A program made the translations under genes and the position numbers. Shown here piece after piece: positions 1 through 64,000 of a stretch of 64,000 nucleotides of DNA; the stretch's first letter is position 1; each line of letters begins with the position of its first letter. The notes beneath the pieces are model-generated. The model worked only from the letters and a program-made list of their open reading frames with translations, made no database searches and had not been told where the DNA came from. The DNA comes from Eukaryota sp. TZLM1-RC (Eukaryota; Protista; Metamonada: BaSk clade): NCBI GenBank assembly GCA_040285825.1, contig JAUPSS010000007.1:2206689-2270688 (forward strand), given 5' to 3'.

Positions 1-274
1 CAGTGGTGATGTAGCTTCAACATCGAGGGTAAAGACAGAATCTGACTTCCACCAAGAACACGGAGTACAAGATGCAGAGTGGATTCCTTTTGAATATTGT
101 AATCTTGTAGAATGTGATCATCTTGCAGTTGTTTTCCTTCAAATATGAGACGTTGTAGATTCACAGGAATTCCTGCCTTTTCTTCGACTTTAGACTTTGC
201 CGTCTCAGTGGTATCAAATTCTTCAACATCTAGGGTGATTGTCTTGCCAGTGATGGACTTACAAAAATTTGCAT
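1..274 (-). pseudogene. Polyubiquitin/ubiquitin-like gene, frameshifted, runs off window start
   Basis: Minus strand reads MQIFV/(K)[70 protein letters not shown] (274..48) with a 1-nt deletion after codon 5, followed by a degenerate second repeat (..TLDVEA..). Confidence 0.8.
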
Positions 275-769
275 CATTGAGAATTTGAAATTTTGATGCA
301 AATTCAACTAACACAGATAAATAAAGGTATCAGGGATATCCTTATTATCAACACTAGATATCTTCATCAATTGGAAGTCAAAGTGGTGTTGATACGATCT
401 AGAGTATATATCACCGAAGCTAATCACACCGAAATTGCAACAAGTCTATCACATTCTGCACCAGAGAAAACATCATCTACGTTCAGGGCGGGGGTAGCCT
501 GTGTGGGAATGCAAAATTAATAACAGCAGAGTTATATCCACTAAAACAAAGACTCCTAAAACTAGAAGAAAAATAATCCTACTATACAATTCTCATGAAT
601 ACAATTTGTTCAATGAAGGTTAACTGATGATGCCTGTGAATCTCATACGCTCTGTTCACGTCTTGCTACTTCATTTTCATTATTTCATTAAATACCCTGT
701 TCTCCATTGCTTTACGTTTATTGTTTTGTTTTACGTTTAATATTTTGTTTTTGGGAAAAATGGATTATG

Positions 770-2645
770 TTTTTTATTCATCTTGCACACTTAATTAAAT
801 TAACTCATAACTAATGGGACGAAATTCATTGAACCAAGATTTTCTCTACAAACTCTTGATCTGCTTGCTGTCTAGCTAAAGTTTCTCTTATTCGATTGAA
901 AACCGAGGTAATCTATTAATAATGGCAAATTGAATTCGAGAGCGCTTTAAAAAAATATCAAATTTTTTCATTGTTTTTTCTTGAACCAATTTTTGGAAAT
1001 CATTCAAAAAAGTTACTGCTTCTACTGATAGTCTTTTGTTTATCGAAAATGGGAAAGCAATAAAACAAGTGGTCTATTTCTATCAGCATTAGCTTCTTCG
1101 ATATCTTTGTCATATTTTCTATGTTTTTCTTTAGCTTAAAATTCAAGAGCACTTACAGGATTAAGTTTTCTTCTTTGAACCAAAGTGTCATTTGCAACAT
1201 TACATGAGACAAAGTCAACAATAGCTTCCGACTTATCCATCCAATCACAGTATACATCACCTCTATCATCAGAACCAAAATTATTTAGAGACAGTGTTTC
1301 CTTCAGGAGAGGCTCTTTGATGCACGATATTCTTGCAGTTTGTGCCATATTGAAAACAGTGTCTCTAACAGCATCATGTAATGACGAACGAAAAGTCCTC
1401 AATTTCGAACAATTTAGAGCATGGCGTAAAGTGTGATGAGGTGAATTAGAACAAATACATTTTTCTTATGATAATAATTGATTAATGGGGAAATTCAAAT
1501 ATAATTTCATTTTTTGTTACAAATACTTCATTAGTAGCACACAGTCCAAATTTTCGTGGTACAATGGTTACAAACAATGAAGAATCTGATGACTTGCTTT
1601 CACAAACACCCATTTTCCAATAACAATGAGTGAAGATTTTGATTTAATACGGACGAGCTGCATATATTATTATAAAGATCTTTTTCATACATTCCAGTCA
1701 ATCGTTTCTGTAATGTTCGAAGAGTGTATTTTAAATTTAGAAAATTCTTTTCCGGAATATTGTCATTGAATGATTGGGGAAAGCATCGACCTTATTTTTC
1801 TACATCAATTTTTGAAATTTTTTCATTTAATGCAAAAACAGTGGAACTTTGCGATGTCATTAAATATTCCCCATCGGCAAATCTTTCAGAAAACTCAAAT
1901 ATTGCATTTCTGCATCCACCGATTGAAGCACATGAAGTAGCAAAAGAGGCCTTTGTCTAACCTAAACCGCCATAATGTGGACTAAGATAAGCATGATCAG
2001 GAATTTGGAACATTTTACATCCCATCATTTGGTCAATTTTTTCGGAAATTGAGTTCAACTTATCAAACAATTCTTTGGTAACTTCATCATTATTTCCAAA
2101 AAACGAACCCAAATGACGAATAGCATTAATTGAATATAATTTGGCTTGTATTTCAATACCATCAACTATTATAGAAACTGGAGAATTCGAAAGTAAAACA
2201 CTTTTAACTAAGTTAAGTCGGAGGCCAATTTTGTTAAATAATTCTGTAAAACATTCAGTTGCTTTTATTCACAATCTTTAAGTCACCTGTAAGAACAACG
2301 TCATCCATATAGGCAATCATTTTTAGTGAAGGAAACATCTCTTGAATTTGCAGTAAAACAGGATGAATGGACAAACAAAGCAAAAGAGGTCCTAACGGAT
2401 CTCCTTGCTTTACACCACTTGATGATTTCAAAATGGAATCACCAAAATGCAAATTAGAATTTGAGCTATATGTGTGAAAATAATGCATTAATTCTGGCAA
2501 ATAATGTAACAAAGCACCATGAATACTGCAACAACTAATTGAATTGAATGCATTGATAAAATCCAACGACACACAAACATTGGATTCATTTTGATGAAAT
2601 AAAACATCTGTAGCAAATACTGCTGAAGAAACTCCATCTGTGGTA
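770..2645 (-). mobile_element. Degenerate 5'-truncated CRE-like non-LTR retrotransposon (family CRE-A): RT, Cys/His finger, restriction-like endonuclease
   Basis: ORF 2255..2572 has LDFINAFN, QGDPLGP and AYMDD; ORF 1136..1402 has HDAVRD and RGD..IVDF REL motifs; many stops and frameshifts; 3' end shared with the copy at 40228..41163. Confidence 0.85.
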
Positions 2646-2807
2646 TGAAGAACTAACCGGAGATGGATTATTTAGATGATGAGCTATAAGTTTTTTTTTA
2701 TTTTTTTTACCTTTAAATGTTTTCAATTTGAAACGCATCTATAAGTTGTTTATATAAAAATCAATAAGATGACACCGGATTTTTGACAGCTAATTCATTC
2801 AATGTAG

Positions 2808-2879
2808 TCTCTCATAGTGTAATGGCTAGCACGCCAGACTTTGAATCTGGCAATCTGAGTTCGATTCTCAGTGAGAGAA
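2808..2879 (+). tRNA. trnQ: tRNA-Gln (anticodon TTG)
   Basis: Acceptor stem TCTCTCA/TGAGAGA, D arm TAGTGTAATGGCTAGCAC, anticodon stem CCAGA-CTTTGAA-TCTGG, T arm CTGAG-TTCGATT-CTCAG; 72 nt, no intron. Confidence 0.95.
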
Positions 2880-2885
2880 ATTGTG

Positions 2886-2894
2886 TTTTTTTTT
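2886..2894 (+). terminator. Pol III oligo-T terminator of tRNA-Gln
   Basis: T9 run 6 nt downstream of the discriminator base. Confidence 0.7.
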
Positions 2895-3216
2895 CTTCAT
2901 CAATATTGCTAAAAGTAAACAACGCGAACTTGTTAAATGGAACGGTGATTAGAAGGAAAAACACTCAATATTTCCAACTTTTCAGCAATGTTTCAATTTT
3001 TGTGGCAGCTTTTCAGTTTAGTGGTAGCTGTTTAGCTTCAAACTCACAAGTGAAGGATCCGGAATTTCCTGCATAAAAAACATTTAAAAATCAACTGGAG
3101 GTAGGGATTTTGCAACTGAAATGCTTCTCATGTATCCTAATTGTGAAGGTTCCTGACGCCCATCAGCTCTAAAAATGAAAGCAAAACCTGTGACTTATCA
3201 ATTGATTCAACACACG

Positions 3217-3406
3217 TGATGCCTGTGGGCTAGAGTCGGACATATGTATGAACAGATAGTAATTTTATTACGACGGGAAATGAGCTATGGTGAATTTCAA
3301 TACCATCACTAGTGAGGTCTCCATGGATAAACAATGAACATTAAGCTAATATACAAGAATAAATAGATAAGTCTATCTACACTCTAGAATAGTGTAAAGA
3401 CTAACA
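3217..3406 (-). repeat. 3' LTR of family A (190 bp)
   Basis: Near-identical to 6910..7103; minus strand TGTTAG...GGCATCA. Confidence 0.95.
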
Positions 3407-3426
3407 CTACTTCTTCCCCTCCTTTC
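3407..3426 (-). promoter_or_regulatory. Polypurine tract of family A
   Basis: Minus strand GAAAGGAGGGGAAGAAGTAG directly before the 3' LTR. Confidence 0.85.
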
Positions 3427-4856
3427 GTCGACGGTCTTTTCTGGCTCTTCTACGAGGTTGTTTGCAAGTAGGTTGCCCAGCAGAAGGTGGTGACTTGTTG
3501 GCCTGGAGGAAGGCTTGATAGGCCTTTGTGTTCTTAATGCGGTCGACAGGCTCAGTGCCTCGTACATCTCCAGCGTATACGACTTGACACTCGTCACCAT
3601 CCTGGCTGAGAACTTCTAATAAAAGATGTTCCTCAGTATCACCTGAGGCCACGATACGATGAAACTTGTCATCAGTGGGCTTATCAGAATGGTATGAATT
3701 GCATTGTGAAATGCTAGCCTTAGATTCGACACCTGTGATTAAATTCTGATTTACTAGGTTTGTCGATGACCAGATATGGGCCCAGATAATTCCCATGTAA
3801 TTGGGAGTTACTAGATGATTTGAGGATTAAACATCCAACTTCGAATAGCAGGTTACTCGTGCTTGGCTTCTCCTCTGGCGATTTCGATGTTTCGGTGATT
3901 TCTGCCTTTTCTTGTTTTTCTTTCAATCGATTAAATTTAGATTGGATATCCAGAATGAAAGGAACCTCAGTGGTAGCCTTTTCGATGGTGGAGAAAATTG
4001 ATAAGGGGTCAGCTCTGGGACTGACGTCTGACCCAAACATAAGCTCGAATGGACTGAAATCTGTGACAGAGCTCTTAGACGAATTCGTTAAGGGTTGTGC
4101 GTAAGGTATGTATTCTGACCAGTTGTCATAGGCGTTAAAATCGATTAGGAGCTTCCTAAGATTTTGTCAAATGACTCTATGACGTCGTTCAACTAGGCCA
4201 TTTGATTGAATGAAATTTGGAATACTGTTCGTCACGTTGATAGACAGGAATTCGCACAGTGATTTAAACACGTTGTTGGCGAATTCTGGGCCGTTGTCAC
4301 TGTGAATGCTGTAGGGTATACCAAAGACTGCACACACACTCCAAATCAAAGCGTCGGCTGTCAGCATTGCGTTTAATTCTTTGAGGGGCACGAGGATTGT
4401 ATACCGAGTGAAACTGTCCACGAAAACTAAGATGTATTTATTGGCCTCTTGATCTGGAGGAAGAGGACCAATGGTATCCACGTTCAATCTCGCGAAGGGT
4501 TTGTCAGCCCAGAGAGATCCGGTGGAAGGAGTGATAGATTTGGGGACAGGTGCCGTTTTCTGACATGATGAACAAGAACGCACGTGGTTCTTCATATCAT
4601 CAGTCATACTGGGCCAGTAGTAGTCGCTAGAGGATAGCCTGCGTAAACTCTCAGACATACTAGGATGACCACCTGATACATAACCGTGTATGATCAAGAG
4701 CGTGTCGTTGATGAGTGATGACGGGATGATGATCTTGCCTGATTCGTTGACGTAGAGATCAAGATGATTGACGGAACAGTTATTAAATGAACGTTCGTGA
4801 GCTGCAACAGCTTGTCTTTGCTCTGAACGGATTCTACTCAACCATGGATCGAACAT
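3407..4856 (-). pseudogene. Integrase plus chromodomain-like region of family A (frameshifted)
   Basis: ORFs 4167..4856, 3720..4040 and 3407..3796: H..GH..C..C zinc finger, rve core, GPY motif, EEHLLLEVLSQDGDECQVVYAG..EPVDRI chromo-like segment. Confidence 0.85.
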
Positions 4857-4943
4857 GGGGATTGCAGATGCACTTTTCTTTTCGAAATGAGGATTTTGTG
4901 TGTATCCCGAAGGTCGTCAGGGCCTGGAAGAGCAGAGTCGAAA

Positions 4944-6936
4944 TTAAATTAGAGATAAGAACTCAAATACATCAGAGATCTTTGGAAGGTTTGGAGCGAT
5001 AGGGATAGTGTTCGCATTGACTCCATTCGGACCACTGAAGTCGCCTGTAAGACGTGGTTTCCGATGATCAGGATAAACTACAAGGACAACTGGGGAGCTG
5101 AATCTACCGTTGGATTCTGTGGCCAACCCAGATTCGATCAACTCATCGAAGATTTGGTTGGCGATTTTGAGTCGTTCAGGGTTTAACCTGCGAGGTGGAC
5201 GATAAACAACAGTGTCTTCATCGTAGAAATCGATGTCCATGAGGTTACAGTCGATGCCGTCTTCATGGGGTTTCAACGTGAAAACATCTTTGAACTCTTC
5301 GAGAGTTGCGAGAAGCTGTTGATTTTCTGATTGATTGTTGAGCTTTATTTGACAACTTGACGAGTTGACGTGATCTTCGAATGTTTTTGACACCTTAAAA
5401 TCAGATGTCTGTGAAATTCTGTGGTCAAACTCAGATTCAGGTAACATTAGTGTTCTGTGAAGCTCGTCGAGATGAATGTATACCCTGTCGTTGTTCATGA
5501 GGCCGAGTTCATATAGAATGTCAATTCCTATAATTGAAATGTTGTTGCCTGGAACGATTGGTAACGATTTGGTAAGATGCACAACTTTGGCAATGCTACC
5601 GACATTGAAGGATAGGATTCCTTTGGCATTGCCGTCGGAGTTTGATGGTTCTCCGTTAACACCAATGAATTTGACAGATTCAGAGTAGTGTTCCATCTTG
5701 CATTTTGTGCATAGGTCTCTTGAGATGACAGATATGGATGCTCCACTATCAATAAGACCAGATACCTCTATGTTATCAATCTGCAACCAGAGTTCTATAA
5801 ACTTGGGACAATTAATAGATTTATTGGCACAAACAGAAGACAAACTAAAAATTCTATTGATACTCGAAGATTCAGGGTAGGATGTGCTCAAAGCATTTGA
5901 GAGGCGTTTGGAGGGATTTCGAGTGATTGTAGGAAAACAGCGAGAGGGGCTGTCCCTGATTTTTGGTGGTGGACTCGGATGTTGTTTTAGGCATGCTAAG
6001 AGAGTCGAAACCCACCGCGTTAGATGGGAGAAGGATGGGAGGAGAAGTGTCGAGATCCGAAACGGACAAATCTCCAGAGAGGGGTTTGGGGATGGAGGGA
6101 TCAGGAGAGAGAACTTGACTCCTAGGTACCCAGAAAACGCATGGGTTACCTTCTTCATCCTCACCATGAACAGCTACTTTCTCTTGACGAGAAGGTATTG
6201 GAGTGGTTTCGGGATTAGCTGGGAGACTTCTGAGAGTAGGAGGGTTATCCAACGAGTTCCATACTCTCGAGAGCTCCTGACCTTAAGCACTACAAGCAGC
6301 GAAAACTTGGCCTGGATTATGTTCGACTGCTGATTCTCTATCCAAACGGAATAGATAGAAATCCATAAGACAATCCGGATCTGGATGAGTCAATGGATCA
6401 TAGGGTTGGGGCATCAGCGAGAACTTAAAGTTGTCTCCATCCTCTTCAACCGAAGGAATTCGAGGAGGAGACTCGTTTAGGAACATCTGAATCATGAACT
6501 GCTCAAAGTGGTCCTTAGGAGCACGAGTAGCAAGTTCTGCCTTTAAGGCGACTAGATCCAGGAAGTCCCATAGTTCTAAATCCCTACGGAATTTTTCCAA
6601 GGTATACTGCCACTTGGATTGAGTAGGAGTAGATACCTTGGGAGAGGGTGAGGAGGGACGAACCTGACCAGTAAAATCTTTCGACTCCTTGGAAGCCGTA
6701 GAGGTAGACTTCTCTTTCGAGGTGTCTGCGTTGGCTTTTTCGGGAGAAGAAGAATCCTTGGCAGGAGTTGGAGGGTCCCCCTCTGAATCCTGAGGATTGT
6801 TGGCGAGATGGGAGTCGGAATCCCTACGGCCGAGATTGGTTTCACTCGAAGGTGAGGCTGCATCCAGAGAAGCCTGTTGTTCGTTAGCCGAAGAACGGCC
6901 AATAATTATTGATGCCTGTGGGCTAGAGTCAGACAT
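4944..6936 (-). pseudogene. ORF1/gag-like N-terminus, protease and truncated RT of family A
   Basis: ATG at 6936 lies inside the 5' LTR; Ser/Pro-rich ORF 6283..6936; ORF 4944..6167 has LIDSGAS, SSPVVLV and PRLTGDF. Confidence 0.8.
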
Positions 6937-7103
6937 ATGTATGAACAGGTAGTAATTTTATCACGACGGGAAATGAGCTATGGTGAATTTCAATACCATC
7001 ACTCACTAGTGAGGTCTCCATGAATAAACAATGAACATCAAGCTAATATACAAGAATAAATAGATAAGTCTATCTACACTCTAGAATAGTGTAAAGACTA
7101 ACA
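6910..7103 (-). repeat. 5' LTR of family A (194 bp)
   Basis: Matches 3217..3406 with a few substitutions and a 4-bp duplication (TCAC). Confidence 0.95.
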
Positions 7104-8348
7104 AACGAATATTTAAAGTATATCATACCAAGTTTCATTGAGCGAAAGGTTTGATACAAAGAAAGTTTTATTGTTGAACTGACAGCATAATCGCCATTAC
7201 TAATCTATTTATTGATTCAACAGAGATTAGAAAATCAATTGCTTGAAAGAAAGGTGGGAAAAAGAGAGAATGATGCGGAATTTGACGGGTGATATGGGTT
7301 TTGTGTATCACTAGTTCCAAAATATGAAGCACCATTTCCCCCTTCATTCTGGAAAAACCAAGCCATCCATTCATTAAAAACACATCTTCAAGAAAACAAC
7401 GCCGAAATTGTGCTGATGATGTGCTAAGTCAATTGAACATGTAAGGAGTCACATGAAGGTCAATCAAAGCACCATGGATTTTACATTGGACAGCTCATTT
7501 ATGATCATTGTGCAAAAAATATGTTTTTGGCTAATAAAGGGCTAATAAAAAGCCCATTCCTCAGCACTGAATTGAAGAATTTACCCAAATCTCAAGAACT
7601 GTTCGTAATTCAAAAATTGATATCGAAATTATTTATTTTGCAGAAACTAAATCACTAAATTAGCTTGGCCAACAGCTCAAGTTATTTAACATTGACTTTT
7701 CGTCAGCTCCCAGATGTTATGACCAGATCTTCCAAAATGAGTGTCTGTTGTTTAAAAAACCCCCTAATAAATACAAATGAATTGCTGCTTGCTTTTAATC
7801 ACTTCCTTCAGATTATGAAAATTAAAATTTAGACACAATAAAGGGGTGAAGAAAACTGAATTCTCACAATGTTTATTCCAATTGAAAGGAAAACATAATG
7901 CTTTAGCTGCATTCAGTCCAATTGTTTCTGACTGTTAACTCATTCAAAAAGGTCAATTACTCACAATGATATAGGTGACTGTATTTATGGTCTTTTGAGC
8001 TGTGTTTATCACTGGCTTGGATCCACTTTTCGATGGACTAAATTGAGGGTTCAATAGACATGGTACGATGAACAGAAGCTGATAATGGATAGAGAATGAA
8101 CTATATCTATGTCCAGGACCAGTTTAAATAGAGACATTGAGTATTTTTTAAAGTCGGAAATCCACAAAATCCAAACACGAATACTTGAATAAGGAAGGAT
8201 GTAAAAACAACAAAAACGTCCTCAGTATATACAAAAGTCAAGCAAGGTCAAGTAGACCAATATTGACAAGGACAAAAGCAATGAAACTGATGAACGAAAA
8301 ACGAAACCCGAAAATATGGATTAAATACTTTCTTTTTTTGGAAGGCAA

Positions 8349-10172
8349 TCAATCAATCATTTTTATCAACAAGTTCCAAGTAAAAACCCCAAATATTATC
8401 AAATAAAGACCAAGAAGATACATTGAATTTCCATCGTGAAGGTAAACCCCACTATCAGAAGGAAAAGGTGCTTTACTGACAGTATAAGCAGGATCATAAT
8501 CCACAGAGTTAAAAACCCAATCATTGGTAACATCATCACGGTCAAAACTATCAGAATAGGCAGGAAAACTAAAGACTGAAGGAGAAATCCATTTCTTCAC
8601 AATTTGTTTAACAAAGCTTACCAGACTTGAATCTTTGAAATCAAATTCACCGGGAAAAAGAGAAAAACTTTCTCCATCTAAATCAAAATTAAGGTTTTTC
8701 AACAGTGAACAAGTTTTCAAATCGGAATTCAAACATCTGAAAATATTTGAAACAAAAACACAGTCAATATTATCAACAAGTTCATCAAAGAGGGATTGGC
8801 TTAGCGTAATGTAGTTCTCATTTATCAAAAAGCTAATTACAGAAATAACAAAAGCTCTTGCTGATTTGCACAAATTTTTGTCCTTGAGCTGTTCTTTTTC
8901 GTAAGGTGAGCCCTTGAACTTGGACGTAAAATTTGCAGTAAAATCATTGATAGAAAATAGTGGGATCTCTGAAAAACTAAAAAAATCTGATGGGTCAAAA
9001 AAAGGTTGATTGAGGGAACTTCTATTGAATTCTCTGGAAAAAAAATTTAATGGACTTGGGGGAATATGCGATGAAAGTTTGGTTTTTAAATTTCTATTCT
9101 TTGAAACAATTTTCCTTGCTAAATGGTGATTATTAGAATGTAGATAAAGATTTGAATTTCCCAGCTCCACTGAACCAAAAACTCCAATTAAATTGGAAAA
9201 ATTATATGATTTAAATAATAATGATTCTCTATAGGGATCAAAACAAGACTGTTCCCAAATATTGGCCGTGTCTGAAGAATTGAATTTTTTGCATTCAAAA
9301 AACAGAGAATCATGCACAAAACTAGAAATTCCGAAATTCCCAGTAATATCTCCAGTCTCAAAGAAAAACACAATACTGATACCATGGTCAACAAGAATCT
9401 GCTTCATTGTCATTGAAATTGACCTTAAAACAGCCAAAATAACCGCTAATCTGGAGGAAACGAAACGCGAACTTTTACTGGTACCAACAAAAAATTCCCA
9501 GTCATCAATTCCAATAGTGACCATTAAAAGTTTGACCTCGTGACGTGATGTGACGTCAGCACCTACGTGTCCAAAAATAGAATTGCCCCCAATTGGGGAA
9601 CAAGTCCTGCTGCTAATACACCCTATATCTCGGGCTGTTTGGAAATCCTTGAGACTGACCACAGGCCTAGGAAGTAATGACAATTCGCTGACAGAATTAA
9701 GTAACGAAATGTAGGGAGCATCAGATGAAGGAATATAAGCAACAAGAAAAGGAAATGATGAAGTTAAAAGATTGAGACCAAAGGGGTTCCACGCTGATTC
9801 CGTGTTGTTGGAATTGGCATAAATATCAAGAGGAGAAAAGGAAGATGGTTGTTGAGGGAGGATGAGCACGGCATCAGGGGGAGATGTGAGGAGATCATCT
9901 AGAGAGAGGGTAAATAGATCTGCTGTCATGGTAGGACAAAGAGTACGAGATTTAGGATGATTTAGAGCTTGTCTAAGAGTAGTAGAATCGGTGATGAGGA
10001 TTGGTGTACAAGCGCAAGAGTTATGAGGTTCACTGCTGGAGGTGGAGCTAATAACTCTGAGTTGGGGAGCTAGATGGAGATTGCGATATAGAGCATTGTC
10101 CAGATCCTCGAAGGAAGTGACTGAAAAGCAAAAGCAGCATGTAAGAAGACTCAGAAGGAAATAGAGAGACAT
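8349..10172 (-). CDS. NCSTN: Nicastrin-like type I membrane protein (gamma-secretase subunit)
   Basis: Signal peptide; WNPFGLNL..FPF, C.PIGGNS, F.ETG..GN.G.S.FVHD, IPPSP and PAYS motifs typical of nicastrin; C-terminal TM helix; ~607 aa. Confidence 0.75.
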   Translation of the reverse strand: MSLYFLLSLLTCCFCFSVTSFEDLDNALYRNLHLAPQLRVISSTSSSEPHNSCACTPILITDSTTLRQALNHPKSRTLCPTMTADLFTLSLDDLLTSPPDAVLILPQQPSSFSPLDIYANSNNTESAWNPFGLNLLTSSFPFLVAYIPSSDAPYISLLNSVSELSLLPRPVVSLKDFQTARDIGCISSRTCSPIGGNSIFGHVGADVTSRHEVKLLMVTIGIDDWEFFVGTSKSSRFVSSRLAVILAVLRSISMTMKQILVDHGISIVFFFETGDITGNFGISSFVHDSLFFECKKFNSSDTANIWEQSCFDPYRESLLFKSYNFSNLIGVFGSVELGNSNLYLHSNNHHLARKIVSKNRNLKTKLSSHIPPSPLNFFSREFNRSSLNQPFFDPSDFFSFSEIPLFSINDFTANFTSKFKGSPYEKEQLKDKNLCKSARAFVISVISFLINENYITLSQSLFDELVDNIDCVFVSNIFRCLNSDLKTCSLLKNLNFDLDGESFSLFPGEFDFKDSSLVSFVKQIVKKWISPSVFSFPAYSDSFDRDDVTNDWVFNSVDYDPAYTVSKAPFPSDSGVYLHDGNSMYLLGLYLIIFGVFTWNLLIKMID

Positions 10173-10561
10173 TGTCAAATTAGTATTTGTTGTTAAAATT
10201 TGATTGTGAATATGGAGAACTTAAGCACTATCGACCTACTGTGAATTTCTCTTATCATGCATTCCCAAGTAAAATTCACTCCTGTTTTCAACTTTCTCAA
10301 TGTCTACTCACAGGATGTAAGAGACATGTAGCGTCATTTGACAAAGACAATCATGATCCTCATCAATAAGCTACCTCACTCAAATACACCTGCTGCTTTC
10401 ACAGAATAAAGCCTCGCAACTTGATGTCTCTAAGTGAATTTACCAAATACTATTAAGGCATTTGTAGATCGGTCTCAAAAGTTTTTAAAAGAATTAAAAA
10501 TAAAATACAAGTTGTTCCAAAAAAAATTGTTTCTAGATGCTCAGGTTCCCCATTCATCTCC

Positions 10562-11030
10562 TCAACAGAGCTTCAGGGCAAATGTATCTTGCCGGTCACA
10601 ATTCCGCTTTCTTCTTAATTTGAATATTTTTTGCAGCGGAAATATCTCTGTCATATACTCTTTGACACTCCGTACAAATACGCATCTGCCATGAGCATGT
10701 TTGAATATTCTCGGCCATGCAACAACTGGGCAGTTTGCTTGTATCAAATTCACTGGTTGACAAGTGTTTCACGCATTTTTGATAACACAACAATTTTCTG
10801 AAAGCCCTTGCTGATCTATATTGATTGACTTTTCGGCAATAAGAAGGGAAATTAGCAGAACCCACAGCAAGGTAGAGTTTTTCTGAATGTCTGGCCAGCC
10901 TTTGAAATTTGTTGAGGCTCTCTCTGAACCGTCTCTCTTCTCGTCTGCGGTTATACAATTTAATTATTTTCCATTTCCGGCGATTATTTTCCAAGTACAC
11001 TTTCCTCCTGGCCAAATTCCAATGGTTCAA
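10562..11030 (-). pseudogene. Fanzor/TnpB-like RuvC nuclease, C-terminal fragment
   Basis: LAVGSANF, SEFDTSK..SCC (RuvC-II), C.EC.RVYDRDISAAKNI (Zn finger plus RuvC-III); RuvC-I and N-terminus absent. Confidence 0.8.
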
Positions 11031-11495
11031 ATAATGAGAAAAAAAGTGAGTAAGTATTGTGAAACATTAAGATTAAAGAGAAATGGCTCACCAATTTCCT
11101 TTGATGAAAAGGGGATTCTATCACTTGAAGATAGTAAAGAAGCAGTGGCAGGAAATCTTTGAAAAAGATTCAAGAAAAAATTACATGCATTTAATAAAGA
11201 GAATCTTTCTCTAAAATTATTAAGATGGAAATTGATGTAGGGTTCGAGAATAGAATGAATAACTACGTCATCGAGTTGCTTACCTACTGTTATAGCTTCT
11301 AGAGGTGCTAAGGGTTCATCTGGTATAAGAGACAGAAGATAATTGACAAAAACATTCGTTTTATCCAGGGCTCTACAATGAGCATGAATGAAGTTTTTTG
11401 TCCAGGATTGACAAACTTGATTGATTTCAGGATAACAAAATCTTGAGGAGATTCCATATCCAATCCTTTTACCCAACCAAACACCTCTCTCATAC

Positions 11496-12944
11496 ATGGC
11501 AACCACACCCATAGACCCTCGTGTTGACTTTGCTCAATGGTTTACTCAAATTCACACAGAAGCTGACATTATTGACAAACGATATCCCGTTAAAGGAATG
11601 TACACCTTTAAACCTTATGGATGGTTCATGCACGAACAAGTAATGAATCTCATGGAGATTGAGTGGACTAAACTTGACATCGAGAAGACTCAATTTCCTC
11701 TACTCATCCCTGAAGACTTTTTATCCAAGGAAGGAGACCACATCAAGGGATTTGAAGACGAGGTGTTTTGGGTTACAAAGGGTGGAAAGGATGTTCTCGA
11801 AACACGTCTTGCTCTGCGTCCTACTTCTGAAACCTGCATTTACCACATGTTTTCTCTATGGATTAGATCTTTCCGTGACCTTCCCCTCAAGGTTCATCAA
11901 ACTTGTTCCGTCTTCCGTTGTGAGACCAAGGACACCAAACCCTTGATAAGAACCCGTGAAGTGTTTTGGAATGAAGCCCACACTGCACATTCTACTGCAG
12001 AAGAAGCCTTGAAAATGCTTAACGATGCTTGGAATGGTTATAACTATGTCATTAACGATGTTCTTGGAGTCTCTGGTCTTCGAATTCGCAGACCTGAATG
12101 GGACAAGTTTGCTGGAGCAGAACACACTGATGTTATGGACGCTCTCATGCCGTGCGGTCGGGTCCTTCAGATTGTAGGTGCTCATTATCTTGGCCAAAAG
12201 TTTTCCCATGTTTTTAATGTAGAATTTTATGGTGAAGATAATCTTCCACACAAGCCTTTTATCACTTGCTTTGGTGTTTCTACTCGAGTTTTAGCATCAG
12301 TTTTGGGAGTTCATGGTGATATCAAGGGACTTGTTCTTCCCCCTGTCATTGCTCGCTTCCAAGTAGTGGTAGTACCTATCATTATTGGCAAGAAAGACCC
12401 TGCTCCTGTGTATGAAGCTGTAGATTACTATGTTCAAACCTTAAAAGCTGCCGGAATCAGAGTAACAGCCGATACTTCTAGTAAAAAACCTGGTGAAAAA
12501 TATTATTACTGGGAAATGAAAGGCGTTCCTCTTCGTATAGAAATTGGTCCAAGAGATGTTGCTTCTAATGAAGCTCGTCTTGTTAGACGTGATAATGGAG
12601 AAAAGAACCAAATAAAGAAGGATGAGCTTGTTGAAACCATCAAAAATGAGATGGAACAGATGAGGTTACGATTAGCTGGCCAAGGGCGTTCCTTCTTTAC
12701 TGAGAGGGTAATTGACTGTGAAACAATGGATGATTTAAAAAAGATTATTTCTGATAAATGTATTGCTAGAATTCCCTTCCATTCAATGGATCACGATGGC
12801 AAAGAAGCTGATAGGGTTATTCATGAAGCCACTGGTGCTGAAGTTCGTGGTTACAATCCATTAGAAGATGCTCCTGTTGGCAAAACTTGTATTGTTACAG
12901 GAAAACCAGCAAAGTATTGGGGTTATGCTGCTCGTAGTTATTAG
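11496..12944 (+). CDS. proS: Prolyl-tRNA synthetase, archaeal/eukaryotic type
   Basis: LRPTSET, motif 2 FRCETK..PLIRTRE, motif 3 FGVSTR, anticodon domain WEMKGVPLRIEIGPRD, C-terminal ARSY; 482 aa intact. Confidence 0.97.
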   Translation: MATTPIDPRVDFAQWFTQIHTEADIIDKRYPVKGMYTFKPYGWFMHEQVMNLMEIEWTKLDIEKTQFPLLIPEDFLSKEGDHIKGFEDEVFWVTKGGKDVLETRLALRPTSETCIYHMFSLWIRSFRDLPLKVHQTCSVFRCETKDTKPLIRTREVFWNEAHTAHSTAEEALKMLNDAWNGYNYVINDVLGVSGLRIRRPEWDKFAGAEHTDVMDALMPCGRVLQIVGAHYLGQKFSHVFNVEFYGEDNLPHKPFITCFGVSTRVLASVLGVHGDIKGLVLPPVIARFQVVVVPIIIGKKDPAPVYEAVDYYVQTLKAAGIRVTADTSSKKPGEKYYYWEMKGVPLRIEIGPRDVASNEARLVRRDNGEKNQIKKDELVETIKNEMEQMRLRLAGQGRSFFTERVIDCETMDDLKKIISDKCIARIPFHSMDHDGKEADRVIHEATGAEVRGYNPLEDAPVGKTCIVTGKPAKYWGYAARSY

Positions 12945-13202
12945 TGTTGTGGGGTTTTTTTAATTTATTTAGTGCTTTAATGAATTTATTTTTTCTGAAT
13001 TTAATTTAAACACAGATTTATCTGCTTAAATCTATACAACCATCTCCAATTGAAAATATTTACATTTTCATTACAAAGTACGATTTCACCATGCTGGATA
13101 AATCAGTTTCGAAAGTTTTACACTATACCAGTAACAATTATACGATCCTGGGCTGTATCAATAAAGACACATGATTTACAATAAATATATAAATATTCAT
13201 TG

Positions 13203-16200
13203 TTTATTGATAGACAAAAGAAATGGTGTGTTGTCCCCTCATAAAGAGAAAACACAATTCTATTTTGTCAAAACAAACTGTTGAAATTTCTGTTAGTTCT
13301 TCTCCTTACAATCATTTCAAAATCTGCCAAAAATCGTATAGCCGTTGGAGCAAGTGAATTCAATAGAGAATGCTGTTGGGTGGACAATTTGGCCAAAGGT
13401 TCATTGTATTTTTTGATTTTGAATTTTTCTGCATTTGAAAGGGGATTATGAATTTCAGAATTAGCAAGCCTTTCTTTTGAGACATTACAAGGATCAACAG
13501 ACATTACATCCACTAAAATGAAGTTTCCATCTAAACCATGTAATATGACATCACCTCTCGTATTCTTATGAAAATCATTTTCAGCATCAAAAACGTTTGA
13601 CAACAGAGGATCCAAAAAAGATTCAATTCTATGAGACTTGCACATACAACATATTGATCTCTTACAGTATCATTACCCTTGCTTCTAAAAGTGATAAAAG
13701 GTTTACAATTTAACAAATGAGTAATTGTAATTTTTCGAGAACATTTACAAATTGTATTATGAGGTAAATTATCAGGTCGGATAGAGAAACGAAATCTCAT
13801 ATTCAAAGTCCAAGCAGAATCAGTTAAGAGAGTACCATAAACTTGAGGAATTGTTGTGTCATAAAGAAAGAGTCTTTCCTGATAGGTGGTTTCGGTGAAC
13901 CACCAGCCTGTCCTATGATCCCTATCAATTAAAATGTCTAAGGAGGCATTGTACCCAGGGCTGAACCTAGGGTAAGGGCAAGGATTTGCTTCGTTAATGA
14001 AGAGATTGTCTTCATCTCCAGCGAAACGTCTGAAAACACCCTCTCTAGTTGTCCTCATGTACCTGACACCGGGTCTAGGTTCAAAGGATGGTTTGGGATC
14101 AACTCTAGCGTTCTCGGGTTCAATCCTTTCGAAAGCAAGATAAGGGCCGATCCTAGGAGTGACACGAATTCCTAGTTCGTTTTCAAAACTAGGCTCAAGG
14201 AATGGGGGGTGTCCTTTGCTCATTTCCGTAGGAGGAATGGCCTCAGGGTCGTTAGGGTTAACTCTGGAATCCCTTAGGTCTGACGTTAGACGTTGGGTCT
14301 GTGCTGGTGGGAAGCACTGTTTTCGCGAACACTATTACTAGCATAGGAGCCAGAATAGAGGGGTACAGTCACTGAATGAAGTGGTTGATGATGGGCAGGT
14401 GTAGAGGATGTTCCTCTTCTGGCCTGTAACTCTCTATCCAGTCTGTTCTTGAGTTTCCAGATTCGTTCTTCTTGGAAGTAACGTTCTAAATATTTTTTAG
14501 AAACCTCACCAGTTTCTCTATCAATTTCAGGTACAGGTTCCATGGAAGGAGCTGGAGGTTGAGCCATGTGAGAGAATTCCCTGGGAGGTTTTTCATAGTC
14601 AACCAGATCCGAAAATAATAGTTCATACCTCTTCCTTTGCTCTTCGGAAAGATGCGAAGGAAAGTTTGGTGTGTTAGGAGTTGAATCTCTAGCCTGGGGA
14701 GGGGAAACAGACAGATTGTTAACTCCACTTACTGTTGATGAAGTCAGAGGAGATCCTGAAGTTGGGACAGCAGGATTTTGGATAGTTCTCCTAACAGTTG
14801 GAACTGGCGGGAGAAGCTGTTGAGAGTGAGAGGGTGGAACCTCAGAACTGGATGAAAGGGATGAAGATGGTACTTCAATGGCCTTTGTAGGGGAGGCAGA
14901 GGGTTGATCTTCCAATCCTTCCTTTGTTGCGAGAGAAGGTTGAACAGTTTCTCTGTTCTGAGTAGAAGGTGAAGGTGGTACTTAAGAACTTCTTTCAGGG
15001 AGGGGAGAAGGTGGAACTTCAGATGCCCTCAAATGTGAAGGAGGGAGAGGAGCAACGGAATCCTCAACATCTTCATCGTCGTAGGAGACCAATGAAGGGC
15101 TTCTTCCTTCCGAAGGAATAGAATCCTTAGGAGGGTTGTCTCCTTCCACAGGAACGGAATCTCGAGGAGGGGAGCTTCCTTCCATTGGAACGGAATCCTC
15201 AGGAAGGGAACTGTCTTCCTTTGGGATGGAACCCTCAGGGAGAGTTGCTTCAGGAAGCGCAGAAGCTTCAACCGAAGAAGGGAGCATGGAAGCAGGGTCT
15301 GTGGTTAGTGGTGAGGAAGAGGGACCAGTCTCTTCCTCAAGGATCCTACGTTGAGCCGGGGACGACCCAATACGTATTGATGGTCTTGGCTGTTGTGAGT
15401 TAGAATTCATACAATGTAGTGTAACAGAAGTGTTATTTATTACGAAGAGGAATTGTATTCTCTCTTCTTAAGCTAATAGGCGGAAATACTAATAAACTAA
15501 ACTATTAACTATAAATACTATTCAAGACTAACAGAGGAATTGTAGTAATTAAGGCAGAACAGAGATCGGTTTGCAATTTCTTGAATTGATTGGGGAAAAC
15601 ATTTGGTCTAGATTTGTGGTGACAATCTATCACGTTCACAAGCCAGCTCATTCAAATATAAACTGCTTTTGGGAACTAACTGATGAGAATCTTCAGCAAA
15701 TCTACAAGAAAATTCATCAATACAATTCTTGGATCCACCCCAAAAATACTGATTGACACAAAATAGAAGATTTATTAAATCCAATACCGCCCAAATTTGC
15801 TGCCGAAAATAAGTGACTTTTCAACATTCCTGGTTCCACATCCAATCAATCAGCAAAAATTCTGCTCTCAATGAATTAAAGGAACGACAAAAATATAATG
15901 CTATGGAAGGTGCACAAGATCTCAAAATGCGGGTTATTCTCCCAGTGTAGCAAATTTTGAGCATGACAAATTTAATATGTTTTTCTAGATCTAAAGAAGA
16001 AATTGAATCATGTTCAATTTTACTTTTTTCCAAAACAACTTGTAATTCAATTCTGAATTTGAGGCACATTTCCTAACCAACAATCAAGGAACTTAAAACC
16101 ATCACTACTATAATTAGTAAAAGGGACAACAGAATCTTTTATCACAAGATCCTGAGCACAGAAGCCAATAAGAAGGCATTTGCTTGCATTAAGATGAAGC

Positions 16201-16422
16201 CCAATATTTTCATATGATTCGGCAATTGTTTGAGCAGCCAGTTGTAGTAAATCAAATGAACCAGTCAAAGATATATCATCCATATAAGCAACCATTTTTA
16301 TAGAAGGGTATTTTTGCTTAATGATATCTAAAATTTTGTGAGTAGCAAAACAAAAAAATAATGGGCCTAAAGGATCACCTTGCTTCACACGAGAAGATGA
16401 TTTTAAACCAAATGAATTAAAT
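13203..16422 (-). mobile_element. CRE-like non-LTR retrotransposon family B (mirror copy), interrupted by an LTR fragment
   Basis: QGDPLGP/AYMDD at 16047..16388; CKC..HLLNC and RGDV..VDV at 13268..13850. Confidence 0.85.
13855..15533 (-). mobile_element. LTR retrotransposon family B fragment (5' LTR 15378..15533 plus truncated ORF1), mirror copy
   Basis: Reverse complement of 17960..19638. Confidence 0.85.
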
Positions 16423-19400
16423 TTGTTTTCCTCTTTTCTGGCTGATGCAAATTTTGAAATTCTTGAAAAACTTCAAAAGTTGCATCCTCAGGAAAATTCA
16501 AGTGTAGCAAGCCTGATGTTTGTCCTTTTTGGATTGAAAATCCAATTTCTGCAATTGAAATTTTCAAAGCTATTCAAAAACTACCAAAAGATAAAGCTAC
16601 AGGTCCATCTGAAATTTCTTTTGATCTGTTAAAAATAGCGTGCTCCAGTGCTCCCGAAATTGCTGAAGAACTTGCCCATTATTTTCATAATAATTAATTC
16701 TCCTTTTGAATAATAGGTTGCACGTTTGATTGCGTTAGTAAAGCCAGGTAATGGAATTAAACCTGATGGCCGTTGGTGAATCTTTATCTCGTTTGTTATC
16801 ATCGATTGTCTTCGATCGTGTCACAGACAAAGCTTCTAAATATTTGAGTCCTCATCAATTTGTAATAAAAATGAGTGATGGTGCTTCTGTTGCTGCTCTT
16901 GTTTCTGATACTTTTTTTAATGCAGAGGAAAATAACTTTATTTTAATCTTGATTTTAAAAATGCTTTTAATTCTGTAAAGCGAGAAGCAATTTTTGAAGT
17001 AATTGAATCTGATTTTTTTGAGCTATCACGTTTTTTCTACCAATTTTATGGTAAAGAATCGGATTTAATATTTAATTCATTTGGTTTAAAATCATCTTCT
17101 CGTGTGAAGCAAGGTGATCCTTTAGGCCCATTATTTTTTTGTTTTGCTACTCACAAAATTTTAGATATCATTAAGCAAAAATACCCTTCTATAAAAATGG
17201 TTGCTTATATGGATGATATATCTTTGACTGGTTCATTTGATTTACTACAACTGGTTGCTCAAACAATTGCCGAATCATATGAAAATATTGGGCTTCATCT
17301 TAATGCAAGCAAATGCCTTCTTATTGGCTTTTGTGCTCAGGATCTTGTGATAAAAGATTCTGTTGTCCCTTTTACTAATTATAGTAGTGATGGTTTTAAG
17401 TTCCTTGATTGTTGGTTAGGAAATGTGCCTCAAATTCAGAATTGAATTACAAGTTGTTTTGGAAAAAAGTAAAATTGAACATGATTCAATTTCTTCTTTA
17501 GATCTAGAAAAACATATTAAATTTGTCATGCTCAAAATTTGCTACACTGGGAGAATAACCCGCATTTTGAGATCTTGTGCACCTTCCATAGCATTATATT
17601 TTTGTCGTTCCTTTAATTCATTGAGAGCAGAATTTTTTGCTGATTGATTGGATGTGGAACCAGGAATGTTGAAAAGTCACTTATTTTCGGCAGCAAATTT
17701 GGGCGGTATTGGATTTAATAAATCTTCTATTTTGTGTCAATCAGTACTTTTGGGGTGGATCCAAGAATTGTATTGATGAATTTTCTTGTAGATTTGCTGA
17801 AGATTCTCATCAGTTAGTTCCCAAAAGCAGTTTATATTTGAATGAGCTGGCTTGTGAACGTGATAGATTGTCACCACAAATCTAGACCAAATGTTTTCCC
17901 CAATCAATTCAAGAAATTGCAAACCGATCTCTGTTCTGCCTTAATTACTACAATTCCTCTGTTAGTCTTGAATAGTATTTATAGTTAATAGTTTAGTTTA
18001 TTAGTATTTCCGCCTATTAGCTTAAGAAGAGAGAATACAATTCCTCTTCGTAATAAATAACACTTCTGTTACACTACATTGTATGAATTCTAACTCACAA
18101 CAGCCAAGACCATCAATACGTATTGGGTCGTCCCCGGCTCAACGTAGGATCCTTGAGGAAGAGACTGGTCCCTCTTCCTCACCACTAACCACAGACCCTG
18201 CTTCCATGCTCCCTTCTTCGGTTGAAGCTTCTGCGCTTCCTGAAGCAACTCTCCCTGAGGGTTCCATCCCAAAGGAAGACAATTCCCTTCCAGAGGATTC
18301 CGTTCCAATGGAAGGAAGCTCCCCTCCTCGAGATTCCGTTCCTGTGGAAGGAGACAACCCTCCTAAGGATTCTATTCCTTCGGAAGGAAGAAGCTCTTCA
18401 TTGGTCTCCTACGACGATGAAGATGTTGAGGATTCCGTTGCTCCTCTCCCTCCTTCACATTTGAGGGCATCTGAAGTTCCACCTTCTCCCCTCCCTGAAA
18501 GAAGTTCTTAAGTACCACCTTCACCTTCTACTCAGAACAGAGAAACTGTTCAACCTTCTCTCGCAACAAAGGAAGGATTGGAAGATCAACCCTCTGCCTC
18601 CCCTACAAAGGCCATTGAAGTACCATCTTCATCCCTTTCATCCAGTTCTGAGGTTCCACCCTCTCACTCTCAACAGCTTCTCCCGCCAGTTCCAACTGTT
18701 AGGAGAACTATCCAAAATCCTGCTGTCCCAACTTCAGGATCTCCTCTTACTTCATCAACAGTAAGTGGAGTTAACAATCTGTCTGTTTCCCCTCCCCAGG
18801 CTAGAGATTCAACTCCTAGTATACCAAACTTTCCTTCGCATCTTTCCGAAGAGCAAAGGAAGAGGTATGAACTATTATTTTCGGATCTGGTTGACTATGA
18901 GGAACCTCCCAGGGAATTCTCTCACATGGCTCAACCTCCAGCTCCTTCCATGGAACCTGTACCTGAAATTGATAGAGAAACTGGTGAGGTTTCTAAAAAA
19001 TATTTAGAACGTTACTTCCAAGAAGAACGAATCTGGAAACTCAAGAACAGACTGGATAGAGAGTTACAGGCCAGAAGAGGAACATCCTCTACACCTGCCC
19101 ATCATCAGCCACTTCATTCAGTGACTGTACCCCTCTATTCTGGCTCCTATGCTAGTAATAGTGTTCGCGAAAACAGTGCTTCCCACCAGCACAGACCCAA
19201 CGTCTAACGTCAGACCTAAGGGATTCCAGAGTTAACCCTAACGACCCTGAGGCCATTCCTCCTACGGAAATGAGCAAAGGACACCCCCCATTCCTTGAGC
19301 CTAGTTTTGAAAACGAACTAGGAATTCGTGTCACTCCTAGGATCGGCCCTTATCTTGCTTTCGAAAGGATTGAACCCGAGAACGCTAGAGTTGATCCCAA

Positions 19401-20290
19401 ACCATCCTTTGAACCTAGACCCGGTGTCAGGTACATGAGGACAACTAGAGAGGGTGTTTTCAGACGTTTCGCTGGAGATGAAGACAATCTCTTCATTAAC
19501 GAAGCAAATCCTTGCCCTTACCCTAGGTTCAGCCCTGGGTACAATGCCTCCTTAGACATTTTAATTGATAGGGATCATAGGACAGGCTGGTGGTTCACCG
19601 AAACCACCTATCAGGAAAGACTCTTTCTTTATGACACAACAATTCCTCAAGTTTATGGTACTCTCTTAACTGATTCTGCTTGGACTTTGAATATGAGATT
19701 TCGTTTCTCTATCCGACCTGATAATTTACCTCATAATACAATTTGTAAATGTTCTCGAAAAATTACAATTACTCATTTGTTAAATTGTAAACCTTTTATC
19801 ACTTTTAGAAGCAAGGGTAATGATACTGTAAGAGATCAATATGTTGTATGTGCAAGTCTCATAGAATTGAATCTTTTTTGGATCCTCTGTTGTCAAACGT
19901 GTTTGATGCTGAAAATGATTTTCATAAGAATACGAGAGGTGATGTCATATTACAGGGTTTAGATGGAAACTTCATTTTAGTGGATGTAATGTCTGTTGAT
20001 CCTTGTAATGTCTCAAATGAAAGGCTTGCTAATTCTGAAATTCATAACCCCCTTTCAAATGCTGAAAAATTCAAAATCAAAAAATACAATGAACCTTTGT
20101 CCAAATTGTCCACCCAACAGCATTCTCTATTGAATTCACTTGCTCCAACGGCTATACGATTTTTGGCAGATTTTGAAATGATTGTAAGGAGAAGAACTAA
20201 CAGAAATTTCAACAGTTTGTTTTGACAAAATAGAATTGTGTTTTCTCTTTATGAGGGGACAACACACCATTTCTTTTGTCTATCAATAAA
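16423..20290 (+). mobile_element. CRE-like non-LTR retrotransposon family B, degenerate, starting in the palindrome spacer
   Basis: Spacer has ARLIALVKP and AVGESLSRL (CRE-clade RT N-terminus) continuing into QGDPLGP/AYMDD; zinc knuckle and REL follow after the LTR insertion. Confidence 0.85.
17960..19638 (+). mobile_element. LTR retrotransposon family B fragment: 5' LTR (17960..18115) plus truncated ORF1
   Basis: TGTTAG...CCATCA 156-bp LTR, ATG at 18083 inside the LTR, ORF1 homologous to family C; flanked by a repeated ACAATTCCTC (17950..17959 and 19639..19648). Confidence 0.85.
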
Positions 20291-20548
20291 CAATGAATAT
20301 TTATATATTTATTGTAAATCATGTATCTTTATTGATACAGCCCAGGATCGTATAATTGTTACTGGTATAGTGTAAAACTTTCGAAACTGATTTATCCAGC
20401 ATGGTGAAATCGTACTTTGTAATGAAAATGTAAATATTTTCAATTGGAGATGGTTGTATAGATTTAAGCAGATAAATCTGTGTTTAAATTAAATTCAGAA
20501 AAAATAAATTCATTAAAGCACTAAATAAATTAAAAAAACCCCACAACA

Positions 20549-21997
20549 CTAATAACTACGAGCAGCATAACCCCAATACTTTTGCTGGTTTTCCTGTAAC
20601 AATACAAGTTTTGCCAACAGGAGCATCTTCTAATGGATTGTAACCACGAACTTCAGCACCAGTGGCTTCATGAATAACCCTATCAGCTTCTTTGCCATCG
20701 TGATCCATTGAATGGAAGGGAATTCTAGCAATACATTTATCAGAAATAATCTTTTTAAATCATCCATTGTTTCACAGTCAATTACCCTCTCAGTAAAGAA
20801 GGAACGTCCTTGGCCAGCTAATCGTAACCTCATCTGTTCCATCTCATTTTTGATGGTTTCAACAAGCTCATCCTTCTTTATTTGGTTCTTTTCTCCATTA
20901 TCACGTCTAACAAGACGAGCTTCATTAGAAGCAACATCTCTTGGACCAATTTCTATACGAAGAGGAACGCCTTTCATTTCCCAGTAATAATATTTTTCAC
21001 CAGGTTTTTTACTAGAAGTATCGGCTGTTACTCTGATTCCGGCAGCTTTTAAGGTTTGAACATAGTAATCTACAGCTTCATACACAGGAGCAGGGTCTTT
21101 CTTGCCAATAATGATAGGTACTACCACTACTTGGAAGCGAGCAATGACAGGGGGAAGAACAAGTCCCTTGATATCACCATGAACTCCCAAAACTGATGCT
21201 AAAACTCGAGTAGAAACACCAAAGCAAGTGATAAAAGGCTTGTGTGGAAGATTATCTTCACCATAAAATTCTACATTAAAAACATGGGAAAACTTTTGGC
21301 CAAGATAATGAGCACCTACAATCTGAAGGACCCGACCGCACGGCATGAGAGCGTCCATAACATCAGTGTGTTCTGCTCCAGCAAACTTGTCCCATTCAGG
21401 TCTGCGAATTCGAAGACCAGAGACTCCAAGAACATCGTTAATGACATAGTTATAACCATTCCAAGCATCGTTAAGCATTTTCAAGGCTTCTTCTGCAGTA
21501 GAATGTGCAGTGTGGGCTTCATTCCAAAACACTTCACGGGTTCTTATCAAGGGTTTCGTGTCCTTGGTCTCACAACGGAAGACGGAACAAGTTTGATGAA
21601 CCTTGAGGGGAAGGTCACGGAAAGATCTAATCCATAGAGAAAACATGTGGTAAATGCAGGTTTCAGAAGTAGGACGCAGAGCAAGACGTGTTTCGAGAAC
21701 ATCCTTTCCACCCTTTGTAACCCAAAACACCTCGTCTTCAAATCCCTTGATGTGGTCTCCTTCCTTGGATAAAAAGTCTTCAGGGATGAGTAGAGGAAAT
21801 TGAGTCTTCTCGATGTCAAGTTTAGTCCACTCAATCTCCATGAGATTCATTACTTGTTCGTGCATGAACCATCCATAAGGTTTAAAGGTGTACATTCCTT
21901 TAACGGGATATCGTTTGTCAATAATGTCAGCTTCTGTGGGAATTTGAGTAAACCATTGAGCAAAGTCAACACGAGGGTCTATGGGTGTGGTTGCCAT
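20549..21997 (-). pseudogene. proS: Second ProRS copy with compensating homopolymer indels
   Basis: Mirror of 11496..12944; -1 A near 20755, +1 A near 20580 and an H-to-P change near the N-terminus. The indels could be sequencing errors. Confidence 0.8.
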
Positions 21998-23102
21998 GTG
22001 TGAGAGAGGTGTTTGGTTGGGCAAAAGGATTGGATATGGAATCTCCTCAAGATTTTGTTAACATTACGCTTCTTCTCTCTCTCTATTGATAGTGATGTTC
22101 ACCAAGATCATCACCAGATATATTATCATCATTAATGATTCTCTGTTAAGATCGACAGTGTCGTACATCTCTTCCATTTTGTCTTGTTTTGCTGATCTTT
22201 GCTGGCATTTCTCTAAGCTTTCTACTGATACAACATTGCACTCATATCTAATCATATCTTATGACAGGTGTTGGATTTGTCCTTCACTTATTTCATCATT
22301 GACTTATTATTTCCCTTGTTTCTTTGTCTTTGTCTTTGTTTCATACTCTGTGCTCGTTTCTCAAAGATTAACCACCAGGATATTGTTTCTTTTTTCCTCT
22401 AATTTTCTTTCTACCCAGTATGTTTTAGCTAAACGTGACACTGTTAGTATCTGGTTGATTTATTTTTCAGTATTTAAACTACTTTGTTTTTTGTTCATTG
22501 TTTTTTGTTCATTGTTTTTTTTTGTTTTTTTGGTGTTTTTTTGGGTTTGTTTTGACAAGGTTTTTCTTCAGCAATTATGTTATTATTTGTTTGTTTTCCC
22601 AAGTTTGCAATTTGTAATATCTAACTGATGTTGTTTCATGGTTCCCTTGATCTTTTCTGATAGTGACCTCGTATTTTCAAATTTCTTTGATTGTTCATAT
22701 TTACTTCATTTTATTATCTTAGTAATTACTGATCATTTAGAGGTTTTGTCATTTGTCTTTTTTTATGATTTTTTAGTTCCATTGTATCTGAAATTTTTGA
22801 TATTTTCTTTGGTTAAATTTTATTTTAACTTATTTTTGAATTCTCATATTCAAGTGAATTCTTATTTATCAATTTTTTTGAATTTACTTTTAAATTTTAA
22901 CTTTGAATCTCCAGTCATTATTGAGAGTAATTCTCTTTAATAAGAAATTCAATTCACTTTTACATGAACGACTCAGTTTTCATCAGTCAAACGGTTTTTA
23001 ACTGTCTTAAGCTGATTACAGTCAAGGAACATCGAGAAATGTGTGACCCTGAGTTTACATGTTTTTTGGTTTCATTTGAAATTTTATGGAATCATTTATA
23101 AC

Positions 23103-23293
23103 ATTTTTTTAAAATTCAGCATGAGTGATTTTTTAGTTGTTCATTAGTTGATTATTATTTTGCATTGTTATATATATTTTCCCTCAACCCTAAATTCTAG
23201 AAGCAGTCAAGAGTTTAGACAATTGGTTACAAATGGTTATGGTAATTTCTAGGTGATGTTTTGATTCATTCAAAGATGGTGTCGTAATTTATG
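23103..23293. repeat. ~190-bp direct repeat, copy 1
   Basis: Closely similar to 24567..24759 (e.g. shared AGAAGCAGTCAAGAGTTTAGACAATTGGTTACAAATGG). Confidence 0.9.
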
Positions 23294-23885
23294 ACTTAGT
23301 AACGTTTTATTTGATCTCTACTAAACTATCAATATAATTCAATTCTACAATTCATGCTCATCATTCGGGAGTTAGTTTCATCAAGTCTTTAGCCGTTTTG
23401 TAGTGTTCTTTTCAATGGCTTTTACCTTTATTTGAGATCAGTTGAGTGCCAACTATTATATTTTCTAGCGGAGACATCAGCTTCTCCCTTTTTGGATGAC
23501 ATCACAGGAAGAAGAAAAATATTCGATCAGCTCTTTGTATCACCAATGATGTTTAACCAGAGGAATATTGAGCTTTGTATCAATGCTGCTGTTCGTGTTA
23601 TCGTTGTAAGAAACAATAAACAGAAGCTGTTTTGGTTGCTTTTTAAATTTTTCGACTGTTTTGTTGATCAAGCTCAGCAACACCTCCAAACAATTTGTTC
23701 TTTGGGTCATATTGATGATCCGTACTTACACAAATGGAGTTATCGCCATCATTTTTGGCTTTTGATGACCAAAAAATGCAGCAAAGACACCCAAAAAATG
23801 TTGATTTGTCATTGAAAGTTGTAACACGTGAACAGTAATGTCCAAATAAAGCTGATTGAAAAATCTCTATAGAGACTAAAGTCTA

Positions 23886-24501
23886 TTACATGTTTAATAG
23901 TCGCTTTCTGGAGACAAACTGACAAATTTGAACTCCTAGGTTGTCGTCCACTTCTCCATCTTCATCAATGGGGGAAAAGAAGCGTGTGAGCTCAGAAGGA
24001 ATTACCATAGTCATTGCTTTGCCCTCAGAGTATGTTTGGGTCCATGTGTTCCAAGCAGTCTCGACAGCCTGTATTCCAGGGTTGTGTCCTTTTAGGTCTT
24101 TGGTTGAGATAAATACACGTTGCTCAACGTTTTGGTTCTCAATAAAAGTTTCATACTGTCTGCGGTCAATGTTTTTCGGATTCACCTTGGATAAGAAGGC
24201 TACTTCTCTGTTTTCTTCAACCCACTTTTGGAGGGTTTCAGATAATACACCGAAAGTTGTTCGTTTTTCTGTAAGAAGCTACCAAATCTGCGTCAGGATG
24301 CAAACCTGTATTGAGGCGAACTGCTTCTGCACTATAAGAAGCAAAGAGAAGTTGAGAGAGGCTGTTGTATTCGATGTCTAAAACATCAGAGTAGTAGATG
24401 GTAAGAGTCTTTGCTGAGAAGTCCCTTCCTCCTTTGTAAGTATAGTAAACTACATCAGTTTTAAAGTAAAAACTGTCAGGAAACTCTTCGAGTGAAAGCA
24501 T
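23886..24501 (-). pseudogene. Hypothetical protein gene split by one frameshift
   Basis: ORFs 24238..24501 and 23886..24185 join via a frameshift near 24280 into a protein-like ~200-aa sequence; no recognised motif. Confidence 0.4.
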
Positions 24502-24566
24502 GAAATCAAGAGTGTGAAGAAATTGTTAGACCCCAAATTTATGCATTTCAAATGAAATTCACAGAT

Positions 24567-24759
24567 ATTTTTTTAAAAATTCAGCATGAGTGAATTTTTA
24601 GTTGGTCATCAGTTGATTATTATTTTGCATTGTTGCATATTTTTATCCCTCAACCCTAAGTTGTAGAAGCAGTCAAGAGTTTAGACAATTGGTTACAAAT
24701 GGTTCTGCTAATTTCTTGGTGATGTTTTGATTCATTCAAAGATGGGGTCGTAATTTATG
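24567..24759. repeat. ~190-bp direct repeat, copy 2
   Basis: Matches 23103..23293. Confidence 0.9.
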
Positions 24760-24787
24760 GTAGACATATCAAACTTGTCATACGTTA

Positions 24788-26640
24788 TTAACAAAAGAAT
24801 TTTCTAATTTGATATCCTTGTGTATGTCCAATTCTGATGTGTTCTTCATCCCACTTTCCACTTTCTTCAAGAAACACAACCTCATCATCAACGGATGATT
24901 CCAAAATTTCCACATTCTGTTCTTCAATTTCATCATCATCATTGAATGAAACATCAAACAAACTTTCAAGATTGTTCAAAATAACCTCTTCTCCTTCGTC
25001 TTCTTCAGCAACAACCCTGGCTAATTACTGCCAGTGTAGATTCTCATGTAAATAGTCTTTTAGATCATAGCTTCTTTTTTCAAAGAGTTGTAAATTCATA
25101 TAAACAAACACAAAATCCTTTGCTCTTTCAGGATCAAGTTTGTTTATTTTGTTGCTGTGAATGAAGGAGTAGATACTCCAACATCTTTCACAAGATGACA
25201 GAGTATTGACCGTGTTAAAAATCTTTTGAGCAATTCTTTGTAGCTGTGGTGTGTCTGATCCGAAAATAGACCACCACTCATGACTGCTTAACTCTTTTGC
25301 ACAATCCTCTTCGATATCATCAACACCATTCAATCGCTTCTTCTTATAGACAAGCAACTGCTTTACAGTCTCCTTTGCTTCCATTGTTGACGTTGTCAAT
25401 TTTCTAATTGTGTTGACCAAAGACTACTTTCTTGTCCAATATCTGTGTCCAAAAATGATTTCCCTTCGTTGGTTGAGTCTGAACAGTACGTTTAGATACA
25501 GTATGTTATCTTACACTGGGAGTAGACTCTGCCTGTATTGGGCGAATTTCCATTAACTTCCTTCAGCAAATGTCTCTGTTGCTTTGAGTAAATCGGAGAG
25601 TTTATTCCAAAAATCTCGGTTTTGTACAATAACTTCAACTTCCGAAGCAGTTTGGTGTTTGTTTCTTGGCTGATACTGTTTCCAATCTTTCAATTGTTGC
25701 GTATCGAATAAGTTTTGGTGGGAATTATTAGAGTTAAAAGTCTTTTCATAAGTAAAAAATTGGTAGCAAAGCGTGTGGCGGAGGGTGTCAAGAAGTTTAG
25801 ATTTGGTGACATTTCCTTGAAGACAGAATAGACCACTGACTGATTTTTGATAAAATGTACTACTTTCCGCGATTGTGAGATAAGAGGAGCAACAAAATCT
25901 AGCTCTTCGAAATCCTCTAGCAATAAATCGATTCATTGGAATGGCAGCGTACCCAGGTATAATTTGGATAACGTTCTTCTATCCTTTTTGCAACGGGAAC
26001 CAGCACGAAAGCATTGTCCATGATAACATTTGTGATGTTATCTAATCAAATACGTTGAATGACTCTATCAACGTCATTGAAAATGTTCGATGCATCTTCT
26101 TTCTTCCCAAAAGTGTTGATTCAGTCATAAAACATGCTCTCACCACCTTAAATCAGTACAAAATTTGTTAAGGAATTACCTGATGGATCTGTCCATCCAT
26201 CAAAAGCCAAGGAACAACCAATTTCTTGTATCTTTTCAAACATTGGGGCTAGACGTAATTTGATACTGCTTTTTACTTTTTTAAGGAGATTAGTTCTGAG
26301 TGCACTGTAGGAGGGTGGAGAAAATAACAAAATTTGCTGATGTAAGCATACTTACCATGTTATGAAATTTTTTAGTACGAGCTGCATTGAAAGGGGTTCG
26401 GTTACGATAGAAAAAATGCTATAGCTTTATTCAATGCATTGGCACCAGTCTGGTCGAAATGAGCTTCGATTGTGCCCTTCTTGGGTGGTTTTAATGAAGG
26501 TTCGCTTTGTTTTCTGAAATTACGTTTGGTTGCACGAACAGGTAAAGTAGATGGAGGTTGGGAACATGATTTAACACCGGGAAGACAATAAAGATGTTGT
26601 TCCCTTCGTTGCTTACCGTTCATTGCTTAGAATTGGTTCA
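24788..26640 (-). mobile_element. Degenerate hAT transposase (DUF659-type with hAT dimerization domain)
   Basis: PPSYSALRT, LAFDGWTD, PSATRFATNF, WWSIFGSDTPQLQRIA, SSCERCWS motifs; acidic tail; many frameshifts. Confidence 0.88.
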
Positions 26641-26795
26641 AAAAATAGTGGGAATTTTGGGAATTTTTTGAAAAATTCCCAATTTAAAAATTCCCACTTA
26701 TTTTTAAACAGTGTTTACACGTGTGCACTTTTTGGTAACACGTGTGCAAATTTTAAAGACAAACATTTATAAGCAAAAGTTAAACCAAACTACAA

Positions 26796-28408
26796 TCATT
26801 CATAATCTGACTCAATATCAGACAAATCTGATCTGATTTCTATGATATCACCTGCTTCATATTCTAGACAAGTGGAGATGTTTTTAACGACTTTTTCCCA
26901 TCCTGACGCGATCCATTGAGACGCATTTGTTTCAACGAAACGAAAAGCAGTCGTGATCCATCTTCCCAAATGGTGATTCAAAGCTCCTTTGGTCAACTTC
27001 ATCTTGATGCATTCTGCAGGTACTCCCTTTGACAATGCATCTTGAACGTGCTCAGCACAATAGTCTGCGAAACTGTCCTTTAAATTGGCCTTAAATTCTT
27101 TGTTTATAGAAATGTCAAGAACACAAAAGAGATCGGTTGATCTTTCAGGAATCATAATAGGATCAATATTTAGCTCCTGGCAAACTTGGACAGCGTTTTC
27201 ACATTTATGAGAATGGTGGTGATCCCAAATCATCAAAGCACGTTCGCCCATTTGTACTCCTGCAAGTTCAAACCCTTCCTTAAGTTCAGCTCTGACTCGT
27301 TTCAAATAATTCCCTACTACATATCTCAAATACTTCACCATACTATGTCCATTTTGCCACGTTGTAACAGCAGCTTTTGATACACCCTCATTTTTTTGGG
27401 ATAATCAGTGAATTACGTCACTGGGCCATTCATAATCTGGAACACTGACTTGTGTTTTACCTTCCCAAATCAATTGTAATGGCAGCAATCTCCAGCTTTC
27501 GAAATTGTAAGTGTTGCTGTGTTGCGTCTTTTATCACCTAATCCTTGAATACTGATTTTTTTCTGACCTTTTGGAGCATAAGTTTTCCCTTTACTGGAAT
27601 CCAGGGTACCATGATTTCGTCCATCATCAGTACTAGGCGCGGGTGATAGTCTTCTGCTGCAGCCATAATTGCACTCATTTCTACGGCTGCATGTTTGACT
27701 TCAACAGGAGTCAATTTTCTGACAGTGGTAGGCTTTCTATTACTCCATGCATATGATTTTTCAAAAATGAATACGCCCAGTAGGGGGTAAATTCAATTGA
27801 TCCGCCATTACATTTCAATAAATTACCATATCCAGAGCTAATCATCAATTTTTTGGCTGTAGAGGCAACAATCAATGGGGTTATTATTGTACTGAAATTT
27901 CCATAGCTGAAATCAAATTCACCAACTTTTTCTGCATGTCTGTACCAATTAAAGGGCATCTTCCTTTCTTTGATCCATCCAAAAATTCTTCCTTAATTCT
28001 ATTAGACAACATAGGCTCATCACATCCTTGAAGAACAAACTTTGCTTTCAAAGCAAGTTACTCTTTTTTATATTGGCTGGCATTGGACTTGTTCATACCC
28101 TTGAAGCGGGCCAACTTGGAACAATAGCTTGCTGTTCTTTGTTCTTTCACCATATACTCAGCAAGTTCAAAATGGCGTTCCATAGGCCAAGGATTATATG
28201 AAGACTTGACCTTGTCAATGTTGGTGAGGTTGCAGGGTGATTGTAGCACGTCTTTCGCCGTTAAACGATCCTCAGGTGGAAGATGTTCCAGCACTTCTTC
28301 AGCAGTGTCGACGTTCAAGACGTCCAAAGTGGTAGATCGTTCAGGAAAATACTCATATAGACGTCTTTGTTTTAAAACAGGTTCAAGGGCTTTGTCAGGA
28401 ATGTTCAT
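26796..28408 (-). mobile_element. Degenerate pogo/Tigger-like (DDE_1) transposase
   Basis: LMMDEI, GDKRRNTAT, PLQLIWEGKT, LMIWDHHHSH, IPERSTDLFCVLDISINKEFK motifs. Confidence 0.8.
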
Positions 28409-28698
28409 TGGGTGAGAGATGAAAAAGAGGGTTGTTTCGTCTTCGTGGACTATAGTGGTTTATTATCTTGTCTGCCAGCTCTTGGCTTTTTTCTCTTCTT
28501 AAAAGAACGTTTTGTTGATTTGTGATTTATCAAGCATATACATAGACGAAAACCATGTCTAACATTTCAATATAGAGCAATAGTTGATACATTTAGTGTT
28601 TCTATAAAATTTTGTTATCTGTGTTGAATGATTCTGTGTTGAATCAGTATCTGTTGAATGGTATAAAAATCCATAACTATTAATTTTTCATTTTATAA

Positions 28699-29103
28699 AT
28701 GGTAAAAACAAGAATCATCTTTAATCAATCTGGTTCACATCAAGGTGCAATCAAAGATCAAGAAAACAAATTAAGACGAGAACACGGTATTCTCACAAAA
28801 CCTATTATGGATTTCAATATTGGATCAGTGGATTCACGTTGGCAAGCACATTTTTCAGACACTGCCCAAAAGACAACTGTTGTTCAAGATGTTGCTAAAA
28901 AGGATATTCCAATGATTGATGAAAATCGGGAATCCCTATTTATTATTGTAACCCAAAGATCACAAACATTACCAAGTGGAATTAAACTAGGATATATTGA
29001 TAAGGAAAAACAAACCATTCTACGAGTTGTCGAAATCACACAAAAAGAAGGTGTGTATGAATTAAATGCACCATTGATTTTCAAAAAAAAATATCAAATA
29101 TGA
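28699..29103 (+). CDS. Hypothetical protein, 134 aa
   Basis: Clean ATG-to-stop ORF in AT-rich DNA, preceded by TTTTATAAATG. Confidence 0.5.
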   Translation: MVKTRIIFNQSGSHQGAIKDQENKLRREHGILTKPIMDFNIGSVDSRWQAHFSDTAQKTTVVQDVAKKDIPMIDENRESLFIIVTQRSQTLPSGIKLGYIDKEKQTILRVVEITQKEGVYELNAPLIFKKKYQI

Positions 29104-29479
29104 ATTTTTCCTAGTCCACGATAAACACTGTAGACCTTGGAGTGTTTCTGTTTCAATTGGTACTAGAGTTAGTGGGATTTAACCCATTAATCCTCTACTC
29201 TTTAACAACATAAATTCCAAATCAGCTTCAGTTAGTTCGTATTTTTTCATCCCGTGACCAGCTGTTAAATTTGGTCGTTCGGGTAAATTACGATTGGATA
29301 ACATTCCAAATTCTTGAATTTTTTTTCGGCTGAAAACATTTAACAACATCAAAATATATTTATTATCATAAAAATGACTTTTTACATTTTATAAATGGAA
29401 AACCATAGATTACGTCCTCGTACTGATAAAGATGTCGAAGAAGAATGTATAAAGATATTTAAATTGGGTGAGGATCCCC

Positions 29480-30670
29480 AATTAAACTAACTAGATTAGA
29501 CTAATCAATCTGTCATTTCTGGAAGGTGTCCTTGTTTGACAGTACGAAACGACATTTCCTTTCTCCTCTCACCTGCTATGTCCCAGGATTCGTCAACATG
29601 AACTTCCCGCTGAGAAGAGCCTTGCCTCACAGAAAGGAAGTCACCTCCCCAATAAGGAGAGTGGTCATCACGGTGAGGATGATTCAGAATCCTTTGGAGA
29701 ACCTTCCTTGTAGAAAGAGTTTTCTTACTCCTAGCAAACAAAGAAAATATTGAGTGTTAGTAAACACGAATAGTTGTAACGTTTGTACAGATGGTGAAGC
29801 AAGTGAAGGCGAACAACAGTCCACGACTGGTTCTACACATAAGACTCCTTCCTCATCCACTTTTGATACCATCTCAAGTGAGGAACCTCAAAGTTTTACC
29901 AAAGAAACCCAAATTTTGGATAACAGCAGGAAAGGGGACGAGAGTAACGATGAACCTCTTTGTCGAACAAACTTTTGCAATCCAACTCCAAATCTTACTT
30001 CGACGGAAACAACCTCTCAAGGTTTTCATCGAAGAAAACTGGCAATGTCAGTTGAGGCTGTAACTAGGAAGTTCTTATTGGACCTCATCGCCAATTCTTC
30101 CGATGTTGTAATGGATTGGAGTGACGATGAGTTACTACAAATTGTTGAGAATGAATCAGAACGACTTTTGGGAGACGTGGATTCAGCCGAAAATGAGAAG
30201 GCCAATCCCGACTGATTAGCTAAACGCTGGCCCTTCCTCTTTAGGGAAGTTCACGGCAAAACACTTGACGATGTCGGTTACGAAAGTTACGATCAAAGTC
30301 CTAATTTCTTGAAGAAATTGATTGAACTAACTGATTCGGCAGTCTCGTGTGGAATAAATACAGTTGAGGATTGCTATTTTAATGCTCCTCGTGCAAATAT
30401 CAAGCTGCTACTCCCAGGCCTGCCAAAAGGCATAAGGATGCGATTGATAACCACAAATATTTTAGTGGCAATCAAGAAACCTACGACAGGTTATTTTGGA
30501 TAGCTAAAATGTATCCACATAACCAGCAAGGTAGAAACCTCAGAGGCGTTGTAAGGCGTTTCCTAGTGGAGAACGTTCACCCAAAAGATTCCATTGCGTA
30601 CATTTTAATTTTGCTCGGGTGTAGATTCGATGAATCTCGAGGCGACACCCTTCGATTTCGTGCCATGGAA
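29480..30670. mobile_element. Probable degenerate retroelement debris
   Basis: Weak chromodomain-like ORF 29505..29741 (-) ending in an LTR-like TGATTAGTCT stretch; low-complexity Ser/Thr-rich ORF 29754..30215 (+). Confidence 0.3.
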
Positions 30671-30747
30671 TGTTAAGGGAAATCCTTATTTCCTTGTAAT
30701 AAATTACTCTACATCTAGGTATAATGTCTAACCCCCACAGATCATCA
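30671..30747 (+). repeat. 5' LTR of family C, internally deleted (77 bp)
   Basis: 30672..30747 matches 37875..37950; consistent with a 78-bp deletion between two GTTA microhomologies. Confidence 0.9.
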
Positions 30748-32355
30748 ATACGTATTGGATCACCTTTGAGTGGTTCCAATGACAACTCCGAGACTGTTAG
30801 GACTGATCCTCCTACGTCTCACCCTTCGAGTTCTTCCTCCCGAACTCCTCAGTCGGGACCAGAACAACCCTCGACAACTGGGTCCGAGGGAAGCAATGCT
30901 TCTCCTCCTCCTGTGTTAACTCCTTCTTCCGGAGATTCTGTTACACAACCCAATGTTTCAAGTTCTTCCTCCCAAACTCCTCAGTTGGGAACAGAACAGC
31001 CCTCTGGTGGCGAGAGAAGTGATACTTCCTCTCAACCCTCGGGTCAAGGTTCCACTCCATCTACGGATGACGTTCCTGTGGTTCCTATCAGTCTTCCTGT
31101 TCCTCCCTCTAATGTGGAAAACTTTGTACCTCTTTCTCCTCCCCCTGGTTCTGAAGGAGAGGTTGAAGATTCCCTTTTAGGTCCTGAACAGTTCAGTACT
31201 CTAGATGAATTTCTGAAGTACATCATCAACCAGACTGACCCCGACTCGGCCAGCAACAAGATATCTGAGCTGTTGAAGCTCAAGAGGGTAGAACCTCCCT
31301 CTTCACCTATTGTTTGCGCTCCTGTTGCTCCTTCCACTTCTTCTACGGAAGCTCCTGCAGAAGGACAACAAATTCCTTCTACTCCTTCTACGGAAGCTCC
31401 TGGGGAAGGACAACAAGCTCCTTCTATTCCTTCTTCGGAAGCTCCTATGGAAGGCAGCCCTCCGCAACAACCAGCTCCTCCTGCAGTCCCTGCTGGTAAC
31501 TCTAATCCTACTACTCCTTCTCGAGAAGTTCCTGTAGCAGGTCCTCCTAATACTTCTGCTCCTACTACGGTAGCTCCTACAGAAGTCCATTCAACTCCAT
31601 CTGTTTCTCCTTCGGGAGTTCCTACTAGAAGAGTAATTCATATTCCCCCAACCTCTGGCTAGACTCCTCAGCAAGGTCACGTTGTTTCTTCTGTTCCTGC
31701 TGCTTGGCAGGTGCTTAGCGCTGCACAGCCTAACACCTATCAAGCCCCAAGCCAGCCCCAGGAATCAGATTCTCCTTTCATCTCTACTCAGCAAAGGACT
31801 GAAGCTCAAACTTTAGTTCTCAATGCTGGTATTGAGTTAATGCAAGGAGATCCTGCATCGATTCCTCCCAATGAACTCATTGCTGCTTTACCCCCATTTT
31901 GGGGTCCAGAAGTGGTTAATGATCACGGCTTTAGGATACGCAGAAGAATTGGCCCCTACTTCCCAACGGAGGAAGTAGACAATCTTACGGTTCGTTGTGA
32001 CCCTTCTCCAAATTATCCTCAACGGGATACTGTTGGAGGGTTCAGAACTCCTCGTGAAGGTGTACAGAGGATCTTCGCTGGTGATGAGCTTAATCTCTTC
32101 CTCAACCGATGTAACCCATGTCCTTTCCCCAGGTTTAGCCCTGGATACAATGCCTCTCTTGACATTTATATCAATAGAAATTTCAGGACTGGATGGTGGT
32201 ACACTTACACTACGAACTACCAAAGATTGTACCTTCAAGACCGCAGACCAGACCATTGTGCGTCATTTTTTGGTCCGGAGCATAGAAGGAATAGGCCCTT
32301 AAGGGATGCCCTGATGAATGTACAGGAGAACACCAATTGGCGTCACCAATTCTAG
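30724..32355 (+). pseudogene. ORF1: Ser/Pro-rich region plus conserved unknown domain (in-frame TAG at 31660)
   Basis: 30724..31662 and 31711..32355 are in the same frame; domain homologous to family B 19270..19638. Confidence 0.75.
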
Positions 32356-33949
32356 TTCTCTTCTGTGGGTCAATATCGATGGTAATGTGCAAAGTTACTA
32401 TCCGAGTGATCATGACCCGGTAGAATTGAGAACTTCTGAGCCTGACCCAGTTGAGACAGACACAGTGTTCTCATCTTTGAGCATTGAGCCTCAAGATGAC
32501 CAACAACTAGATGAGCCGATGGCAACTACTGACACTGTTGAGACAGTGCAACAACCTGTAGTTGTCCAATCTCAGGATCCATCAACTCCTTCCCAGGTTC
32601 CTCAGGACCCTAGGCTTCTAGGAGCAACTCCTTCTAATACTCCCATAGCTCCCCAGTATTCCAACACCCTACTGATGGAAGCTATGGCGAGTTCACAAGA
32701 TAGAGATAGAGATAGACAGAGAGGTGGTCGTCCTAGAAAACCCACCCTGGAAGCCAACGATATCTCTGACCCAGTAAGGATCTTGAAATTCATCGACAGA
32801 TTTATTCTGTATGCTAGGACTGAGAGGACCATTGAAGAGAGAGACATCAATGAATCTGATCCTACTCAAGTCAGACTAGCAAGAGAAGTGTCTGAATTAA
32901 GAAGGCACCTTGAGGAACGTTCTCGTCCTCCTGCCACTCCTCAATCCATAAGCAGAGAAAATCGGAACCTCCCTCTCGATCAGAGATATGGTAACCCCCT
33001 CCACGAATGGGACCGATTCAGAGCTGCTGCTCAAGTCGACCGTCGTAGGATTGCCTCCTGTGTTACTCCAGAGTGCTTAGCTGCTCTGAGAGCTCAAGGC
33101 AGGTTTTCATCTATGTTTGATAGTATCTCAGCTATCGACAACATTAATGAGGAGCAAATATGGGAATCAATTCTACACCTCAGCCAGTATAGTACTTTAG
33201 AAACGGCGAGGAACCAGTTATATAGAGTTCAGATGAATTGGAATATTCAGGACTTTCGGAATCGCTGGGGCGACTTCACTGTGAGGCTAATGAGAACAGT
33301 TTCACGAAGTACCGCCATTTCTGACGTCAGGGCTAGCGACCGTGCCTTGTATGGTCAACATTTCCTACAGCGCATTCAAAACTGGGAAATTGCAACCCAT
33401 GTGATCGATTCTGTTGGTATTCAGGCCATCAGTGACAACCTGAGAACAGTATGGTCCACACCCAATGTTTGGCAACACCATACTTTACAACAATTTGTCG
33501 ACATCCTTGCTGCTGAATACATGAGTTGGTGTTCAGCAAGATCCTATGACGAGCAAAGGGCCAACATCAGTGACAGCTACCAACAACATATGGGTCACTA
33601 TGTTAGAGCTAACCCAAAGGACAAGAAACGAATAGGCAAATTTAAGCCTGCGGGTTCCAGCGTCGCCCCTGCTCAACTTACCAAAAGGAGCAAGTTGCAA
33701 ATTAAGAAAGAAAGAGATAAAGCTGGTCTCTGTAGATTCTGTGGTATTCCAGGCCACTCTATTAACGAATGTCCCGACCCTGATTGCCAGCGATCCAAGC
33801 AATGGCGAGAGGCCAACCCAGATGCTGTTCGAGCATATTTGGCTAGGGGTAGTAGTGATAGTAGTAGAGGCAGAGGTAGACGTAGAGGAAGAGGCAAGGC
33901 CCTTCTAATAGTAATAAACGTTCCCATAAATATTCAATGTTTACTATAG
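32318..33949 (+). CDS. gag: Gag (capsid-like region plus zinc knuckle)
   Basis: CRFCGIPGHSINEC knuckle and RG-rich tail, directly upstream of pol. Confidence 0.85.
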   Translation: MYRRTPIGVTNSSSLLWVNIDGNVQSYYPSDHDPVELRTSEPDPVETDTVFSSLSIEPQDDQQLDEPMATTDTVETVQQPVVVQSQDPSTPSQVPQDPRLLGATPSNTPIAPQYSNTLLMEAMASSQDRDRDRQRGGRPRKPTLEANDISDPVRILKFIDRFILYARTERTIEERDINESDPTQVRLAREVSELRRHLEERSRPPATPQSISRENRNLPLDQRYGNPLHEWDRFRAAAQVDRRRIASCVTPECLAALRAQGRFSSMFDSISAIDNINEEQIWESILHLSQYSTLETARNQLYRVQMNWNIQDFRNRWGDFTVRLMRTVSRSTAISDVRASDRALYGQHFLQRIQNWEIATHVIDSVGIQAISDNLRTVWSTPNVWQHHTLQQFVDILAAEYMSWCSARSYDEQRANISDSYQQHMGHYVRANPKDKKRIGKFKPAGSSVAPAQLTKRSKLQIKKERDKAGLCRFCGIPGHSINECPDPDCQRSKQWREANPDAVRAYLARGSSDSSRGRGRRRGRGKALLIVINVPINIQCLL

Positions 33950-36900
33950 AGCAAAATAGCTCTCCAACAGGTAATACATCAAAGCAACGTTCAAACAAAT
34001 GTTCCTTGTTTACTATAGAGCAAGACAGCTCTCCAGCACGTAAAACACCAAACATAAAACAAATCTCAGTCTCCAACCAGTGGATTAAGTGTTTAACTAA
34101 TCCTTTGACTACCTGGAATTTTAAAACAGCTACAACGATAGAAACACCAAATACACCCTGTTTCAATCTTGAGTTCGACTCGAACCCAGACTCAGAGTCC
34201 CACAGCGATATCTTCATGGTTCACACCTCAGATGTCGCACGCAAAAATTTAAAATTGAAATTTTCAATAAATAACAGCGAAATAGAAGGGATCATCGATT
34301 TTGGAGCTTCGATATCAGTCATCACTGTTGATTTAGCAGAGAGATGCAACATGGCAAAGACTAACCATTGCATAAACTTTAAGTCTGCAAACAACATCAT
34401 GTCAAAGTCTTTAGGATCAGCAGAAGGCACACTGAGCTTCAGACTCGGTAGCGTAACCCAATTAGTTCATGTGAAACATAGCTTGGCCATCATTCCTGGC
34501 AACAATATGTTACTAATTGGTAGAGACCTGTTGCATCACCTAGGCTTATTGAACGATGAAGGCCTCTTCATCAAGATGGATGAAGAACATCGTACATTAC
34601 TTCTGCCTGAGGCTGAATTCGACCATCGAATCTCCCAAGTCTCAGATGTCGTCAACGTCCCCAGACGTTGGTTGGAGCACATACAGTCTTCTGGTTGTAC
34701 TATTAACCTCGACTGTGATAACGACAAGAAGACCTTACTTCTAACCTTGCAAGAGTTCGAAGAGACATTCACCCTTAAGCCGCATGCTGATGGGATTGAC
34801 TGTCCTCCAATGGAGATCAACTTTCATGATGAAAGTATTCGAGTCAGACGACCCCCTCGTAGGTTAAACCCCGAGAAGCAGAAAGTCGCCGAACAGATCT
34901 TCGATGAACTCGTCGAGTCTGGATTTGCTGTACCATCGAACCATGAGTTCAGCTCTCCAGTATGTCTTGTGGTATACCCTGATCATCGTAAGCCTCGCCT
35001 TACTGGTGATTACAGCGGCAAGGACGGAGTCAACGCCAACACTATTCCCGTTGAACCTAATCTCCCTAGAATATCCGATGTGCTAGTCTTCCTTTCGGAA
35101 GCCAATTTCATCGGTACCCTTGACCTCCCCAAAGCCTTTTGGCAACTGAAAATTGCAGAACAGGACTGGAAGAAGACTGCCTTAAGCATCCCTGGCAAAA
35201 GTATCATGTTTAAACGTGCTGCTTTCGGCCTCAAGAACGTTCCTGCAGTTTTCCAGAACGTTATGGCAGACATCTTCTCCGGAGACGGTGTATTCATCTA
35301 TATAGATGACATCATTATAGTAGGTAGAACTTTCAACGAGTTCCTCGGACGTCTAAGACGTGTCCTCGAGAAAGCTCGAACCCGTAGAGTTAGCCTTGGA
35401 CTGCCCAAGTGCCATTTTGTGTCCTCTAGACACCCAATAAAGATCCTTGGTAGCAGATTCCAACACAAAACCAGGACCATAGATCCTACACGCACAGAGT
35501 CTTTACTGAATCTTCCCAGACCTAAGACTGTGAAAGACGCCCGTAGCCTTATCGGCTCAGTCAACTTCATTAGGGAATGGCCTCCCCAGGTAACCAAGCA
35601 TGTTGCCCCGATCATCAAATTAACACACAGCAAACCACGTCGCCTGCAGTGGAAAGACACTCACGACTACCATTTAGCCGAAATCAAACGCCTGATCGCG
35701 GAGCATATGCCTCTAAACTTACCTCCGGTGGATAACCAAGTACTAATTAGTTGCGATGCCTCTGATATAGCAGTTGGCGGCGTGATTTGGGAACAAATAG
35801 AACCCACTAAGGACCCTGGTACTTCCTTACTCAATAGGAAATGTAGACCAATCAGCTTCTTCAGCAGATTGTTGACTAACTCCCAGCAGAACTGGCCCAC
35901 GGTACAGAAAGAGCTTTACGCTATCCTTCTCATGCTTGCCAAAAGTGGCTTCGAGAACTACCTTAAAGGAAGGCGTCTGATCATTTTCACAGATCACCAA
36001 AACCTTACTTACATGCTTACCGCTCCGAACAAAAACAGAATAGTCAGAAGGTGGCTTCCCATCTTTTCTGAGTTCTTATTCGACATCGTTCATACAAAAG
36101 GGGAAGAGAACCATTGGGCAGACATGCTATCTAGGATAGTACCGCCCCAAGACAATCATACCATCAACCATCTGGTCCATTCCAACGACCAAGAGTTTCA
36201 CCCTATCTACTACACAAATAGGATTGATGAAACTGAGTCAGAGAGATGCTTCGTTGAAGATTTCCATACATTCGAGAAGGTGCTTATCCTTCAAGATCAA
36301 TGCTCCAATGACCTTCCACTCTTCGAGCCATGGCTCTGCAAGATCAGGTCCGAACAAAAGCGTGCCCTCGCTAACCAGGACACCTCGTTTAACAACTGTA
36401 CTTTGGATAGTCGTCTAGATCTTTATCTAACTCCAGAGCACAAGATCGTGATTCCTCAATCACTGGTTAAGGATACGCTTAACCTTCTACATGGACTCCC
36501 GCAAGGTGGCCACCCCAGTAAGGCAGAAAGTCTCCTCAGACTCAAGAACAGCAACTACTGGTACCCTAACATGCTTTCTGACATGACCAAGCACGTCCAA
36601 GAATTCCCCTCCTGTTAGAAGACAGCAGCAGTCCCCAAACTGCATGTCCCTACAACTGGTTCCTTGTGGGCTGACAGACCATTCGCAAGAGTTAACGTCC
36701 TCTTCCAGAAGATCAAGACGGCCACAGATACATTCTCGTATTTGTGGATAGCTTCACGAGGTTCACTATCATATTTCCCCTCAAAGAACTCAACGCCAAC
36801 CTTACCGCTGACGCTCTCATATGGAAGGTATGTGCGATATTCGGGATCCCGTTCATAGTCCATAGTGACAACGGTCTTGAGTTCTCAAAAGCTGTCTTCG

Positions 36901-37811
36901 ACGCTCTATGTGAGTTTTTGGGCATAGAGGTCTCAAAGTCCGTCCCTCACTTCTCTCAGTCCAACGATTTAGTCGAACGCCGTCACCGTGACTTTTTGCA
37001 GAATTTGAGGAAGCTGCTCGTGGATTTTAACGCCTACGATGCATGGTCAGAGTACATACCCTATGTACAATTGTTAATCAACTCATCCAAGAGTTCGATT
37101 ACAGGTTACTCTCCATACGAGCTCATGTTTGGTTCAGATTTTAGCCCAAGAGCTGACCCCGGCAAAATCATAGAGACCCTCGAAAGCTCAACGTCTGAGT
37201 CAACCTACATCAACGACATTCAATCCAAATTTGCCAGATTGAAGAAGAAACAGGAGGAAGCAGAGCTTCGTCAAGCTTCCAAGGCTCCTCCTCGTGATTC
37301 CCAAATCTAAGCCAACCCTTTCTCTCCTGGCCAATTGGTCAAACGAGCTTCGTCTTCCACTGCTAAGTTACATGGTAACTACAAAGGATCATTGTTAGTT
37401 ATTGACACACCTTCTTCCTCCACAGCTGATATCAAGAATCTGTGTACTGGTATGGTTGTTAAAGCCAGTGTGAAGCACCTCCAACCTTGGCATTCCAGTT
37501 TACCAGCTGATGATGAATTTCACTCCTGGGTTGCTGCTGGGGATGCTGAAGAGCACGTGATCCAGAAAGTCCTCAGTCAGGATGGTGATTACTGTCAAGT
37601 CCAATGGCCTGGCAATCATATTACCACTGAGCTGGTTTCGACTGTTCAAAACACCTCTGCCTATAAAGAATTCTCCAAGTCTATTTCTAGTACTCGCACT
37701 CGTCCTTCACGTCGTAAACGTCGTTCTGATATTATTAACAATAATGTTAATCCAACTCCTATCAGGCCTCGACGCTCGAAAAGAAGAAAGGGCAGTGTTA
37801 GCCTTGGATAA
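33937..37811 (+). pseudogene. pol: Pol: protease (DFG variant), RT (YIDD), RNase H, frameshifted integrase, chromodomain-like tail
   Basis: IIDFGAS, LDLPKAFWQ, FGLKNVP, YIDD, CDASD..ELYA..TDH, H..GH..., DSFTR, SDNG, ERRHR; EEHVIQKVLSQDGDYCQVQWPG. Confidence 0.92.
37779..37795 (+). promoter_or_regulatory. Polypurine tract of family C
   Basis: AAAAGAAGAAAGGGCAG directly before TGTTAG. Confidence 0.85.
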
Positions 37812-37950
37812 TATTTATAATAGTTTATTTATAGTTTATTAATAGTATTTGTATTATTGCACCCATGCGCTTAAGTTAAGGGAAATCCTTATTTCCTTGT
37901 AATAAATTACTCTACATCTAGGTATAATGTCTAACCCCCACAGATCATCA
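37796..37950 (+). repeat. 3' LTR of family C (155 bp)
   Basis: TGTTAG...ATCATCA. Confidence 0.92.
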
Positions 37951-38045
37951 GTATAGACTTCACTAGTGATGGCCTTTATAAGGACCAGTGAATTTATTAA
38001 ATTATCTTATCTCTATTATTGTTTGCCATGTCTACAACAGCATCA
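37951..38045 (+). repeat. 3' half of a related LTR (fourth family)
   Basis: AGACTTCACTAGTGATGG matches family A LTR (AGACCTCACTAGTGATGG); ends ATGTCTACAACAGCATCA like the other LTR ends. Confidence 0.6.
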
Positions 38046-38628
38046 TCTTTCGTTTTGAATTGTGTTTCATGTCTTTGAATGAACACAACAATTGAGGACA
38101 TTTTTTTGATGGTGCACCTTTGTGTTATGCATGAGCATTTGTTATTGGTGTGCAAACATTATGCCATCCACCCTTTTCATATTCCTAATGATGTTCGCAG
38201 CTTTTGTGAGACAATTGCCGTCTGAAGTTGAACCCTTTGCATCTTCCTCTCAACTTTTTCTCACTACTGTGTTTGTAAAATTGTTCGATCCTATAAAGTA
38301 CGAAATTTTCGAAATTTTCTCATTTTGTTCTAAAATTATTCGGTCAAACAATTATGAAAGAAACAATAATATAAGGGAAAAGTATAGATCTACCCACATT
38401 TGTGAAAAGTGGACCATATCATTTTTTGTGATTTGCACTCATTCTCACAACGAAACGATGTCAAACCTTCTGGATGGGAACATGTTCACAAAGACATTGA
38501 TGAATGCATCCAAGCCCTTGAATAGTTGTTTAATAATTGGTTTCCAATAGTTTTACTGAGTCAATTTTCAATAAATTTTGTTACTGAAAAATGTTCGAAC
38601 TTTCCTCATTTTGTTCAAACATTTTTAC

Positions 38629-39096
38629 CAGTGTTCTGTGGTCCAGTACTTTTTGACGTCGCACCCGTTTTGGTGCGATCGAGTGCGAACCGCACCACTG
38701 CACAAACTTGAACACCATATTTCGGATAAATTATGTCCATTATTAGATCTTACGTTTGTAACGCAATAAAATCTTTCTCTTGCCTTAAACATGGATGAAA
38801 ACTGTTCATCCACCAACATTGACAACTACTTCGAAGTCATTAGAAATCCTGTCACAAATAGCAAAGGATCCAATTTATTGCATCCTATGATCCACAGGAA
38901 GACAACGATTCATTGGATGATGAAGAATATGTTGTAAGTTGTAGTGATAGCGAAACAGAAGAAATTATGGAAGAAACATTAGATGAGTGGTTTATTGAAC
39001 CAGTGTTTGAGATCAATTTGATTGACTAGTTTTATTTCAGTGACAAAAGGTTTGATGCATTTACTTCTGTCGCACCAGTCGCACCACAGAACACTG
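38629..39096. mobile_element. Non-autonomous hAT-type element (MITE), 468 bp
   Basis: 14-bp TIRs CAGTGTTCTGTGGT, perfect 8-bp TSD ATTTTTAC (38621..38628 and 39097..39104), subterminal GTCGCACC-type repeats. Confidence 0.92.
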
Positions 39097-39511
39097 ATTT
39101 TTACTAACGTTTTTGCTTTAGTATTCAAAATTGTGCCATTGTTTTGCTGTCAATAATTCAGGATTTAGAGATCGATAAGGTTATGGTTATATAGTTTGGG
39201 CAAAGTACAAACTGTTACCAGAAGGATCGGGTAGAACATTTTGGCGAAATCTGGTAAGAAAGGATCAGTCACTTAAACTATTTTTGTCCTGAAACTGATT
39301 CTGTCTAAGATTATTCTGTAATTGCTATTCCAACTGTCCACCCCTACTCTACTCATTGAAACAAAAATATTGAATAAATGAGCAATTTTTTCACGAACTG
39401 ACTGTGCGGTATATTAATTATTTCAAGGGATTATTTAGGGGTGTTCCATTTAGGAGTATTCAAAAAAACCAATGGGCAGCTTATTTACAAGCAACAAATG
39501 AGATGAAGCTA

Positions 39512-40148
39512 TTACTTACCAATGCAACCTTTCACCGTGTTCACATTACGTGTACAACGGCGGCCAACTTGAGAACACCAACGGCTATTGGTCATACCAT
39601 TTGCAGCGGCAGCAAAGTCACGACGTTCAAAAGCGGCGATAGTGTTTCTGAAAGACTTGAATCCGGCGCAGCCGAGATTGAAGCTGAGGTGAAAGTTTAC
39701 AGGTCACACATACACCATATCGACAATGACTACACGGACAGGTTGAGGAAGACTAGCATAATTACTGACAGCACTTCTGGCACACGGATAAAAGTTAAGT
39801 TCCAAGTCCTTTTGCATAAGATATTCCATTTCCTTATCAGTCTTGAAGCACTGAGCACCTAATCGAAGGGAACGATAGTCATATGGAGTGTAAGAGGAGA
39901 TCATTTTGGGTGCATCTGATCTATCAAGGTTGAAGCCAATTCCTAAAGTCAGTGGCGAAATAAAGACAACAAACCAATAGTGGGATGACCAGCAGTACAC
40001 TTATCTAGTATAAGATAATGAAGAGGAAGCACATACAGACACACTTGCGGACTCCTTCGTGTTCTTTAAGCCAAGCAAACAAGTTAATGTTACTGCAGGA
40101 TGCAGAAACCAATGCAATACAACAGAGAGTAGTTAGGAAGAGACGCAT
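39512..40148 (-). CDS. Secreted phage-type (T4-like/GH24) lysozyme, 4 exons
   Basis: Removing introns 40005..40036, 39943..39974 and 39684..39713 gives signal peptide + LKEHEGVRKCVYKCTAGHPTIGIGFNL...VDMVFNLG...AANGMTNSRWCSQVGRR. Confidence 0.9.
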
Positions 40149-40227
40149 AGATTGATTAGAGTGGGAATGAGATTAATCAGAATTGTTAAACTATCAATTG
40201 ATTGGTTGTTTTTAACATACTAAATAT

Positions 40228-41163
40228 TTATTGAATTTGCACACTTAATTAAATTAATTCATAACTAATGGAACCAATATCACTGAACCAAGATTTCCTC
40301 TACAAAAACCTTAATCTGCTTTCTGTCTACCTAAAGCTTCTCTTATTTGATTGAAAAACCGAGGTAATCTATTAATAATTACAAATTGGATCCGAGTGCG
40401 CCATAAAAAATATCAAATCTTTTCATTGTTTTTTCTTGAATCATTTTTTGAAAGTCATTCAAAAAAGTTTCTGCTTTTACTAATAATCTTCCGTTTATCG
40501 AAAATGGGAAAGTAAGAAAAACTAGTTGTGTATTTCTACCAGCATTAGCTTCTTCGTTATCTTTGTCATAGTGTCTATTTTTTTCTTTTGCTTTAAATTC
40601 AAGAGCACTTACAGGATTAAGTTTTCTTCTGTGAACCAAAGTGTCATTTGCAACATTACATGAGACAAAGTCAACAATAGCATCCGAGTTATCAATCCAA
40701 TCACAGTATACATCACCTCTATCATCAGAACCAAAATTATTTAGAGACAGTGTTTCCTTCAGCAGAGGCTCTTTGATACACAATATTCTTGCAGTTTAGG
40801 CCATATTGAAAACAATGTCTCTAACATCATCATGTAATGAAGAACGATAAGTTATCAATTTTGAACAAATCAGAGTATGTCGCAAAGTGAGCTGAGGTGA
40901 ATTCAAACAAATACATTTTTGATTTGATAATAATTGATTAATGGGGATATTCAAATATAATCTCATTTTTGTTACAAATGCTTCATTAGTAGCACACAGT
41001 CCAAAACTTTGTGGTACAATGGTTACAAAAAGTGAAGAATCTGATGACTTGTTTTCACAAACACCCTTTTCCAATAACAATGAGTGAAGATCTTGATTTA
41101 AAACAGCCGAGCTGCATATTTTATTATAAAGATCATTTTCACACATTCCAGTCAATCGTTTCT
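40228..41163 (-). mobile_element. CRE-A 3' fragment (zinc finger plus REL)
   Basis: High nucleotide similarity to ~780..1710. Confidence 0.88.
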
Positions 41164-41845
41164 TGATTGATTGGTTTGAATTGAATTCGAAATCGAGCTC
41201 AACTTACTGATGACATCTCATCGTCTATTCTCTTCATTTTCGAACAAAATTTTTTGATAGAAAGGGCAAAAACTACTTTGTTGCCATTTCGGTATGGAAT
41301 AAATACCACTGATGGAGTTGCGTCAGCAGTCTTTTCTACAGAAGTACTATTTCACCAAATCAATCAAATGTTTGTTGGATTTCCATTCAATTCATAGGTG
41401 TAGTCTTGGTAACTCCTTGTTGAAATACTTGCCTGAATTGTTTCCCCATTTTCAAACGACTTAAATAATGAAAATTAAACGACTGCTCCGATTCCAATTT
41501 GTATTTTGCAGATTCCATTTTGAAATCATCAAGTAACGTTAAGCAAGGTGACCCCTTGGGACCTCTTTTGTTCTGACTGGCAACACAAGTAAATTGTCAT
41601 CCAATTTTATCACAAATTCAAGCAATGTTTCCAACATCAAAAATGATTGCTTACATGGATGATGTGGTCCTAATAGGCGACTTAACGATGGTGAAAAAGC
41701 AACTGTATGTTTCAATGAATTATTCAACAAAATGGGTCTTTGACTGAACTTACTAAAAAGTGTTTTACTTTCAAACTCTCCAATTACAAAAAATTCTCCA
41801 ATTTATACAATAGTTGATAGAATTGAAATTCAAGCCAGATTTACT
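41164..41845 (+). mobile_element. CRE-A RT fragment, inverted and abutting the 3' fragment
   Basis: Matches the reverse complement of ~2130..2645 (ACCACTGATGGAGTT.., AAGCAAGGTGACCCCTTGGGACC, GCTTACATGGATGATG). Confidence 0.8.
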
Positions 41846-42082
41846 GGCTCATTCTTTACGGTACATGGATCAGAAGTTATAGAAGAGGGGATTTATGGAT
41901 CAATCAATGTGGTTGAGGATCGAATTCGTGCAAACCTTCCAGTATTTGTAGGGGTCACTGTTTGTGCCAGAAGGGATAGTTGTTGTTAGATAGTTGTTAT
42001 TTCAGTCTACTTCAACCAGTAGGCAACTACTTCGGTAGTATTGATCATTGATCAAATTCGTACAAAACAAAGTTTATTTTTC

Positions 42083-42784
42083 ATGACTTGTTCCCATGAT
42101 GGTGATCACCTCACATTCCGTGGCAAATCTATGTGCAAAATATGCACTTTCTCGTTTTTGACGACCTATTGTTGGAAATCTTTTACAGACATTCTCCACA
42201 GTAAGCTTCCGGTTGTTCTTGCTTGGTCAGGAGGTACACACAGCACATTTTTACTGAATCTTGTCCTACACTTTCGCTCTAGAATGAGCAAACCTTTCCC
42301 CTTGACCATCATACATCTTTCCATAGACTCTGCTCCCAGTGATCTGTCTCACTTATTTGCCAAAGACATCAACCTCATAGCTCTGTCTGATTCACACGAC
42401 CTTAATCTGCACGTACTCTCTCTCATTCAGTCACATTTTTCTTCATCTCATCTTCTATTCGGCTTTACTCCTTTAACATCCACCGCTTTTATTACTCAGT
42501 CATTAGTCCGCGGAAGTCCTCAAACTGCAGTCAATTTCTGTGCACAGCGAAGAGAAGTCGGAACCGCAACAGTTCATAATCCATTGACTTTGTTTGACCA
42601 AAAAGAAATTGAATTTTTAATCGAAAATACTGATTTATTTGGAAATAATGTCATCACACCTTTGGTAAAGTCATCTAATGAATCTTTTCTGATACCAATT
42701 CTTGAGGAAATCAACTCTCGAGGCGGCCAGTACCTTCGTAATCCTTCAAGGGTGTTGTGTAAGATTGATGTTACAGATGGTTGA
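42083..42784 (+). CDS. CTU2: Cytoplasmic tRNA 2-thiolation protein 2-like (PP-loop fold)
   Basis: CKIC..F, VVLAWSGGTHS, LLFGFT, NPL..FDQKEI motifs. Confidence 0.6.
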   Translation: MTCSHDGDHLTFRGKSMCKICTFSFLTTYCWKSFTDILHSKLPVVLAWSGGTHSTFLLNLVLHFRSRMSKPFPLTIIHLSIDSAPSDLSHLFAKDINLIALSDSHDLNLHVLSLIQSHFSSSHLLFGFTPLTSTAFITQSLVRGSPQTAVNFCAQRREVGTATVHNPLTLFDQKEIEFLIENTDLFGNNVITPLVKSSNESFLIPILEEINSRGGQYLRNPSRVLCKIDVTDG

Positions 42785-43256
42785 TTTGGATGAGTGACTT
42801 GTGAATTTATTCTATTAGTAGTATTAACTTTGATGTCGAATAATTTGTAACTTTTAGTAATTTGTATTTTGCATTTTAAATGCACAGGAAGATTAATTTT
42901 CATAAAAATAACTGTTTTTGTTATGTTTTGCTGAATGTCTGATTATTTCAATTGTTGAACAAAAAAAGCAAAGTGTAACTCAATTGTTGTCATAACGATC
43001 CATAAGAACAACAGATATCTAAAACATCAATTCAAAGAATAGAAAACAATTCTCCACCAACAATAATCATCATTTACACAACTATTTGATGTTGCATTTA
43101 TGATTGTCAGTATACCAGCACAAAATCCAAAGGAAACATTTTCGATAAAAAAACAAAAATCAAGATCTTCATGTTTATAAACAAAATGTACAAATTTCAA
43201 TATTTACAATGCAAAAAATCAAACTGCCTTCTTCCTCTACTTCCACATACTTCCCT

Positions 43257-45632
43257 CTACTTCCCTGCAGTCGCCAACCTATGGGCGGTTTCGTTGAGCT
43301 TAGCAAAGACAGATCGATATGCAGACTCAATTTGGTCCCTTATAAGAGCATAACTTTCTTCTGCAGTCTTCTCCACAGCAAACTTCTTAACTATAGTGTC
43401 CAAAATATGCTTTCTTCCAACGACTTCAAAAGACTGGAGTTGACTATTGATTGAGCATTTAATAAAAGAAAGAATACTAGACATGTTTTTCCGTAGAATT
43501 GAATAATAACTACAGCACTTATCCTGAAATTCTTGAAACCTGTCCCCCATTACATTGACCCAAGAAGAAACAATCCGGACGGCTGGTTGAAAGAACTTTG
43601 GATCCAAGTCACAAATGAAACCAAAATCGATATGGATGACCTTACCAGAGTGGTATTGGAAGAGGATATTATCCAAATGACGATCCCCTACGCCAATAAT
43701 AAAGGTCATAATAACATTGACCGCCAACGACTCAATAAAGTTGGCCATTAATTCATCACTATCCTTCAAAATTTCTTCCAAATTATCAATGGCAGACATG
43801 GAAGAGACATCGGGAATTGCTTCAATCAAACCCTCATTTAAACCGGTAGGGATGACGTCATACTTGACCAGTGGTGACGTGAGATATGCACCAGCATCTA
43901 GTAGTATTTCATCCATTAATTGCATCAATGAAAGAGAAAAATAATCGTTACGTAAATCATCTCCAATTTTATAAATTAACCCAGACTTTGATTTAGAAAT
44001 AAAAGAGACAAAAACAGGCTTCATTGCACTGGAAAATACCTTTACATCACCAACTCCAGTAATGGTGGTCTTCCGTAGAAAAGGAAGGGAAAGTGATGAC
44101 GTTGGTGATGACGATGATTGGGTCAAATTTCGAACTTTTTGAGCTAATTGAGAGACTTGTTCATGAAAAGAGCCAGGAGTGGAAGGCTCAGTAACATCCT
44201 TGACTTTGGATGAACTCTTCGCATTTTGAGCTACATTTCTGATCCACATAACTAAATCTTTTTGTTTAAACAAATGCTCTACTTGAGTTGACTTTAATTT
44301 CTTGATTAAACTTCTTCTCACCTTTCTGTAAAAGGTAACCAATTCATTGGAAATATTAGCCTCTACCAGCCTCTTTTCCTCGCTTCGAAGCAACCAAAAC
44401 AATTGGGTCATGATTTCAAAGCTTCGACTGCTGTAATCAATGAGGGTATCCACAATTGAATTGGAATCTTCTGAGGAAAAGTAAAAGGAAAGAGGCACTA
44501 GAAAGAAAATCAAACTAACAATTACTTTAGAGTTAAAGAATGGTGAGGATTTTGGAACATTTGGATCATTTAAAGCAATATAAAGTCTATCGGTTAGGTA
44601 ATTGAAAAACTCTGAAAATCTACTGAAATGAAAGGGTAGTTCGGAGGTGAACAATGACGACGTGTGGTGACGTGGCGTTTTGGAGTCAACAGTATTCCAA
44701 TGGAAAAAGTTTGACACAATACCAAGTGAATGAATAATAGCTTCGATACTGGGGGTTTTCCACACCTCAAAAGTGGACAGAATTCTCAAGAATTCATCAA
44801 ACTGCCACTGATCATTCCAATCAAAACTGGAGAACAGCAAAGGAAGGCCTAAATGAAAACTTCCAAGAATTTTTGAATATCTACATTTCCAAATCAAATC
44901 GTTCTTCTCCTCATCATGTTGGAACAACATCATCTTGTAGTCTTGGTCAGAAAGCAATGATAGCAGCTCATCTCTATGACCAGAGCCTTGATCCTCTGTC
45001 TGGTCAAGCTTAGCGTGCATGAACAGATCTGACAGGGCAGAGAGAGCTGACGAGGGAGTGGAGAGGGAGTGTGAGAAGGACGAACCCTGATGAGACTGGT
45101 GAAGGTAAGTTGATGAGTTGAATAAGGAAGCCTTAGGCACAGATACAATCATGATAAAGTATGAATCATATGCTGACTCAGAGGCAGATGTGTCTAATGG
45201 CAGCAGAAGGTGAGGATTATGTTGGTTGTGGTTGTTCAATGTGAGCACATGATGTCCATCACAAATGGAACCATTGTCCATGATTGTGAGGCTGAGACTA
45301 CCAAAAGAACAACAACTGTCACAATATGCTATAGATAGATTAAAGGTGATTTCAAGATTGTCATGTGATCTGAGAAGTGATTCAGGAAGAAAAACCTTGT
45401 CATGTAATGTAGTAGGAGGTTTACAATCAACACAGAAAGGACTGAAGGAAAACTTGAAAGGACATTCCGATGAGTCAAAAGAACCAGAAATAGTGATAAT
45501 AAAGGGAGCTAGAGTCTCTGAGAGGTTGAACTGACATGACTCCAGAGTAAGAAACATAAATCGGGCAAGAGTTGGGTAAGATGGTGAAAAGCGGTTTTTT
45601 ATACTGTGCAGAAACATATTTTGTTTTCTCAT
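43257..45632 (-). CDS. VPS34: Phosphatidylinositol 3-kinase, Vps34-like
   Basis: SAMKP, KIGDDLRND, GVGDRHLDN, HIDFGFI, DPKFFQP motifs; helical domain; exact start codon uncertain. Confidence 0.85.
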   Translation of the reverse strand: MRKQNMFLHSIKNRFSPSYPTLARFMFLTLESCQFNLSETLAPFIITISGSFDSSECPFKFSFSPFCVDCKPPTTLHDKVFLPESLLRSHDNLEITFNLSIAYCDSCCSFGSLSLTIMDNGSICDGHHVLTLNNHNQHNPHLLLPLDTSASESAYDSYFIMIVSVPKASLFNSSTYLHQSHQGSSFSHSLSTPSSALSALSDLFMHAKLDQTEDQGSGHRDELLSLLSDQDYKMMLFQHDEEKNDLIWKCRYSKILGSFHLGLPLLFSSFDWNDQWQFDEFLRILSTFEVWKTPSIEAIIHSLGIVSNFFHWNTVDSKTPRHHTSSLFTSELPFHFSRFSEFFNYLTDRLYIALNDPNVPKSSPFFNSKVIVSLIFFLVPLSFYFSSEDSNSIVDTLIDYSSRSFEIMTQLFWLLRSEEKRLVEANISNELVTFYRKVRRSLIKKLKSTQVEHLFKQKDLVMWIRNVAQNAKSSSKVKDVTEPSTPGSFHEQVSQLAQKVRNLTQSSSSPTSSLSLPFLRKTTITGVGDVKVFSSAMKPVFVSFISKSKSGLIYKIGDDLRNDYFSLSLMQLMDEILLDAGAYLTSPLVKYDVIPTGLNEGLIEAIPDVSSMSAIDNLEEILKDSDELMANFIESLAVNVIMTFIIGVGDRHLDNILFQYHSGKVIHIDFGFICDLDPKFFQPAVRIVSSWVNVMGDRFQEFQDKCCSYYSILRKNMSSILSFIKCSINSQLQSFEVVGRKHILDTIVKKFAVEKTAEESYALIRDQIESAYRSVFAKLNETAHRLATAGK

Positions 45633-46119
45633 CTTTTTTGAACAAGACTAGTTTCATCACCATGCATTTCCATACTGGTAATTAAAAAGTGAATGAAAAT
45701 AATACATACATTGCTCAAAAGCATATCTGGGGACGATAGACATGATACTGCTTTAAAACAACATTATTGTATTGGGTTGTTATTAACACCATACCAAATG
45801 AAACAATCTACGAACAACTTCTGCAAACAATCCAATACAGTACATGGAGCTGATGAATAAAGTGTCTTTATAGTCAAAGACAGCAATGGTTTTGATAGAA
45901 GTTCTACCACAAATACAGTTCTTTCATAGTAATATTTGTGATAGACCTTGGACATAATTTAGACCTATTACTAAATGATTAGTGACTGTTTTTGTCAAAC
46001 TGTAGGGATTAATGATCAAAAATCATTTGGTTTCTGCTGCACGTTTTGGAATTGTTGTATTTACAAAAACCTCCATTTTGTGAAATTCAGCTTAAGTAGT
46101 GCAGTGGAGGCGAAAAATT

Positions 46120-46475
46120 TATTCAAAAATGCAGTGAACCTTTTGTCCAAATTGTCTGCCCAACAACATGCAAAATACAATTGGTATCCATTTGTATTTC
46201 CTCTATTTGGTTCACTTGCTCCCACTGCTTTCCGCATTTTTGGCAGCTTTTGAAATGATTGTTAACAGAAAAACCAATAGAAATTTTAACAAATTGTTTC
46301 GGCAAAATGGAGTTGTTTTTTCTATTTATAAGAGGATATCGAAGATGTTTTCTGATGCTCTGCTTGCTTATGGATCACATTATGAAAGAGTTGCACCTAG
46401 TTGTTTTGTTTTGGGAGAGATGGATTATTTAGATGTTGATTTATAAGTTGTTTAAAATATAATAACAAAAAAAAG
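46120..46475 (+). mobile_element. CRE-B-like 3' terminal fragment
   Basis: Similar to ~20090..20250 (SKLSAQQH, SLAPTA, FEMIVNRKTNRNFN); A-rich tail. Confidence 0.75.
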
Positions 46476-46478
46476 ATA

Positions 46479-46778
46479 CTAGAAATTAACATCCCCTTCA
46501 TTAAGTTCACTGCTACTCTCCACTGTTATTTTAGAAATCATTTTGGAACATTTGACAGAGCGTTTGTAAACATGTGAAAAACAAACGATAAAGCACAATG
46601 TAAGATAGACCACAAGCACGGCAATCCAAACACGAGAAATGGCTGAGGAAAGTCGATCCAAGGAAGTGTTCATATCAAGAACCAAACATGTTCTTCCTCG
46701 AGAGAATGAGTGACAGACACAACTTTCAACCATACATGTTCCGAATAAACAACCAAAGGGACAGGGCAAGGTGGACAT
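46479..46778 (-). CDS. Small EGF-like domain membrane protein
   Basis: CPFGCLFGTCMVESCVCHSFSRGRTC followed by one hydrophobic helix. Confidence 0.55.
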   Translation of the reverse strand: MSTLPCPFGCLFGTCMVESCVCHSFSRGRTCLVLDMNTSLDRLSSAISRVWIAVLVVYLTLCFIVCFSHVYKRSVKCSKMISKITVESSSELNEGDVNF

Positions 46779-46793
46779 CGATTGGAGAAGGGG

Positions 46794-47162
46794 TTACTCT
46801 AGTCCAAAGTATGATAGGGTTCGCAGATCCTCAGAAACATTTAGGTTCTGGGTTGCCTTTTTTAGTTGAACAGAACCTACATTACCACCACCTCTAACAT
46901 AGCGAGTTTTGCAGTAAATAATAGTGACTGATACTAAATGCCGTGCAGAAAAGTACTTCACTAGTTGTGCTGTCTCGTGTATGGATACCCTTGGTAGAGA
47001 TTTAGCTTTGCCGCAGTGAAGTATCGCATGTGCTGACGATAGCTTGTTTAGATGAAACCATAGGTCGTTTTGATGTGCAGCCTTTCTAATCTTGTCATTG
47101 TCAGCAGCGTTCTCCCCTATAGATATAGTAAACCCTTCTGAAGAAGTAAAAGTACGAACCAT
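46794..47162 (-). CDS. NFACT RNA-binding (NFACT-R/DUF814) domain protein
   Basis: IGENAADND..DLWFH...SSAHAIL signature. Confidence 0.85.
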   Translation of the reverse strand: MVRTFTSSEGFTISIGENAADNDKIRKAAHQNDLWFHLNKLSSAHAILHCGKAKSLPRVSIHETAQLVKYFSARHLVSVTIIYCKTRYVRGGGNVGSVQLKKATQNLNVSEDLRTLSYFGLE

Positions 47163-47501
47163 AATGATAATTTATGTATACAAAATACCACTATCCTTTC
47201 TCCTTTTAGACGGCAAACAAACCCGTCAAAGGGTTTGTTGAAACAGTTGTTGAAATAAAATAAAAACAATGATTTGCGGAAAGACAGCAAAATACAGTTT
47301 TGAAAATTTGGGACAACAGGTTAAGAGTTGTAGATAAGATGAAGAAATAAAGAACTAACAATCAGAATTTGAAAAGAAAAAACAAGTTTATAGAATTTTA
47401 AAGTGCATGAAGGATAAGAAAGTCCACAAGTCTAAGTAGAACCTCTACTCTTAACAGTATGTAGGAGAAGTCAGTTACAGATGTAATTATGAGTGTATAA
47501 A

Positions 47502-48281
47502 TTACCAATTATGTCGGGAAGGAGACCTCGTCGTTGGAGACCGAGGCCATCCACCGTGTTCAGAACCTCCACCAATAGGGGCCGGGATATCACCTTCATC
47601 TTGTGGGTGTTGTGGGTGCATACCTTGTTGGTACATCATTTGTGTATAATGTTCCATCTGTTTGGGATCTGGAGCACCGCCCTGTGCCATGCTCATCATA
47701 TAAGGATTAAACATGGGCATCATGGGAGCAGAACCACGCTCTCTGTCGGGAGCAAATGATTGTGAAGGTGGCATGAATGGAGGATACATTGGAGGGAAAC
47801 TTGTCATTCCCATGAAAGGATAGGGAGGTCCATAATGGGAGGAACGCTTAGGGCTAGGAGAACGAGAGTCTCTGCTTTTATGACGATATCTATCACGGTC
47901 GTCTTCGTCAAAGGAGGACCTGCGGGGACGTGAGGAGCGAGAATAAGAAGACGAGCGGCGAGAGGAAGGATAATCACGCATCATTCGGGTGTCGCGTCGG
48001 CCTGTAGGGTGAGAAGCAGAATAAAAGAACATACGACGAGGACCACGAGCACGCTCAACAGTAATACGTTTGGAGTTGAACTCAGTGCCGTTGAGAGCTT
48101 CTACGGCTTTATCAACATCTTCATCATTTTCAAAGTCTACAAAAGCAAAACCACAAAGTCCAGTTTTGGTGGAGATAACATTGCCATGAGGGGAAAACAG
48201 TTCGCGTAGAGTAGCGTCATCAATGTCGTCGCTGACATTGCCTATATAGATTCTACCTTTGTGGTACTCAGAGGAAGACAT
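47502..48281 (-). CDS. SR-like RRM RNA-binding protein
   Basis: RNP2 IYIGNV, RNP1 GFAFVDF, RITVERARG, RS/RD-rich region and Pro/Met-rich tail. Confidence 0.85.
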   Translation of the reverse strand: MSSSEYHKGRIYIGNVSDDIDDATLRELFSPHGNVISTKTGLCGFAFVDFENDEDVDKAVEALNGTEFNSKRITVERARGPRRMFFYSASHPTGRRDTRMMRDYPSSRRSSSYSRSSRPRRSSFDEDDRDRYRHKSRDSRSPSPKRSSHYGPPYPFMGMTSFPPMYPPFMPPSQSFAPDRERGSAPMMPMFNPYMMSMAQGGAPDPKQMEHYTQMMYQQGMHPQHPQDEGDIPAPIGGGSEHGGWPRSPTTRSPSRHNW

Positions 48282-49449
48282 CTCTGGAAGCTGAAAATGA
48301 AAGCAAATTAATAAATCAAACAAATTCTTTTTGTCTTTCAAAGAACAATTCCAAATAACTTTGTTAAACTTCAACTCAAATCAAATACTCATATCACACA
48401 ATAGATAGCTACATACTACACAATAGAAATTGACATTCAAACACTTGTTATAAAAATGTAAAATCATGAAAAGTAACTCAACTTCAGAGACATCAGTTAT
48501 TGTGAGAAGAAAATGTGAGAAGATACAACCCAGGTCCCTTGCAGTCACAAAAACCAATTACTCGACATCTGCCAAAGATCACAACACAGACACTTATCCA
48601 AGACTAACAGTGAGAGAAAGTACAATCAATATGAATGACCAAAGGCTTGGAATCACTATCGAGAAAAGAAATGTGAGTAATAAGGGAAGTCAACAACAGA
48701 GTAGAAATAGTGATCCACAAGTTTAGACTAGCACTCCTGTTCAACAGACTGGGTTGGTTCCAGCTCAATGTACAGTTGGGGAGTGATCAATTGTGTACAA
48801 TGGTGGCTTGCTCTCAAAATCTTTTCCCTTGTCTTTTCTCCCTGTCCATTGTTTCTAAAATTTCAAATACTCATCCACAACTGAGGATGTTACAGTTCAA
48901 GGACACACCCAACATACTTTTCAAACAAAGACAATAAATACCAAAAATTACAAAAATTACAAAAATTCCAAATATATATAGAAACAACACATCTAAGCAA
49001 AGAAATTTTGACACTTTTAAGATTGTGGTTCATGGAGTTAGAGCGATGTGTATGAATGAGAATACTTGTACCATTATGGTGACGACTCCCGTTTATCCAC
49101 TGTATTTATGAAGGAATAGGATGACAGGGAGACTTTGGAAATAGAATGTTATTACTGGTAGTTGCTAGAAACAGCAAAAATAGATCAAAATATAGAAAAA
49201 TTATAATTGAAATGATTCTTAAGATTATGTGAGAATACAACCAAATGGACTTTTTTATGTGCAATTTCGTAATTTACAGTCACTGCAACTATTTTTAAGA
49301 CTCAATTATTACACTAAAACCTGGTATGGTATAAGTTCGAGCAAAGTGTCCATTTTGAACTTTGGCACTTACGGTGTTAAAATCTTTATGCTAAAACTGA
49401 AAAACTCTTTATTTATTTTATTGTATATAATATGTTATTAAGAAAATTG

Positions 49450-50868
49450 TCACCACTGCGCAAAAGCTTGATCTATGGGATCTGCCATCCTGTCAATTCT
49501 ACGTTGTTCTTCATCATACAACTCAGCCTGATGCGTTCCTTCATGTAGCAACTCTCCCTTCCTTCTATCCTTTTCTCTTGCCATATCCAAATCTGCATCC
49601 ACATCAGCAAAGTCCTCCTCGTCAAACACATCAGCAGGGACGTCTTGAAGTTGAACAGCTGGTGCTCCATCAAGCCCTCGAAGTTGTTCAAATATCAGTT
49701 GTCGTATTTTATTCAGATATTCAGGTGTGTTGTAATTTGTTTCAGATGTGGTGAAGATATGCAACTGTCGGTCCGGTTCATTGAAATACTCCATATAATC
49801 ATTGCAGGGAAGCTTGTTTTCCAAGCTCCTACCAAGCAAAACCCCAGTTTCATAAGCCCAACATCTTGCTACATTCCTTACAGTATATCCCCCACCACCA
49901 AGAACCACCATGGGAACACCAAAGGACTGCATAAAGCGAACACATTCACCATGTCCTTCTAGAGAGAGATTAAAGCAACCAAGACGATCTCCAGCAAGCG
50001 AGTCCGCCCCACATTGCAGGACCACAGCGCCAGGCCTATATCTTGCCATGACTTCATTCATCACATCCCTGAACAAAAGGAGATAGGATTCGTCATCTAT
50101 ACCATCCATTAAAGGAACATTGACAGAATATCCACGACCGGGGCCACTACCCACGTCAGCAATGTCACCAGTGCCGGGAAAGAATTCACCGTATTTGTGA
50201 AAGGAGACGGTCATGACTCTGTCGGTTGTGTAGAATGCTTCCTCAACACCATCACCGTGATGGATGTCAATGTCAACATAGAGGACACGAGCATGATACT
50301 TCAGGAGTTCAAGGATTCCAAGGACAATGTCATTCACATAGCAAAAACTGAAGTAAGGAAAAGATAAGATAAAACAAACCCAGATGCTTCAGACTTCTTT
50401 GCATGATGAAGACCTCCAGCCCAATTGATAGCGATATCACATTTTCCGTGGTTGATACGCTGGGCGGCAGCAATACTTCCTCCTGAACTTATTTGGCAAA
50501 GTTCATACATTCCATCAAAAATAGGACAGTCTTCACCAACGTTGAAGGCATTGAGCATTTGTTCAAATGAAGATGCATTGTCAACAGTGATTCGAGAGAG
50601 AAAGTTAATGTAGTCGTCTGAGTGAAACCGTGACAAATCCTTGGAAGAAGCGAGAGGTGGACGGTAGAGTGTCATGTCTTTGTACAATTCATAACCAAGT
50701 ATAAGAGAATGTGCCATTCGGATACGTATGGGTTTCATGGGATATAAGATTAATAAAAAAGAAGAAAACACATACGACTATGCGGTTAAAAGTAAAACAA
50801 AACAAACATACAGAACCAAAGTAGATTGAGCCAACATCATTATGATAGTAGTACACAATTCGACTCAT
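49450..50868 (-). CDS. HDAC1: Class I histone deacetylase (RPD3/HDAC1), 4 exons
   Basis: YYY..DVG..(H)[47 protein letters not shown]; introns 50780..50811, 50744..50775 and 50348..50379. Confidence 0.95.
50348..50379 (-). other. 32-nt canonical GT-AG intron (HDAC intron 3)
   Basis: GTTTGT...CTTAC-TTCAG; removal restores EASGFCYVND. Confidence 0.92.
50744..50811 (-). other. Two predicted 32-nt GT-AT introns around a 4-nt micro-exon (AGTC, 50776..50779)
   Basis: Removal restores FGS-SHPMKP; both start GTATGT and show the same branch-site spacing as the canonical introns. Confidence 0.7.
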
Positions 50869-51252
50869 AGAAAAGGAATGGGAAGGAACAGATGATACAA
50901 AGGGACGATGTGGTTGAAGTTGGGGAAAGTGAGTTAAAGCCAAGTTGCAGATTTTTCTAAATTTACAATTTTATTTGATTCCAAAAACGGGATCAAATAG
51001 AACATCTGATCACGAACACAAAGATAAGTGACTTGTGACACATTGCATTTGAAGAGAACCAAAACTGCAGCTCTGAATAGAACAACGGCCATTTCTCGCA
51101 AGTGATCGGAAAATTATTTGAGTAACTGAATGAAGAGAATGGCATTGTAAAGACATTCAAATTCAGAAAATGCAGACAAAAGAATGGAAACAGAAAAAGT
51201 CAAATAAAAACAATTAATTTAGGGAAAACTAATAGAAAAAACTAATAAACAC

Positions 51253-52770
51253 CTACTCTTCAACTCGCTTCTTCTTTTTCTTTTTCTTTTCAGGGTCATC
51301 GCTCTTTCTCCTCTTCTTGGACTTTTTCTCTTCTGAATTGACCTCATCTGAAACATTATCCTCACTCTTTTCTTTTTTACTCTTCTTTTCCTTTTTACTC
51401 TTCTTTTCTTTTTTCTTTTCCTTCTTTTTCTCATCGACTGGTTCCTCTATTTCGTCTTTTATACCATGCATTTCCTTCAAATTCTTAAGTTCCACCAATG
51501 CATTTTGAATAGCAGAATCATTTGGAACTGGTGGCTTCCCGCCATCATAGAAAGCTAATCTATCTTCTATCTGCTGCCTCATCGCTTCACCAATGAGGGC
51601 ATTAGGAACATCTTGGAAACAATCAAGTCTCGAGGCGATAGAGCACTTGTTAGCCACAAATCTAGACATTCTACCCTTATTCTTAGCGTTAGCTTTGCCG
51701 ACAGCACCAGCATGGAATAACAAACCATACTTTGGAGTATTCTTTCTAGTTTTAAGTGCTCTAAATAAGGCCTTTTCTGCACCAAGAATCTGGACTGTGC
51801 TTGCAGGGAACTTTGAAAGATTGGTAAGAGAACCAGAATGAGCAATCAATCGAGCTCCAATGACGTCACCTACGACAGCAGAGAGATTAGGAGCAACGAC
51901 GTTCATTTTATCATTGAGATATGACAATAAATCAATTCTTAGGGTGACCAAAGAAGCCAATCTTTGGGAGAAGACACCCATATGAATGACATCAAGAGGT
52001 GAAACATCACGACCAATGGAGGACTTGGCAGCTGAGATGACAGACTGCAACAGCTCAGGATCATCAAGAATCTCACCAATTTCCCCCTTCACGTCATCAA
52101 TCTTAGTCTTGTCAGGCATAGTGTTAACAATACGAACGTACTTATGAGAGTCTGTAACCAGCTTGGCGAGCTCTGGAAAATGCCATCCATACCACTCACG
52201 AAGACGCATGGAGAAGGAGTTGATGTCCTTGTCAAGTTGATCAACAAGGGCAATGGTCTGGATAATCATATTATCTACACGATTGACGTTAAACTTTACC
52301 TTTGCTCGGGAGTAGGAATGACCTAAACCGCGTTGAGCAATGAGTAAATGGTTGTTGGATAGATTATCAACAAACTTGGAGATGTGGTGCCTAATGCCAC
52401 GGAGAAGTTCAGTGACGACGGAATCGGCACGGACGGTATACCCCATTTCATCTTGTAGAGAACCCCCTAATCGAGAATCACTGACACCAAGCTCAAACTT
52501 AGACTTCTTACCCTCCTTGAGTGGTATATTTTGGCTTAAAAATGCTTTGAGAGAAGAGGGAATGAGTCCTTCAGAAATGTTGTTAATAGACTCTAAAGCT
52601 TCTTCTGAGGAACTGAACGGTCTGTAAGCTACTAGATCAACAACTCGTTGGAAACGGAGAAACTCTGCAGAGGCTTTTTGGACTTCTTCAACTTGATTCG
52701 CTATTTCTTCGGCCTCGCGACGTTGAAAGAGAGCAAAACCTGCTGCAGATTCGAAAAGTATAAAGGTCAT
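51253..52770 (-). CDS. NOP56: Nucleolar protein 56 (box C/D snoRNP)
   Basis: LFESAAG, LGHSYSRAKVKFNVNRVDNM, REWYGWHFPEL, GAEKALFRAL, KKE/KKS tail. Confidence 0.95.
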   Translation of the reverse strand: MTFILFESAAGFALFQRREAEEIANQVEEVQKASAEFLRFQRVVDLVAYRPFSSSEEALESINNISEGLIPSSLKAFLSQNIPLKEGKKSKFELGVSDSRLGGSLQDEMGYTVRADSVVTELLRGIRHHISKFVDNLSNNHLLIAQRGLGHSYSRAKVKFNVNRVDNMIIQTIALVDQLDKDINSFSMRLREWYGWHFPELAKLVTDSHKYVRIVNTMPDKTKIDDVKGEIGEILDDPELLQSVISAAKSSIGRDVSPLDVIHMGVFSQRLASLVTLRIDLLSYLNDKMNVVAPNLSAVVGDVIGARLIAHSGSLTNLSKFPASTVQILGAEKALFRALKTRKNTPKYGLLFHAGAVGKANAKNKGRMSRFVANKCSIASRLDCFQDVPNALIGEAMRQQIEDRLAFYDGGKPPVPNDSAIQNALVELKNLKEMHGIKDEIEEPVDEKKKEKKKEKKSKKEKKSKKEKSEDNVSDEVNSEEKKSKKRRKSDDPEKKKKKKKRVEE

Positions 52771-53054
52771 GTACGTCTTTAGGGGAGGTTTGATGAAATG
52801 TTTTTTCTCTTCCAAAAATCTCCTCAAAGAAACAGTATATGGTAATTTCTATTGTCATCTGCTACCATCACGTCTTGACAACGATAATCAACAGTTTCAT
52901 TAATGCACTTGATTTGGATCAGAGCAAAAATGCAGGATGTCTCATCCAACATCTCCATTTTACATGCTCATTAATCAGACTGAAGTCCTCTTTTACATTT
53001 GTTTGAACTTTCTTGATTGCTTTATAGTTGAATGAAAATGTTGTTCACAATTCC

Positions 53055-54164
53055 TTATAACCAGTCTTTATTAATTCTATCTATCTTATGTGTTTGTAAA
53101 ACCTCGTCGAACGATTCTCCTAGCAATTCTCGTACCTTGTCTCTTTCTTGTTTCAGCTCCCCTATTGTTTCCTTCAGAGCCTTCTCTCCATAAGCACTAA
53201 ATTGAAGTTTTTCAATCGCAACAAGATTGCCTTTACCCCTGGAGATCACTGGCAAAGACGTTACTAATCCCTGTGGAAAACCGTAAATACCATCCGAAAC
53301 CATTCCCACACTGATGTTTTCATTCACAGATGTTCCCATAATTAAATTTCTTAAATGAATCAAAATTCCATAAGATGGTGTCCAAATCGTACTTTGACCA
53401 CTCGTGTTGATGATATCTAATCCACGGTTTCTGGTATAGTCAATGATTTCTTCAGATGCTTTTTCAACATTTAGAAGCTCTTCCAAGAATTCAACTGTAC
53501 CTCCTCTATTAATTCTCACATCTTTTAAGGGAATAGTTAGGGTTGATGAATGATTTCCAATAACCCCAAGCCTTTGTATTGCACAAGCACTTGGTTGGTT
53601 TGGGAGCATGGTTCGTAGTTTGTGAGCAGCTCTGAGGTGATCAGCAGCACATAGACTTGTCCAGTTTTTGAGGGGTATTCGTGTGCATTGGGAAGCTGCT
53701 ATCATACATAGGGTATTGGCCGGGTTTGAGACGACAACTATTCGACAATCAGGGTTTGCGTATTGGTCCACTGCTGCACCATGCTCACGGTAAAGAGGTC
53801 CATTCTGTTCCACTAGGTCGATGCGCGAACCTCCTGGTTTGACTCCTCCTATGCTTGCGACCATGACAACAACATCTGCTTCAGCAAACGCTTCCTCGGG
53901 ATCACTAGTGATGTTAACAGAATTAAGTGCCGGTGATGTAATATCGCTCAATTCCATTTGCATTCCTGACAACGTTGGTTGTGCCTTCTCAATGTCAAAT
54001 AGACGTAGATCGACACTTTGGGAGCTACCAAAAGCAAGGCCTTGGGCTATTCCCCATGCAACGTTGCTTCCTATCTTTCCTGCACTTCCTGTCACTGTGA
54101 CTTTAATTGGACGACCATATAATGTGTTCCTACAGCATGCACCAAAGCTTACGCAACTGTACAT
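53055..54164 (-). CDS. Cytosolic-MDH-family 2-hydroxyacid dehydrogenase (possibly LDH-like)
   Basis: VTVTGSAGKIG, LFDI, VSNPANT, DHLRA, GNHSST; specificity Arg replaced; start codon uncertain. Confidence 0.85.
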   Translation of the reverse strand: MYSCVSFGACCRNTLYGRPIKVTVTGSAGKIGSNVAWGIAQGLAFGSSQSVDLRLFDIEKAQPTLSGMQMELSDITSPALNSVNITSDPEEAFAEADVVVMVASIGGVKPGGSRIDLVEQNGPLYREHGAAVDQYANPDCRIVVVSNPANTLCMIAASQCTRIPLKNWTSLCAADHLRAAHKLRTMLPNQPSACAIQRLGVIGNHSSTLTIPLKDVRINRGGTVEFLEELLNVEKASEEIIDYTRNRGLDIINTSGQSTIWTPSYGILIHLRNLIMGTSVNENISVGMVSDGIYGFPQGLVTSLPVISRGKGNLVAIEKLQFSAYGEKALKETIGELKQERDKVRELLGESFDEVLQTHKIDRINKDWL

Positions 54165-54235
54165 AACTAAGAAGTAGGACAATTTGATAGTGTACAATCC
54201 TTTCTGGTATCTTGAACTTCGCAGATTGTCTTCAT

Positions 54236-55771
54236 ATGTTCTCAATGTTTGTCATCCACCTCCCCAATCCTTTTATATTGGATGTCCTGTTTCATACTAC
54301 TATTCGATTTCGCACAAAGTCCCAACTCGTTTCTCACAGATTTAGCTCTTTGTGTAAGCACTCTCTAGGGCATATCTCTTCACTTAGTCTTGACTCTGAG
54401 TTTCTAAACATTCTTGAGCTACAGGCATTAACCTTTCATACTGGGTGTCACCTTGTTGATTTACACCTTCCAGCCAATCCGACAATTTTTGAACGCCATG
54501 TTTCAAGTTTTGCTTATTTAATTAAAGGTTTACCTTGCAGGACTCGGGTACATGTACCTCTGTCTGTTGAGCACTTGAGTCTTCGTCTTGGATCTGCTGA
54601 TCGCTTGACTACTCTTTATGGTTCACCTACCTCTATTATAGATGAATTACAACGTTCAAATGGTCCTATTAATTGTAACAGAATGGTTTTGGTTGGCGAA
54701 ATTGACTTGTCTCTTTTGAACTTCTTATTTGAATCTTGTGTATTGTTAAACAAGATAAAGTTAGTTTTAGCAGATGAGTATCCTAATGTATTGCTGACAG
54801 ACTCTTTATGGATTTCACTCTCCAGAATATCCCGTCAAATAGTAGAATTTGAGATAGTCGCTCCAAGTCTTGAAGTTGCTGTAACCAGAGCTTCTTCATT
54901 TATCACCTCATGCTCTTCTTTAAGAAAACTATCCCTTTGTGTCAAGAACGAAGAGCTGGTCTGGGAGCAGTTGTACAGGACTCTACTTCCTTACTCTTTG
55001 ACTGACGTAATTCTTCATTCACCGTTGATTTCACAAGTATTGCTGAATAAGCTGTCTCATTTGCGTGCTCTAACACTGCCCTACAAGATTGTTTCAAAAA
55101 CGTTTCAGCTTCCTACGACTCTGAGGAGCATCAAGGTATTGGGACTGCCATCTGATTGTCAGTTATCATTGGCGGTCAGTAATCCTAATATTGAAAAGTT
55201 TTCATTTACAGGAAGCACTAGTTGGTCAAGTTTAAGTTGTTTTTTGATACCAATGGAGATTTCCAAGTTGGAGATCCTAAACACTGTTCTTCCTGAGAAG
55301 CAGTTGAGCAGCTTATCTGTATGTTTTCCTTATCTGGAAGAATTGTCTATAACTAACCATTCAAAATCATTTTATTCATCCCATCCATCCACAGGTACCG
55401 CTTTAGTGGATCTCCTTGGTGAGCTAAGACATCTTCGTGCTTTAAAGCTTGCTGGTTGTGATTTGAACACTGAAACTTTTCATTCAGAAAACATTCAGTT
55501 TAAGTTACATTATTTACATATTGAGGATTGTCTTGGATGGAGTTGTTTCCTTTATGCAATTCTCCCCTGTTGTAAAAATCTATATAGGCTGGCAGTCATT
55601 CGCCCTGTTAGTCCTAGAGAATATTGTTCAGAAAGTTTGGTTTCGTTGATTGGTAGTTGTAATTGTAGGACAGTCGAGTTGGATGTAGTTCCTGAACCAG
55701 AGTTTTCGTTAAGAGAAGCCCTCAGTGAAATTGAAGATCAGTCTTTAACTTTGACAACTTATTTACATTAG
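54236..55771 (+). CDS. F-box/leucine-rich repeat protein
   Basis: N-terminal LPNPFILDVLF...LVSHRF F-box-like motif; repeated LxxLxL units. Confidence 0.65.
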   Translation: MFSMFVIHLPNPFILDVLFHTTIRFRTKSQLVSHRFSSLCKHSLGHISSLSLDSEFLNILELQALTFHTGCHLVDLHLPANPTIFERHVSSFAYLIKGLPCRTRVHVPLSVEHLSLRLGSADRLTTLYGSPTSIIDELQRSNGPINCNRMVLVGEIDLSLLNFLFESCVLLNKIKLVLADEYPNVLLTDSLWISLSRISRQIVEFEIVAPSLEVAVTRASSFITSCSSLRKLSLCVKNEELVWEQLYRTLLPYSLTDVILHSPLISQVLLNKLSHLRALTLPYKIVSKTFQLPTTLRSIKVLGLPSDCQLSLAVSNPNIEKFSFTGSTSWSSLSCFLIPMEISKLEILNTVLPEKQLSSLSVCFPYLEELSITNHSKSFYSSHPSTGTALVDLLGELRHLRALKLAGCDLNTETFHSENIQFKLHYLHIEDCLGWSCFLYAILPCCKNLYRLAVIRPVSPREYCSESLVSLIGSCNCRTVELDVVPEPEFSLREALSEIEDQSLTLTTYLH

Positions 55772-56582
55772 GGTAGTTTACACAAATATATTATTTAACT
55801 ATTTGGTTTTGAATTACTTTTTTCATTATTTCAGTTAAGGAATTTCAGATCGTAGGTCATTAGCAATTATACTATAATGTGTTTTCAATCAAATGTTTTT
55901 TTAAACCAACTACTTCTGTGGGTTGTATCATTTAAATTATTATCATTATATAATAGTCCCAACCCGGTCACCACCAAAACAATTGTACACAATGATTTTT
56001 GTGCTATTTTAAATCGCAGTAAATATCATAATGTTCTGGGAAATGAAGAAAGAGGTTAACAAAATTAATTTAAATTGAATCAAGTCTCCAATGAGGCCTA
56101 TTATATATTTCAGGAATTTGATAACCAATTGCTCAACAAGTGATGTAACATTACTGATTCCGATTGATGTCCTGAACAATTGTTGAGATCAATCAGACAA
56201 TTTTTGACAGATTTTCCATCGTAAAAGGCTGGTAATAAATTGACTACTTTCGAAAACAAAATTCTGTGTGGTTATTAGTTGCTGCTCTAAACTTTGTTAT
56301 AGATCAGGAGCTCAACTTTGATAGCCTTCTGTCAGTTCTGTAATGTGTTGCTGAGATTGGATTATGTCGAAACGGGCTTCAAAGTCTTTGAAAGGTGAAT
56401 TAAAGATTTAGAAAAAGATATGTTTTATAAATCCAACTACTTTGATCAACAAAAAAGAGCAGTAACATTAATTAAAAAGAGTATTACAAATTGCCCACAG
56501 CAATTCAAACAAAAACAAAACGAAAAAACAATTGCTCATGAAAGAAACACATAAAACCAACAATGCGAAAAAAGCTTTCCAA

Positions 56583-57437
56583 CTATACCTTTAAATGCTG
56601 TCGTATCATATCCACGGCTTCATTCACTGAACAAATGCCCTTCTGCTGCAGGGTCTTTGTAAAGTTTGAGATTGAACGTGGATGAGAAATCACACCGTCC
56701 TTGCATAGAGTTTCTACGGCAGACCTGATTAGCTGATTGCTCTTCCTTGGTTTGATTAGGCCATGTTCTATGTTCTCCATGGAAGATCTACAATAGACTG
56801 AACAAAATGGTGAATGTTGAGATGTAGGATGAGTCACATTGAGACATTCAGTAAAATGACAAAACGACAGTGGTTCATGTTTAACATTGTTGGAAACAGA
56901 CTTGTTGATAACAGGAGAGTTTTCAACACTGAGAGGACTGGAAGTTGAAGAATCTTTGGATGTGAATGGCCTAATTTGATCTGGACCAGATTTTTTAAAT
57001 GAATTCGAATCCTGAACAGTTGAAGATTTAGATCGACCTAAAGCAGAAGAGTATTGCACAGGAGAGGAGGGTACGGTTTCCGACAAACTTTGGTCCATAT
57101 TTATAGAACTTTCCGTTTCTCTTTTAACTTTTCTTGGTGGAAGGTCACGTACAGTAGCAGTAGTACGTTTTCTACCTAGTTTGGAAGTATCTGATGGAGA
57201 TGGACTATTTTCTATGAATGACAATAATGATATCCATTTTAAATCTTGTGAGAAACGTCGTTTTCCCTTTAAATCTAGACAGGAAGTAGGAGTAGTTTCG
57301 TTTCTGAAAATGTGCACTGCAGAAGGGTTATTCACAATCTGTTGCCATTTCTGCCTGTGACTTTTCACATGGAAAAAAATGTCCATGGAAAATGGGTCGT
57401 CTTTGAAGTGAAGGTCTTTCCTTTTGGGTTGTGGCAT
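56583..57437 (-). CDS. Hypothetical Ser-rich protein with a Cys cluster
   Basis: 284-aa ORF with FCHFTEC...FCSVYC motif; may have upstream exons. Confidence 0.6.
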   Translation of the reverse strand: MPQPKRKDLHFKDDPFSMDIFFHVKSHRQKWQQIVNNPSAVHIFRNETTPTSCLDLKGKRRFSQDLKWISLLSFIENSPSPSDTSKLGRKRTTATVRDLPPRKVKRETESSINMDQSLSETVPSSPVQYSSALGRSKSSTVQDSNSFKKSGPDQIRPFTSKDSSTSSPLSVENSPVINKSVSNNVKHEPLSFCHFTECLNVTHPTSQHSPFCSVYCRSSMENIEHGLIKPRKSNQLIRSAVETLCKDGVISHPRSISNFTKTLQQKGICSVNEAVDMIRQHLKV

Positions 57438-58426
57438 GATGTGGGAATATGGGAAATTTAGAATTTGTGAAATCCTTTAAGCAGTTCAAATGGTTAGAGT
57501 ACATATCTACCAAGTCTTCCTACGAGAGTGTTCTTAAAGTGACGTACCTTGTCACATTCATGCTTCATTGCTTTACATGTCAACAAAATATATAAATCCC
57601 AGTTCACATGGTACATGTCAGTTCTTCTTCTGTAGTGCTCAAAACGTGTTGGTAACAAGATCCATTTAAACAAAGTAGCTAAACTACATAATGGCTCTTG
57701 CCTTTTTGCAACTATAAAACCATCCAATTTACCCACTACACTATCCCAATATCATTGAAGATATTACATGTATCTGTATTTTTAAGAATCAAGAATAAGC
57801 AGCCGGTGATGATCTCAATACTCGAACCTGGCCTCATTCATCATTGGGTGGTATCGTTTGCAGATTACTTTTGTTACACTTTATCCACAAATCAAGTCAT
57901 ATCTTCCTTGTTTGTTGGAAGACATGTAGTGCAGTCAAAGATTCGCTGAGGTTCTTTATCTTGTTAAACTCAGATGTCTTTTTTCTAGTTTGTGTTTTTT
58001 CATTGATGTTTGTTGGAATAAATTATCGACGTTTTTTTTCTAGTAAATTCTTTTTGACTCTGTTGGGATATGACAATTTAGAATTCTAAGTTTGTTAAAT
58101 AGTTTTTCATTTTGATAAACCAAATTTTGTGAAAAAAGAGGAAAATATTCCTTAAATTTCCTTAACAACTCCAATCATATCTGTTCTGAGTTCTTAACAC
58201 ATTGATATGAGTTAATGTTAATGGTGACTAAGGTATTGCAAAACACTTTTGTTTTGGGAGTGTTGTACTTGTTCACACTATATGAGAACTTAAAACTTGC
58301 AATGTCATTTCAAACAAAAAAATTTGAAAGATAGATGAAGGGAAACATAAGGAATGCTTCCCAGAGCAATCAGAATTCAGAAATTCTTGGAGGTAATAGA
58401 AAGACATCTCGTGAACAGATTGTACT

Positions 58427-59970
58427 TTGAATTCTTCAAAATTCTTTATCAATTATGATCAGTCTGGTTTTCGTTTTTTGGGTTGTTATTTCGGAAATAT
58501 TGATGAAGTGAAAGGCCAACTTTCGACTCTGTTGACTCAATTTGGAAATGAATTAGAATCAATAGAAAATTTAAATATTGTGAAACATTTGAAATTCTTT
58601 TTCCTAAAAAACTGTTATTCTGGAAAATGTACTCATATTTTGAGATCAACATCACCATCAACTTCTTTGGAGTTTTGTCGCATTTTTAATGAACAAAGAA
58701 CCAATTTTTTAGCAAAATTAATGGTAATTGATGCATCTCAGTTACGAAGTCACATTTTTTGTGGTACAAATTTTGGTGGTGTTGATTTTCATAAATCAAG
58801 CTACCTTTGTAAAGCTGCCTTTATTGGAGGTGGAAAGAATTTTATTTATGAATTTGTGAATCGTTTTCCTGAAAAAATTCATCTCATTGAAAATTGTGGC
58901 AGCTCTTATCTTATTTCTTTGCAACAGGAAATTGAAACTCTTTCACCCAATATTTCGGCTAAATGTTTCCCCTCTGATATTGTGGAACTTCCTTCAAGAA
59001 GCTTGCTCTCCTTACCACTGACTTTTGCAAAATTGCAGAAAAAAATCTTGAAAGTTTTAGAAAACTTGGATTATATTGTACGTCTTAGCTTGGCTAAGGA
59101 AAAAAATCCCGTTTTTGCAAACTTTTTGATTGATCTTGAAGACAGTTGCTCAAGTTGCCTAATCTCCCAAATTCCCAAAATTTATGGCTTTGTACTCAAT
59201 GATCACCAATGGACCACTGCAATGAGAATGAGATGTTTTCTATGGCCTTGTTCATTACCAAATGATTTAATTTGTCGCTGCAAGAGTGTTGTTACGCTTT
59301 CCCATATTTTAAACTGTAAGTATTTTATGACTTATCGCTCAATTGTTCATGACTCAGTTCGTGATCAATTATATTCCATGTGCAAAAGTTTCAATATAGA
59401 GGAATTTATTGAGTCACAAGTACGTAAGCTGTCTTCAGATCAAACGGATGATTCCTTTGGTAAAAGAAGGGCAGATTTAGTAGCTCCAGGGATCGATGGT
59501 GTTTTCAATGTTGTAGATGTTGTCTCAGTTGATGTTTGCAAAAATTCTGCTGCTCGTTTAGTGTATTCCGCTGATTCGCCGTTATCTAACGCCGAAAACA
59601 GAAGATAAAAAATATGACGAACCTTTGGCACAGTTAGGTAGAGTGGAACATGTGAAATATCAGTTTGTGCCGTTTGCAATTTCTCTTTTTGGCAATATTG
59701 GACCTTCAGGGTTGCACTTTTTTGAAAATTTTAAAAAAGTGTTACTGAATAGGTCTGGTAAAAGAATGAACTCCACTTTCTGGATAAATAGAATTGTGTT
59801 TTGCATTTTCAAGTCTATTCCAACAATGATTTCAAAGGCACTTTTAGCTATTGGTGTAGAATATGAACGTAATGCTGTGAGTAGGTTCAGTAATAGTGAC
59901 GCTTGTTTGGAGGATATTGAATTCTAGATGGGTTTTTTTATCTCAATAAATATTCCAGTTTTAAAAAAAA
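58427..59970 (+). mobile_element. 5'-truncated CRE-like non-LTR retrotransposon (family C)
   Basis: FRFLG thumb, FGG, CRC..HILNC, HDSVRD, RADL..VVDV, FVPFAISLFG; A-tail near 59963..59970. Confidence 0.88.
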
Positions 59971-60641
59971 TTCTTCAAATGATTATTTGATATTTACACC
60001 GTTCTTAAATGCACACATTCAACTTCTTTAAAAATGAATTTTGGTTACAATAGTTACAAAAATCTTTCTATTGGCTTATTTTTTCAAATGTTAATATATC
60101 TGTGGGATTTCATTTTTCCATCACCGCAAAGGTTGAAACAACTTAGCCAGTTCTTCATAGTCGAAAACATTTAAGTACTTGTACAACATCCTTTGCTTTT
60201 TCCAAAATAGAAGTGATAGTAAACAACAGTAAATTGCATAATAAGGTCATTATTAGGGCTTAATTAGGTCATTTGACATTACAAGTTCTACTAACATTTA
60301 TAAACAATTAAAATTAATTTATCAATTAATTAATCAATTACTTGATTAAGCAAAAGTAACAACACTTCACTAGTGCAGTTTTTCATCAACTTGTAAGACT
60401 AACATTTTATTTTCAATTAAATGATTAATTAAATTCAAAAAACTCTACATTTGGGACATTTACAAACTCATTTATTATACAATTCATAAAAAAATTGAAA
60501 ATTAAATCAAATTAAAAAGTTAAATTAAAGTACATAGGCATGTTTGTCACACTGCTTAAACTCATTAAGCAAAGTTCTTTGACTCAAGTCAACTTCTTCC
60601 AAAATAATATTTCAAAAAACTTGATTCAAACTTCTAAAACA

Positions 60642-61244
60642 TTAATCACCAAAATATCGTTTCCATTTACTCATAATGTTTTTCCGAACTTCAAGAGCAG
60701 TTTCAAATGTCAATGCCATTTCACGAGACCCAAGGTGGGAGGAAACCTCACGTGATAAAAGATCAAAATTGATAACTGATGGATCAAAAGAAGGACAATG
60801 ATCTTGCTCTGGTTCCATCTGAGGATATTTGCAACTACTAGACCTACTACAGCTTTGATGTGATTGGGCCATTTGAGCAGGTGGTGGTGGGCGTTTAGGT
60901 AAAGTTTTAGATCCACTGGAAGCAGGTCTATGAGGTGAAGTATCAACCGGCTGACTCTTGGAAAATAGCGAGGGATACCGAGCTTCACTTACTGCAAGTG
61001 CCCTTTTGCTTGCAGCAATAGATTCTGATACTTTGTTAGAAATGGACGCCATTCGGGCAGCTACGGAATCTGAGAGTACAGAAGCAGATGTGGCAGGTTT
61101 CGGAGCTTGTCGACAGGGCAAAGGTTTATGGAAAGACTGTGTTTGTAGTGACTGAATAGGTAAGCCACTAGAATCATTTAATTTAGCATCTATGGATTGT
61201 AACTCAGAATCAAACTCTGAGAAGATGTCATCCAGATGGCTCAT
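60642..61244 (-). CDS. Hypothetical protein, 200 aa
   Basis: Clean ATG ORF, Ser/Pro-rich centre, helical ends. Confidence 0.6.
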   Translation of the reverse strand: MSHLDDIFSEFDSELQSIDAKLNDSSGLPIQSLQTQSFHKPLPCRQAPKPATSASVLSDSVAARMASISNKVSESIAASKRALAVSEARYPSLFSKSQPVDTSPHRPASSGSKTLPKRPPPPAQMAQSHQSCSRSSSCKYPQMEPEQDHCPSFDPSVINFDLLSREVSSHLGSREMALTFETALEVRKNIMSKWKRYFGD

Positions 61245-61336
61245 TGTTATTGTCTATAACAATGAAATAGGTGTCCTTTTTACACTGATGTAGAGGGTTT
61301 GTGAAGTGGCAATTTTCTCCTTGATACCTTTTACCT

Positions 61337-63480
61337 TTAACCTTCATCAATTTTGACTCTTTGTAGGTATACCAGCCTATCTCCGCTGATTGCATGTGCT
61401 GTTCATCACTGCCAACATTTTCAGCGAAGCATTTCGATCTCTATTCCACAAACTTTCGCATGATTTACACATGGTAAGCCTGTGACGAATAGACATCTCA
61501 TGCATCTTTCATGGCCTAGGATTTCTGCCCCAGCGCAATGTTTTAACTGTTTTCTCCGCTTTCTTTCAGTTAAAACAACATCAACTGCTTCGAAACTCAT
61601 CAATTAAAAAGACCTTATAACCAGCCTTTTTAAATAAAATTCTCAAACCTTTTCCTTTGGTAGGTTCTTTGAATTTCATGTGTTGTCGTTGTTCCCAGTC
61701 TCTGATTCCGATAACTACTTGACTGGGATCAATCAGTTACTGATTTGAATCTCTGAATCATTTTTGCCTCGGATCTTGTGCGATTAATCTCAGCCCACCA
61801 TCTTAGATTCCTAAATATTATTTGATGATAGACTTCACCAACAATACTATTCACAAAATTCTTTTGTTTAATATATGCCATAAATCTATCAAACCTGCAG
61901 CTTTTGGATTTGGATTGGGATAAAGTCGCTTCCCATTCTACTACAGATTTAGTTTTTTTGATCATTATTTCTCAAATTTAATGAGTAATCAATTTCGTGG
62001 GCAATATTGATTTCTTGAGGTACTTCACCTCTTAATAAACTAATTGTTCTTTCAGTCATTTGATTAATTATACTTCTGTTTAAATCCATCTTTTGTTGCT
62101 CTTCAGATGGTTCATAATTGGATAGATCAATCACTTTACCAGTAGAGTAACTTATTGTGATAAGAGAGTCATTCCATATGGTGTCTCTTATTCTTTTGAA
62201 TTTGGAACTTTTTGACTCAAATCTTCGTTGATTTTGAGTGTACCTGAAATGACATATTTATCTCTCTCAGGTTTTTTTGAATGAGTCATTCCAGTAGCTA
62301 AATTGGCAGAAAAATAGAGTAGATCAGATATCCCGGATCAACAGCAGCTATGGTCATATCTTGAAATTCAGAAGGATTGATGCTGGGGTCATCAATATAT
62401 TTTTCCTTATCTTTCAATTCTTTTGCAGTTACTTTGTACTTTTTCAAGTCAATTCTAGATTGAATGAATGATACTACTACTCTATCAGTCTCGATACTAG
62501 ACATGATGTATTTTGAACACTCTGAATAAAGTTTCATGTTCTTAATATCGTCCATTTTCAAAATGGTGTTCCATAGAACCAAATGAACAGCTTGATTATT
62601 ACATTGGTAAGGCGACTTTTGACCAAAAATCTCCTTGAATTCGGCAAAGAACAAACCCAATAAACTTGTCTAGTCAATTCTGATATATGCGGAAATACAA
62701 ATTTCTTCACAGGCAGAGCATAAAAGAGTTTGATCTCCCAATCTTCTAAGACATTATTAATATAAAACATTGGTCTCAAATACATATCTGATTTTAACGA
62801 AAAATCAGATTTTGAATATTTCCCTTTCAGTAGTTGGAAGAAAATAAAAGATACGGTCATTAATCAAAAGCGAACTAATCGGCGTGACTGTCTTCTCATT
62901 GCAGAAGTTCCACCACCAATATCTCTACATTCCTGTAGAATAAAGAGATTTAACGTTACTATTAAACAACGAAAAGTTTTTCTTATCCTGTTTTTTCAGG
63001 ACATTGTTGTTTCTCTTAACATCATAGAAAACATCAACAAACTGATCCAAATACTCAAAGTAATGCGCTTGGATGTTAGTTTTGAAATTCACCATCAGTT
63101 TGTCAATTGTGTTATACAAAATATTACTTATTTTTTTATAAAACTATTGGAACAAGTTTTTCTTTGAAATGTGGGTAATAGAATTCCAACAATGGCGCAC
63201 AACGAGAATTTTGTAATGCTGTTTTTGTCTCTGCGTTAAGGGAACTTTCCTCCTCACTTTGAGATGTCACAACAAGAAAAGTCAACAACAATATATCGGC
63301 GCTTCCATTTTTGGTAAAGTATCTTTAAAGTTTAAGTCAAAAAGGTGCAAATTATAACCACAGATGAATTCTAAACCAACAATAGAAATTTCCTGACACC
63401 TAATTACTGCTTCATCGATCACGTCAATCATTTTCGGATCTCTGATGACATTTTTAGGTTGTCCTTATAACCGTTATAAG
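61337..63480 (-). pseudogene. Fanzor1 (eukaryotic TnpB homologue), near full length but fragmented
   Basis: NVIRDP..IDEAVIRC N-terminus, NFKTNIQAHY, IETDRVVVS, RuvC-I AVDPG, RYTQNQRR, DWEQRQHMKFKEPTKGKG, RuvC-II IDEFRSS, CKSC..LWNRDRNAS RuvC-III, DRLVYLQR tail. Confidence 0.9.
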
Positions 63481-64000
63481 GTTTATGTTTAACAGAGTTT
63501 ATAAATTGGTCACTGTTGAAGAAATGAAATAATTTCATGGTCTGCATCTCTCAGACAATAAATTGCAACTGCATTTCTTCTTTTAGGTAAGGGGAAATCT
63601 GAAAAAAGATCATCTTCATGAACCTTCCAATATTTTGCAGTATACTGACGATTACGGTCAATTTTACTTTCCCCTAATAAAATCTATGAAACTATTTTTA
63701 ATTTGCGTGGTTGATAATAATTTGTGTAAATACTACAAATATCATCAACAAATCGACCAACAATCAAAGGGTTCAAGTGTTTGTGATTCAATTCTATTAG
63801 ATTTGAATTATAGCATTGAATCCTTTTACTAGCATCGATTTCACCTTTCAAAAAGCCCTTATTTTGAGAACGTTTCACGTTATGTGGAATGTCAAATTTG
63901 ACACTACTAAAACCACATATTATATGAGGATTTTCAAAAATTTTAAAAAATTTTTAAAAAATTCATGATGGACTACTGGGACAAATTGACCCTTCTCTAC

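Follow-up and report, generated by a model that had tools for sequence, protein, structure and literature searches.

The HDAC locus of Skoliomonas litria

The window analysed here, a 64-kb stretch of DNA, comes from TZLM1-RC, the type isolate of Skoliomonas litria. The species is an anaerobic, free-living metamonad of soda lakes; skoliomonads are relatives of Fornicata, and within the genus RCL forms the deepest branch while TZLM1-RC and GEM-RC are sisters (PMC11603281). On the minus strand of the window, we found a gene for a class I histone deacetylase (HDAC; Rpd3/HDAC1 type) with about 1.3 kb of coding sequence. Its last exon (49450-50347) carries the catalytic motifs and closes with a TGA stop at 49450-49452; a Hist_deacetyl domain is present together with the catalytic His-His, Asp-His-Asp, and Tyr motifs, and GGGGY is readable. 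In protein searches, this exon (49453-50346, minus strand) was 100% identical to the NCBI protein P9112_011383 ("Eukaryota sp. TZLM1-RC"), 77% identical to a protein of GEM-RC1, and 72% identical to a protein of TZLM3-RCL, and the Pfam domain PF00850 was assigned to all three skoliomonad matches.

The 5' part of the gene is broken up in an unusual manner. Exon 1 (50812-50868, minus strand) starts with an ATG at 50868 and corresponds to the N-terminus of the orthologs in GEM-RC1 and RCL. It is followed by a 32-nt block (50780-50811, block 1), a proposed first intron of the form GTATGT...TTTTAACCGCAT that ends in AT (CGCAT) and has a branch-like A at position 26. The next four bases, AGTC (50776-50779), are the proposed micro-exon, comprising a Ser codon (AGT) and the first base of a His codon (CAT), and a second block of 32 nt (50744-50775, block 2), a proposed intron GTATGT...ATTAATCTTAT, likewise ends in AT (CTTAT). 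Exon 3 (50380-50743) opens with the AT that completes the His codon, continues with CCC ATG AAA CCC, and ends with EASG, after which a 32-nt GT-AG intron (intron 3, 50348-50379) interrupts the gene at EASG|F, the same position as in all three Skoliomonas genomes. The 5' sites of the two blocks read GTATGTTT and GTATGTGT, and their branch-like motifs, TTTTAAC and ATTAAT, both lie 6 nt from the end. A single AG occurs between the first base of block 1 and a point 132 nt farther downstream; it directly follows block 1 at intron positions 33-34, and block 2 is thus devoid of AG. The AG of the micro-exon is consequently the only canonical 3' splice site on offer, and its use would define an alternative intron of 34 nt. 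An earlier sequence-only reading had described two 32-nt blocks around AGTC, followed by AT CCC ATG AAA CCC, with no AG in the second block, and every base that it stated is found at the locus.

Conserved protein sequence and enumeration of splice models

Removal of both blocks (TCT + AGTC + AT CCC) gives YFGSSHPMKP, which has the same length as the corresponding segment of the GEM-RC1 ortholog. Among 223 class I HDACs that we fetched, 161 retained this region; the His before PMKP is present in all of them, and exactly three residues lead from Gly to PMKP in 160 of the 161. Between exon 1 and the corresponding sequences of GEM-RC1 and RCL, most differences are synonymous, which argues that the exon is read in the HDAC frame and has to be joined in frame to HPMKP. 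In S. litria, the N-terminal GxxHPMKP is present only when both AT-ending blocks are taken out. The sequence-only reading had predicted F-G-S-S-H-P-M-K-P for this joining, and the prediction agrees with the pattern of the GEM-RC1 ortholog and with the His that is invariant among homologs.

Splice models with one or two introns were enumerated, and the joined translations were used to read the frames. If all 3' ends are required to be AG, none of the one- or two-intron models restores the motif. Recovery of the His always places the end of the last intron at 50744 (...CTTAT|AT CCC), and the sole model that combines GT at both starts with GxxHPMKP is the arrangement of 32 nt, AGTC, and 32 nt, which yields GSSHPMKP. 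The only fully canonical model removes the 34-nt GT-AG intron (50811-50778, junction TCT|TCGTATGTG) and keeps block 2 as coding sequence. It is in frame and free of stops, and its distance of 8 nt from the branch-like A to the AG equals the spacing of a GT-AG intron in an RRM gene of the window. However, it exchanges Ser-His for a hydrophobic insert of 12 residues, so that the His kept in 161 of 161 homologs is lost and an insert that occurs in none of them is gained, and it treats as coding a block that shows every hallmark of an intron. The loss of the His through the AG located 2 nt after block 1, and the 12 inserted residues when block 2 is kept, had both been foreseen in the earlier reading and were recovered when we re-derived the translation. 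Splicing at canonical sites only is unlikely in our estimation.

A single longer intron with an AT end would also keep the frame. Two such GT-AT models, of 64 nt (50807-50744, GTTTGT...TTAT) and 70 nt (50811-50742), lead to GSVYPMKP and GSPMKP, respectively, and the deposited gene model, too, has one intron of about 69 nt at this place. Nevertheless, both forfeit the invariant His, both ignore the second perfect GTATGT site, and their lengths are twice that of any other intron that we read in the three genomes (28-35 nt), so we hold one long AT-ended intron to be quite improbable. Two GT-AT introns around a 4-nt exon are the best-supported reading of the S. litria HDAC and, judged from the sequence, the likely one; the extreme shortness of the exon is a point against it.

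Orthologs in the sister species

Neither of the two S. litria blocks occurs in the orthologs of GEM-RC1 and RCL, and neither ortholog carries an insert at the block position, which speaks against block 2 as coding sequence. The GEM-RC1 ortholog is intronless there and reads contiguously YYGASHPMKP. In the TZLM3-RCL ortholog (sequence L002), we found a separate 32-nt intron of the form GTATGT...CTCAT (2971-3002), which lies within a Met codon and whose position differs from those of both S. litria introns; this GT-AT intron is new in the present analysis. Reading through it leads to a stop, and no AG occurs within 72 nt of its start, while splicing it out restores the HDAC frame with the predicted junction CATCCTAT-GAAACCAATT. 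It counts as an independent case because it occupies a different position in the assembly of a different species, and it lacks the canonical rescue, so that canonical splicing alone would not account for this ortholog. Provided that exon 1 is expressed, the RCL case makes it close to certain that this gene family uses an AT 3' end in at least one intron.

The intron common to the three species (EASG|F) is GT-AG in each, with lengths of 32, 31, and 32 nt. In this gene, therefore, all three lineage-specific introns are of the GT-AT form, while the old shared intron is GT-AG in three of three species. Comparison of the orthologs suggests that the two S. litria introns were probably gained after the split from GEM-RC(1). 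Protein searches for a Barthelona ortholog, with which the RCL intron could be polarised, returned none; the skoliomonad matches were deposited genome models only, and no transcript-derived protein with a spliced N-terminus was among them.

The same comparison bears on the possibility that the gene is a recent pseudogene, or that translation starts from the Met of HPMKP and exon 1 is not used. The automated RCL model does begin at this Met. On the other hand, the three species share exon 1 with changes that are mostly synonymous, and it encodes the first core beta-strand of class I HDACs; the open reading frame beyond the blocks is intact with all catalytic motifs, and random decay that struck only two terminal intron bases is very unlikely. 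A pseudogene or an unused exon 1 is accordingly a highly improbable explanation.

An error of assembly or polishing, with both introns truly ending in AG, has in its favour that the assembly is Nanopore-based. Against it, the Nanopore assembly (41x) was polished with 206x Illumina data and has a Merqury completeness of 98.7% (PMC11316075). It would take two identical G-to-T errors at the last bases of introns in S. litria and a third in the assembly of another species, and a block 1 ending in ...GCAG would still leave the following AG in place. The earlier reading had called two independent G-to-T errors unlikely; this judgement is strengthened, since the same error is needed at three intron ends in two assemblies, and we give such an artefact almost no credence.

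Deposited gene models

The S. litria gene set was predicted with GeneMark-ET, AUGUSTUS, and PASA and was manually curated (PMC11316075). The deposited model P9112_011383 starts at an ATG at 50840 (window positions 50742-50840, minus strand) and reads exon 1 out of frame; as a result, the initial 10 residues of the model are erroneous, and it lacks about 24 residues of the true N-terminus. It spans 1391 nt for 429 amino acids, which corresponds to a 69-nt intron that covers both blocks and has non-consensus ends, and to a further intron of 32 nt. The HDAC model of TZLM3-RCL, RCL1_003959, starts at the Met of HPMKP and misses the first 24 residues, leaving out the conserved upstream exon (L002, ATG at 2900) together with the 32-nt GT...AT intron (2971-3002).

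The simple 34-nt GT-AG model was open to the depositors, yet it was not used, a further point against canonical splicing. Considering that the predictors work with consensus sites only and that the 34-nt model was passed over, we infer that the curation followed a gap in RNA-seq coverage over both blocks; the deposited 69-nt intron is thus a hint of such a gap. An exon of 4 nt is too short for an aligner to place.

Intron geometry

We compared the three AT-ending introns with nine GT-AG introns from the three genomes, namely three of a lysozyme-like gene, one of the RRM gene, one of the 5' region of a PI4K gene, HDAC intron 3 in three species, and one of two GEM-RC1 catalase introns. The nine GT-AG introns are 28-35 nt long and contain 57-78% pyrimidine, and in 7 of them a YTNAY motif is followed by exactly six bases after its A (7 and 8 nt in the other two). 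The two blocks and the RCL intron all start with GTATGT, measure 32 nt, and have the A at position 26, so that only the last base sets them apart. They have the 5' site (GTATGT/GTTTGT), the length, and the branch spacing of the local mini-introns; only the terminal AG is missing from the three.

The two exceptions in spacing are informative. In the RRM-gene intron, an AG located 8 nt after the branch-like A is used and an AC at +6 is skipped, the latter not being usable because the frame would break; the PI4K 5' intron has a spacing of +7. The data fit a short reach from branch to end at which either A-G or A-T is accepted; they do not fit a strict ruler. The AG located 2 nt beyond block 1 has the geometry of the RRM intron and is therefore a credible competing site, the use of which may give rise to some unproductive mRNA. 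The earlier proposal that the blocks share the length, 5' hexamer, and branch spacing of canonical introns holds, in that they are like 7 of the 9 GT-AG introns. It had further proposed a spliceosome that picks 3' sites by distance and accepts AT: the acceptance of AT gains an independent case in RCL, whereas selection by distance alone is only partly supported, given the spacings of +8 and +7.

Some of these introns have features of their own. The intron of the RRM-domain gene (48002-48034, minus strand) is a 33-nt GT-AG intron whose retention would keep the frame, because its length is a multiple of three and it is stop-free. At 45675-45760 (minus strand), ahead of the start that is annotated for the PI3/PI4-kinase gene, lie a possible unannotated first exon, whose ATG is at about 45743, and a GT-AG intron of 35 nt. 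In the catalase of GEM-RC1 (L001, 1100-1290, minus strand), the first two introns are 28 and 30 nt long, are GT-AG, and have a branch-like A 6 nt from the end.

Occurrence by chance and other candidate origins

GTATGT occurs 26 times in the window when both strands are counted, and only 3 of these sites also have YTNAY at positions 23-27 and A at 31, which completes the geometry: block 1, block 2, and a GT-AG intron in the lysozyme-like gene. In shuffled sequence, 0.35 such sites are expected per window. The two HDAC blocks lie 36 nt apart and exactly at the break of a conserved reading frame; the two-block pattern is far beyond chance.

Several other origins of the blocks were considered and rejected. 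The blocks are identical at 21 of 32 positions, no higher than for unrelated introns (block 2 and intron 3 share 20 of 32), which gives no sign of a tandem duplication, and neither has a second copy within the window, as a repeat family would. A structured, self-splicing, or bulge-helix-bulge intron is not indicated by the folding energy (MFE -9.7 kcal/mol, z = -0.87 against shuffles). Minor (U12-type) introns do not fit either: the 5' sites are not RTATCCTT, TCCTTRAY is absent 10-15 nt from the end, and the branch-like motif lies at 6 nt.

Pattern-plus-geometry scans of the window gave no further convincing GT-AT intron, and only these scans were informative, a window-wide census by joining of open reading frames being too noisy for a GT-AT frequency. 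A GT-AT candidate at 47359 falls in an intergenic stretch. An AT-AG candidate of 32 nt (57475-57506, minus strand, ATATGT...TTAAAG) has a C instead of a branch-like A at position 26 and agrees with the local intron geometry more poorly than the two blocks of the HDAC gene do. When metagenome contigs were scanned with an exact pattern for the junction of blocks 1 and 2, in which the critical base was left as N, no match was returned.

Proposed splicing of the HDAC pre-mRNA

In the explanation that we propose, the pre-mRNA of this class I HDAC, which looks single-copy, would contain two adjacent spliceosomal mini-introns. Both would be of the local type, which is about 32 nt long, starts with GTATGT, is rich in pyrimidines, and has its YTNAY branch motif six bases before the end, and both would have T in place of G as the last base. 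Their branch points are assigned from motifs. The introns would probably be removed one after the other, and with such successive removal the 4-nt exon would never have to be recognised alone. Joining of TCT, AGTC, and AT CCC would then give G-S-S-H-P-M-K-P, and the predicted mRNA reads GGTTCT-AGTC-ATCCCATG, containing GGTTCTAGTCATCCCATG. Exon ligation would take place at A-T when this dinucleotide lies at the usual short spacing from the branch. Whether the skoliomonad spliceosome accepts A-T in addition to A-G for ligation, provided that it lies within a short, fixed reach of the branch point, with new introns preferentially born AT-ended, is in our view an evenly balanced question.

The Ser codon of the micro-exon is AGT, while both orthologs have TCA. 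On this account, the AG may be the former 3' site of block 1, which would once have been an intron of 34 nt. A shift to the AT two bases upstream may, as a matter of speculation, have compensated a 2-nt change that arrived with the second intron.

Comparison with known introns

Giardia, Trichomonas, and Spironucleus have uniform short introns in which the branch point is fused to the 3' splice site (PMC6679479, PMC2483917), and in Trichomonas a displaced branch motif abolishes splicing (PMC6679479). The skoliomonad introns resemble these metamonad mini-introns in the extended GTATGT-type 5' site, the short uniform length (about 30-45 nt in the former), and the fixed distance from branch to end. 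In contrast, the introns of Giardia, Trichomonas, and Spironucleus end in AG (...ACACRCAG, ...AARHTAG) at 7-8 or more nt after the branch A, whereas those of skoliomonads mostly end 6 nt after it, and three in the HDAC gene family are AT-ended. A closer parallel is a 30-nt GT-AT "type A" intron in the DinF gene of Giardia, which was seen in RNA-seq and is spliced at 1.3% (PMC10711314). It shares its size class and its GT-AT ends with the HDAC introns, and its host is likewise a metamonad; however, its splicing is rare and its context non-essential, while the AT ends in the HDAC would need to be used efficiently in an essential gene. Introns ending in AT were not reported for skoliomonads or barthelonids in any publication that our literature search returned, and the two papers on these organisms (PMC11316075, PMC11603281) are silent on spliceosomal intron ends.

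In mammals, GT-AT introns form a rare, conserved, and splicing-competent class of the U12 and U2 types (DEADC1, SLC24A6, DGCR2), and U12-type splicing tolerates varied last bases (PMC1557818). The HDAC introns differ from the U12-type GT-AT introns of animals in having GTATGT and not RTATCCTT as the 5' site, as well as 6 nt from branch to end. The frequency is also different: animals have a handful of GT-AT introns per genome, while here 2 of about nine introns in one 64-kb window would be of this form.

Two further systems are related in part. In the appendicularian tunicates Fritillaria and Oikopleura, a spliceosome of the major type processes many non-GT-AG introns in conserved genes; they differ from the skoliomonads in lineage and in the terminal dinucleotides, and the tunicate introns are supported by RNA, while the skoliomonad ones are read from DNA. 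Micro-exons of 1-5 nt between two introns occur in plants and animals, where they are missed by aligners and gene predictors. Unlike in these cases, both introns that would flank the S. litria micro-exon are only 32 nt long and have non-AG ends.

The terminal G of introns is among the most conserved signals of eukaryotic gene expression, and in solved spliceosome structures the last G of the intron pairs with its first G during exon ligation. If the proposed splicing is true, skoliomonads would offer a natural system in which a near-universal 3' G is dispensable, and routine A-T ligation by a free-living protist, on both sides of a 4-base exon in an essential chromatin enzyme, would amount to a natural experiment on the recognition and proofreading of 3' splice sites, with a bearing on how new introns are gained. 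Since standard predictors mis-model such genes, the skoliomonad proteomes, on which inferences about mitochondrial reduction draw, would also hold systematic errors, both N-terminal and internal.

Other features of the window

Elsewhere in the window, two sets of open reading frames at 13268-15410 (minus strand) and 18083-20225 (plus strand) have identical lengths (125, 230, 209, and 142 amino acids) in mirror order. They look like a large inverted duplication and probably represent a repeated mobile element.
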